Shown in pieces: positions 1-37,960 of a stretch of 37,960 nucleotides of DNA. The position numbers and the translations under genes were made by a program. The DNA comes from a virus (taxonomy: Duplodnaviria; Heunggongvirae; Uroviricota; Caudoviricetes). The number at the start of each line of letters is the position of its first letter. Position 1 is the first letter of the stretch. The notes under the pieces are model-generated. The model did no database searches. It had not been told where the DNA came from and was given only the letters and a program-made list of their open reading frames with translations. The stretch lies in IMG/VR virus record IMGVR_UViG_2588253749_000006; one strand, given 5' to 3'.

Positions 1-390
1 TTACTCTTTTTTCTCCGTATCTGCATCGGGTTCATCAGCAAATAGCTTGCCCTGCATCCGATCCAGTTCTTCTTTTCTTACCCGCTTAACCACGCTGTAG
101 ACCCACTGAAGCGAAACACCAAATTTGCGGGCCAGTTCGTGGTGGTTGCGTCCGTTAAACTCCCTGAAGATTTCCCGGTCGCGCTGACTGACCTTCCATA
201 CCATGCCCATTGGGAAATAAACGTTTTGCCCGCCCCAGACCTGCATCATTCGGTTCGCGACAGCCTGACCAATCTGGTCGGCAATTGCGGGCTCAATATC
301 AATAATCTCGCGAACGGTCTCAGAGGTATGCTGTGCCAGTTCCACCAGGAGTTCCGGCCCTTTACTTCGAAACTGATTCAGGTCGCTCAT
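1..390 (-). CDS. mor: Mor/C-family transcription activator (middle/late gene activator)
   Basis: 129 aa; C-terminal HTH region FNGRNHHELARKFGVSLQWVYSVVKR and NVYFPMG motif match my recollection of Mu Mor/C; sits at the distal end of the early operon directly after the GemA-like gene, as in Mu. Confidence 0.65.
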   Translation of the reverse strand: MSDLNQFRSKGPELLVELAQHTSETVREIIDIEPAIADQIGQAVANRMMQVWGGQNVYFPMGMVWKVSQRDREIFREFNGRNHHELARKFGVSLQWVYSVVKRVRKEELDRMQGKLFADEPDADTEKKE

Positions 391-814
391 GTTTTACTCC
401 CGCAGCTCTGCGCTGCCACTTCTTCAGTTTCTCAATAACACTGCTTGCCTGTTCAGTATTGAGCCAGCGCAGGGCGCTGATGCCCGTTTCCCGCTTGATC
501 CACCGCGCTAATGCATTTTCTGAACGGTCACGAACAATGCCGGCAGCAGCCATTTCAATCCATAGCGCACGGATTTTCCTGGACTGCGGATGGTTATCCA
601 GCGGTAAACCGGAGCTGGCTTTTCCGGCAGGCTTAACGCGAAAGCCTTTCCTTTTCATGGATTCCAGCACGCAGTTTAGTTGTGTGGTATCCATTCCTTT
701 GGTTGAGGCTTTACCGGTCAGCCCCTGTAACATCTGGCGGTAGGTGTCTTCATCCATACCCAGTTCATTACGGGCAATATGAATGAGCTGGATAAGACGT
801 TGTTTAGTCATCAT
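362..814 (-). CDS. GemA-like early protein (Mu gp16 family, DUF1018-like)
   Basis: Track ORF 362..853; start trimmed to tandem ATG ATG preceded by AAGGAG; motif KIRALWIEMAAAGIVRDRSENALARWIKRETGISALRWL resembles the Mu GemA family from memory. Confidence 0.55.
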   Translation of the reverse strand: MMTKQRLIQLIHIARNELGMDEDTYRQMLQGLTGKASTKGMDTTQLNCVLESMKRKGFRVKPAGKASSGLPLDNHPQSRKIRALWIEMAAAGIVRDRSENALARWIKRETGISALRWLNTEQASSVIEKLKKWQRRAAGVKHERPESVSK

Positions 815-1019
815 CGTTGCTCCTTTTACCTGCGCCACCGATATAATCGACATATAAAGGAAGCGCCACAGGCCAGCACAGGAACATCACCGACCAGCTA
901 ATCCAGTAGCCGGCACCACTGTAACGTGAATAAAACCCTGAACGGCGGTGCAGTTCAGCAGTACACCAACCGACAAAACAATACCAGAACATGGCACATA
1001 CAACAGATTCAGCAGTCAT
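804..1019 (-). CDS. small hydrophobic early protein (hypothetical)
   Basis: Internal Met of track ORF 804..1175; about 71 aa with two hydrophobic stretches; stop overlaps the next start. Confidence 0.3.
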   Translation of the reverse strand: MTAESVVCAMFWYCFVGWCTAELHRRSGFYSRYSGAGYWISWSVMFLCWPVALPLYVDYIGGAGKRSNDDD

Positions 1020-1239
1020 TCTGAATATCCCCCCAACTGATATGAATATTACGGGCAGCAATGACAGGGTCGTTATTCCACCATGCACCTGACATGTATT
1101 TTTCAACCTGTTCGCGTCCGGCAATAACACCAATTGTGATCCCCGGCCTGACGTTCTTAAAAAAGGCGCGGGCAAAAAGGTATCTGGCAGATATTCGGCA
1201 GGCTTTTAATTTCCGGCTGTTACCTGATAGCGTAATCAT
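1009..1239 (-). CDS. hypothetical early protein
   Basis: 76-aa ORF; start overlaps the stop of the upstream gene (ATGA-type coupling). Confidence 0.3.
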   Translation of the reverse strand: MITLSGNSRKLKACRISARYLFARAFFKNVRPGITIGVIAGREQVEKYMSGAWWNNDPVIAARNIHISWGDIQNDC

Positions 1240-1916
1240 CTGGCCTCCAGTTTCTGTTGTTCCTGCCCACTGACCGGGCGGTGCAGTCTGACGTTCTGCC
1301 CTTCACGAAACCCCGCATAGCGCGAGGCGCCGCCATTGCGGCTTCTTCCTTTACGCGCCCTGGTGGTTTGCGTTTGCGGGTATTTATGTTCCAGCCACTG
1401 CTGCATCAGTTCACGTTCGTCATCGGTCAGGGCGAAGGACTGTATTTCACTGATAACGGCCAGCACCCAGCCTTCAGCAAACTGGTCACCACGGCTGGTA
1501 CGGGTGGCAGTTTTTATTCTTTTGTTCTGTGCGCTGATATATTGCTGACGCGCCTTTTTCAGCTGGCGGGCCAGCACTTCCCAGGTGTACGCAGCCAGTG
1601 CAGCCCGTTCCCGGTTGCCGTAGAACCCCACACCCGGATATGTGCCGGGGTGAATGATGGAGTTAACACCAAATGCCTCGCGGATGATGTTCATCAGGCC
1701 CAGCATGTAGCGCGGTGGACGGAGGCTGCCTGTCGGCCAGTAGTGACTGATGGTTTCATCAATATCACTCATGGCGATGTCGGAATGTGTGATGCCGTGA
1801 ACATCCATCAGTTTACGGGCACGGCGCAGTGCCAGAGCGGCCTCGTGAGGGTTGCCGGATGCGGCCAGCGCCAGCAACTTTTTCAGTTTCTCAATGTGTT
1901 TATCCTGGTCTGTCAT
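1236..1916 (-). CDS. early protein with DUF2786-like N-terminus
   Basis: 226 aa; N-terminal KLKKLLALAASGNPHEAALALRRARKLM resembles the DUF2786 signature from memory. Confidence 0.45.
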   Translation of the reverse strand: MTDQDKHIEKLKKLLALAASGNPHEAALALRRARKLMDVHGITHSDIAMSDIDETISHYWPTGSLRPPRYMLGLMNIIREAFGVNSIIHPGTYPGVGFYGNRERAALAAYTWEVLARQLKKARQQYISAQNKRIKTATRTSRGDQFAEGWVLAVISEIQSFALTDDERELMQQWLEHKYPQTQTTRARKGRSRNGGASRYAGFREGQNVRLHRPVSGQEQQKLEAR

Positions 1917-2219
1917 TGTTCAGTATCTCCGGTGTACATGACGCCCAGCCGTGCGGCAAGGCGTTCCAGTTTTTTCTGTTTGTGGAAGTCAATCAGCCGG
2001 TCCATCCCCTGAAGGCGCAGCTGCTCTGCCATGATTTCCACGTCTGCCAGCTCTGCCGCGAGGTCACTTTCGCTGCCCTGTCCGTTCAGGTTGCGGGCGG
2101 CACTGGCCGCCAGTTTCGGCGGCCTCTTCTGTCAGTTTCAGGGCCTGTGCATCCGGCCCGAAACGCTGCAGAGCCAGACGGTAGAGGGCGGTGCGGGTGA
2201 GTTCGGTGTTTCGTGTCAT
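1913..2219 (-). pseudogene. possible frameshifted small early gene (two short frames between coupled neighbours)
   Basis: No ORF of 60 aa or more on the coding strand in a ~300 bp slot of an otherwise tightly packed operon; RBS plus ATG at the 5' end and a stop overlapping the next ATG at the 3' end lie in different frames. Confidence 0.3.
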
Positions 2220-2228
2220 GTCGCGCCC

Positions 2229-2501
2229 TCAGTGCTTCCGGTCGACGGTGATGTGCAGGCCGCCTTCTGCAGTAGTTTCCATCCGGTACGGCACCTCATG
2301 CTCTGCCGTGTGGGTGAGTGTGTTCACCAGTACCTGCAGGGCAGCCTCCTTTCCGTTGGTCGCCACAATAGCCTGCGCGGCCATGCTGATTAATTTGGTT
2401 AATACCAGCCGGATATGGTTGGGGGTTTTACAACCACATTCACGGATATATTCCGCGACAATTTCGCGGGTCCGTTTTTCTGCGTCCTGTGGGGTAATCA
2501 T
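2229..2501 (-). CDS. hypothetical early protein
   Basis: 90-aa ORF; start overlaps the stop of the upstream gene. Confidence 0.45.
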   Translation of the reverse strand: MITPQDAEKRTREIVAEYIRECGCKTPNHIRLVLTKLISMAAQAIVATNGKEAALQVLVNTLTHTAEHEVPYRMETTAEGGLHITVDRKH

Positions 2502-2692
2502 TGCGCGTCCTCCCTGTCAGGGCGGAAGAATTCCATGACGGGCACGTCCGCCGAAAAATGCTGGCTGCAGTACGGACAGACCAGGGTGACACGTACTGCA
2601 GGTACGTGGTACTTACCGGACATCACGGCGATGGCGCTGTGAAAACGCAGGGCTGTTATATCCCTCTCGCACTGAATACATTTAAATATCAT
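2498..2692 (-). CDS. small Cys-pair (zinc-ribbon-like) early protein
   Basis: 64 aa with CxxC ... CPYC pairs (IQCERD ... CPYCSQ); GAGGAG RBS upstream. Confidence 0.45.
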   Translation of the reverse strand: MIFKCIQCERDITALRFHSAIAVMSGKYHVPAVRVTLVCPYCSQHFSADVPVMEFFRPDREDAQ

Positions 2693-2789
2693 AATTTAAT
2701 TCTCCTCTGTTTCCGGCGTGCAGAAGCCCACGGCGCTGACGCCGGAATAAAAAAGAAAATGTTTTTATTAAATAATTAACGTGGTGTGT

Positions 2790-3320
2790 TTACTGCACAT
2801 CCTGCTCAAAAGGAATTATTGAAAAATCCTCAATATCACTTTTTATGGTAATACCGGGAATATTTTTCACGGCCTCTTTTTCATTCAGAATGGCATCTTT
2901 ATTTATTTCCTCTTTTACACGAATAAAGCGCTCAAGCCCCAGACGTCTCAGTAGTTCAATAACATTATCCGCTCCACGGATACTGACTGATGGCGGACGG
3001 TTTCGCCACTGCACCTCGCCGGTGGTGAGGTTAGCGAACTTCACCTTCCCGTTGCCGGTCAGTTCATCACGGTGTGCCTCACACCATGTCTGAATACCGG
3101 ACTGCAGTTCGGCCATGCGTTTTTTTAGGCTCTCGGTGAGCGGGGCATAACGTGCGGTGATATCGCCAATGGCGTCATTCATTTCTGTTTCAGCCCTGAC
3201 CAGTTCACGTTGTGCGTCACCGAGCAGTCTGATTCCCTCAATGACCTCTTCGCGTGTCCCCGGTACCCAGAGTGCCGCTGCGGACTTGATACGTTTTGCC
3301 CCTTTTGTACTTTTTGCCAT
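2790..3320 (-). CDS. gam: Gam host-nuclease inhibitor (Mu Gam family)
   Basis: 176 aa; extended similarity to Mu Gam as I recall it (KRIKSAAA ... ETEMNDAI ... WCEANRDELT ... SVSIRG ... GLERFIR ... EDFSIIPFEQ). Confidence 0.85.
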   Translation of the reverse strand: MAKSTKGAKRIKSAAALWVPGTREEVIEGIRLLGDAQRELVRAETEMNDAIGDITARYAPLTESLKKRMAELQSGIQTWCEAHRDELTGNGKVKFANLTTGEVQWRNRPPSVSIRGADNVIELLRRLGLERFIRVKEEINKDAILNEKEAVKNIPGITIKSDIEDFSIIPFEQDVQ

Positions 3321-3347
3321 ATCTTATGATTTCTCCAGTTGTGCTGA

Positions 3348-3617
3348 TTACCACAAAGATTCCGGCCACACGACGCGACAGCCGTGCAGTTCGAAAACGC
3401 CCTGACGGAAATATCCCCTGTGGTCATGTCCGGTATACAGATAACAGGCCTTTCCCTGCTCAAGCATGCGCATGCAATGCGCACTCCGGGAAACGCGGAT
3501 GACAGGTTTGTTACCCCTGATGGTGATGCTTTGTACATCCGTGTTCGTCGCCTTAAGCGCCATAATGGCTGACTGCACTTTGCTGATTTGCTGGTTGATA
3601 CCTGTGGTGGATTTCAT
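3348..3617 (-). CDS. hypothetical early protein (occupies the position of kil in Mu)
   Basis: 89-aa ORF directly downstream of the MuB-like gene; no recognisable motif. Confidence 0.4.
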   Translation of the reverse strand: MKSTTGINQQISKVQSAIMALKATNTDVQSITIRGNKPVIRVSRSAHCMRMLEQGKACYLYTGHDHRGYFRQGVFELHGCRVVWPESLW

Positions 3618-3619
3618 TA

Positions 3620-4813
3620 TTAAACCCCTTTGACAACGTCAGCGTTGACCTGTGGAACCCCGATTTCAGCGGCCAGATTCATGGCGGCTATCACCAGGTT
3701 ACTGACGGCCAGCGGATACAACAGGCTGACCATATTTTTACGATGACTTCCCGGATTGCTCAGGCGGGCACGTATGGCATCCACTGCACTGGCGTCCATA
3801 ATGTCCGTCAGTTGTTTACCTGCCCGTTGCAGTTTGAACGTCAGAAACTCTTCAAGGTTATTGTCCAGAGGCAGAAGTTCGACCACCTCACAGCGCTGAA
3901 CGACTTCACGGACTTCCATATTGCGTTCAGACAGTTTTGTCGCCAGTTCCGGCTGGCCAATCAGCACGATGGACAGCAGTTTTTTGAAACCGGACTCCAG
4001 CTCAAAAAAGCGTTTGAGGTGTTTCAGTGTCGGAATGGGCAGACTGTGGGCCTCCTCAATCACCAGAACGTGGCTGAACCCCGCCTGGCTGCTGTCTTTC
4101 AGGACGCGATGCAACTGGCGAAAGCGGGCGTCCTGACTGCGTCTGATGCTTTCCAGTGGTGCGATGGTACTGATAATGGCTTCGGCAATAGCTGCTGCCT
4201 TCAGGGTTTTCCCTTTCACATCGTTGTCTTCCATAGCGATGATGTATGGCTCGATAACAATTACCGGCGCATTCTCGCGGTTGATACGTTCAGTCAGGTC
4301 GCGGCGCAGCGTGGATTTACCCGCACCGGACTCACCGATGACGGCCATAAACCCACCATGACGGGCTGTCTGGTACAACGCCTCACGCACGTAGCGAATG
4401 TCCGGGGTGGTGAACACATCATCAGAACCCTGCATGGCTTCGTCGGCGAACGGGTCACGGAAAAGACCAAACGCTTTTTTGGTTGCCGGGAATAACACCT
4501 GTTTTTTGAGTAACATATTCTCTTCCTCACTGAGGCTCGTTTTATCTGTGGTACCCGCTGTACGGGGAGTGGCCGCGCCCTGTACAGCATCAAAACTCTT
4601 CGCTGTATCAATCCCCTGACTTTCCAGCCAGGACGCAAGACGCCGGCGCACTTCTCCGGGGCTGGTGCGGGGCCACGCGTTATGATTCACAATCTGGGCC
4701 AGCGTGGCCTCAGAAACATCGACAGCTCTCGCCACCACCGCCTGTGGAATACGGGCCTCTTTCAGTTGCTGCTTCAGTACCAGCATGTTTCCCTCCTCAG
4801 TTGCCGTTAACAA
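3620..4813 (-). CDS. MuB-like AAA+ transposition ATPase
   Basis: Walker A GESGAGKST; N-terminal HTH-like region; immediately downstream of and overlapping the transposase gene; true start may be the internal MLVLKQQ. Confidence 0.75.
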   Translation of the reverse strand: MLTATEEGNMLVLKQQLKEARIPQAVVARAVDVSEATLAQIVNHNAWPRTSPGEVRRRLASWLESQGIDTAKSFDAVQGAATPRTAGTTDKTSLSEEENMLLKKQVLFPATKKAFGLFRDPFADEAMQGSDDVFTTPDIRYVREALYQTARHGGFMAVIGESGAGKSTLRRDLTERINRENAPVIVIEPYIIAMEDNDVKGKTLKAAAIAEAIISTIAPLESIRRSQDARFRQLHRVLKDSSQAGFSHVLVIEEAHSLPIPTLKHLKRFFELESGFKKLLSIVLIGQPELATKLSERNMEVREVVQRCEVVELLPLDNNLEEFLTFKLQRAGKQLTDIMDASAVDAIRARLSNPGSHRKNMVSLLYPLAVSNLVIAAMNLAAEIGVPQVNADVVKGV

Positions 4814-6566
4814 TGCTGATAACGCTGCTGCGGGCCGGCGTGGTCAGCGTGGCCATTACTTCATCCAGTGCGGCTTCCGGTACGCCGTCCGGGTACTGTG
4901 CCGTTAACTGGCGGTAATGTTCCGGCGTCCAGGTAAGGCCGTCGGCGCTGAACTTATCGCGTAGGGCTTTCGCGGCCTCCACATGAGTCATGGGACGTTG
5001 TTCAGTGCGCGGTCTGCGTACATCAGAGACCTGACCGCGCTTCGGTATACAGGCCGGAAGTGTGGCGTCATCAATATGTTTATACGGGTCAAGCCGCCCG
5101 CCGAACGGCAGCGCCTTCGCCTTGCGTGCGGCAGCTGCATCTGCGGCGTTGTCTGTACCGGTGACCAGCGCTTCGGTTTCTTTTGCCGCCGTCTGTGCCG
5201 GTGTTTCCGGCAGGGCTTTGTAACTTTCGCCAAATACCGCCGCGCCTTCAGCAAAGCCAAACTCGTTCTTTCTGACCTCTTCGACCAGGAAGAACGTCTC
5301 GTGGCCGTCCTCACCGGTCAGAACCACCTGTGCCACATCGCTGCGCCATGGGTTACGGGTAATCATCAGTTTTTCACCAACCAGTACGCCCGGTACCGTT
5401 GATACGTCAAATTCAGTGCCCCGGAACGAGACACGAAGTTTTGGCGTGACTTTGCGGAGTTCTGGTGTCGCCACAGCCAGTTCACGGCATACCTCAACGG
5501 AAGGCGCTTTTTTCAGCTGCTCAGCAGTAATCTTCAGCCAGATATCCGTGCGGGTTTTACCGTGGCGGCTGTGAACAGCTGTTGCGTTAAAGTGGCTACG
5601 CCATTTCGCGGCCAGCGCGTTGAGTTCTTCCAGACTGTGAACCGGCCGGAATTTCAGACCCGGCTCAAGCTTGCGTTCGATAATGTCACGCGCCTTTTCC
5701 ACCTGTCCGGTGGCGCGGGCGTTATGCGGCTTGTGCGCTATCAGGTCGATGCCCAGTGAGCGGCACATGTTTTTCGTCATACCCGCGGTGTTTGCCGAGC
5801 CGGGGTCGAGATAGAGTATTTTCGGCACGCCGTGCAGCACGTCTGCGCCGCCACGCTCCTGCATGGCGTTGATAAGCACAGAACACAGGTTCTCACCGGA
5901 TTCCGCACCCGTCACATACTCAACGTAAATCCAGCCGCTGGCATGGTCGGTAATCTCGTAACTCCACACGCGGTCACTGGCGATACGGGCAAGGTTAGCG
6001 GGTTTGTTCTTGTAGAACTTCGCGCTGTCCATCACCTGCAGCCCTTTGTGTCCATTGCTCAGGTAGTAAAGCGTGCAGAGCGAGGCATCAATCTGCCAGA
6101 CGTGATTGGGATGCAGACTGGCCACTTCGGTATGCGGCGCAGGGGCATCCAGTTGTTCCGGGTGCAGGCCATAGTTACGCAAGGCACGACTGATGGCATC
6201 TTCGGACAACGGGAAAAACTCACCGGTGGTTTCATCTGTTCTGCCTGCGGAGATAAAGCCGTTAGCCCGCAGGGTTTCCACTGCATCTGCGATGGAATAG
6301 AGACGCTTACCGTTCTTGCGGGTGGCCTCACGCAGTGTGGCAGATATCAGCGCGGCTTCGTCGCGGGTCAGGGCGCTGCGCCCGGCATCGGCGCGTTTTT
6401 TGCGTTTATCAGTCACAGATACCTCCTTCAGCTTGCGCAGCAGAGTGGCGCGGGACATGCCAAGTTCAGCACAGGCAGCGTCGTATATTGCACCGCGTTT
6501 ACCATGCCCCGCGTCACGTGCCGCGCGGGCGACATAAACCAGTCGTTCAGTCAGGGCAGCATTCAT
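4797..6566 (-). CDS. Mu A-type DDE transposase
   Basis: 589 aa; N-terminal HTH; HVWQIDAS and YLDPGS candidate DDE blocks; followed by the MuB-like gene. Confidence 0.8.
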   Translation of the reverse strand: MNAALTERLVYVARAARDAGHGKRGAIYDAACAELGMSRATLLRKLKEVSVTDKRKKRADAGRSALTRDEAALISATLREATRKNGKRLYSIADAVETLRANGFISAGRTDETTGEFFPLSEDAISRALRNYGLHPEQLDAPAPHTEVASLHPNHVWQIDASLCTLYYLSNGHKGLQVMDSAKFYKNKPANLARIASDRVWSYEITDHASGWIYVEYVTGAESGENLCSVLINAMQERGGADVLHGVPKILYLDPGSANTAGMTKNMCRSLGIDLIAHKPHNARATGQVEKARDIIERKLEPGLKFRPVHSLEELNALAAKWRSHFNATAVHSRHGKTRTDIWLKITAEQLKKAPSVEVCRELAVATPELRKVTPKLRVSFRGTEFDVSTVPGVLVGEKLMITRNPWRSDVAQVVLTGEDGHETFFLVEEVRKNEFGFAEGAAVFGESYKALPETPAQTAAKETEALVTGTDNAADAAAARKAKALPFGGRLDPYKHIDDATLPACIPKRGQVSDVRRPRTEQRPMTHVEAAKALRDKFSADGLTWTPEHYRQLTAQYPDGVPEAALDEVMATLTTPARSSVISIVNGN

Positions 6567-6569
6567 TGG

Positions 6570-7481
6570 TTATGCCTCCAGCCCGTTAATCTGTGGCGTC
6601 GGCTCAGTCAGCCATGAAGGCGCGACATCGCCTGTTGGCTCGTCCGGCAGGTCAAATGTGGAGCGCAGGCTACGCGCTGTGCTTTCCAGTTGACAGACCA
6701 GGCCTGCCATGAAGTCTCTGGGGGTATCAATCATGTTTTCAGCACAATATGCGCACAGTGTCTCAAAAGCGCTGGACAGTCGAACGGCGATGGCAGATTC
6801 CGCCTCAACCGCTAACGCGGTCACTTCCGCCCGCAGTTTCTTCACCTCTTCATCAGGCTCAGGTGGCTGAATACGGGATTTCTTCTCCAGTCTGGTGGAG
6901 AGTGAGTCTATTTTTTCATTTTTATCGGCGAGAACACGCTGTTGTGCTGCGTTGGTTTCGCGCGCTTCACGCAGGGCCTGACGCAATTCACGTACTGACA
7001 TGCGATCAACATCGTCAAGCGTCATGCCGGCAACTGTGCCGCCGTCGGCCAGTTCGGCAAGCTCTTCGTCGTCTTCTGTCATTAATTCGAAAAGTTTGGC
7101 TTTTCCCAAATGTGCCAACGTTGGCACATTTGGTTTCAGCGCCGGGGATAAGTATTTTGTCGATGCTTGCATCATTCTCACAGATGTCCGGTATGCCAGC
7201 CCCAACTCACTTTCAAGAATCTTTATAAACTCCCCGTGTGGTTCATTTTCCTTAAGGATTATCAGCCGCTTACCTGCCTCCAGCATGGCCTCAGCGCTCT
7301 GTGCCATATAAAAGCGTGCCTCATGGACAACACGATCGCGCTCATAGGGCAGACCATCGCCGAACTGTTGCATGATTTCCATGCGATGCTGTGTCATGGC
7401 GTTTAGACTGACATTGAGATCATCCGACAGCGGTACCTCGACGTTCAGTTCAGTGCTAACCGGTGATTTGGTGCGTCCCAT
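6570..7481 (-). CDS. hypothetical early protein (coiled-coil region)
   Basis: 303-aa ORF between the wHTH gene and the transposase; no counterpart in the Mu ner-A-B arrangement. Confidence 0.45.
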   Translation of the reverse strand: MGRTKSPVSTELNVEVPLSDDLNVSLNAMTQHRMEIMQQFGDGLPYERDRVVHEARFYMAQSAEAMLEAGKRLIILKENEPHGEFIKILESELGLAYRTSVRMMQASTKYLSPALKPNVPTLAHLGKAKLFELMTEDDEELAELADGGTVAGMTLDDVDRMSVRELRQALREARETNAAQQRVLADKNEKIDSLSTRLEKKSRIQPPEPDEEVKKLRAEVTALAVEAESAIAVRLSSAFETLCAYCAENMIDTPRDFMAGLVCQLESTARSLRSTFDLPDEPTGDVAPSWLTEPTPQINGLEA

Positions 7482-7491
7482 TGATTACTCC

Positions 7492-7800
7492 TTACAAACG
7501 ACTACCTGAAATAACACGTTGGTTGATTTCGTTAATGCGATCCTGTGCACGTGCCATCTCGTTACTGTGGGCCATGGCGATCTGCAGCAACTGGATGCCT
7601 GGTGCGAAACGCCCGTTTTCCAGTTTCAGGGCTAGTCCCTCTTCGATAAGGGTATTGAGTGCTCGATTGATGTTCGCCGGGGACTCATCTAGGGCTGATG
7701 CCAGTTCACCGTTAGAAACACCGTTCAGAGAGTGACCGCGTAGAGCTTTGAGTACACGTAGGATGCGGGTCCCGGAACTGGAGATATTTACTTTACTCAT
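7492..7800 (-). CDS. winged-HTH DNA-binding protein (IclR-like N-terminal HTH only)
   Basis: Internal Met MSKVNISS of track ORF 7492..7863; GTRILRVLKAL ... GELASALDESPANINRALNTLIEEGLA. Confidence 0.45.
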   Translation of the reverse strand: MSKVNISSSGTRILRVLKALRGHSLNGVSNGELASALDESPANINRALNTLIEEGLALKLENGRFAPGIQLLQIAMAHSNEMARAQDRINEINQRVISGSRL

Positions 7801-7852
7801 GTCACATTTCCATTTTTGCAATATGTGATAACCTGTTGCATATATGGAAAAT

Positions 7853-8041
7853 TTATGCCGCATTTGACGTGGGTTTTAATCCCAGCTTTACGGCAATTTC
7901 ATGGGCTTTGCCGTAACGAGCTTTGGTCTGTCCATTGAGAACACGATAGACCTCATTGCGGCTGTAGCCGTGTTCTTCGGCCCAGCGGGTAAACGTGATA
8001 CCACGCTGACGGAAGAGAGTTTTAACTTGTTCGGAAGTCAT
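7853..8041 (-). CDS. Ner-like small DNA-binding regulator
   Basis: 62 aa; GITFTRWAEEHGYSRNEVYRVL ... HEIAVKLGLKP resembles the Ner/Nlp fold; first gene of the leftward operon, divergent from the repressor. Confidence 0.5.
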   Translation of the reverse strand: MTSEQVKTLFRQRGITFTRWAEEHGYSRNEVYRVLNGQTKARYGKAHEIAVKLGLKPTSNAA

Positions 8042-8130
8042 TGTTGTCTCCTTTGTTGATGCAATGATGTTTGTTTTATATGTGATAGATTATGAGAACT
8101 ATTGTTCTCATTGTCAATGAGGTTTATGTG
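8040..8130. promoter_or_regulatory. divergent early/repressor control region with operator-like palindrome
   Basis: Short AT-rich gap between divergent ner-like and repressor genes; perfect inverted repeat TGAGAACTATTGTTCTCA at about 8093..8110. Confidence 0.4.
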
Positions 8131-8553
8131 AATTTTGATTCTCTTTGCGCGTCGCGGTTCAAAGCTGAGCGTTCGCGGTTATCACTCAAGCAGGCTGAAG
8201 TAGCAGCCCTTTGTGGCGTTTCAAGAGAAATGTGGGGGAAATATGAACGAGGGGTTGCAGTTCCCGGAGGTGAGTTACTTGCAGCCTTTGCAAGAATTGG
8301 GGCCAACGTACAGTTCATTCTTACTGGGGAATCATCAGGTATAACTTTATCACGTGATGAAATGGAGTTACTTCAGCACTACCGGCAAGCACCGTTACAA
8401 GTCAAAGGTTCAGTTTTGTCGGCATTGACGACTGGCTCCTCCAGAGAACGGGCGGAACAGGTTATTCATGGAGATGTTCTGGGGAATGTTATCAAAGGTA
8501 ACGTAACCATAGGAACAGGTGGAATAATGAACAAAAATACAAAGAGAAAATGA
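8092..8553 (+). CDS. XRE-family HTH repressor (immunity repressor candidate)
   Basis: HTH LSLKQAEVAALCGVSREMWGKYERG; divergent from the ner-like gene; true start may be the GTG near 8128 because the annotated ATG overlaps a palindrome. Confidence 0.65.
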   Translation: MRTIVLIVNEVYVNFDSLCASRFKAERSRLSLKQAEVAALCGVSREMWGKYERGVAVPGGELLAAFARIGANVQFILTGESSGITLSRDEMELLQHYRQAPLQVKGSVLSALTTGSSRERAEQVIHGDVLGNVIKGNVTIGTGGIMNKNTKRK

Positions 8554-9536
8554 GTAAAGAGAAGCAAACAGTTAACGGAGATGTGGGTAACGTTGTCAGC
8601 GGTGATGTTACCATTCATAACTATTCTGCTGACATACTTCCCTCTGCCCAGCAACCAATTTCGTTGCTGCAAAAACGCGATTTACACAGATTGATGGATG
8701 AATTGGTTGATCTGGGGGAAAGTAAGCGCGAACTATGGATGACGATCCACACGAAACTTAATACCAAAACAGTTAATGAAATGACTGCGGCTGATTATCA
8801 TGGTGCGGTTGAGATCCTCCAGAGATATGCACAACAGATCCAGAATATGAAGGACTGTAATCTTCTGGTCAGCAAAATAATGGTGCTTACTGACCCTAGG
8901 TATCGTCTTGACCGTGACAGATACTGTCTGAAGCATTTCGGTACAACCCATCTTAAAGGCCTGGACAAAGAGCAGTTGCAGGCTGTGTTTGGTTATTTTG
9001 ATGATCTGCTGAATATTCGTGATGAGAGTAAAACTCTATCACCTCCATCGGACAGCGGGGCAAAATCAGTCGCGACTGTACCAACCAGAAGCCGGAAGCC
9101 TCATGTAGTAGTGTTGGGGGGAGCGTTAGTTCTTGTCGCAATATTTTTCGTGGGAATGATTGTGTTCGCTGGTAAATGGGGAAATGCTAAAGCAGTAGCA
9201 TCTACTGAAACCAGCGTTTTTAACATTAAAACCAACGACAAAATAATAGAAGATTCCATCCCAGCATTACGCAGCATGTTTCCAGGGTTAAATAAGTACT
9301 CAGATGATTTCCATTCGGTTTCAAGCTACAAGCAAAAATCGGGCTGGCATACCCTTAAATTCACGGTGTCTACACAGGCAATAATACCTGAATCTTATGG
9401 TGTTAAAGGGAAAACTTGTTACATCAACATAAACCCCGATGGTCGTTATGCCCGTGTTTTGACCGCCCCATGTAGAGCTCTATTACTTGACCAACAAAAC
9501 ACTCCAGATAGTAAATATCGTTATATTTTGAAATAG
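8550..9536 (+). CDS. unknown single-pass membrane protein, translationally coupled to the repressor
   Basis: 328 aa; ATGA start/stop overlap with the repressor gene; central hydrophobic segment VVVLGGALVLVAIFFVGMIVFAG; AT-rich. Confidence 0.6.
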   Translation: MSKEKQTVNGDVGNVVSGDVTIHNYSADILPSAQQPISLLQKRDLHRLMDELVDLGESKRELWMTIHTKLNTKTVNEMTAADYHGAVEILQRYAQQIQNMKDCNLLVSKIMVLTDPRYRLDRDRYCLKHFGTTHLKGLDKEQLQAVFGYFDDLLNIRDESKTLSPPSDSGAKSVATVPTRSRKPHVVVLGGALVLVAIFFVGMIVFAGKWGNAKAVASTETSVFNIKTNDKIIEDSIPALRSMFPGLNKYSDDFHSVSSYKQKSGWHTLKFTVSTQAIIPESYGVKGKTCYININPDGRYARVLTAPCRALLLDQQNTPDSKYRYILK

Positions 9537-9556
9537 AAAATAACTGCGAGGCTATT

Positions 9557-10048
9557 ATGGGGCTAATTAAACGATATAGAACAGATTATCCGAACCAAGT
9601 ACATCAACTTTCTGTTGCTGTTTCAAAGCATTATTATGCGGGAGTTGATGGATTGCTTAAGTACCAGAAAAAACCATTTGATATAAAACTTAGCAATGCA
9701 AGTAAAACTGGAAAAGATCATTTACTAGTCTATTCGTTACGCGATCACTACAGTGGTTTGTTTTATATAGAATTGGCATTTCTTTCTACACCACAACCTA
9801 TAACAGCTTTTTTGGGAAGGGCATGGAGGCCAAAGGAAGATAACGTGTTACAGGGTCTTCCTGATATGCTGATGATCCCCAAAACTGTAGAAGATGAGTT
9901 CCCTAACGTATGTAATGCCGTTTATAACCAAGGAGTTGATCTTTTAAAAGTAACCAGCGGTTTTCAGAGTGGAGGGCTTATCGCCATACGAGCGGTAGAG
10001 GAAGATCTTAAATTCTACACAAATACTCCTATAGCACGAGTTTCGTGA
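9557..10048 (+). CDS. unknown protein, second gene of the repressor-linked cassette
   Basis: 163-aa ORF 20 bp after the previous gene; AT-rich; no recognisable motif. Confidence 0.5.
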   Translation: MGLIKRYRTDYPNQVHQLSVAVSKHYYAGVDGLLKYQKKPFDIKLSNASKTGKDHLLVYSLRDHYSGLFYIELAFLSTPQPITAFLGRAWRPKEDNVLQGLPDMLMIPKTVEDEFPNVCNAVYNQGVDLLKVTSGFQSGGLIAIRAVEEDLKFYTNTPIARVS

Positions 10049-10339
10049 GGTTGCGGTTAAAACATGCAGATACAATGCTAATGATATCGCCCGAACCAAT
10101 AAAGAAACAAAGCAAGAGATGTGGTTACGAAACGTCGGTCAGATAGATATACCTTCTCCAGATTTTTGAAACCTGAAATCACGGTGTCGACGGTTCATTC
10201 TGACGCATCATTTATTCTCGTCAGTTGCCTCATATTCGTGCGTGCTAGGAAACATCGGCCAGAATATGTCTGGCATGGCGGCGTTTACAACCAATCCATG
10301 GAGCGATGGGGAATGTCTGCATTTTCATAATCTGTAACC

Positions 10340-10470
10340 CTTTTATAATTATAAAAAATATGGCAGGCTAGTCTGGTCTCGCGAGACTGACTGAACCTCG
10401 GTCGGCTCACAGTGCATTCCTGTGGGGCGATGACCAGCCCGGAGTTCGGGTACCGGGCTGGTCGTTCTTT
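10340..10470 (+). ncRNA. candidate small structured RNA (promoter-like TATAAT, two hairpins, T-rich tail)
   Basis: Palindromic TTTTATAATTATAAAA, then GTCTCGCGAGAC palindrome, then an 11-bp perfect stem GACCAGCCCGG/CCGGGCTGGTC followed by GTCGTTCTTT, inside a 530-bp gap. Confidence 0.2.
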
Positions 10471-10578
10471 CACTGTCAGAGTTCAGAGTGAAGTTTTGAG
10501 ATACATGATTTCTATTAACGCGATTTACTGGATGCATTACCTACGTGCAGTGTTTGTTCGATAAGGATTGTTTTCTGA

Positions 10579-11154
10579 ATGGGAACGTATTACACACTTG
10601 ATTCCGCTAGTCGTCTGCCTTCGCCTTGTCATGTAATTACCGGAAAATACGAGCCTGAAATGCCAGAACTGGCCGCTTTTCTTCATCAGATGTATCCCAA
10701 TGGCCTTTCGAGTCACGGGTATAACTATCTCTATAACCCCGGCCCTAAAATGGAAGATGACAGTGGAATCAGCAGAAGTCTGCTGGTCGGTCTGGTGTTT
10801 GAGTTAGTTCGCCGTAGCCATTTTCCTGATAAACCTTCCCGCTATCAGTCACTGTTTGCCTGTCAGCATCTGAGTGAAGTCAGGAAGTTCAGGGAATTAC
10901 TGGCTGATGAGAGAGGCGAAGACGAAATAAGAACGGCACCGATATATGAAGTCATCACAAATGAGCAGGTGCATCGCGGAGATATGAGGTTATTGAACAG
11001 TGATTGCCCGGTGCTGGAACTGTATCACCGTGCTTGGCTTTACTGGTCGGGTGAAGCAGCCCCAGTTAAGACTGGTGAGGACGAACCGTTCTGGGAACTG
11101 CTGATTCCGCTTCCAGTATTCGTTGGTCGAAGGATAACTGAATCGCAGGATTAG
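10579..11154 (+). CDS. unknown protein (accessory region)
   Basis: 191-aa ORF with an upstream AAGGA. Confidence 0.5.
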   Translation: MGTYYTLDSASRLPSPCHVITGKYEPEMPELAAFLHQMYPNGLSSHGYNYLYNPGPKMEDDSGISRSLLVGLVFELVRRSHFPDKPSRYQSLFACQHLSEVRKFRELLADERGEDEIRTAPIYEVITNEQVHRGDMRLLNSDCPVLELYHRAWLYWSGEAAPVKTGEDEPFWELLIPLPVFVGRRITESQD

Positions 11155-11389
11155 GTGCGGTTTTATATCGTGATGTCGCCGCCACATCGCCAATTAGCAT
11201 GACGTTGTTTTCTCCGCTGGCGAAATGACTTCTTCTCTCTTCAAGTGCAACCAGAACGTTTTTCAGCTCTATAATCGCTTCGGTTGGACAACATGCATCC
11301 AAGCTTAGCGTGTAAGTTTTATTCTGCTCTCCGATTCTGCTCCCAAAGAGGAACCCTTTTTTAATACCAGACTGTTTCGGTTCAGTCAT
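11066..11389 (-). CDS. unknown protein convergent with and overlapping the 10579..11154 gene
   Basis: Internal Met MTEPKQ with GGAGG RBS; 3' end overlaps the convergent gene by about 89 bp. Confidence 0.4.
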   Translation of the reverse strand: MTEPKQSGIKKGFLFGSRIGEQNKTYTLSLDACCPTEAIIELKNVLVALEERRSHFASGENNVMLIGDVAATSRYKTAPNPAIQLSFDQRILEAESAVPRTVRPHQS

Positions 11390-11454
11390 TGTGCTTGCCT
11401 CCCCTATGTTTTGTGTGCGACCATTCTGGTCGCTTCCCTCTGCGAACACTTATA

Positions 11455-11480
11455 ACGCGCTTTAAAATCCGTATCCCGCC
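11455..11480 (+). promoter_or_regulatory. candidate late-promoter activator site upstream of the lysis cassette
   Basis: GCTTTAAAATCCGT about 45-60 bp upstream of the first lysis gene; the same motif recurs near 24826 and 32932. Confidence 0.4.
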
Positions 11481-11519
11481 ACATTTGTGATGCTGTCTCC
11501 ACCAAACAAGGAGACACAC

Positions 11520-11870
11520 ATGAAAAGCCTGAAAAAATTCATTCCCCCTGTTAAAAAACCTCGCCTCAGCGGCTGGCTGCTGACCTCAGTGCTGTTGCTG
11601 GGCACCATCGCTCTGGTCTCGCCACAGCAGTTGCCTGTTGTGATCTACAAGCTGGCACTCATCACGCTGGCAGCAGTGCTGGGTTACTGGCTTGACCGTT
11701 CGCTCTTCCCCAAAGCCCGTCCCGGTCAGTACCTGAAACATGAAGACAGGCTGATGGCTGAAGGGCGTTTCCCTGTGCAGACCGGCCTTCACCTTGTATT
11801 TTCTGCTGCGTTAATCCGCCGTGCACTGATTGTTGCAGCGGTCTGTCTGGCTGTGGCAACAGGACTGTGA
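11520..11870 (+). CDS. holin-like membrane protein
   Basis: ATG with AAGGAG RBS inside track ORF 11487..11870; about 116 aa with two to three hydrophobic segments; first gene before the endolysin. Confidence 0.45.
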   Translation: MKSLKKFIPPVKKPRLSGWLLTSVLLLGTIALVSPQQLPVVIYKLALITLAAVLGYWLDRSLFPKARPGQYLKHEDRLMAEGRFPVQTGLHLVFSAALIRRALIVAAVCLAVATGL

Positions 11871-11872
11871 CC

Positions 11873-12601
11873 ATGAACTGGCCTCAAATCACCCTCATTA
11901 TTCTGTTCGCCTTTGGTCTGGGCGTAACCGCCATCAGACACGGCGAACCACGTAACGATAAATACAGCTTCTGGTGGCAGCTTGCTGGCAACCTGGTGAT
12001 TGTCTGGCTGCTCTGGTGTGGTGGCTTCTTCAGTCAGGCCCGCGCAGCGCAGCCTCCGCAGGCTGCGCTGCAGTATCGCGATGATGTGATCCGTAATGCC
12101 CGGCTTGAATGGGGACTGTCTGCGCCGGTGGCAGATTTCGCCGCGCAACTGCATCAGGAAAGCGGCTGGCGACCTGATGCGGTCTCGCCGGCTGGTGCTC
12201 AGGGACTGGCGCAGTTCATGCCTGCCACTGCCGACTGGATAAGTCAGCTGATGCCGGGACTTAACAGCCGTGAGCCGTTTAATCCGGCATGGGCCATCCG
12301 GGCGCTGGTCAGCTATGACCGCTGGCTGTGGCAGCGCGTCAGCGCCGCCAACGACTGCGAGCGTATGGCCATGACACTGTCAGGCTATAACGGTGGTCTG
12401 GGCTGGGTACAACGGGACAGGCGGCTTGCATCACAGAAAGGTCTGGACAGCACCCGCTGGTTCGGACATGTCGCCACGGTGAATGCCGGACGCAATGCGG
12501 CCAGCTGGCGGGAGAACCGCCATTATCCGCAGCGCATCCTGCGCGAACTGGCACCGCGATATCTCACATGGGGAGGCAGCAGTTGTGTGGCATCTGGTTA
12601 A
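11873..12601 (+). CDS. endolysin, lytic transglycosylase (SLT) domain with hydrophobic N-terminus
   Basis: SLT signature LHQESGWRPDAVSPAGAQGLAQFMPAT; two N-terminal hydrophobic stretches; ATG at 11873 inside track ORF 11867..12601. Confidence 0.7.
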   Translation: MNWPQITLIILFAFGLGVTAIRHGEPRNDKYSFWWQLAGNLVIVWLLWCGGFFSQARAAQPPQAALQYRDDVIRNARLEWGLSAPVADFAAQLHQESGWRPDAVSPAGAQGLAQFMPATADWISQLMPGLNSREPFNPAWAIRALVSYDRWLWQRVSAANDCERMAMTLSGYNGGLGWVQRDRRLASQKGLDSTRWFGHVATVNAGRNAASWRENRHYPQRILRELAPRYLTWGGSSCVASG

Positions 12602-13235
12602 AAAGCTGCCGTGGCGCGGCATTCTGCTGGCCATTCTTATCAATGCCTTTCTGATCGGCCTGTATGCCATGGGATACAGAAGTGGTCATGACTCTGCAAA
12701 GCGTGACGGTAATACCGCGCTCAGTCAGTTGCAGTCAGCATTTGACGCGTACAAAACGGCGCAGGCAACGCTTGAGAATGCTGCGCTGCGGGCTTGGGCC
12801 AGACGGTATCAGGAGCAGGTGGCCGCCGGGCAGCGGGCTGAAGCCGGTTATCTTGAGCAGATTGCTCAACTGGAGAGCCGGAACAAACAACTACAGGGGC
12901 AAATTAACGATGTCACACAGCGCTGGATTGATGAAAAAGGTAAGAGTCATCCCATTGAGTGCGTGTTTACTCGCGGTTTCGTGCGCCAGTACAACGCCGC
13001 ACTCGGATATGACAACGCATCCGTCGACACCGGTCATTCAGACTCAGTTGCCGCCACTGGCACCCGCTCTGGCACAGCGACCGGGCAACCTGAAACCACT
13101 GACACCCGGTTACGCGATTCGGGTGTCTCCCAGCGTGACGTTCTCGCCAACATCATCGACAACGCATGGCAATGTCGTCGCTGGCGGAACCAGATAAACG
13201 CGCTGCTGGATGAACGGGAAGGATTACAGAAATGA
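12585..13235 (+). CDS. i-spanin (Rz-like)
   Basis: GTG start with GGGAGG RBS in track ORF 12483..13235; N-terminal TM WRGILLAILINAFLIGLYAM then coiled-coil-like periplasmic region; contains the nested o-spanin. Confidence 0.6.
   Translation: MWHLVKKLPWRGILLAILINAFLIGLYAMGYRSGHDSAKRDGNTALSQLQSAFDAYKTAQATLENAALRAWARRYQEQVAAGQRAEAGYLEQIAQLESRNKQLQGQINDVTQRWIDEKGKSHPIECVFTRGFVRQYNAALGYDNASVDTGHSDSVAATGTRSGTATGQPETTDTRLRDSGVSQRDVLANIIDNAWQCRRWRNQINALLDEREGLQK
12931..13197 (+). CDS. o-spanin (Rz1-like lipoprotein) nested in the +1 frame of the i-spanin gene
   Basis: Internal Met of track ORF 12664..13197: MKKVRVIPLSACLLAVSC signal/lipobox-like, then a proline-rich mature region. Confidence 0.55.
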   Translation: MKKVRVIPLSACLLAVSCASTTPHSDMTTHPSTPVIQTQLPPLAPALAQRPGNLKPLTPGYAIRVSPSVTFSPTSSTTHGNVVAGGTR

Positions 13236-13558
13236 CACTGCAGGTTGAATTCTGGACGGTGGTGAGTTTTCTGCTCACCTTCATGGGGTTTGTGGGAGGG
13301 CTCGCCAAATGGTTGTTCAGTAAAACAGAAGAACGCCAGGCGGCACGATTCGCCTCCCTTGAACAGGCCCTGCAACAATCCGCCTCCAACTGGGGCGAGC
13401 TGGAAAAAGAATTTATGCGATTTAAAGCGGATTTACCGCTGAATTATGTCCGTCGAGAGGATTATATCCGTGGCCAGACAGTCATTGAGGCCAAACTGGA
13501 CGCGCTTTATAACAAACTGGAAGTGGTACAGCAGTACCGCAATACCGGAGGTCAATAA
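13232..13558 (+). CDS. membrane-anchored protein after the spanins (lysis accessory candidate)
   Basis: 108 aa; N-terminal TM FWTVVSFLLTFMGFVGGLAKWLF. Confidence 0.4.
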   Translation: MTLQVEFWTVVSFLLTFMGFVGGLAKWLFSKTEERQAARFASLEQALQQSASNWGELEKEFMRFKADLPLNYVRREDYIRGQTVIEAKLDALYNKLEVVQQYRNTGGQ

Positions 13559-13869
13559 TGGTCGATATTACCCGAGTACGCCGCGAATCCCTGCGCTGGA
13601 GTCTGCTGGTTGCCCTGAACAAGACCCGCCCTTACACCGCCAGCGAGACGCTGCTGCTGGATGTGTCCCGTGCCATCTACCCGGACACCACACCGCTGGA
13701 GCTGCGCCGCGAACTGGATTATCTGGCTGACCGTAAAATGGTTGAGCTGGAGAAAAAACCTTCTGGTGACTGGTTTGCTGACCTGACCCGCCTCGGCGTA
13801 GACCTGGTGGAATACACCGTGGAATGTGGTCCGGGTATTGCCCGCCCGGAAAAGTACTGGAGTGAATAA
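13558..13869 (+). CDS. hypothetical protein
   Basis: 103-aa ORF with coupled start/stop. Confidence 0.4.
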   Translation: MVDITRVRRESLRWSLLVALNKTRPYTASETLLLDVSRAIYPDTTPLELRRELDYLADRKMVELEKKPSGDWFADLTRLGVDLVEYTVECGPGIARPEKYWSE

Positions 13870-14414
13870 TGGCCAGACGCAGCACAATAGAAAAGCTGCC
13901 GGAAGACGTGCGCCGCTGGCTTGAACGGGCGCTGACTGAATCCGGCTTCAGCGGGTATAACGAGCTGGAGTCCCTGCTGCGTGAGCGGGGATACGTCATC
14001 AGCAAATCCGCTATCCATCGCTATGGACAGAAGATTGAGCGCCGCTATGGTGCTATCCGTGCGGCGACAGAAGCGGCCCGCATGCTGACCGAAGGCGCAG
14101 CAGACGATCAGGATGCGCGTTCGGAGGCTGTGATAGCCCTTATTCAGACCGAGCTGTTCGAGAGTATTGTCCAGTTGCAGGAGGCGGAAGAAGGCGAAGT
14201 CGATCCTAAAGAACGCGTGGCCCTGCTGTCGAAGGTGGCGAAGAATGTGGCTACGCTGTCACGCGCGTCCGTCAACCTCAAAAAGTTCCAGTCTGAAGTG
14301 CGAGCCAGAGCGCAGCAGGCAGCCAGCAACGCAGAGAAAATTGCCCGTAAGGGCGGACTGTCAAGCGACGCAGTACAGGCGCTTCGTCGCGAGATTCTGG
14401 GGATTGCCACATGA
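13869..14414 (+). CDS. terminase small-subunit-like protein (Mu gp27/DUF3486-like)
   Basis: N-terminal STIEKLPEDVRRWLERALTE ... SKSAIHRYGQK resembles DUF3486; directly precedes the large terminase. Confidence 0.55.
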   Translation: MARRSTIEKLPEDVRRWLERALTESGFSGYNELESLLRERGYVISKSAIHRYGQKIERRYGAIRAATEAARMLTEGAADDQDARSEAVIALIQTELFESIVQLQEAEEGEVDPKERVALLSKVAKNVATLSRASVNLKKFQSEVRARAQQAASNAEKIARKGGLSSDAVQALRREILGIAT

Positions 14415-16006
14415 CAAAATCATCCGGAGTGATTTTAAACGCCGCTGGCGGCGGCCCCGAAGGGATGAGTCCCATGGACGGGAGGAATAACCTTGCTCCC
14501 GTTTTGCCTGATACCTCGGCGCTGGATGCCCCTCCCGTTCTGTTGCCTTACCAGCAGCGCTGGGTGGCAGACACCTCTCCGCTTAAGGTGATAGAAAAGA
14601 GCCGTCGTACCGGTATTACATGGGCTGAGGCATCCGATAACGTACTGACCGCCGCCTCTTCTGCGCCAGCAGGCGGGATGAATGTGTATTACATCGCTTA
14701 TAACCAGGACATGACCGTCGAATACATTCAGGCGTGTGCGATGTGGGCACGGGCATTCAACTATGCGGCCAGTGAAATTGAAGAAGGATTCTGGGAAGAG
14801 GACGACGACGACAAACACATCAGGACTTACACCATCAAATTTCCTGACTCCGGCTTTCGTATTGTTGCGCTCTCCAGCCGCCCGTCTAACCTGCGTGGCC
14901 GTCAGGGTATTATTGTTATCGACGAAGCGGCGTTCCATGAGCAACTGGACGAACTGCTGAAAGCGGCGCTGGCGATGCTTATCTGGGGGGGGAAGGTACA
15001 CGTTATCTCCACCCATAACGGTGACGACAATCCGTTCAATACGCTTATCGGGGATATCCGTGCCGGACGTCAGGGAGGCAGCATACATCGCATCACTTTC
15101 CGGGAAGCCGTATCTGAGGGGCTGTTCCGGCGCGTCTGTCTGCGCACCGGGAAGGAATGGTCGGAGGCCTCCGAGCAGGCCTGGATGGCATCGGTGTACA
15201 AATTCTACGGTGCCGGCGCATCCGAAGAGCTTGACTGTATTCCGGCCAACGGTGGCGGTGCCTGGCTGTCCCGTGCCCTGATAGAGTCCCGCATGTCCGC
15301 TGATACGCCGGTATTGCGTCTGACCTGCAAGGAAGGTTATGAACTGCTGTCTGATGAGGTTCGCTTCCGCGAGACGCAGGACTGGCTTGATGAGTATCTG
15401 AAACCATTGCTGGAGGCACTCCCCACTGATGCCCGCTCTTTCCTGGGGCGCGACTTTGGCCGTAGCGGTGATTTGTCGGTGGACTATCCCCTGCTGCAGG
15501 AGAAGAACCTGGTACGACGCGTGCCATTCGTACTGGAGCTGCGTAACGTGCCGTTCAGACAGCAGGAGCAAATCACCTGGTATCTGATGGATGGCCTGCC
15601 CGGTCTGCTGGGTGCAGCGTTTGATGCCCGTGGTAATGGTGCCTATCTGGCTGAATACGCCATGCAGCGCTACGGCTCCAGCCGGATTCAGCAGGTGATG
15701 CCAACCGAAGGCTGGTACAGGGAGCATATGCCTCCGGTCAAAGCTGCACTGGAAGACGGTAACCTGGTGGACTTACCAAAGGATGAAGACACACTGGATG
15801 ACCTGCGGGCCGTTCAGGTGGTGAACGGTGTCCCCCGCGTACCGGAGCAACGCTCAAAAGCAAAGGCTGACGGTGGTAAACGCCACGGGGATTCAGCCAT
15901 CGCACTGGCGCTGGCGTATTTCGCCAGCCGTGAAATTAACAAAGGGCCGGTGAAGGCAAGCTCACGCCGTCGTCGTCAGGCGGCCCGTATGCTGGAGGGA
16001 TTCTGA
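14411..16006 (+). CDS. terminase large subunit
   Basis: 531 aa; position before the portal; ATPase/nuclease-like blocks (IVIDEAAFH, ISTHNGDDNPF). Confidence 0.8.
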   Translation: MTKSSGVILNAAGGGPEGMSPMDGRNNLAPVLPDTSALDAPPVLLPYQQRWVADTSPLKVIEKSRRTGITWAEASDNVLTAASSAPAGGMNVYYIAYNQDMTVEYIQACAMWARAFNYAASEIEEGFWEEDDDDKHIRTYTIKFPDSGFRIVALSSRPSNLRGRQGIIVIDEAAFHEQLDELLKAALAMLIWGGKVHVISTHNGDDNPFNTLIGDIRAGRQGGSIHRITFREAVSEGLFRRVCLRTGKEWSEASEQAWMASVYKFYGAGASEELDCIPANGGGAWLSRALIESRMSADTPVLRLTCKEGYELLSDEVRFRETQDWLDEYLKPLLEALPTDARSFLGRDFGRSGDLSVDYPLLQEKNLVRRVPFVLELRNVPFRQQEQITWYLMDGLPGLLGAAFDARGNGAYLAEYAMQRYGSSRIQQVMPTEGWYREHMPPVKAALEDGNLVDLPKDEDTLDDLRAVQVVNGVPRVPEQRSKAKADGGKRHGDSAIALALAYFASREINKGPVKASSRRRRQAARMLEGF

Positions 16007-17499
16007 TGGCGAGGGGTATCTGGGTTTCACCCGATGAATTTGTTGCTTTTTCTGAGCCTCAGAAATCACTGACCGCGCAGATTGCCTCCCGCAGCCGCGC
16101 GATCGACTTTTACGGACTGGGCATGTATCTGCCCAATCCTGATCCCATTCTCAAGGCTCAGGGACGGGATATCCGTATCTACCGCGAACTGCGCACCGAC
16201 CCGCTGGTCGGAGGCTGTATCCGCAGACGTAAAGCAGCGCTCAAATCGCTGGAGCGTGGACTGGAGCGCGGTCACGCTTCTGCCCGGGTCTTCCGTTTCA
16301 TCCGCGACATGCTCGACGATCTGGATCTGTCCCGCATCATCGGTGAGATGAGCGATGCCGTGCTCTACGGGTATCAGCCCTGTGAAATCATGTGGGGCCG
16401 TTCGGTCAGGGCGTGGGCGGTGACGGATATTGTCGGCAAACCGCCTGAGTGGTTTCAGTTTGATACGGACAACTGCCTGCGCTTCCGGGCGCGTGATGCG
16501 GGTGTGGAGGGTGAGCTGCTGTCACCGTCAAAATTCGTGGTGCCGGCACAGGATGCCTCGTATGACAATCCTTACGGTTTCCCGGACCTGTCCATGTGCT
16601 TCTGGCCGGTCGCCTTCAAGAAAGGCGGGATGAAATTCTGGCTCCGCTTTGCCGAAAAGTTTGGCTCCCCGTGGGTGATCGGTAAGCACCCGAGGGGTGC
16701 AAATGATGCAGAGATTGAAAAACTGCTGGACTCCATGGAGCAGATGGTGGAGGACGCTGTGGCCGCCATCCCCGATGACAGCAGCATTGAACTCAAAGCC
16801 GCGGATGGCAAGGCGGACAGCAGCGAGGTATTCCGCGAGCTGATCACGCTGTCACGCAGTGAGATCTCCATTGCATTACTCGGTCAGAATCAGACCACGG
16901 AAGCGAACAGTAACAAGGCCTCTGCACAGGCCGGGCTGGAGGTGACGGCTGATATCCGCGATGCGGATGCGGACATCATTCAGGCGGCAGTGAATCAGGT
17001 CATCAGAACGGTGGTCACCCTGAACTTCGGCGATGTGCCGTGTCCGGTCTGGGCCATGTGGGAACAGGAGGCCATTGATGACACCCGTGCCACCCGCGAC
17101 GAAAAACTCACCCGCGCGGGACTACGCCTGACCCCGCAGTACTTCATGCGGGAGTACCAGCTGCAGGAGGGGGATATTGACCTCTCTGATGCACCGGTTG
17201 CGGACGGGGCAGTGCCTGCGGAGTTTGCCGAGGCGATAAGCGCCGATCATGATGCACAACAGCAGCTTGACGACGCGCTGGACATTCTGATGAACGGAGG
17301 TGTGTTAAATGGCACGCTGGAACCCGTCCTGGCACCTCTGTTCAGGCGGGTCGAAAACGGGGTTAACCCGTCTGAGCTGCTGGGCGAACTGGCGGAGCTC
17401 TACCCTCAGATGAACACGGACGATCTGCAGGAGCGGCTGGCCCGCATTCTCTTTGTGGCAAATATCTGGGGGCGTCTGCATGAGCGTGACAACGGCTGA
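16006..17499 (+). CDS. portal protein (Mu gp29/DUF935 family)
   Basis: 497 aa between terminase and the F-like gene; N-terminal region typical of DUF935 as I recall it. Confidence 0.8.
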   Translation: MARGIWVSPDEFVAFSEPQKSLTAQIASRSRAIDFYGLGMYLPNPDPILKAQGRDIRIYRELRTDPLVGGCIRRRKAALKSLERGLERGHASARVFRFIRDMLDDLDLSRIIGEMSDAVLYGYQPCEIMWGRSVRAWAVTDIVGKPPEWFQFDTDNCLRFRARDAGVEGELLSPSKFVVPAQDASYDNPYGFPDLSMCFWPVAFKKGGMKFWLRFAEKFGSPWVIGKHPRGANDAEIEKLLDSMEQMVEDAVAAIPDDSSIELKAADGKADSSEVFRELITLSRSEISIALLGQNQTTEANSNKASAQAGLEVTADIRDADADIIQAAVNQVIRTVVTLNFGDVPCPVWAMWEQEAIDDTRATRDEKLTRAGLRLTPQYFMREYQLQEGDIDLSDAPVADGAVPAEFAEAISADHDAQQQLDDALDILMNGGVLNGTLEPVLAPLFRRVENGVNPSELLGELAELYPQMNTDDLQERLARILFVANIWGRLHERDNG

Positions 17500-18301
17500 A
17501 CTGGCGTACTGCATGACGCTTCCCCCGAAGCGGGCAGTCAGCTACCTGAAGTCCAAAGGGTATCAGATTACCTGGGACTGGGAGGAGATGTGGCAGGAAG
17601 CCCATGCCCGCGCCTTTACCGTCGCTAAAGTGACCCGCCTGGATATCCTGGAAGATATTCGCGGGGCACTGCAGCAGGCTGTCGATGAAGGAAAAACCGA
17701 TCGCTGGTTCCGGCAGGCGCTGGAGCCGGTGCTGAAGCGTAAGGGATGGTGGGGACCACGTGACACGACTGACCCGGTAACGGGTGAGCCGGTCACCATT
17801 CAGCAGGGCAGTCCGTGGCGGCTCGATACCATCTTTCGCACCAATATGTCCGTACTCTACAGCGCCGGTCGTTGGGCGGAGCAGATGGAAAACGTCGACG
17901 ACAGGCCGTACTGGATGTATACCGGCATCAACGACAGCCATACCCGCAGGAGCCATCTGGCGCTGCATGGTCTGGTGCTGCGCTGGGATGACCCGTTCTG
18001 GCAGGCATTTTACCCGCCGAACGGCTGGCGCTGCCGCTGTAGTGTGATTGCCCTGAGTGCGGCGGATGTACGTGCCCGTGGCCTGAAGGTTATCAGCTCC
18101 GGCTCTGTCATGGGCCAGGAACTGAAACTGGTCTCAGAGAAAACCGGCGAAATGCGGAACGTGGCCACCTTTAATACCGGCACCACGAAGGTGACCACCG
18201 ACGTCGGCTGGTCTTATGCACCGGGGGCAGCATACCGTCCCGACCTGGCCCGCTATCAGGGTACGTTTCAGCCACTGGCACAACAGGAACTGAGAGGATA
18301 A
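17480..18301 (+). CDS. Mu F-like minor head protein
   Basis: ATG inside track ORF 17453..18301; follows the portal gene. Confidence 0.7.
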   Translation: MSVTTAELAYCMTLPPKRAVSYLKSKGYQITWDWEEMWQEAHARAFTVAKVTRLDILEDIRGALQQAVDEGKTDRWFRQALEPVLKRKGWWGPRDTTDPVTGEPVTIQQGSPWRLDTIFRTNMSVLYSAGRWAEQMENVDDRPYWMYTGINDSHTRRSHLALHGLVLRWDDPFWQAFYPPNGWRCRCSVIALSAADVRARGLKVISSGSVMGQELKLVSEKTGEMRNVATFNTGTTKVTTDVGWSYAPGAAYRPDLARYQGTFQPLAQQELRG

Positions 18302-18303
18302 CA

Positions 18304-18762
18304 ATGGCTTCCGATAACCTGGTCAGTATCACCATTAACGATAAATCCCTGCGCCGGAGCCTCCGTGCGCTGGATCTTGCTGCCACAGACCTGGAGCCCG
18401 CGATGCGCAAAATCGCCGGAACCCTGCTGGCGGAAACACAGTTTAACTTTCTTGATGAGGGGCGTCCGGGGTGGATGCCCTCGCTGGCAGCGGAAGAACG
18501 TGACGGGCAGACACTGCAGGATACCGGGCGTCTGATGGGGTCAGTATCAACCGACCATGACGACCGGCAGGCTGTTGTGGGGACCAACGTTGTTTACGGT
18601 GCCATTCACCAGTTCGGGGGTAAAACGGGGCGTAATGAGTCTGTTGAACTTCCGGCCCGCCCGTTCCTGCCGGTGACGGGGGATGGAGAACTACAGCCTG
18701 AAGTGGTAATCCCCATCCTCGATACCATTGTCCGCCATCTTGAATCAGCGGCCCGTCGCTGA
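18304..18762 (+). CDS. virion morphogenesis protein (Mu G-like)
   Basis: 152 aa; GAIHQFGG motif typical of this family. Confidence 0.55.
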   Translation: MASDNLVSITINDKSLRRSLRALDLAATDLEPAMRKIAGTLLAETQFNFLDEGRPGWMPSLAAEERDGQTLQDTGRLMGSVSTDHDDRQAVVGTNVVYGAIHQFGGKTGRNESVELPARPFLPVTGDGELQPEVVIPILDTIVRHLESAARR

Positions 18763-18976
18763 GTTTTCTCTCTTCAGGCGGGTGATTTATCATTGCCAGC
18801 GAATGAGGGGCTGTATTACCTTTATAAAGGCTTTACAGCCTCTGTTTTATAACCGCTTCCGGTTCACCGCATTGCTTTCCCTGTCCTTCTCCCCTGATGT
18901 TTTCTAAAGCAGATTAAAATCGCCGGGCCTGCATTTCTCACAAACTGTCTCCGACAACATAACGCGGGACAGCAAA

Positions 18977-20092
18977 ATGTCAGCCATTCACATTTTTAAA
19001 GCCGGTACTCATACCGATATGCACGGCAAAAAACTGCCGTTCACGCCAGACGATCTTGCCGCCTGCGTGAAAGCCTATGACCCGTCCGTCCATGAAGCAC
19101 CACTCGTGATTGGTCATCCCAGAACGGAAGACCCGGCGTGGGGCTGGGTGAAAGCCCTGTCGCTCAGCGGCGTCGATCTGATGGCAGAGCCTGCCCAGTT
19201 GGACCCGCAGTTTGCTGAGATGGTCACCGACGGACGATTCAAAAAAGTGTCCGCCTCTTTCTACCTCCCGGATTCACCGTCCAATCCGAAGCCCGGCGTG
19301 CTCTACCTGCGCCATGTGGGCTTTCTCGGGGCACAGCCACCTTCCGTCAAGGGGCTGAAACAGGTGTCCTTCAGTGAGCAGGAAGAAGGTGTGGTGGAGT
19401 TCGCCGACTGGCAGGCCATCACGAATGCCTCCCTGTGGGGAAAGCTGCGCGATTTTCTGATCGCCCGCTTCAGTCTGGACGAAGCAGAAAAAGTCCTGCC
19501 GGAATGGCAGCTCAACAATCTGCGCGAAGAGGCGTACCGCGACACACCGTCGCAGGATGCAGCAGGTGCACAATTCAGTGAGACAGGCCAGGTGCCGTCT
19601 TCCGCAAGTAACGAGGAATCATCGATGACAAAAGAAGAGATTGAAGCCCTTCAGGAGGAGAACCGCCGCCTGAAGCAGCAGGCTGCTGATCGCGATGCGC
19701 GTGATGCACAGGCCAGACAGGAGCAACTGCATAAGGACAATGTGGCCTTTGCAGAAAAACTGGTCGCAGAGGGGCGTCTGGCTCCCCGCGCCTCCTCCGT
19801 GGTGGTTGCCCTGCTGGATGCCGTCGCCGGTGGCGACAAGCCGGTGGAGTTTGCTGAGGGGGAAAGCCGCACGCCGCTGGCCACCGCCTTCCGTTCATTG
19901 CTCTCCGACGGGGAGCCGGTAATGAATTTCGCCGAACAGGCCACAAAGGAGCGTGTCGGCGACACGGTGAAGGTGGATGTGGCGGAGTTTGCGGAAGCCG
20001 ATCCTGAGCGTCTGGCCCTGCATCAGAAAGCAGTGGCCCTGTCCAAAAAAGAAGGCATCAGCTATGAGGCTGCTGTCGCACGCTGCCTGTAA
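18977..20092 (+). CDS. head protease/scaffold (Mu I-like)
   Basis: 371 aa immediately before the major capsid gene; acidic coiled-coil C-terminal half. Confidence 0.65.
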   Translation: MSAIHIFKAGTHTDMHGKKLPFTPDDLAACVKAYDPSVHEAPLVIGHPRTEDPAWGWVKALSLSGVDLMAEPAQLDPQFAEMVTDGRFKKVSASFYLPDSPSNPKPGVLYLRHVGFLGAQPPSVKGLKQVSFSEQEEGVVEFADWQAITNASLWGKLRDFLIARFSLDEAEKVLPEWQLNNLREEAYRDTPSQDAAGAQFSETGQVPSSASNEESSMTKEEIEALQEENRRLKQQAADRDARDAQARQEQLHKDNVAFAEKLVAEGRLAPRASSVVVALLDAVAGGDKPVEFAEGESRTPLATAFRSLLSDGEPVMNFAEQATKERVGDTVKVDVAEFAEADPERLALHQKAVALSKKEGISYEAAVARCL

Positions 20093-20106
20093 TTTAAGGA
20101 GAAATC

Positions 20107-21060
20107 ATGTCTGATTACTTAAAAGGTAAACGTGTCGTTGATCCGGTACTGACCAGTATCGCCCGAGGCTATAAAAATGCCGCATTCATTGGCGAACGTA
20201 TTTTCCCCGTCGTGCTGACGGACAAGGAAGGCGTGCGTGTGCCGACCTTCGGGAAAACCGCCTTTGTGGAATATGACACTGAGCGTGCCGTCGGGGCGGA
20301 CAGCAATGTTCTGGTCCGTGAGAAAACCGGCACGCTTGATCTGGTGCTGGGTGAGCACGATCTGGCTGCGCCGGTGGACTATCGCGAGCAGGCGGAGTCC
20401 ATGTTTAACGAGGAGAGCAAGGCCATCCGTCGCGCCACGAATGGCGTGAATCTGCGCCGTGAACTTATCGCCGCCCGTCTGGCTCAGGATGAAAAGGTCT
20501 ACCGTACCGGGCACGTTAAAAAACTGACAGCCAGTGATCGCTGGGCCGGTGGTAAGGGGGACCCCATCGGGGTGATTGAAGCCGGTATGGAAGCGGTCCG
20601 TACGGCCACGGGGCTGCGTCCTAACCTGATGACCATGGGTGCCAGCGTGATGGCGCTGCTGAAGTTCCACCCGGCGATTCAGGCTGCCATCGGAGCCAAC
20701 GAACGCAAGCGCATCACTACGGAGATCCTGCAGGACCTCTTTCAGATCGAAGAGATCGTCATCGGTGCCCCTGTCTCCCTGCCATCCATGAAAGCGGCAA
20801 TGGATAAGGACAGCGTGCCGGCGGATATCTGGGGAGACAACCTGATGCTGCACTACGTCGGCAAGCCGCAGCCGGGGGCGGACAGCGCGGACGAGAACGA
20901 GCCGTCCTTCGGCTACACCCTGCGCCGTAAGGGGATGCCTGTTGCAGACAAATACGACGGTGCCGGTGGCAAGGTGAAGTACTGCCGTTATACCGATATC
21001 TACAAAGTCGCCGTGGTTGGTGGCGATGCCGGGTATCTCATCACCGGTATCAGTAAATAA
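20107..21060 (+). CDS. major capsid protein (Mu T-like)
   Basis: 317 aa; AAGGAG RBS; position after the protease/scaffold. Confidence 0.7.
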   Translation: MSDYLKGKRVVDPVLTSIARGYKNAAFIGERIFPVVLTDKEGVRVPTFGKTAFVEYDTERAVGADSNVLVREKTGTLDLVLGEHDLAAPVDYREQAESMFNEESKAIRRATNGVNLRRELIAARLAQDEKVYRTGHVKKLTASDRWAGGKGDPIGVIEAGMEAVRTATGLRPNLMTMGASVMALLKFHPAIQAAIGANERKRITTEILQDLFQIEEIVIGAPVSLPSMKAAMDKDSVPADIWGDNLMLHYVGKPQPGADSADENEPSFGYTLRRKGMPVADKYDGAGGKVKYCRYTDIYKVAVVGGDAGYLITGISK

Positions 21061-21069
21061 GGAGGCGTT

Positions 21070-21408
21070 ATGGGAACCACTCAGCAGGTCATTCTGATTA
21101 CAACCGTAACGGCAGGGGCAGAACTGGCACAGCAGCGTTTTGTCGGGGCAGATAATACCCCCTGTAAAGCCGGTGCCGCAGCGCTCGGGGTTGCCGAAGT
21201 GGATGCTGTTACCGGCGACAGCACGCCGGTGAGCGTTCTGGGCATTATTGCTGTTGAGGCCGGTGCTGCGGTCAGCCGTGGTGTGGCTGTTCAGTCAGAT
21301 GCTCAGGCCAGAGCCGTGCCGCAGTCCGGCGACGGTAAATCCTGTGGTATTGCACTTGATGAAGCCGGGGGTGAAGGCGACGTCATTCGTATCCTGCGCG
21401 GGGTGTGA
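21070..21408 (+). CDS. hypothetical head-associated protein
   Basis: 112-aa Ala/Gly/Val-rich ORF after the capsid gene. Confidence 0.4.
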   Translation: MGTTQQVILITTVTAGAELAQQRFVGADNTPCKAGAAALGVAEVDAVTGDSTPVSVLGIIAVEAGAAVSRGVAVQSDAQARAVPQSGDGKSCGIALDEAGGEGDVIRILRGV

Positions 21409-21409
21409 C

Positions 21410-21856
21410 ATGTACTGCACCCTGGAGGATTTGCTTGAGCAGGTGCCGGAACGAACGCTGATCGAGCTCACCAGTGAAGAGATGGACTTCGACTCGCCTG
21501 CGACAGTGAATACCCGTGTGGTGGAGAGCTGTATCCGCTATGCCGACGAGCTGATTGATGCCCATCTGCGCGGACGCTATATCCTGCCGCTGGCGGAGAT
21601 ACCGACCGTTCTGCGGGACATTGCCATCACGCTGGTCCGTTACCGGCTCTACGCCCGCCGCCCGGAAGGTGACCTCCCGGATACGGTGAAGGATGACCAC
21701 AAAGAAGCGCTGCGGCAACTGAAGGAGTTACGTGATAACAGGCTTACGCTGGGGCTGCCGTCCACTCAGAAAGATATGCCTGAGCCAGGAGAGTTTCGTG
21801 TACGCAGCCGCCCGGCCACTTTCGGCGGTCGTGACGGCTTACTGGAGAAATACTGA
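21410..21856 (+). CDS. Mu gp36-like head-completion protein (DUF1320-like)
   Basis: Internal ATG at 21410 of track ORF 21248..21856, directly after the previous stop; MYCTLEDLLEQVPERTLIELT. Confidence 0.55.
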   Translation: MYCTLEDLLEQVPERTLIELTSEEMDFDSPATVNTRVVESCIRYADELIDAHLRGRYILPLAEIPTVLRDIAITLVRYRLYARRPEGDLPDTVKDDHKEALRQLKELRDNRLTLGLPSTQKDMPEPGEFRVRSRPATFGGRDGLLEKY

Positions 21857-22320
21857 TGAATGTTCTGCCCGTCCTTGATGCGGTGCTGGCCCGGTTACGC
21901 GAGAAGCTGCCTCAGCTGCAGGTTGAGTACTTCCCGGAAAAGCCGTCCGAATACCGCCTCAATCATTCTGTCGGGGCGTTGCTGCTGAGCTATGCAGGAT
22001 CGCGTTTCGACAGGCCGGATGATACCGGTGCGGTGATCCAGCCTCAGACTATCCAGCTCTGCGTCACGGTGGTCTTCCGACAGCTCAACGGTAAAAAAGG
22101 GGCGATTAATGTCCTGGATGCTGTCCGCCGCATTCTTGGTGGCTACACCCCGCCCGGGTGCCGCCGCCGTATCTGGCTGACCCGCGAGGTGTTTATCGGT
22201 GAAGTCAGGGGGCTGTGGCAGTACGCCCTCGACTTCGCGACTGAAAGCGTCTTTATCGAAGACAGCGATTTACCGTCCGGCCCGCTGTTAACTGAAGTGA
22301 ACTATGAGGAAAGCGAGTGA
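21856..22320 (+). CDS. Mu gp37-like protein (DUF1834-like)
   Basis: 154 aa; coupled start; position between head and tail modules. Confidence 0.55.
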   Translation: MNVLPVLDAVLARLREKLPQLQVEYFPEKPSEYRLNHSVGALLLSYAGSRFDRPDDTGAVIQPQTIQLCVTVVFRQLNGKKGAINVLDAVRRILGGYTPPGCRRRIWLTREVFIGEVRGLWQYALDFATESVFIEDSDLPSGPLLTEVNYEESE

Positions 22321-22571
22321 TGAAAGAATACCGCTATTCCGGCCCGGCCAGCGGCGTCACGCTGTCGGACGGAACCGAAATCCTGCTCTGGCCGGGGAAG
22401 ACTGTTTCCCTGCCGGAGGAGCATGACTACGTGAAGGTACTGGTGGCGCTGAAGCATCTGACGCCGGTATCTGAAGAAATTAAACCCGCCGGCACACCGG
22501 CTGTGCAGTCACCAAAGCGCAGGAACGGCGGTGACAGCGAGGTGAAAACGGAGGACGCCCATGTCAGCTAA
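22317..22571 (+). CDS. hypothetical protein
   Basis: 84-aa coupled ORF before the sheath gene. Confidence 0.4.
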   Translation: MMKEYRYSGPASGVTLSDGTEILLWPGKTVSLPEEHDYVKVLVALKHLTPVSEEIKPAGTPAVQSPKRRNGGDSEVKTEDAHVS

Positions 22572-23988
22572 CTATCTGCATGGTCCGGAAACCATTGAAG
22601 TGGAAAACGGTGCCCGCCCGGTTAAAACGGTGAAATCTGCCGTTATTGGCCTGATTGGTACCGCACCAATGGGGGATGTCAATACGCTGGTACAGTGCCT
22701 GTCTGAGAAAGACGCTGCGGCATTTGGCAGCCAGTTCACCGGCTTTACCATTCCACAGGCGCTGGATGCGATTTATGACCATGGTGCAGGCACCGTTCTG
22801 GTCATTAACGTACTCGATCCGTCTGTGCATAAAACCGCTGTGGTCAGTGAGAATGTGTCGTTCGACAAGGCGACAGGCAGAGCCCGGCTGGCTAATCCGG
22901 TGGTCGCGCAGCTGGTACTGAAACCGGACAGCGACGGTCAGCCTTATGTTGAAGGTCAGGACTACTCGCTTGATGCACAGACCGGGGTGATTACTAACCT
23001 GGGTAAAAGCATTGCTGCAGATGCAACGGTGAAGGCCAGCTATAACTATGCTGATCCGACCAAAGTCACCCCGGCTGATATCATCGGTACCGTTAACGCT
23101 GCAGGCAACCGTACCGGCATGAAGCTGCTTAACGACAGTTTTAACCTGTTTGGCTACTTCGCCAAAATCCTGATTGCTCCGGTATTCTGCACCCAGAACA
23201 GCGTCTCGGTTGAGCTTATCGCCATGGCTGAGAAACTGGGAGCAGTAACCTATATTGATGCGCCGGTTGGTACCACTTTTGCGCAGGCTCTGGTGGGACG
23301 AGGCCCGGAAGGCACCATTAACTTTAATACCAGCTCTGACCGTGTCCGCCTGTGCTACCCGCATGTGAAGGTATATGACCCGGTGACGAACACGGAACGT
23401 CTGGAGCCACTGAGCCAGCGTGCGGCGGGCCTGCGTGCCAAAGTCGACCTGGACAAAGGGTACTGGTGGTCATCCTCAAATCAGGAAATTCTGGGGATCA
23501 CCGGCGTGGAGCGCCAGCTGTCGGCAATGATTGACGATCCGCAGAGCGAGGTGAACCTGCTTAACGAACAGGGAATCACCACGGTATTCAGCAGTTACGG
23601 CAGCGGCCTTCGTCTGTGGGGTAACCGGACGGCAGCATGGCCAACGGTCACCCATATGCGTAACTTTGAGAACGTTCGCCGCACCGGTGATGTGATCAAT
23701 GAGTCCATTCGTTACTTCAGCCAGCAGTACATCGACATGCCGATTACTCAGGCGCTGATTGATGCACTGACGGAGTCGGTCAACGCCTACGGTCGCAAAA
23801 TGACTGGTGATGGCGCGGTACTGGGCTTCCGTTGCTGGTTTGATCCGGCCCGCAATCCGGAAACGGAGCTGGCCGCCGGGCACCTGTTGCTGAGCTACAA
23901 ATATACGCCACCACCGCCGCTGGAGCGACTGACGTTTGAGACTGAGATCACCTCGGAATACCTGTTAACCCTGAAAGGGGGCAACTGA
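22561..23988 (+). CDS. contractile tail sheath protein
   Basis: 475 aa, followed by the tube gene. Confidence 0.75.
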   Translation: MSANYLHGPETIEVENGARPVKTVKSAVIGLIGTAPMGDVNTLVQCLSEKDAAAFGSQFTGFTIPQALDAIYDHGAGTVLVINVLDPSVHKTAVVSENVSFDKATGRARLANPVVAQLVLKPDSDGQPYVEGQDYSLDAQTGVITNLGKSIAADATVKASYNYADPTKVTPADIIGTVNAAGNRTGMKLLNDSFNLFGYFAKILIAPVFCTQNSVSVELIAMAEKLGAVTYIDAPVGTTFAQALVGRGPEGTINFNTSSDRVRLCYPHVKVYDPVTNTERLEPLSQRAAGLRAKVDLDKGYWWSSSNQEILGITGVERQLSAMIDDPQSEVNLLNEQGITTVFSSYGSGLRLWGNRTAAWPTVTHMRNFENVRRTGDVINESIRYFSQQYIDMPITQALIDALTESVNAYGRKMTGDGAVLGFRCWFDPARNPETELAAGHLLLSYKYTPPPPLERLTFETEITSEYLLTLKGGN

Positions 23989-24509
23989 TGTCAAAGATTG
24001 AGATAAACCGAATCACGAATGCCAACATCTATCTGGATGGTACTAACCTGCTGGGACGGGCTGAGGAGGTTAAACTCCCCGATGTCTCCATGATTATGCA
24101 GGAACACAAGGCACTGGGGATGGTGGGTAAGGTGGAACTCCCGGCTGGTTTTGACAAACTGGAAGGCGAAATCAAATGGAACAGCTTTTACCGCGATGCG
24201 ATGCTGTCTGCCGCGAACCCGTACAAGTCGCTGGCGCTGCAGTGTCGCTCCAGCGTCCAGCGCTACAGCTCGCAGGGGCTGATCGACGAAATCCCGCTGG
24301 TCACCTTCCTGACAATTATGTTCAAGAAGAACCCGCTGGGGACGTTTAAACAGCACGAGAACGCCGAGTTCTCCAGTAGCTTCACCTGCACGTATATCAG
24401 ACAGGTACTGGATGGTGAAGAGTTGCTGCAACTGGACTATCTGGCCAACATCTTCCGCGTCGGTGGCGTTGATCAACTGACTGACTATCGGATCAATATC
24501 GGGGGCTGA
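23988..24509 (+). CDS. tail tube protein
   Basis: 173 aa directly after the sheath gene. Confidence 0.65.
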   Translation: MSKIEINRITNANIYLDGTNLLGRAEEVKLPDVSMIMQEHKALGMVGKVELPAGFDKLEGEIKWNSFYRDAMLSAANPYKSLALQCRSSVQRYSSQGLIDEIPLVTFLTIMFKKNPLGTFKQHENAEFSSSFTCTYIRQVLDGEELLQLDYLANIFRVGGVDQLTDYRINIGG

Positions 24510-24511
24510 CG

Positions 24512-24793
24512 GTGAGTGTTGAACTGACTGACAAAGGAGGGCGATGTGCGTCACTGGGCATGTCAAATGGTACGTGGTTTACCCTCCTTGATATTCCGGG
24601 GGTGGAAACCCTTTTTAATACCCGTAAAACCAATGACCCGATTGACTGCACACGTTCAAAGGCCCGCAAACTGGCCGATTTGATTGAAGCATGGGAGCCG
24701 CCCGACCACTGGTTCTCCGGCATCGGCAAATCTGAGGGAAAGGCGCTTCTCATCGCTTTCCTGCGTAACTGCAAGGGTTTTCGCACTTGCTGA
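24512..24793 (+). CDS. small hypothetical protein inside the tail operon
   Basis: 93-aa ORF with GTG start, followed by a hairpin terminator. Confidence 0.35.
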   Translation: MSVELTDKGGRCASLGMSNGTWFTLLDIPGVETLFNTRKTNDPIDCTRSKARKLADLIEAWEPPDHWFSGIGKSEGKALLIAFLRNCKGFRTC

Positions 24794-24800
24794 CATCACA

Positions 24801-24822
24801 GGGGCTCCGGCCCCTTCTTCTT
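24801..24822 (+). terminator. Rho-independent terminator candidate
   Basis: GGGGC-TCCG-GCCCC hairpin followed by TTCTTCTT. Confidence 0.45.
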
Positions 24823-24823
24823 A

Positions 24824-24846
24824 ATCTCCTTTAATATCCGTCACGT
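24824..24846 (+). promoter_or_regulatory. candidate late-promoter activator site upstream of the tail chaperone/tape-measure operon
   Basis: CCTTTAATATCCGT about 45-60 bp upstream of the chaperone start; the same motif recurs near 11457 and 32932. Confidence 0.4.
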
Positions 24847-24890
24847 CCACCGCCAGACATACTGCTCTGAATTTACAAAGGAGTATGATC

Positions 24891-25226
24891 ATGTCACAGA
24901 CCCAGTCCGATACTTTTACGCTGTCTTATCCTTTCACCACTGCTGCAGGTACCAGAATTGAACAGATTGAACTGAAACGCCTGACAGTAAAAGACCTGAA
25001 GCAGGTGCGCAAAATCAACAAAGACCCGGCAGACTGGGACGAACCACTGATTGCCCGTAGCACCGGTATCCTCCCGGAAGACCTCGATAACATGGATCTT
25101 GCCGACTATATGGAGCTGCAGAAACGATTTCAGAAAATCACTGGGCTGGGCAAGAGCGACAAAAACACTGATGCAGGCGCAGGGCCTGCTGGCGAGATGG
25201 TTCAGGTTTCAGCCGGGGGAGATTGA
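24891..25226 (+). CDS. tail assembly chaperone candidate
   Basis: Second ATG of track ORF 24885..25226 (better spacing from AAAGGAG); lies just before the tape-measure gene; overlapping +1-frame ORF 25051..25308. Confidence 0.45.
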   Translation: MSQTQSDTFTLSYPFTTAAGTRIEQIELKRLTVKDLKQVRKINKDPADWDEPLIARSTGILPEDLDNMDLADYMELQKRFQKITGLGKSDKNTDAGAGPAGEMVQVSAGGD

Positions 25227-25400
25227 TGCCCTCGATACTGACGATCTGGAGATGTGGCTGGAGCAGGCTGAAGAGCAAATCAAAAGCGAGTTCGGCGACA
25301 ATCAGTAACAACGTATCACTTAACAGCCGCCAGTCGCGGCTGTTCTGCATGGGGTTCAGACACTTCCCTTCCGTTTTTTTGCTTTCAGAGGATAGCCACC

Positions 25401-27866
25401 GTGGCCAGTGAATTTTCAGTCGGCGTCATTATTGGCGGCATTGTCGGGAGCAGCTTCCGCTCAGCCGTCAGTGGCACCCGACGCGCCCTTGATTCCCTTG
25501 GTGATACCTCCCGCCGTCTGCAGGAACGCCAGAATGCCTTAACCCGGGCAACAGAACGTTATGGTCAACTGGGTTCTTCCCGGATGCAGCATCTCAACAG
25601 CGAGTTGCTGCGGGTAAGCCGCACCATGGAGCAAATTGAACGTCAGCAGCGCCGTCTGTCAGCAGTATCAGCCACCGGTGATGCGTTGAAGGCTAACCGC
25701 CTGGCGCTCTATGGTCAGGGTGCAGAAACCTATGCTATTGGCAGAACGCTGGGCGCACCGGTCATGGCCTCGGTTAAACAATATGCCTCGTTTGAATCAC
25801 AGTTGCGGGATATCAGTGTCACAGGAGACCTGGATGCAAAACAGGAACGTGCAATTGGCCTGGCTATCAGACAGGCCTCGCTGAAGGTTAACCAACTGCA
25901 GGAGTCTCTGTTAGGGGGAGTCGGACAATTAGTTGCTGATGGTATGGCCCCCGAACGGGCAGCAACGTTTGCAGAGATGCTTGGAAAGACCGCTACAGCA
26001 ACCAAAGCCGATATGACCGACCTTGCCAAAATGACTTATGCCTTCAGCGATGCACTCAGAATCACTGATGCGAAAGAACTTGAACAGGCGTTTGGCATTG
26101 CGGCAACAGGAGCCAAACTTGGGTCATTTGAGCTGAAGGATATGGCAAAAGCATTACCCGGTATGGCGAAAGCCTTCGCTGCTCGTGGTATTTATGGAAA
26201 AGATGCGATTACCCAGATTGTTGCCAGTCTGGAGGTCGGTAAAGGTAGTGGCTCTGCAGAGGAAGCGGTCACCAATATGTCCAACTGGCTGGCAGCAATG
26301 GGCCGCGGAGATACCATCCAGAAATATGCTAAAGCCGGGGTGGATTACCAGGGGTCAATGCAGAATTACGTCGCTCAGGGTTTTTCGCAGTACGAAGCTT
26401 CACTGATGATTGCCAACCGTTTTATCGACAGTAAAGGCAAAGCGTTTTTGCAGCAATGGAAAGCTGCAGGAGCAAGAGGCGATCAGGAAGGTCAGCAGAA
26501 ACTCATGGAGTCATTTGGTCTGGCTGAGGTCTTTACCGATATTCAGACTGTCAACCATTTACTGTCAATGCGACAGGGCTGGGATAAATACCTTTCCAGT
26601 AAGCAGGAAATGAATGCTCCGGCTGCAATGTCTACCCTGGATAAGGATGCTGCAAAGCAGAATGATACGCTTGAAGGTCGCTGGCGCAGAATGCAGATCG
26701 GCTTTAATGATTCTGCTATCAGCATCGGGCAATCCTTGCGTCCGGCTTTGCTCCAGTTGGGTGAAACATTTATTCCTTTAATGGACAGCGTCGGCAAATG
26801 GATAGCGGCAAATCCGCAGCTCGTCAGCAGCACCATAAAGGTTGTGGGCGCATTACTCGCTTTCAGGATGGCCACTATCGGTCTCAAGTTTGGGCTGAAT
26901 CTCCTTATTTCCCCCTTTGTAAGCGTCTGGAAAAATGCTGTTTTACTTCGGGCCAACTGGCTTCGTCTGATGCTCGCACTGGGGGAAGGCGGTAAACTCC
27001 GCTGGCTGGTGACAGGCTTTGGTGCCGTCGCCAGAGGAACCAGAACACTGGGGGGGGTGCTCTCAGGGGGGCTGGTTCGCGGAATTATGAGCGCCGGGCG
27101 TGCCGTTCTCTGGATTGGCCGGGCGCTGCTGATGAATCCCATCGGTCTCGTTATCACCGCCGTCGCGGCAGCAGCTTACCTTATCTACCGCAACTGGGGC
27201 GCTGTCAGTAGCTGGTTTAAACAGCGCTGGGCTGACATTCAGGAAGCCTTTAACGGCGGCATCGCGGGAATTGGTAAACTGCTGGTTAACTGGTCTCCGG
27301 CAGGTCTGCTTTATAAAGCCTTTGCGGCTGCGCTGAAATATCTCGGCGTTGATTTGCCGGCGAAATTCACCGACTTCGGTGGTCATCTTATTGACGGGCT
27401 GATAAATGGCATCAGAAACAAATGGGCGTCACTGAAAACCAGCATAACCGGAATGGGTGACAGCATCAGTGACTGGTTCAGCGAAAAGCTGGGCATCCAT
27501 TCACCGAGTCGCGTGTTTATAGGCTTTGGTGACAATATCGCGCAGGGTGCCGCCATTGGCCTGCAACGGACCACTCCGCTTGCTGCACTGGCCGGGCAGC
27601 GCCTGGCCGCTGAAATGACACCGGATGTTCCCCGTATCCCGTCGCCGGAAATCATGGCTGCCGGATATTCAGGCCGTGGCGCAACTGCAACCGGCGGTGG
27701 AGCGTCTGGCGGTATCCAGGTCAGCTTTAATCCTCATTTTTTCCTCAATGGTAAGGAAACCGCAGCGCCTGCCGGGCTGGCTGGTGCCCTGAATATGAGC
27801 CTGCATGAGCTGGAAAAAATGCTGGAGCGTCTGCTGGCTCAGAAACAACGTAAGGAGTACAGCTGA
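25401..27866 (+). CDS. tail tape-measure protein
   Basis: 821 aa, GTG start with AGAGGA RBS, helical/Gly-rich, between the chaperone and N-like genes. Confidence 0.8.
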   Translation: MASEFSVGVIIGGIVGSSFRSAVSGTRRALDSLGDTSRRLQERQNALTRATERYGQLGSSRMQHLNSELLRVSRTMEQIERQQRRLSAVSATGDALKANRLALYGQGAETYAIGRTLGAPVMASVKQYASFESQLRDISVTGDLDAKQERAIGLAIRQASLKVNQLQESLLGGVGQLVADGMAPERAATFAEMLGKTATATKADMTDLAKMTYAFSDALRITDAKELEQAFGIAATGAKLGSFELKDMAKALPGMAKAFAARGIYGKDAITQIVASLEVGKGSGSAEEAVTNMSNWLAAMGRGDTIQKYAKAGVDYQGSMQNYVAQGFSQYEASLMIANRFIDSKGKAFLQQWKAAGARGDQEGQQKLMESFGLAEVFTDIQTVNHLLSMRQGWDKYLSSKQEMNAPAAMSTLDKDAAKQNDTLEGRWRRMQIGFNDSAISIGQSLRPALLQLGETFIPLMDSVGKWIAANPQLVSSTIKVVGALLAFRMATIGLKFGLNLLISPFVSVWKNAVLLRANWLRLMLALGEGGKLRWLVTGFGAVARGTRTLGGVLSGGLVRGIMSAGRAVLWIGRALLMNPIGLVITAVAAAAYLIYRNWGAVSSWFKQRWADIQEAFNGGIAGIGKLLVNWSPAGLLYKAFAAALKYLGVDLPAKFTDFGGHLIDGLINGIRNKWASLKTSITGMGDSISDWFSEKLGIHSPSRVFIGFGDNIAQGAAIGLQRTTPLAALAGQRLAAEMTPDVPRIPSPEIMAAGYSGRGATATGGGASGGIQVSFNPHFFLNGKETAAPAGLAGALNMSLHELEKMLERLLAQKQRKEYS

Positions 27867-28750
27867 TGTTTGCCGTACTGGGTGATATTGAGTTTGAACT
27901 GATTACCTACTGGGACGGCTTCGAGGCCACGTTTGGCGTCGATTATGCGGAGCATGCCCGCATCGAGGGTAAACCCGGCCTGCAGTTCGTCGGCGACAGG
28001 CTGGACGAAATCCAGATAAGCCTGGTCTTCCATCAGCATTATTGTGTGCCCGACGTGGAGCTGGCGAGAGTGCGAACAGCCATGAAGGCCCATCAGGCAC
28101 TGGCGCTGGTCTTCGGCAACGGTGACTATCGCGGCTGGTTCGTGATTACCGATGTGACCGCAACCAGCGAGCAGACAGACAGCACCGGTAACGTGCTGGC
28201 TGTCAGTGCCACCGTGTCTCTCCGGGAATACACCGGTGACCCGAAAAATCCTCTGCAACCGCCGGCAATACGCAGGCAGGTTCCCGGTGCCGGGGCCATA
28301 TCTGGTGCTGTTCCATCGCCTTCCGGGGTGGCGCAGTTCGTCCGTAACGGCGTCAACTATGCGAAACAGGCGCAGTCTGTACTCCAGACCACCATCAGTG
28401 CCGTTCGGGTGGCGCAGAAAATGAAGGGTAACCCCGTTGTCGCGCTGACCCGTGTGCCGGGACTGATGAGCGGACTGGGTAATATATCCGGCGCTCTGGG
28501 GAAAAGTATTCCGGCGTTTAATGTACTCTCTGAATCCATGCCCGATGCCATCAGTCTGGCCAGAACAGCCAGTGAGGCAGCCACGTATGTACAGCAGGCG
28601 CAGTCGGCGCTGAGTGGTGTGGACAAAAGAAATATTGCAGGTGCTCTGGATACCGTTTCCGGGCAGCTTAACGCCGCCGGCACAGCATTCAACCGCATGT
28701 CTCCGGGATTAAGTGCAATGGCCGCCAGAATACTGACGAGGAGTGTGTGA
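27866..28750 (+). CDS. DNA circularisation protein (Mu N-like)
   Basis: 294 aa after the tape measure; N-terminal MFAVLGDIEFELI ... resembles the Mu N family. Confidence 0.65.
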   Translation: MFAVLGDIEFELITYWDGFEATFGVDYAEHARIEGKPGLQFVGDRLDEIQISLVFHQHYCVPDVELARVRTAMKAHQALALVFGNGDYRGWFVITDVTATSEQTDSTGNVLAVSATVSLREYTGDPKNPLQPPAIRRQVPGAGAISGAVPSPSGVAQFVRNGVNYAKQAQSVLQTTISAVRVAQKMKGNPVVALTRVPGLMSGLGNISGALGKSIPAFNVLSESMPDAISLARTASEAATYVQQAQSALSGVDKRNIAGALDTVSGQLNAAGTAFNRMSPGLSAMAARILTRSV

Positions 28751-28962
28751 TGTTTCTTGAACATATTACCCGTGACGGAGAGCGCTGGGATTCGCTGGCA
28801 TGGCAGTACTACGGTGACCCGCTGGGCTATCCCCGGATTATTGCAGCCAATCCGCACGTGGCCATTACGCCAGTGCTGCCCTCCGGGTTGTTGTTACTGA
28901 TCCCGGTTATTGAGGCTGAAGATGCCCGTACAGAAGAGGATATTGCCCCATGGCTGAGATAA
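28747..28962 (+). CDS. tail protein X-like (small LysM-like)
   Basis: 71 aa; MFLEHITRDGERWDSLAWQYYGDP resembles P2 gpX. Confidence 0.55.
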   Translation: MMFLEHITRDGERWDSLAWQYYGDPLGYPRIIAANPHVAITPVLPSGLLLLIPVIEAEDARTEEDIAPWLR

Positions 28963-30104
28963 ACAGTACTGCGCAAGCCACATCAGCGTTAACCGGCGTC
29001 AGCGATGTGCTGACGCCGGTATTCACTCTGTGGTATTTGCAGAAAAACATCACCTCTGATATCGCGCCTTATGTCACCCGTGTGGTCTGGAGCGATAACA
29101 TCAAAAATGAGTCTGATACCATTGAGGTGGAGCTGGACGACACCGATGGCCGCTGGCTGGATAAGTGGTATCCGGGCAAGGGTGACACGCTGACGCTGAA
29201 AATGGGTTATCAGGGCGAGAAACTGCTGTCCTACGGTACATTCTCAATAGACGAGATCGAAGTGAGTTCGCCCGCGTCCGTTGTCGCTATCCGTGGGGTG
29301 GCCACCTCGGTTAACAGTGCTCTGCGGACTAAATCCAGCCGTGGTTTTGAGAACACCACGCTGGCAGCTGTTGCGGGTCGGATTGCCAGAAAGCACCGGC
29401 TGAAACTGGTGGGCAGCATTGAGTCCATCAGAATCGACCGGGTGACCCAGTATGCTGAAACCGACGTGGGTTTTCTGCGCCGGCTGGCCAGCGAGTATGG
29501 TTATGCAGTGAAAGTGGTCAGTGACCAGTTGATTTTTTCTCATCTGGCCACATTGCGCAGTCAGGAGCCGGTCAGGCAGTTAAAACCGCAGGATGTGGCC
29601 CACTTTTCCCTGCGTGACACCATCAACCGGGTCTATAAATCTGCAAAGGTAAAACACCAGAAAAGCAGCAGTAAAAAACTGATCGTCTACGAAGCTGATG
29701 GTGGTACCCGTGAAAGCGACAAAAAGCTCAAAGGCGGTAAGGTTACCAGCGCTGACTCACTTAAAGTTAACAGCCGCGTCAGCGACCCGGACAGTGCCCG
29801 GATTAAAGCGGATTCAGCACTGGCCAGACATAACGAATACCAGCAGAACGGCTCCCTGACGCTGACGGGAACGCCTCAACTGACAGCAGGCAACAAAATT
29901 GAACTGGTGGGCTTTGGACAATTATCCGGTCCATGGCTGATAATCACTGCCCGCCATGCGTTTGAGCGTAACAGCGGCTACACCACAGAGCTGGAAGTGG
30001 CACGGGGGCCAGTCACAAGAGGGAAAAAACAAAAAACTCAGAAACTCACGGTTTATCACCCGGATGGCAGTACATCGACGGTGATTAAGGAGAAGAAAAA
30101 ATGA
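28950..30104 (+). CDS. baseplate hub/tail protein (Mu P / P2 gpD-like)
   Basis: 384 aa; position between X-like and V-like genes. Confidence 0.65.
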   Translation: MAEINSTAQATSALTGVSDVLTPVFTLWYLQKNITSDIAPYVTRVVWSDNIKNESDTIEVELDDTDGRWLDKWYPGKGDTLTLKMGYQGEKLLSYGTFSIDEIEVSSPASVVAIRGVATSVNSALRTKSSRGFENTTLAAVAGRIARKHRLKLVGSIESIRIDRVTQYAETDVGFLRRLASEYGYAVKVVSDQLIFSHLATLRSQEPVRQLKPQDVAHFSLRDTINRVYKSAKVKHQKSSSKKLIVYEADGGTRESDKKLKGGKVTSADSLKVNSRVSDPDSARIKADSALARHNEYQQNGSLTLTGTPQLTAGNKIELVGFGQLSGPWLIITARHAFERNSGYTTELEVARGPVTRGKKQKTQKLTVYHPDGSTSTVIKEKKK

Positions 30105-30613
30105 CTGGTGTCACCCGCCAGGTCGGTACGGTCAGTGCCGTTGATGCCGACAGGGTTCAGGCCCGCGTTCGTCTGCCTGAATGCGATAATCTGCGCACAA
30201 ACTGGCTTAACGTGCTGCAGCGCAATACCCAGGATAACAAGGATTACTGGCTCCCTGACGTGGGGGAGCAGGTTGAGGTGCTGCTCGATGCCAACGGCGA
30301 GGATGGTGTTATTCTGGGCGCGGTGTACTCAGACGTCGATAAACCGCCGTTCGGTGATAAAAACGTCCGGGGCACGAAGTACGCTGATGGCGCGGAGTTC
30401 AGTTATGACCGCGCGACCCATACGCTGACGGTCAAAGGAGGTATCGAGCATGTGGTGATCGAGGTTGCAGTGGGTATTAGTCTGAAAGGGAAAACCATTG
30501 ATTTGACAGCTGACACTATCATGGTGAACGGCAATCTTGAAATCAAAGGGAGTACCCATGCGACTGGTAACATATTTGCAGATGGACAGAATTCCAATCA
30601 TCACTCTCACTAA
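30101..30613 (+). CDS. baseplate spike/assembly protein V-like (Mu gp45-like)
   Basis: 170 aa; N-terminal GTVSAVDADRVQARVRLPE ... typical of gpV. Confidence 0.7.
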   Translation: MTGVTRQVGTVSAVDADRVQARVRLPECDNLRTNWLNVLQRNTQDNKDYWLPDVGEQVEVLLDANGEDGVILGAVYSDVDKPPFGDKNVRGTKYADGAEFSYDRATHTLTVKGGIEHVVIEVAVGISLKGKTIDLTADTIMVNGNLEIKGSTHATGNIFADGQNSNHHSH

Positions 30614-30694
30614 TTTTTCAAGTATGTGACTCCATTTCCTCTCCCGCGGATATGATAGAATTTTTTAATTAACACTAATTTGGCGGGGACTTAA

Positions 30695-31411
30695 ATGCGG
30701 TTATCAAGATCCTTATGTAAAGTAGTTGGCGATGTCATTGCTAACTCAGGCTCTCATGCAGCTTTAGATACGTTATTTCTTACTTCGGGAGCACCAGGAA
30801 ACCCTCCGGCAGGATCTCATAGTACAAAATGGAAAGACTGGTTATTTCTTGCAGGGCAAGATCCAGATACAGATAGTCTGGCAGTTCTGGGCGGAGTAAT
30901 TGAGGAGTTTATGGATTTACCTCCAAAAGAAGGTACTCCCGAATATGCAGAATGGAAGGAAAAACGAGACAGAATTGAAGCTGTGTTACAAGAGAATGGA
31001 CTTAGATATTATCGTTTTGGTCGAGTGTTGCCTGAAGGCCACATCCCGTCACACAATATGGATTACCCAGAGACCATAATTACTTATCAACAGCCAGTAA
31101 TGCCAGAAAAAGTTGAGAACTTACTGGAAAGGCTGGTCAAAGGCTTACAGCGAGCAATGCATCCACTTACTCATAGGCGAAAAGGAAGCCAGTCATTATC
31201 TTTTAGCAATGAATATGACGTGCAAGACCTTCTCCATGCATTGCTCAGACCATGGGTTCAGGACATCCGCCCAGAAGAGTTTACTCCAAGTTACGCTGGT
31301 TCAAGTACTCGAATGGATTTTTTGTTACCTGCGCATAAATTAGTACTGGAAACCAAAATTGTTCGTGATCGTTCTCATGCAAAGAAAATCGGCGATGAAC
31401 TTATTATCGAT
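30695..31411 (+). pseudogene. 5' part of an AT-rich cargo gene interrupted by IS2; C-terminal region resembles a PD-(D/E)xK nuclease core
   Basis: The track ORF's stop is the first three bases (TAG) of the IS2 left end; reading frame resumes at 32748; candidate catalytic D in RMDFLL and ExK in LVLETK. Confidence 0.6.
31407..31411. repeat. IS2 target-site duplication, left copy (TCGAT)
   Basis: Identical 5-mer abuts both IS2 ends. Confidence 0.85.
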
Positions 31412-31502
31412 TAGACTGGCCCCCTGAATCTCCAGACAACCAGTATCACTTAAATAAGTGATAGTCTTAATACTAGTTTTTAGACTAGTCATTGGAGAAC
31501 AG

Positions 31503-31868
31503 ATGATTGATGTCTTAGGGCCGGAGAAACGCAGACGGCGTACCACACAGGAAAAGATCGCAATTGTTCAGCAGAGCTTTGAACCGGGGATGACGGTCTC
31601 CCTCGTTGCCCGGCAACATGGTGTAGCAGCCAGCCAGTTATTTCTCTGGCGTAAGCAATACCAGGAAGGAAGTCTTACTGCTGTCGCCGCCGGAGAACAG
31701 GTTGTTCCTGCCTCTGAACTTGCTGCCGCCATGAAGCAGATTAAAGAACTCCAGCGCCTGCTCGGCAAGAAAACGATGGAAAATGAACTCCTCAAAGAAG
31801 CCGTTGAATATGGACGGGCAAAAAAGTGGATAGCGCACGCGCCCTTATTGCCCGGGGATGGGGAGTAA
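31503..31868 (+). CDS. insC: IS2 OrfA (InsC)
   Basis: 121 aa starting [24 protein letters not shown], recognised as IS2 InsC. Confidence 0.9.
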
Positions 31869-32731
31869 GCTTAGTCAGCCGTTGTCTCCGGGTGTCGCGT
31901 GCGCAGTTGCACGTCATTCTCAGACGAACCGATGACTGGATGGATGGCCGCCGCAGTCGTCACACTGATGATACGGATGTGCTTCTCCGTATACACCATG
32001 TTATCGGAGAGCTGCCCACGTATGGTTATCGTCGGGTATGGGCGCTGCTTCGCAGACAGGCAGAACTTGATGGTATGCCTGCGATCAATGCCAAACGTGT
32101 TTACCGGATCATGCGCCAGAATGCGCTGTTGCTTGAGCGAAAACCTGCTGTACCGCCATCGAAACGGGCACATACAGGCAGAGTGGCCGTGAAAGAAAGC
32201 AATCAGCGATGGTGCTCTGACGGGTTCGAGTTCTGCTGTGATAACGGAGAGAGACTGCGTGTCACGTTCGCGCTGGACTGCTGTGATCGTGAGGCACTGC
32301 ACTGGGCGGTGACTACCGGCGGCTTCAACAGTGAAACAGTACAGGACGTCATGCTGGGAGCGGTGGAACGCCGCTTCGGCAACGATCTTCCGTCGTCTCC
32401 AGTGGAGTGGCTGACGGATAATGGTTCATGCTACCGGGCTAATGAAACACGCCAGTTCGCCCGGATGTTGGGACTTGAACCGAAGAACACGGCGGTGCGG
32501 AGTCCGGAGAGTAACGGAATAGCAGAGAGCTTCGTGAAAACGATAAAGCGTGACTACATCAGTATCATGCCCAAACCAGACGGGTTAACGGCAGCAAAGA
32601 ACCTTGCAGAGGCGTTCGAGCATTATAACGAATGGCATCCGCATAGTGCGCTGGGTTATCGCTCGCCACGGGAATATCTGCGGCAGCGGGCTTGTAATGG
32701 GTTAAGTGATAACAGATGTCTGGAAATATAG
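31826..32731 (+). CDS. insD: IS2 OrfB (InsD) transposase catalytic part
   Basis: 301 aa recognised as IS2 InsD; overlaps InsC in the -1 frame at the A6G site. Confidence 0.9.
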
Positions 32732-32742
32732 GGGCAAATCCA

Positions 32743-32747
32743 TCGAT
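32743..32747. repeat. IS2 target-site duplication, right copy (TCGAT)
   Basis: Identical to 31407..31411. Confidence 0.85.
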
Positions 32748-32906
32748 ATAGAGCATTATCGTCGGCACTCTGATTGCAAAAATCTCTGGTGTGTCATCTA
32801 CGATCCGAACCAGCTTATTACTAATTCTGAGGGGCTGAAATCTGATCTTGAGGGGAAGAGAGTTTCTAAAGACGGAGAACTTATCGTCAAGGTTTTCGTA
32901 ATTTAA
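32748..32906 (+). pseudogene. 3' part of the IS2-interrupted cargo gene
   Basis: In frame with 30695..31411 once IS2 and one TCGAT copy are removed (about 291 aa reconstructed). Confidence 0.55.
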
Positions 32907-32929
32907 CAAACGTATCAATAACTCCTTTT

Positions 32930-32952
32930 TAAATCCCTTTAATATCGTTCTT
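32930..32952 (+). promoter_or_regulatory. candidate late-promoter activator site upstream of the baseplate operon
   Basis: CCTTTAATATCGT about 30-45 bp upstream of the gpW-like start; the same motif recurs near 11457 and 24826. Confidence 0.35.
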
Positions 32953-32977
32953 TTCTTACTGGGGCAATACTGCCCCC

Positions 32978-33325
32978 ATGAAAACGACCTCAGTATTCTG
33001 GCAACCGGCTCTGCAGGCTCCCGGCGAAATCGTCCGGGGGCTGGATGATATCCAGCAGTCCATCCAGATCATCCTGCGGACTCCCCGCGGCAGCGACCCG
33101 CATCGCCCAGAGTTCGGCAGCAATCTGCACCTTTATATCGACTGGCCTGTCGACCGGGCCATTCCGCATGTGGTTCGCGAATCCGTCGATGCCATCAGGC
33201 GCTGGGAACCCCGCTGCCAGCTTATGTCGGTTAAACCCGCCGTCGACGGCGAACATCTTACGCTCCGGGTGAGCTGGAAAGGCTCAGACGGACAACCCCG
33301 TACTCAGGAACTGCTATGGCGCTGA
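32978..33325 (+). CDS. baseplate wedge protein (GPW/gp25-like)
   Basis: 115 aa; GLDDIQQSIQIILRTPRGSDPHRPEFGSNLHLYID resembles the GPW/gp25 family. Confidence 0.7.
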   Translation: MKTTSVFWQPALQAPGEIVRGLDDIQQSIQIILRTPRGSDPHRPEFGSNLHLYIDWPVDRAIPHVVRESVDAIRRWEPRCQLMSVKPAVDGEHLTLRVSWKGSDGQPRTQELLWR

Positions 33326-34419
33326 CAGAACCCGATTTTATTGAACTCGATGCCGATAAAATCACGGCAGAAATGATTGCGAAATATGAAGCGGATACCG
33401 GCAAAACGTTGTACCCGGCACAGGCAGAACGTCTGCTGATAGATCTGTGGGCCTATCGCGAAATGCTGGTCAGGGTGGCGGTACAGGAGGCGGCGAAGCT
33501 GAATCTGGTCGCCTTTTCCCGGGAGCCGATGATTGATTACCTCGGAGAACTGGTTGGTGTATACCGCCTTCCCGCGCAGCCTGCCACCACCACACTTCAG
33601 TTCTCTGTGGATGAGGCACTGGCCATTGATGTGCTGATCCCGGCAGGCACCCGCGTCAGCGCTTCCGACAGCGTGATTTTTGCCACCGATACAGATGTAG
33701 TGCTGAAGGCCGGTTTGCAACTGGTCAATGCCCCTGCCACCTGTACTGAGCCGGGTACCTCTGGCAACGGCTGGCAACCGGCTCAGGTCAGTCAGCTGCT
33801 TGATGAGATTGATAACGTTGACCTGCTGGTGACCAATCTGACGGCCAGCACTGGCGGTTCAGAGCAGGAAGACAATGACCGACTCCGGGAGCGTATCAGG
33901 CTGGCCCCGGAGTCATTCACCAATGCCGGAAGCCGTGGTGCATACCGTTTTCATGCCATGGGGGCGCATCCCAGTATTGTCGACGTCGCTGTTCTTTCTC
34001 CCGTTCCCGGTACTGTCGAGCTGTATCCACTGCTCAGCACTGGTCTGCCAGACAGCAGTATCCTCACTCTGGTAGAGAGTTTCTGTTCTGACGAAAAAGT
34101 CAGACCACTCACTGATACCGTGCGGGCTAAAACACCTGTTCAGGTGGATTACACCATTGAAGCCAGGATTACGATCTATCGTGATCAGGATGCAATGTCG
34201 GTAAAGGACAACGCTAACAGCGCCATACAGAACTGGGTGGCATCACGTGCCGCCACGCTGGGACGCGATATTGTCCCCAGCCAGATTATCAGTGCATTGT
34301 CCGTTTCCGGGGGGTACCAGGTTGAACTGGTGACACCGGCACTGCGGGTGGTTGCAGAAAACGAATGGGCAAACTGTACGGCAATCACTCTTAACGTGAC
34401 AGGGGTGTCCGATGGCTGA
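33316..34419 (+). CDS. baseplate J-like protein
   Basis: 367 aa following the W-like gene. Confidence 0.75.
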   Translation: MALTEPDFIELDADKITAEMIAKYEADTGKTLYPAQAERLLIDLWAYREMLVRVAVQEAAKLNLVAFSREPMIDYLGELVGVYRLPAQPATTTLQFSVDEALAIDVLIPAGTRVSASDSVIFATDTDVVLKAGLQLVNAPATCTEPGTSGNGWQPAQVSQLLDEIDNVDLLVTNLTASTGGSEQEDNDRLRERIRLAPESFTNAGSRGAYRFHAMGAHPSIVDVAVLSPVPGTVELYPLLSTGLPDSSILTLVESFCSDEKVRPLTDTVRAKTPVQVDYTIEARITIYRDQDAMSVKDNANSAIQNWVASRAATLGRDIVPSQIISALSVSGGYQVELVTPALRVVAENEWANCTAITLNVTGVSDG

Positions 34420-34990
34420 GGCGCTACGACTACCGCCACCGCTTGAGGGTGATATCAGTCTCAAAACGCTGGGAAGACTGGCCGAACGGCTGGATAACAT
34501 CGACCTGAGCGTACTGATGGTCTGTCTCGTCGATATCGTCGACAGTTCCGCGCTGCCATGGCTGGGCGAGCAGTTCTCGTTGTTCGGCGATGGCTGGGAA
34601 CTGGCGGAATCGGACGATGTACGCCGCATGCTTATCAAATCCGCTATCGAGCTACACCGCTATAAAGGAACGCCGTGGTCAATCCGGGAAATTATCCGCC
34701 GTTTTGGCTTTGGCGAAGTAGAGCTGATAGAAGGTACGGGGCAGATCGGCTACGACGGTAAACACAGTTACAACGGACTTTTCGTCCATGGCGATGCACA
34801 AGCCTGGGCAGTCTATCGGGTCATCCTTCAACAGCCCATCACTAATGATCAGGCAGCGCTGTTACGTCAGACGCTCGCTGCCTTTGCTCCGGCTCGCTGC
34901 CATCTGGCAAGCCTGGAATATCAGTCTGTCGCCATTCGATACAACAGTACTACCCGTTATGACGGTAGTTACAACCACGGGAGCAGTTAA
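34412..34990 (+). CDS. tail protein (P2 gpI / Mu gp48-like)
   Basis: 192 aa between the J-like and fibre genes. Confidence 0.6.
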   Translation: MAEALRLPPPLEGDISLKTLGRLAERLDNIDLSVLMVCLVDIVDSSALPWLGEQFSLFGDGWELAESDDVRRMLIKSAIELHRYKGTPWSIREIIRRFGFGEVELIEGTGQIGYDGKHSYNGLFVHGDAQAWAVYRVILQQPITNDQAALLRQTLAAFAPARCHLASLEYQSVAIRYNSTTRYDGSYNHGSS

Positions 34991-34992
34991 TT

Positions 34993-35937
34993 ATGGCAAA
35001 TCTACCTGAAACCCCACAGTGGGAAGACGGCATCTACCAGATTGAGGTCTCTGACCCCGTTCTGGGCGGGCCTGACGGAATTTCTAACCGTCAGGGTAAA
35101 CAACTGGCCAGCCGCACGCTGTACCTGAAGCAACAGGTTGAAAAAGGCGGGGCTGACCTTGCGAAACACATCGCGGCAGCAGACCCGCATGCCCAGTATG
35201 CACCGAAAGCCAGTCCGGCATTCACCGGCACACCAACAGCACCTACACCTGCAAATGGCGATAACAGCAAAAAGCTGGCGACGACGGAGTTTGTGGCCAA
35301 AGCACTTGCGGCGCTTGCAGGCAGCGCCCCTGAGACACTGGATACGCTTAAAGAGCTGGCTGACGCTCTCGGTAATGATCCAAACTTTGCGACTACGGTA
35401 CTGAACAAGCTGGCGGAAAAGCTGGCTAAAGACCAGAACGGCGCAGATATTCCTGATCCTGCGCTGTTTGTCAAAAACCTTGGTTTGGGAGAAGGTACTC
35501 CAGCTATTGGCGTTCCGTTCTTCTGGCCCTCCGCGGCAATGCCAAATACTGTAATCGACAGCTGGTCCAGTATGGTGTTTTTGAAGTTCAACGGGGCGAA
35601 ATTTTCTGCCACTGATTACCCTGTGCTGGCGAAAGTGTTTCCTTCGCTGGTATTACCTGAAGCCCGCGGTGATTTCATTCGTATCTGGGATGACGGGCGA
35701 GGTGTAGACGGTGGTCGCGAATTATTAAGCTGGCAGGCAGCTACAAACTTTTCTCAGTTTGCCGGGAATATAGGCGATGGTGCGGGCCACGCAATTAATT
35801 TTCATGATGGTATCGCCGGAAATCAGCCAGGATTTTCACGATTTAATTTCACCAGTAACTCTGTGGGTGATGGTGTGAATTTTGTTGCCGTCAGACCGCG
35901 AAATATTGCATTTAACTTTCTGGTGAGGGCTAAATGA
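34993..35937 (+). CDS. tail fibre protein; constant N-terminal part plus currently expressed variable C-terminal part
   Basis: 314 aa; the recombination site lies in-frame at codons 159-167, so everything downstream is inside the invertible segment. Confidence 0.75.
   Translation: MANLPETPQWEDGIYQIEVSDPVLGGPDGISNRQGKQLASRTLYLKQQVEKGGADLAKHIAAADPHAQYAPKASPAFTGTPTAPTPANGDNSKKLATTEFVAKALAALAGSAPETLDTLKELADALGNDPNFATTVLNKLAEKLAKDQNGADIPDPALFVKNLGLGEGTPAIGVPFFWPSAAMPNTVIDSWSSMVFLKFNGAKFSATDYPVLAKVFPSLVLPEARGDFIRIWDDGRGVDGGRELLSWQAATNFSQFAGNIGDGAGHAINFHDGIAGNQPGFSRFNFTSNSVGDGVNFVAVRPRNIAFNFLVRAK
35468..35493. repeat. left invertase crossover site (gix/hix-like), inside the tail fibre gene
   Basis: TTGTCAAAAACCTTGGTTTGGGAGAA; 21 of 26 positions identical to the reverse complement of the right site, with a perfect 14-bp core TTGGTTTGGGAGAA. 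Confidence 0.6.
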
Positions 35938-36530
35938 TGACCCCAATTTTTGATGAAAATGGACTGGCTACAGTGCCGGGCGATATGCGTTGTTTTTATT
36001 ATGATGCAGTAACGTATGAATATACGGGCTGGTCTGATGAATATATTAATACTGGTGTAAGTATGCCCGCCTGTTCCACTGGTATTGACCCGGGCGAAAA
36101 CATTCCGGGAAAAGTGGCAGTATTTACGGGTAAGGGATGGAGCCATGAAGAAGACCATCGCAATGAGACTGTTTACTCAACAGAAAATGGTGCAACTGTT
36201 ACAGTGGATTATATCGGTGCCATCAAAGACGGTTATGTCACGCTTTCACCGTTAACGCCATACGATAAATGGGATGGTGAGAAATGGGTGACAGATTCTG
36301 AGGCACAACACGGTGCCGCAGTAGAAGCGGCAGAAGCACAGCGCCAGTCACTTATTGATGCAGCAATGGCTTCCATTAGTCTGATTCAGCTGAAATTACG
36401 GGCCGGGCGGAAGCTGATGCAGGCAGAGACCTCCCGACTTAACACTGTGCTGGATTACATTGACGCGGTGACGGCAACAGATACCAGCACCGCGCCGGAT
36501 GTCATCTGGCCTGAACTGCCGGAGGAGTAG
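35934..36530 (+). CDS. tail fibre assembly chaperone (Tfa/U-like), expressed orientation
   Basis: 198 aa directly after the fibre gene; C-terminal DYIDAVTATDTSTAPDVIWPELP. Confidence 0.7.
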   Translation: MMTPIFDENGLATVPGDMRCFYYDAVTYEYTGWSDEYINTGVSMPACSTGIDPGENIPGKVAVFTGKGWSHEEDHRNETVYSTENGATVTVDYIGAIKDGYVTLSPLTPYDKWDGEKWVTDSEAQHGAAVEAAEAQRQSLIDAAMASISLIQLKLRAGRKLMQAETSRLNTVLDYIDAVTATDTSTAPDVIWPELPEE

Positions 36531-36942
36531 GCCATTCAATATCTGGCGCACTGGAAGTATCGACCAGCTCCAGTGCGTCCAGATAATCCAGCCACAAATT
36601 ATATTGCGCCAGTTCCTCACCTTTCAGACGACCAATAGCCGCTTTACCAGCCCATTGTTTACTGTTCATATAATCGTTGGCCTGATTAATCAATTGCTGC
36701 TTTTTCAGTTCGGCTGCAGCAATCTGTTCCTCATGTGTTGGTGGTGGAATTTCAGACCATGCAGGAAAACCATTTTCTCCAGCGATACGGATTTTTCCTT
36801 TCGGCGGTAATCCGGAAAACTCAATATACACTTGCTCATCAACTTCAACAGCATCATCTGGCCATGAGTCAGCTTGCGTGTAATCCTCTTTCATCTCCAA
36901 GGGATAGAAAGAGTTTGTAGTCGCGGAATATATGTAATTCAT
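36502..36942 (-). CDS. alternative tail fibre assembly chaperone (U'-like), silent orientation
   Basis: 146 aa convergent with and overlapping the Tfa gene; C-terminal DYLDALELVDTSSAPDIEWPTPP. Confidence 0.7.
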   Translation of the reverse strand: MNYIYSATTNSFYPLEMKEDYTQADSWPDDAVEVDEQVYIEFSGLPPKGKIRIAGENGFPAWSEIPPPTHEEQIAAAELKKQQLINQANDYMNSKQWAGKAAIGRLKGEELAQYNLWLDYLDALELVDTSSAPDIEWPTPPAVQAR

Positions 36943-36968
36943 TTTTCACTCCATAAAGTTAAAAGAAA

Positions 36969-37316
36969 TTAACACCCTAATGCGAAAAATGAAGCACCGA
37001 TACCGGGTACGCCTGCTCTGGAAATAAATTTCACCGGGTCCTGGTTATAACCGGCACAAGCTATATAGCCAACATTTGCACTGCCGGGAGTGTAATCCTG
37101 AGTTGCAAATACCCGCAGACATCTATTCGGAAATGCAATCGGAAAATAGGTTACTGTGTCCTGAGACGTCAGCGAAACATCAATTGGCCCCCATTGAATA
37201 ATTAAACCGGATGGCAATTTTTGATATCCAGTACCTGAAACAGAAAGCGTGAAGCTACCCATATCAGGTATCTGATTCGTCCCTGTCCCCACATTCCTTT
37301 TTGCCGCTTCTCCCAA
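36969..37316 (-). CDS. alternative tail fibre variable C-terminal cassette (Sv'-like), promoterless
   Basis: 115-aa frame opening at the right crossover site, in the same codon phase (GGT TTG GGA GAA) as the fibre gene at the left site. Confidence 0.6.
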
Positions 37317-37333
37317 ACCAACGTTTTCGTCTT
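37308..37333. repeat. right invertase crossover site (gix/hix-like)
   Basis: TTCTCCCAAACCAACGTTTTCGTCTT, about 55 bp upstream of the invertase start. Confidence 0.6.
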
Positions 37334-37387
37334 AACTCCCACCTATACCAGCTATGTATTTTTAACAAAACAAAGAGGATATTTTTC

Positions 37388-37960
37388 ATGCAAATTGGCT
37401 ACATTCGTGTGTCAACAAATGACCAGAATACAGATTTACAACGAAACGCACTGAACTGCGCAGGATGTGAACTGATTTTTGAGGATAAAATCAGCGGAAC
37501 AAAGTCAGCCCGACCGGGATTGAAAAAGCTGCTCAGAACGTTATCAGAAGGAGATACGCTCGTTGTCTGGAAGCTGGATAGGCTGGGCAGAAGCATGAAA
37601 CACCTTATCACTCTTATTGAGGAACTGCGGGGAAAAGGGGGTAATTTCCGTAGTCTTACAGACAGCATTGATACGTCAACACCCATGGGACGTTTCTTTT
37701 TTCACGTCATGGGGGCTTTAGCGGAAATGGAGCGCGAATTAATAGTTGAACGAACACTGGCCGGACTTGAGGCAGCACGTGCACAGGGGCGTATTGGCGG
37801 ACGCCGTCCGAAACTGACAAAAGAGCAACATGAACAAATAGCAAGGCTGATCAAAAATGGCTATAGCAGGAAACAGTTGGCAATTATTTACGATATCGGT
37901 ATATCGACGATTTATCGTTATCACCCTGTAGAGGAACTCCAAACTCAAGCTAAGTTGTAA
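37388..37960 (+). CDS. serine DNA invertase (Gin/Pin/Hin/Cin family)
   Basis: 190 aa from the ATG with AAGAGGA RBS inside track ORF 37301..37960; MQIGYIRVSTNDQNTDLQRNAL ... closely resembles e14 Pin / Mu Gin as I recall them. Confidence 0.9.
   Translation: MQIGYIRVSTNDQNTDLQRNALNCAGCELIFEDKISGTKSARPGLKKLLRTLSEGDTLVVWKLDRLGRSMKHLITLIEELRGKGGNFRSLTDSIDTSTPMGRFFFHVMGALAEMERELIVERTLAGLEAARAQGRIGGRRPKLTKEQHEQIARLIKNGYSRKQLAIIYDIGISTIYRYHPVEELQTQAKL

Follow-up and report, generated by a model that had tools for sequence, protein, structure and literature searches.

A prophage moron inactivated by IS2 in Escherichia coli, whose intact form encodes a predicted PD-(D/E)xK DNase joined to a recurrent AbiJ-associated N-terminal module

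Systems of the AbiJ type, among them Lactococcus AbiJ/Abi-859, the Abi_C proteins with AbiJ-NTD1-5, Taranis and SadR, consist of a single chain that has no partner gene and in which a variable N-terminal module precedes a C-terminal toxin domain, the Abi_C HEPN RNase. A sensor or antitoxin role was proposed for the AbiJ NTDs, which are fused to HEPN, REase, TIR and kinase domains, and fusions of an NTD to an REase domain were noticed computationally in the same work (Anantharaman et al., 2013; PMC3710099). Nucleases of the Pfam family PF18742 are known from other contexts. EcbAgaN (PDB 23wq) is the effector of the long-B Argonaute system BPAN (Song et al., 2023); once activated, bAgaN kills by degradation of genomic DNA, and mutants of EcbAgaN at D298, E309 and K311 lose both DNase activity and cell killing (PMC10620215). 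PF18742 also serves as an alternative effector domain in Detocs systems (Rousset et al., 2023). With the P2-like temperate phages, hotspots in the tail region such as the Z/fun locus carry defence genes as cargo (Rousset et al., 2022). No experiment on any member of the two-domain nuclease family described below was found in the literature.

The DNA analysed here, a stretch of 37,960 nucleotides referred to as the window, agrees with E. coli B7A (NZ_CP035812.1) without a mismatch across 27,347 bases. The host element is a Mu-like, BcepMu-type transposable prophage, and the gene of interest, hereafter the cargo gene, is an accessory gene placed between two of its baseplate genes, V and W (Table 1). 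The GC content of the cargo ORF is 42% and that of its short flanks 36-38%, against 54% for the remaining window; other AT-rich accessory genes of this prophage are found at 8550-11154. The tail is of the P2 type, and an AT-rich accessory gene amid the conserved tail or baseplate genes of a temperate phage recalls the hotspots of the P2-like phages, but the host phage here is transposable and of the Mu/BcepMu type; short of a specific literature search, no description of the V-W junction as a hotspot was found.

Table 1. Features of the V-W junction, in positions of the window.
Feature	Position	Strand	Basis or remark
Gene V, baseplate assembly/spike, 170 aa	30101..30613	+	ORF list; RefSeq 'phage baseplate assembly protein V'; junction alignment
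AT-rich leader, 81 bp, arrived with the moron	30614..30694	+	Kept in the Yersinia copy, missing in cargo-free relatives
Cargo ORF, 5' part, codons 1-239	30695..31411	+	N-domain, linker and most of the PF18742 domain
TCGAT target-site duplication, left copy	31407..31411	.	Sequence reading and script
IS2, 1331 bp, transposase genes on + strand	31412..32742	+	Sequence, ORF list, RefSeq
TCGAT target-site duplication, right copy	32743..32747	.	Sequence reading and script
Cargo ORF, 3' part, codons 240-291 and stop	32748..32906	+	Final strands and helix in the nuclease core
Moron 3' tail	32907..32922	+	Junction alignment; homology to cargo-free relatives restarts here; boundary +/- 3 bp
Native V-W spacer, kept 3' of the insert	32923..32977	+	Junction alignments
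Gene W, GPW/gp25-type baseplate wedge, 115 aa	32978..33325	+	ORF list, RefSeq; downstream boundary

A first-pass annotation of the window had described an AT-rich ORF between V and W that is split by IS2, and sequence reading combined with a script bore this out. The truncated ORF (30695-31414; 239 aa) ends with a TAG that is made up of bases 1-3 of IS2, and removal of IS2 together with one copy of TCGAT joins 30695-31411 to 32748-32906 as an uninterrupted frame of 291 aa, both as had been claimed. The element has the properties of IS2 (IS3 family), namely a length of 1331 bp, ends that form an imperfect inverted repeat, a 5-bp duplication (TCGAT) on both sides and two overlapping transposase frames, and RefSeq labels it 'IS3-like element IS2 family transposase' with a programmed frameshift. 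Over the 3' part, RefSeq lists a spurious 66-aa ORF, the start of which lies inside IS2. Intact copies, for which the annotation had proposed to look in related prophages, were sought in other genomes and found: the 1028 bp of joined ORF and flanks are matched at 100.0% identity by the uninterrupted alleles of E. coli JNEC-KY202 and CFIAFB20190167, and at 99.9% by those of nine further genomes. Hence, the repaired ORF represents a genuine allele and not an artefact; its product is WP_001371051.1 (P0001 in the homologue set). Of 18 E. coli genomes with the gene, 11 have the full-length ORF of 876 bp intact. Given that the nuclease core has lost its final 52 residues to IS2, the gene is dead in B7A and its relatives, and the locus is an IS2-inactivated remnant of a prophage moron.

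That the cargo gene is a moron follows from the state of the V-W junction in related prophages. Five E. coli relatives lack the gene, as do 22 of the 26 species-level loci at which both V and W were found, and all of these possess only a V-W spacer of 58-76 bp. Junction alignments place the point of insertion directly past the stop codon of V, which forms the upstream boundary of the moron, with the native spacer surviving downstream. This spacer belongs to the phage backbone and not to the cargo; a conserved hairpin, GGGGCA-ATAC-TGCCCC, is located within it at 32961-32976, just 5' of the W start codon. A conserved role in the structure or assembly of the baseplate, the outcome that the first-pass annotation had set against its own reading, would be suggested by the position between V and W and by nothing more. 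The intact homologue has no such role: the gene is missing from the relatives just listed, its composition is unlike that of the backbone, its product contains a nuclease domain and homologues exist outside phages. This possibility was consequently ruled out, its probability being negligible.

Occupation of the V-W junction is sporadic, being seen in the E. coli/Yersinia and Brenneria lineages, and most relatives are empty. The Brenneria prophages carry an AbiJ_NTD4/PDC-S32 candidate defence gene in the identical slot and with the same insertion geometry. [quoted passage not shown] No close relative of the cargo protein was found in the phage GenBank collection, where the sole match was a weak one to an REase domain from a Clostridioides phage.

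The C-terminus of the repaired protein had been thought to resemble a PD-(D/E)xK core, with the D of RMDFLL and the E-x-K of LVLETK as catalytic residues, and both assignments proved sound. Residues 143-286 match positions 2-147 of the 150 in the profile of PF18742 (REase_DpnII-MboI) with E=4e-47 and 160 bits against a cut-off of 27 bits. The residues in question are D208, E219 and K221, which are invariant among 78 homologues, align to D298, E309 and K311 of EcbAgaN (PDB sequence match) and are encoded by the 5' part of the ORF (30695..31411); also invariant, in the 3' part, are H242, Y243, H246, C249, L252, W253, C254, Y257 and D258. The order of secondary structures in an AF2 model fits the alpha-beta-beta-beta-alpha-beta core, and a Foldseek search of the full model against the PDB returned nothing significant, the best match being Can2 (E=0.19). 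The intact protein is a predicted PD-(D/E)xK DNase with a complete D-ExK active site. Members of the family are often mislabelled 'transposase' by NCBI. PADLOC models for pAgo-associated REases match only the nuclease domain (E=1.8e-30), and neither PADLOC v2 nor NCBIfam holds a model for the entire protein.

The similarity to EcbAgaN thus comprises a homologous PF18742-type domain and the alignment of its catalytic residues, and the manner in which bAgaN kills is the effector behaviour proposed below for the cargo protein. Unlike BPAN, however, no Argonaute gene is present in the window annotation or in the homologue loci examined, and the N-terminal helical domain of bAgaN is absent, the match to the PADLOC model Aga_Helical-REase covering profile positions 224-362 of 378. 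With neither an Argonaute nor this N-terminal domain in common, activation of the cargo protein must differ from that of BPAN. The PF18742 variants of Detocs involve the same nuclease family as an interchangeable effector of a validated defence system, but Detocs is a three-gene phosphorelay and no such genes adjoin the cargo gene. The text of a study on Vibrio integrons reports no nuclease-fusion system with PF18742.

The name of the Pfam family might suggest an orphan type II endonuclease of the DpnII/MboI kind, which would cut unmethylated GATC while Dam methylation shields the host chromosome. R.DpnII is close in size to the 291 aa of the cargo protein, and enterobacterial hosts are Dam-positive, so that both size and host would suit such an enzyme. 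However, homologues of approximately 70% identity occur in P. aeruginosa and the Burkholderiales, hosts that are generally regarded as lacking Dam, and a methyltransferase gene does not adjoin the homologue in the P. aeruginosa, Salmonella, Dickeya or Pantoea loci, or the cargo gene in the window, where the flanks are V and W. As PF18742 was the sole Pfam family reported at E<=1, there is no match to the separate family of DpnII restriction enzymes, and the N-domain is common to effectors that are not nucleases. The nearest characterised relative, EcbAgaN, is moreover a non-specific DNase (PMC10620215). An orphan restriction enzyme is accordingly considered highly improbable.

The N-terminal part had been left as unrecognised. 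This description holds to the extent that Pfam scans placed no AbiJ_NTD model on the N-domain (AbiJ_NTD3 and NTD4, which the library searched does contain, matched other proteins), and an AbiJ NTD5 model is reported to exist, but residues 1-113 were recognized to be a recurrent module that is also present in AbiJ-HEPN, TIR, PNP and kinase proteins. The protein is laid out as a helical N-domain (residues 1-113), a variable and predicted flexible linker (114-135) and the nuclease domain. The N-terminal 138 aa retrieved only fragments of the same family from a word-indexed protein database, and hence the other architectures become visible only by exhaustive profile search, which with the N-domain returned 422 cluster representatives. 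Fusion to Abi_C/AbiJ-HEPN was seen in 24 of 138 representatives, and other fusions involved REase (6), TIR_2 (4), CAP12/Pycsar TIR (3), PNP_UDP_1 (2) and a PD-T4-6/Stk2-type kinase (1). The N-domain is sometimes preceded by AbiJ_NTD3, one representative having the order AbiJ_NTD3, N-domain, Abi_C. An hhalign comparison also paired it, with a probability of 98.3%, with a protein from a plasmid that matches PADLOC AbiJ in its C-terminal part. The N-domain is therefore homologous to a domain that AbiJ-HEPN proteins have at the N-terminus or in the middle, and, given that it is joined both to AbiJ-type HEPN and to other effectors, the cargo protein has an AbiJ-like single-chain layout in which the effector has been exchanged for a DNase. 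It differs from the AbiJ-type systems in that this effector is of the PD-(D/E)xK type instead of the Abi_C HEPN RNase; neither Pfam Abi_C nor PADLOC AbiJ matches the cargo protein at E<=1.

A lead concerning death domains and CARDs prompted comparison of the N-domain with the neighbours of the P. aeruginosa homologue, and hhalign found no similarity to it in the trypsin-like protease and the 234-aa protein that travel with this homologue. Nor did the window or any of 13 homologue loci contain a second copy of the N-domain. The death fold has six helices, and the model of the N-domain has five helices and a hairpin. It is conceivable, if doubtful, that the module is a death-fold-like switch for which models do not yet exist, and that a phage cue would lead to its self-assembly and hence to activity of the attached effector, be it DNase, HEPN RNase, TIR, PNP or kinase.

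The family to which the cargo protein belongs numbers more than 3,000 sequences across the Proteobacteria, and its members are carried by prophages, ICEs, plasmids and islands. Homologues were located in islands with integrase and AlpA genes, on an ICE and on a plasmid; they adjoin a TIR protein and a DUF4365-TPR protein in one setting and a type I R-M system with a reverse transcriptase in another. Near the Alishewanella homologue is a type I R-M system that is complete and separate from it, and some homologues, such as that of Pantoea, lie in an ordinary chromosomal context where no mobile element is obvious. No neighbour proved to be conserved. Together, architecture and neighbourhood point to a role in defence or exclusion, as had been surmised, and the intact gene probably, albeit with considerable doubt, encodes a single-chain, two-domain nuclease that acts as an anti-phage system of the abortive-infection type. 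We infer this function along with a sensor or auto-inhibitor role for the N-domain and expression in the lysogen. The lysogen would produce the protein from the moron's own leader, and the N-terminal module would hold the nuclease silent until it detects a cue that stems from an invader, be it an infecting phage or another element. The freed DNase would then degrade the DNA of the invader, and probably that of the host, thereby aborting the infection. Such a system would work without a partner gene.

The leader contains TGATAGAAT (30653-30661), a conserved extended -10-like motif, together with a GGGGA Shine-Dalgarno-like sequence, and may act as a promoter. A generic two-hexamer scan for promoters and terminators was negative for both the leader and the tail of the moron, and so the late tail operon may simply include the cargo gene in its transcript. 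The gene is embedded in that operon and shares its strand, no terminator flanks it, and the leader that precedes the cargo ORF in the Brenneria slot is only 26 bp long. These features would fit a nuclease that serves the phage itself, through degradation of host DNA, counter-defence or homing into the V-W junction; free-standing homing endonuclease genes are typically located between conserved phage genes. Against this, close homologues (70-90% identity) reside in non-phage settings, specifically an ICE, integrase islands, a plasmid and an R-M island, which offer no single target site, and effectors that are incapable of homing, namely those of the RNase, TIR, PNP and kinase types, carry the N-domain as well. 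Furthermore, the other cargo of the slot, of the AbiJ_NTD4/PDC-S32 type, is not a DNase, and the prophage backbone manages without the gene in most relatives. A phage-serving nuclease is thus unlikely.

All four IS insertions seen in the prophage family fall within the cargo ORF. The alleles form a series of intact, IS2, IS2+IS100, IS2+IS100+ISEc43 and, independently, ISCro1, and so the ORF received two independent first insertions (IS2 and ISCro1), IS100 and ISEc43 being later insertions into a pseudogene already broken by IS2. Homologues P0121 and P0122, truncated at contig ends in draft assemblies, may represent further IS insertions, and a frameshifted copy of the gene occurs in another species. 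The clustering is suggestive of a fitness cost, as opposed to proof of one; a preference for AT-rich targets or simple dispensability could also explain the insertions of IS2 and ISCro1. Both the clustering and the frameshifted copy would likewise be expected if the protein were simply a poison that persists through its mobility and not through host defence, and that IS insertions remove, whether as the toxin in an addiction or stabilisation module or as a nuclease of generic toxicity. However, no conserved downstream partner resembling an antitoxin or immunity gene was detected, the small ORFs in Pseudomonas, Pantoea, Dickeya, E. coli and Salmonella being mutually unrelated, and the gene has remained intact in most of its E. 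coli carriers (the 11 of 18 above) and in thousands of other sequences. An auto-inhibited single chain needs no separate antitoxin (PMC3710099), and to this extent the toxin explanation, in itself a poor prospect, shades into the anti-phage system proposed here. The natural allele series provides ready-made controls for both cost and function.

Should the intact gene have no function in defence, the locus would be an ordinary IS-disrupted accessory nuclease gene in a prophage. If it does confer phage resistance, a widespread family of single-gene defence systems would thereby be defined, whose complete protein the current PADLOC and NCBIfam models miss. With its occurrence on five effector chemistries, the N-terminal module therefore offers an attractive handle on what single-chain systems sense. 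Were this module indeed a death-fold-like switch, it would represent a class of single-chain immune sensors that is new and broadly distributed, and the repeated IS insertions would reflect a real autoimmune cost in ETEC lineages.

The AT-rich cargo gene between the spike gene V and the wedge gene W of this E. coli B7A prophage is interrupted by IS2, which is annotated in RefSeq as an IS2-family transposase with a programmed frameshift. Translation from 30695 stops on a TAG formed by bases 1-3 of IS2, and removal of the element with one TCGAT copy fuses 30695-31411 in frame with 32748-32906; the coordinates, the two TCGAT copies and the stop codon described in the first-pass annotation were all confirmed, as was the expected product of 291 aa. 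Two complete E. coli genomes have an uninterrupted allele that matches the repaired 1028-bp segment at 100.0% identity, and nine others match it at 99.9%; hence the reconstruction represents a real allele (WP_001371051.1, designated P0001). Its GC content is 42%, compared with 54% for the remaining window. The window itself is identical to E. coli B7A across 27,347 compared bases. Two 1-bp indels separate it from RefSeq B7A (NZ_CP035812.1), one at 2116 and one between 9557 and 10579 that reduces a 203-aa annotated ORF to 163 aa; both are probably homopolymer differences between assemblies.

Features of the cargo locus, the prophage and related loci (window positions, except ORF nt, which are nucleotide coordinates of the cargo ORF, and L-numbered loci, which have their own coordinates)
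Feature	Position	Size	Remarks
Repressor-like HTH gene	8092-8553		
AT-rich gene	8550-9536	328 aa	
AT-rich gene	9557-10048	163 aa	
AT-rich gene	10579-11154	191 aa	weak DUF2441 match
V, C-terminal part	30400-30613		variable region
Extended -10-like motif	30653-30661		TGATAGAAT
TCGAT target duplication	31407-31411 and 32743-32747		flanks IS2 on both sides
IS2	31412-32742	1331 bp	ends form an imperfect inverted repeat
Hairpin	32961-32976		GGGGCA-ATAC-TGCCCC
Invertible tail-fibre segment	35900-37960		right prophage end
IS2 insertion	ORF nt 713-717		B7A, four Indian isolates, TW10573
IS100 insertion	ORF nt 429-436		five of the six IS2-carrying strains
ISEc43 insertion	ORF nt 663-672		TW10573 only
ISCro1 insertion	ORF nt 148-155		ATCC 43896
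Brenneria slot gene	L064 5615-6460; L065; L068 5615-6493	281-292 aa	
P. aeruginosa block	L011, L013, 5516-9304		
IncX plasmid nuclease gene	L031 3686-4477	263 aa	CP122800.1
Extended homologue	L075 2300-3592	430 aa	viral contig

The window is an entire transposable prophage (Mu/BcepMu type). It has genes for Mor, gp16, Gam, a MuB-like ATPase, a DDE transposase, a repressor and an invertase, as well as head genes (DUF3486 and DUF935), and its tail genes, of P2 type, run sheath, tube, tape measure, U, X, D, V, W, J, I, fibre; the chromosomal site of the prophage differs between strains. A related V gene was found in about 636 of 5,426 complete E. coli genomes, the cargo gene in only 18. The V-W gap measures about 55-58 bp in five sampled E. 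coli relatives, and a species-level survey of the 26 loci where both V and W were detected returned a bare spacer of 58-76 bp in 22. Junction alignments place the cargo directly after the V stop codon, with the native spacer kept downstream of it; this spacer contains a conserved hairpin immediately ahead of the W start codon. Given the cargo-free relatives, the insertion point and the retained spacer, the gene is a moron; the bare spacers and the junction alignments rule out a baseplate component. The hairpin, which ends 1 base before the W start codon and is kept in E. coli and Yersinia prophages whether or not they carry cargo, may serve the phage backbone as a signal for translation or processing. 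Among otherwise similar prophages, V is highly variable in its C-terminal part (170, 175, 198, 200 and 247 aa), DNA identity falling after about nt 300-330 of the gene. As in Mu, the right prophage end holds an invertible tail-fibre segment and a Gin-like recombinase, with fibre and fibre-assembly gene fragments in opposite orientations; the partial gp53-like gene is part of this arrangement, not decay.

In addition to the E. coli alleles, a 91%-identical copy was found in the same slot in a Yersinia prophage. Three Brenneria prophages carry there, in the same geometry, an unrelated gene with an AbiJ_NTD4 domain (E=3e-36) and a match to PADLOC candidate PDC-S32 (E=1.5e-111). AbiJ-NTD-type cargo has therefore entered the V-W junction at least twice, the Brenneria genes being a second, independent use of it by Abi-type cargo.

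The restriction-endonuclease-like core, with its D and E-x-K, initially noticed in the C-terminal part of the protein is borne out by a match of residues 143-286 to Pfam PF18742 (REase_DpnII-MboI; E=4e-47). By sequence, EcbAgaN (PDB 23wq; E=2e-5) is the sole relative with a solved structure; its D298, E309 and K311 align with D208, E219 and K221, residues invariant across 78 homologues (67-91% identity). Replacement of these EcbAgaN residues (M1, D298A; M2, E309A-K311A) abolished its DNase activity and genomic DNA degradation (Song et al.; PMC10620215). PF18742 is also listed among the alternative effector domains of Detocs systems. PADLOC matched pAgo-associated 'Helical-REase' proteins in their REase portion only, the matching PHROG family is one without known function, an NCBIfam scan gave no model for the protein, and no whole-protein model was found in PADLOC v2 or NCBIfam. 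IS2 removes residues 240-291, a stretch that includes nine invariant positions as well as the final strands of the core fold, and thus the protein made in B7A very probably has no activity.

The N-terminal part had been considered unrecognised, which holds for Pfam, whose scans placed no model, including any AbiJ_NTD, on it, but it proved to be a recurrent module. Residues 1-113 (the N-domain) are predicted with high confidence to form five helices and a beta-hairpin (pLDDT about 90), and are followed by a disordered linker that varies among homologues. When 1.84 billion cluster representatives were searched with a profile, 422 proteins were identified that carry the N-domain. Pfam scans of the new representatives (n=138) found it fused to Abi_C, the AbiJ-type HEPN domain (24), PF18742 REase (6), TIR_2 (4), CAP12/Pycsar TIR (3), PNP_UDP_1 (2) and a protein kinase (1), with AbiJ_NTD3 upstream of it in two; the fusion partners match validated defence effectors of PADLOC (AbiJ, a CBASS PNP effector and PD-T4-6/Stk2 kinases). 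A 272-aa plasmid 'abortive infection family protein' aligned to the N-domain (hhalign probability 98.3%) and matches PADLOC AbiJ at its C-terminus. Such a fusion pattern is shown by AbiJ-NTD1 to NTD5, which were proposed to act as sensors and to auto-inhibit the toxin domain they are attached to, and NTD-REase fusions were noted computationally in the same study (Anantharaman et al., 2013; PMC3710099). The homologue at L075 has an extra extension of ~148 aa ahead of its N-domain.

The full 291-aa architecture has >3,000 relatives, with about 70% identity reaching Pseudomonas, Burkholderiales, Permianibacter and Alishewanella. Homologues occur in an integrase/AlpA island (E. coli), an island beside a TIR protein and a DUF4365-TPR protein (Salmonella), an island where the gene travels with a trypsin-like protease gene (P. 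aeruginosa), an ICE as first cargo gene after the integrase (Dickeya), beside a type I R-M system and a reverse transcriptase (Alishewanella), on a plasmid (Enterobacter), and on several viral contigs outside the V-W slot; no neighbour gene was conserved across the loci examined. The P. aeruginosa homologue forms a mobile block, found at two different chromosomal sites, with a 234-aa protein, the 483-aa protease (a weak match to PADLOC RT-Protease models) and a 104-aa protein, none of these partners having the N-domain. The same REase domain lies behind a different N-terminal region in ~263-aa proteins of many phage contigs and IncX plasmids, adjoining AbiD on the latter. This AbiD-linked gene is widespread on conjugative plasmids, many similar to CP122800.1, where it is labelled 'malate dehydrogenase'. 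Many intact members of the cargo family are named 'transposase' by NCBI, which looks like a propagated annotation error.

The best-supported reading, based on architecture, homology and neighbourhood, is that the cargo protein functions as an auto-inhibited DNase on a single chain, acting in abortive infection or against invaders. On sensing a phage cue, the N-domain would release the attached nuclease. The protein would resemble AbiJ-type systems in its working, but lacks their defining Abi_C HEPN domain; it has its nuclease domain in common with bAgaN, but neither an Argonaute partner nor the bAgaN N-terminal domain. It is not a restriction-modification enzyme in the usual sense, as no methyltransferase accompanies it and homologues are present in P. 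aeruginosa and Burkholderiales, which are generally regarded as lacking Dam. It was classified as an AbiJ-like single-chain system in which a DNase takes the place of the usual effector, broken in this copy; a literature search found no experimental work on the family. Expression in the lysogen is suggested by one feature, the extended -10-like motif, which is conserved in the Yersinia copy; a generic scan of the cargo region detected neither promoter nor terminator.

Among the 18 E. coli genomes, the gene is intact in 11 and disrupted in seven. The IS2 carriers share a chromosomal site, indicating one ancestral event, while the ATCC 43896 prophage occupies a different site, and so ISCro1 represents an independent one; no other IS was found elsewhere in the prophages of B7A, TW10573 or ATCC 43896. 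The ORF constitutes 2.4% of the prophage, and two independent first insertions within it have a P of about 6e-4 under uniform insertion and about 0.03 with targets limited to AT-rich DNA, significance being lost if insertions are possible in dispensable accessory genes alone. The pattern fits selection against a costly nuclease, without proving it. A frameshifted copy occurs in another species, and two shortened homologues that stop at contig ends could be further IS insertions. The three AT-rich genes downstream of the repressor-like gene, free of IS insertions in every strain examined and empty in Pfam and PADLOC apart from the DUF2441 match, may also be cargo that is expressed in the lysogen.

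The B7A locus itself is a pseudogene, but the intact alleles constitute a well-defined, testable candidate defence gene whose putative N-terminal sensor module is common to five effector chemistries.

Follow-up and report, generated by a model that had tools for sequence, protein, structure and literature searches.

A probable invertase-driven tail-fibre switch of the Gin/Pin family at the right end of a BcepMu-like Escherichia coli prophage

The right end of a BcepMu-like transposable prophage very probably carries a two-site, invertase-driven tail-fibre switch of the Gin/Pin/Cin/Hin family. The whole stretch of DNA that we analysed (37,960 nucleotides, hereafter the window) contains a fibre gene with a variable C-terminus, a silent alternative C-terminus on the opposite strand, a tail-fibre assembly chaperone gene for each, two inverted crossover sites and a serine invertase gene. 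Both exact orientation states of the invertible segment exist naturally, and the fibre reading frame is open in each of them.

Genes and crossover sites

The features of the element, in window positions, are:

34993-35937, plus strand: tail-fibre gene in its current orientation, an ORF of 314 aa
34993..35481, plus strand: constant N-terminal fibre part (Sc, 163 codons), outside the invertible segment
35468-35493, plus strand: left 26-bp crossover site, TTGTCAAAAACC TT GGTTTGGGAGAA, inside the fibre reading frame
35482..35937, plus strand: variable C-terminus expressed in the current orientation (Sv, StfE type, 151 aa), with the end ...RPRNIAFNFLVRAK
35934..36530, plus strand: tail-fibre assembly chaperone (198 aa) serving Sv; the start overlaps the fibre stop codon
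36502..36942, minus strand: another tail-fibre assembly chaperone (146 aa), convergent with the preceding gene, with a 29-nt overlap
36969..37319, minus strand: silent alternative C-terminus (Sv', 116 aa, gp53-like; Pfam Gp53-like_C, E 4.8e-19)
37308-37333, minus strand: right 26-bp crossover site, on the plus strand TTCTCCCAAACC AA CGTTTTCGTCTT
37388-37960, plus strand: Pin/Gin-family serine DNA invertase (190 aa), the last prophage gene, with Resolvase and HTH_7 domains
37409..37472, unstranded: putative recombinational enhancer dependent on Fis (sis equivalent), within the invertase gene at its 5' end

The fibre ORF matches phrog_3100 'tail fiber protein' (E 4e-119), and Pfam gave no match for the whole 314-aa fibre. 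Homology to its constant part, at 99.8-100% in many E. coli genomes, ends at query position 502/503 (window 35494/35495), which is the inner end of the left site. The last ~60 aa of Sc are 34% identical to the constant part of Mu S, and the two share the junction motif KD.NGADIP...F..NLGL.E. Beyond the site, Sv matches phrog_523 and phrog_6459 (tail collar fibre protein), and its DNA is ~90% identical to the side-tail-fibre end of the lambdoid phages mEp213 and mEp043. Sv and Sv' are unrelated in sequence and a different chaperone adjoins each. The 198-aa chaperone belongs to Pfam Caudo_TAP (E 1.4e-26) and phrog_105, the 146-aa chaperone to Caudo_TAP (E 2.3e-38) and phrog_188, and the two are 34% identical to one another in their C-terminal parts only. 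No NCBIfam family scored above its cut-off for any of the five proteins. RefSeq annotates the silent cassette as a pseudogene and the fibre as a 'hypothetical protein'.

The two sites lie in inverted orientation and are identical at 21 of 26 positions. Core and inner half-site agree over 15 nt and the outer halves at 7 of 12. With the form xxxxxxAAACC, the half-sites are similar to those of Mu gix and e14 pix. The central dinucleotide is asymmetric and the same in both sites (TT on the left, AA on the plus strand of the right), with 1,840 nt from core to core. With up to one mismatch allowed, the window has exactly two occurrences of the 21-nt arm, one per strand, and 100 shuffles produced no match to it; the core motif AAACSWWSGTTT is found only at the two sites, against 0.01 occurrences expected. 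A multi-site, Min-like shufflon of the p15B kind was rejected, since the window holds only these two matches to either motif.

Codon 163 (CTT, Leu) of the fibre gene coincides with the left core. When the segment is inverted there in silico, the result is an uninterrupted 279-aa fibre that reads ...FVKNLGLGE|AAKRNVG... across the junction. The Sv' cassette itself has no ATG, an in-frame TAA lies three codons outside the core, and no promoter-like site reading into Sv' was found on the minus strand.

An earlier note on this DNA had described two inverted 26-bp sites bracketing about 1.84 kb, a left site in frame with the fibre and an alternative cassette in the same codon phase; the repeat search and the 279-aa fusion bear this out. 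It had also placed one C-terminus with its chaperone on one strand and a second chaperone and promoterless C-terminus on the other, an arrangement with which the open reading frames, the Pfam domains and the lack of start signals for Sv' agree.

Relationship to known inversion systems

The closest counterpart is the P segment of e14 (stfP-tfaP / tfaE-stfE-pinE), in which the genes follow a baseplate J gene and a P2 gpI-like gene (ymfQ in e14) in the same order, and which shares the core and inner half-site (TT GGTTTGGGAGAA) and the convergent 29-nt chaperone overlap. Its two tips are of the same two types. The earlier note had suggested aligning the variable cassettes with known fibres: Sv proved 42% identical to e14 StfE, Sv' matched the variable portion of e14 StfP at 35% identity, and neither had significant similarity to Mu S or S'. 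The 198-aa chaperone is 60% identical to TfaE, and the 146-aa chaperone 61% identical to TfaP over its C-terminal 96 aa. The two elements differ in that e14 is lambdoid-like and the window's host element is a BcepMu-like transposable prophage, and the constant N-terminus of e14 StfP is unrelated to Sc. The StfE-type tip is expressed in the window's orientation, whereas it is silent in K-12. Unlike K-12 e14, the window lacks a short ATG-initiated frame outside the right site, so that no StfE or StfE2-type product is expected, and no mcrA gene comes after the invertase as it does in e14.

The Mu G segment (S-U / U'-S'-gin) occupies the same place, behind the baseplate genes (gp46, gp47 and gp48 in Mu) at the right end of what is likewise a transposable myovirus, and follows the same logic: a constant Sc joined to Sv or Sv', a chaperone for each, and an invertase directly after. 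The junction peptides are also alike (KDRNGADIP..LFIQNLGLQE in Mu, KDQNGADIP..LFVKNLGLGE in the window). The Mu segment, however, is ~3 kb long, its core is TC rather than TT and its half-sites also differ, and its variable parts measure ~335 and ~320 aa against 151 and 116 aa here. The earlier note had called the window's element Mu G-segment-like. That description holds for the logic of the switch and for the Gin-family invertase, but the sites and cassettes are closer to e14 P and the prophage is BcepMu-like.

Sites of 26 bp are also found in the Hin/hix flagellar switch of Salmonella, the mechanistic model for invertases that depend on Fis and an enhancer. Its invertase gene contains an enhancer in the 5' end, ~100 bp away from the closer site (PMC3798978). 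The window's invertase retains the basic residues of helix B and those through which Hin contacts Fis. Hin differs in flipping a promoter rather than a coding-sequence cassette, and has no link to a phage fibre.

The invertase and its putative enhancer

The invertase gene begins 55 nt from the right site. Its product matches Pfam Resolvase (E 1e-49) and HTH_7 as well as phrog_125 DNA invertase, and is 81.0% identical to K-12 e14 PinE and 70.5% identical to Mu Gin. Among solved structures its best match is Gin (PDB, E 6e-89), with Gin structures 4m6f and 3uj3 both matched at E about 1e-88. The close resemblance to e14 Pin and Mu Gin that the earlier note had recognised is thus upheld. The catalytic Ser9 and residues R7, R42, D64, R65 and R68 are shared with 117-120 of 120 homologues. 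The residues that mark out Fis/enhancer-dependent invertases, known from Hin as K47, K/R48, K/R51, Q151, R154 and L155 (PMC3798978), are all present as K46, K47, R50, Q150, R153 and L154 (Hin numbering minus 1).

The Hin enhancer spans 65 bp, lies ~100 bp from hixL and carries a Fis site at each end (PMC3798978). The corresponding part of the window's invertase gene, nt 22-85, is 84-86% identical to gin and pinE (84% for Gin's enhancer-equivalent stretch), compared with 65-67% for nt 151-540. It contains two 15-mers of the form G-N13-C, at gene nt 22-36 and 71-85, that are conserved in all five invertase genes compared. Their centres are 49 nt apart, with 95.5 bp between the right core and the centre of the proximal 15-mer; both match the Fis consensus weakly. 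Scoring by G-N13-C and the GNNYRWWWWWYRNNC consensus gave mediocre values that did not discriminate, and Fis sites are not definable in this way by consensus alone; the enhancer is therefore placed by homology and spacing only. By analogy with its relatives, the switch is probably dependent on Fis and on this enhancer.

Both orientations occur in public genomes

The 279-aa fibre predicted for the flipped state is exactly the protein WP_123001317.1. The protein look-up recorded it on 7 contigs, and 14 contigs were read; the 314-aa form is found on 43 contigs. In WP_123001317.1, and in seven loci that we numbered L009-L015, Sv' is fused in frame to Sc. One of these loci, draft contig L010 (GCA_003981475.1), equals the window flipped in silico over 5,295 nt with a single mismatch, which falls in the baseplate J gene, outside the switch. 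The two hybrid sites agree exactly with the prediction, the contig begins within the IS2 that the window also carries, and its flank on the ppiD side is identical at 400 of 400 nt to strain 504211.

Further pairs of genomes show the same rearrangement. The sister prophages of WS3294A and ATCC 43896 have both 26-bp sites identical to the window's; their flanks agree without mismatch, and the 1,815-nt segments are exact reverse complements of each other. Substrains BH100 and BH100N are isogenic and carry a segment 96% identical to the window's; over 8,355 nt they differ solely by an exact inversion of 1,816 nt. The earlier note had proposed looking for both orientations and would have counted a single one against the switch; that outcome is excluded by the exact flipped fibre and contig L010 in public data.

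Complete genomes gave a narrower picture. Five of them are 100% identical to the window (503025, 503440, 504211, 503829 and TW10573), and all five have the window's orientation. Neither a flipped 3-kb query nor a flipped left-junction query found the flipped exact allele among 5,426 complete E. coli genomes, where they met only relatives with other gp53-like cassettes; the flipped allele came to light only through the exact protein look-up in a larger collection. Agreement of five in five is weak evidence: if the isolates were independent and the two orientations equally frequent it would arise once in 16, and the isolates could be clonal.

The uniform orientation nevertheless has a place in one alternative, in which the switch is intact while its own invertase is crippled by a V85G substitution, flips being made in trans by other Pin-family invertases or dating from before the mutation. 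Position 85 is glycine in the window's enzyme and in none of its 120 nearest homologue cluster representatives (V in 66, I in 51, A in 2, S in 1); it is I in Gin and V in gamma-delta resolvase. Since G85 is unique, activity of the invertase is unproven. The five complete genomes, all carrying the G85 allele, hold 2-4 further related places, and flipping in trans by other Pin-like invertases of the same genome is documented for e14, whose P segment is inverted in K-12 by each of PinE, PinQ and PinR (PMC12529663). Against this, small residues (A, S) do occur at position 85 and the catalytic and Fis-contact residues are all intact. Furthermore, in L010 the flipped state occurs alongside an identical G85 allele, with the IS2 edge and ppiD insertion site also matching the window's, and L009 is flipped with G85 in a different genomic context; flipping thus happened in G85-carrying lineages. 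We consider a crippled invertase unlikely, if not negligibly so, and rejected G85 as proof of an inactive enzyme. Under the preferred reading of an invertase-driven switch, the element's own invertase presumably did the flipping.

The host prophage

After the invertase gene comes ppiD, at a distance of 214 nt, in the position where Mu has com and mom after gin; the prophage lacks both of these genes. Its transposase and ATPase are encoded on the minus strand, placing the early region opposite in strand to the late genes, unlike in Mu. The nearest phages are PhiKM (the nearest named relative, classified as Bcepmuvirus), Klebsiella KP12 and Phi06_2974 B. We examined positions 26000-34674 of the PhiKM record for a fibre region; they contain the early region of a permuted partial record and hold no information on the switch. 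Assignment to phage Mu proper (Muvirus) was rejected, given ppiD rather than com and mom after the invertase, the three nearest phages named above and the minus-strand transposase and ATPase genes.

An IS2 copy at 31416-32741 lies in the tail operon, upstream of the baseplate and fibre genes. It may be polar, in which case the fibre may go unexpressed from the window's copy. This insertion bears on a second alternative, that the prophage is probably defective and that the switch is kept by the host for a purpose other than phage host range, as in e14. Such a role has been reported for the homologous e14 segment, inversion of which produces the gp53-like chimera StfE2 that blocks adsorption of phage T2 (PMC12529663), and the window's silent cassette shares its gp53-like character with the C-terminal part of StfE2. 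However, the TAA three codons outside the core and the lack of a short ATG-initiated frame leave no room for a small StfE2-like chimera, and the only fusion partner for the silent cassette is the full 163-aa fibre N-terminus. Long intact reading frames elsewhere in the prophage (transposase, portal, sheath, tape measure, baseplate) likewise speak against a decayed element, and IS-free copies of the same prophage at other sites fit a recently active phage. Retention of the switch purely for the host is, on this evidence, very unlikely. Equally doubtful, in our judgement, is a joint reading in which V85G is a slowed variant of the invertase that sets the switching rate and a benefit to the host maintains the switch, through fibres or tail-like particles that might act against competing bacteria or phages.

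A further idea is that the inverted repeat arose by chance or results from the shared NLGLGE coding motif, without site-specific inversion. It draws on the identical 15 nt encoding LGLGE, a peptide common to many fibres, but it is refuted by the inversion between WS3294A and ATCC 43896 and by L010, and with no match in the 100 shuffles, the predicted core-crossover junctions present in independent assemblies and a Pin-type invertase gene beside the right site, we dismiss it as next to impossible.

Discussion

We propose the following mechanism for the switch, by analogy with characterised members of the family. The 190-aa serine invertase would bind both 26-bp sites, assisted by host Fis acting on the enhancer in the 5' end of the invertase's own gene. 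It would then cut at the central TT/AA and turn the strands through 180 degrees, so that the 1.84-kb segment is inverted, while the promoter, the ribosome-binding site and the first 163 fibre codons would remain outside the segment, unmoved. In the current orientation Sc is fused to the StfE-type tip, followed by the TfaE-type chaperone, and in the other orientation to the gp53-like tip, followed by the TfaP-type chaperone. A population of lysogens could in this way give rise to virions, or to particles derived from tails, that each have one or the other of two receptor specificities. Inversion would then be expected to change host range, as the earlier note had also suggested; unrelated tips are what such a receptor change would require.

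Since Mu G, P1 C and e14 P, the switching of tail fibres by invertases has been textbook material. A switch of this type is already well known, and the present example adds little to general biology. It is, however, another case in which unrelated phages have exchanged fibre tips in mosaic fashion, with an e14-type P cassette grafted onto a BcepMu-like prophage. Both states of one exact allele could moreover be demonstrated from public assemblies alone. The finding is relevant to annotation, given the labels that the silent cassette and the fibre carry in RefSeq. Finally, the prophage is widespread in enterotoxigenic and other E. coli, and for phage typing or therapy directed against such strains it may matter that prophage particles may come in two receptor specificities.

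Results

The two 26-bp inverted sites that an earlier note had placed around a segment of about 1.84 kb were both located exactly there. Open reading frames and domains between them likewise agree with its description of a fibre C-terminus and chaperone and, on the opposite strand, a second chaperone and a second C-terminus.

Features of the invertible segment and its flank (positions in the window)
34993-35937, +: tail-fibre gene (314 aa; left core at codon 163)
35468-35493, +: left crossover site, TTGTCAAAAACC TT GGTTTGGGAGAA
35934-36530, +: Caudo_TAP chaperone (198 aa; start overlaps the fibre stop codon)
36502-36942, -: Caudo_TAP chaperone (146 aa)
36969-37319, -: gp53-like C-terminal cassette, silent (116 aa)
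37308-37333: right crossover site, + strand reading TTCTCCCAAACC AA CGTTTTCGTCTT
37388-37960, +: serine invertase gene (190 aa; Resolvase and HTH_7)

The sites are inverted relative to each other, 1,840 nt apart core to core, and identical at 21 of 26 positions; 15 nt identical between them correspond to the central dinucleotide and inner half-site, and the outer half-sites agree at 7 of 12 positions. A 21-nt arm occurs twice in the whole 37,960-nt window, both times at the sites (0 matches across 100 dinucleotide-preserving shuffles of the window), and the motif AAACSWWSGTTT is also confined to them. This restriction to two places defines a simple two-site arrangement; a multi-site shufflon was rejected, as the window holds two sites only. 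An internal 18-nt inverted repeat, I4 (36449-36466 / 36575-36592), is not a crossover site and stems from a C-terminal motif common to both chaperones (LDYIDAV / LDYLDAL).

Sequence comparison revealed no relationship between the two fibre tips, and likeness between the chaperones is restricted to their C-terminal part. The silent cassette lacks an ATG, has an in-frame TAA three codons outside the core, and showed no promoter-like site reading into it in a consensus scan, in keeping with its earlier description as promoterless. Inversion in silico at the central dinucleotide produces an uninterrupted 279-aa fibre, bearing out the proposed in-frame fusion of the constant N-terminus to the alternative tip. 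RefSeq calls the silent cassette (36969-37316; 8070-8429 in the public locus L001) a pseudogene, 'incomplete; missing N-terminus', and names the 314-aa fibre 'hypothetical protein'; both labels are artefacts of annotating an invertible cassette. The two chaperone genes converge and share 29 nt (36502-36530), as do tfaP and tfaE in e14.

Both orientations exist in public assemblies, the earlier note having regarded detection of only one, together with an inactive invertase, as evidence against a switch. The predicted flipped fibre is matched residue for residue by WP_123001317.1 (7 contigs recorded at protein look-up, 14 contigs read); the 314-aa form is found on 43 contigs. One flipped locus, L010 (GCA_003981475.1, contig PNSO01000028.1), aligns colinearly with the window flipped in silico across 5,295 nt with a single mismatch, inside the baseplate J gene. 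Both of its hybrid sites are as predicted for crossover at the core, its invertase is the identical G85 allele, its contig begins within the same IS2, and the 400 nt 3' of its invertase match without a difference the ppiD flank of strain 504211, one of the five complete genomes identical to the window. L010 represents this very prophage copy in its other orientation. The metagenome contig L009, which lacks IS2 and lies in another genomic context, is also flipped and carries G85.

Related prophages add further pairs. In the sister prophages of WS3294A (adjoining gsk) and ATCC 43896 (adjoining rcsC), both 26-bp sites are those of the window and the invertase differs solely by G85V; their flanks agree at every position, and the 1,815-nt segment of one is the exact reverse complement of the other's. 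A different prophage, with pinE and a segment sharing 96% identity with that of the window, is found in the isogenic substrains BH100 and BH100N, which across 8,355 nt are distinguished solely by an exact 1,816-nt inversion. All five complete genomes identical to the window share its orientation, and the flipped form of this exact allele was absent among the complete genomes searched. This is weak evidence against flipping: these isolates may be clonally related, and assemblies show whichever state is in the majority.

The invertase closely resembles e14 PinE of K-12 (81.0% identity) and Mu Gin (70.5%), as had been noted, and its best solved-structure matches are Gin structures (4m6f, 3uj3). 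It keeps Ser9 and the conserved Arg and Asp residues. The residues reported as specific to Fis/enhancer-dependent invertases (Hin K47, K/R48, K/R51, Q151, R154, L155; McLean et al., PMC3798978) are all kept, as K46, K47, R50, Q150, R153 and L154. Residue 85 (codon 37640-37642) is Gly; apart from it, the only rare residue lies in the variable C-terminal tail. Among the 120 closest cluster representatives, position 85 is V (66), I (51), A (2) or S (1); it is Ile in Gin and Val in gamma-delta resolvase. The sister allele with Val85 is on 825 contigs and the G85 allele on 63.

Identity to gin and pinE is 84-86% for nucleotides 22-85 of the invertase gene (window 37409-37472) but 65-67% for nt 151-540. 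The former stretch contains two G-N13-C 15-mers conserved across the five invertase genes compared. The centre of the proximal 15-mer lies 95.5 bp from the right core, and the placement of the stretch fits the Hin enhancer, which is 65 bp long and ~100 bp from hixL (PMC3798978). We regard a Fis-dependent enhancer at this place as putative, because the Fis consensus scores are weak.

The window represents an entire BcepMu-like transposable prophage.

Other prophage features (positions in the window)
3620-4813, -: AAA_22 ATPase
4797-6566, -: rve-type transposase
31416-32741: IS2 (flanks 30695-31414 and 32706-32906), inserted in a DpnII/MboI-like accessory gene

Transposase and ATPase are encoded on one strand and the late genes on the other; Mu-type portal, sheath, tape measure, gpD-like hub, gp25-like, baseplate J and P2 gpI-like genes are also present. 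Among named phages, the prophage is closest to PhiKM (94.5% identity, classified Bcepmuvirus), Klebsiella phage KP12 and Phi06_2974 B. Chromosomal sites vary by strain (ppiD, gsk, rcsC), as a transposing phage would lead one to expect. Nearly identical copies (loci L006, L007, L009, L010) lie beside these genes or within another prophage, which fits recent transposition. The invertase is the last gene, its stop codon ending at the window's last base, 37960. Since ppiD follows after 214 nt (L001 9062-9274), the right prophage end must lie there, beyond the window; com and mom are absent.

The accessory gene disrupted by IS2 encodes a restriction-endonuclease domain and is an uninterrupted 291-aa ORF in WS3294A, L009 and the public loci L011-L013. 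Because it sits between the baseplate V-like and gp25-like genes, IS2 immediately precedes the baseplate and fibre genes and may be polar on them. Strain 504211 has an extra IS100 just upstream.

Discussion

Both what the earlier note observed and how it read the locus are confirmed, and its label, 'Mu G-segment-like', can be refined. The neighbouring invertase may be the enzyme that flips the segment, perhaps with Fis and the putative enhancer; G85 may alter the rate, and the two fibres may differ in host range. The switch follows the logic of the Mu G segment and shares a conserved junction peptide with Mu S, whereas its sites, the two tip types and the two chaperones all belong to the e14 P type, including the core TT and inner half-site GGTTTGGGAGAA. 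In the cassette alignment that the note had proposed, run against Mu and e14 fibres, the variable parts had no significant similarity to Mu S/S' and were StfE/StfP-like: one tip shares 42% identity with StfE, the other 35% with the variable part of StfP, and chaperone identity to TfaE and TfaP is 60-61%. A short ATG-initiated frame outside the right site, as in K-12 e14, is missing from the window; an StfE2-type chimera, reported in e14 to block phage T2 adsorption (PMC12529663), therefore cannot form.

The expressed tip and chaperone start (35468-36070) share ~90% DNA identity with the side-tail-fibre end of the lambdoid siphoviruses mEp213 and mEp043, reflecting the usual mosaicism of fibre tips across phage types. 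For part of the chaperone region, identity to phage P2 is 88%. Tail-fibre genes are among the families enriched for programmed inversions in systematic surveys (PMC9881135), and the switch described here belongs to a well-known kind of invertible fibre switch.
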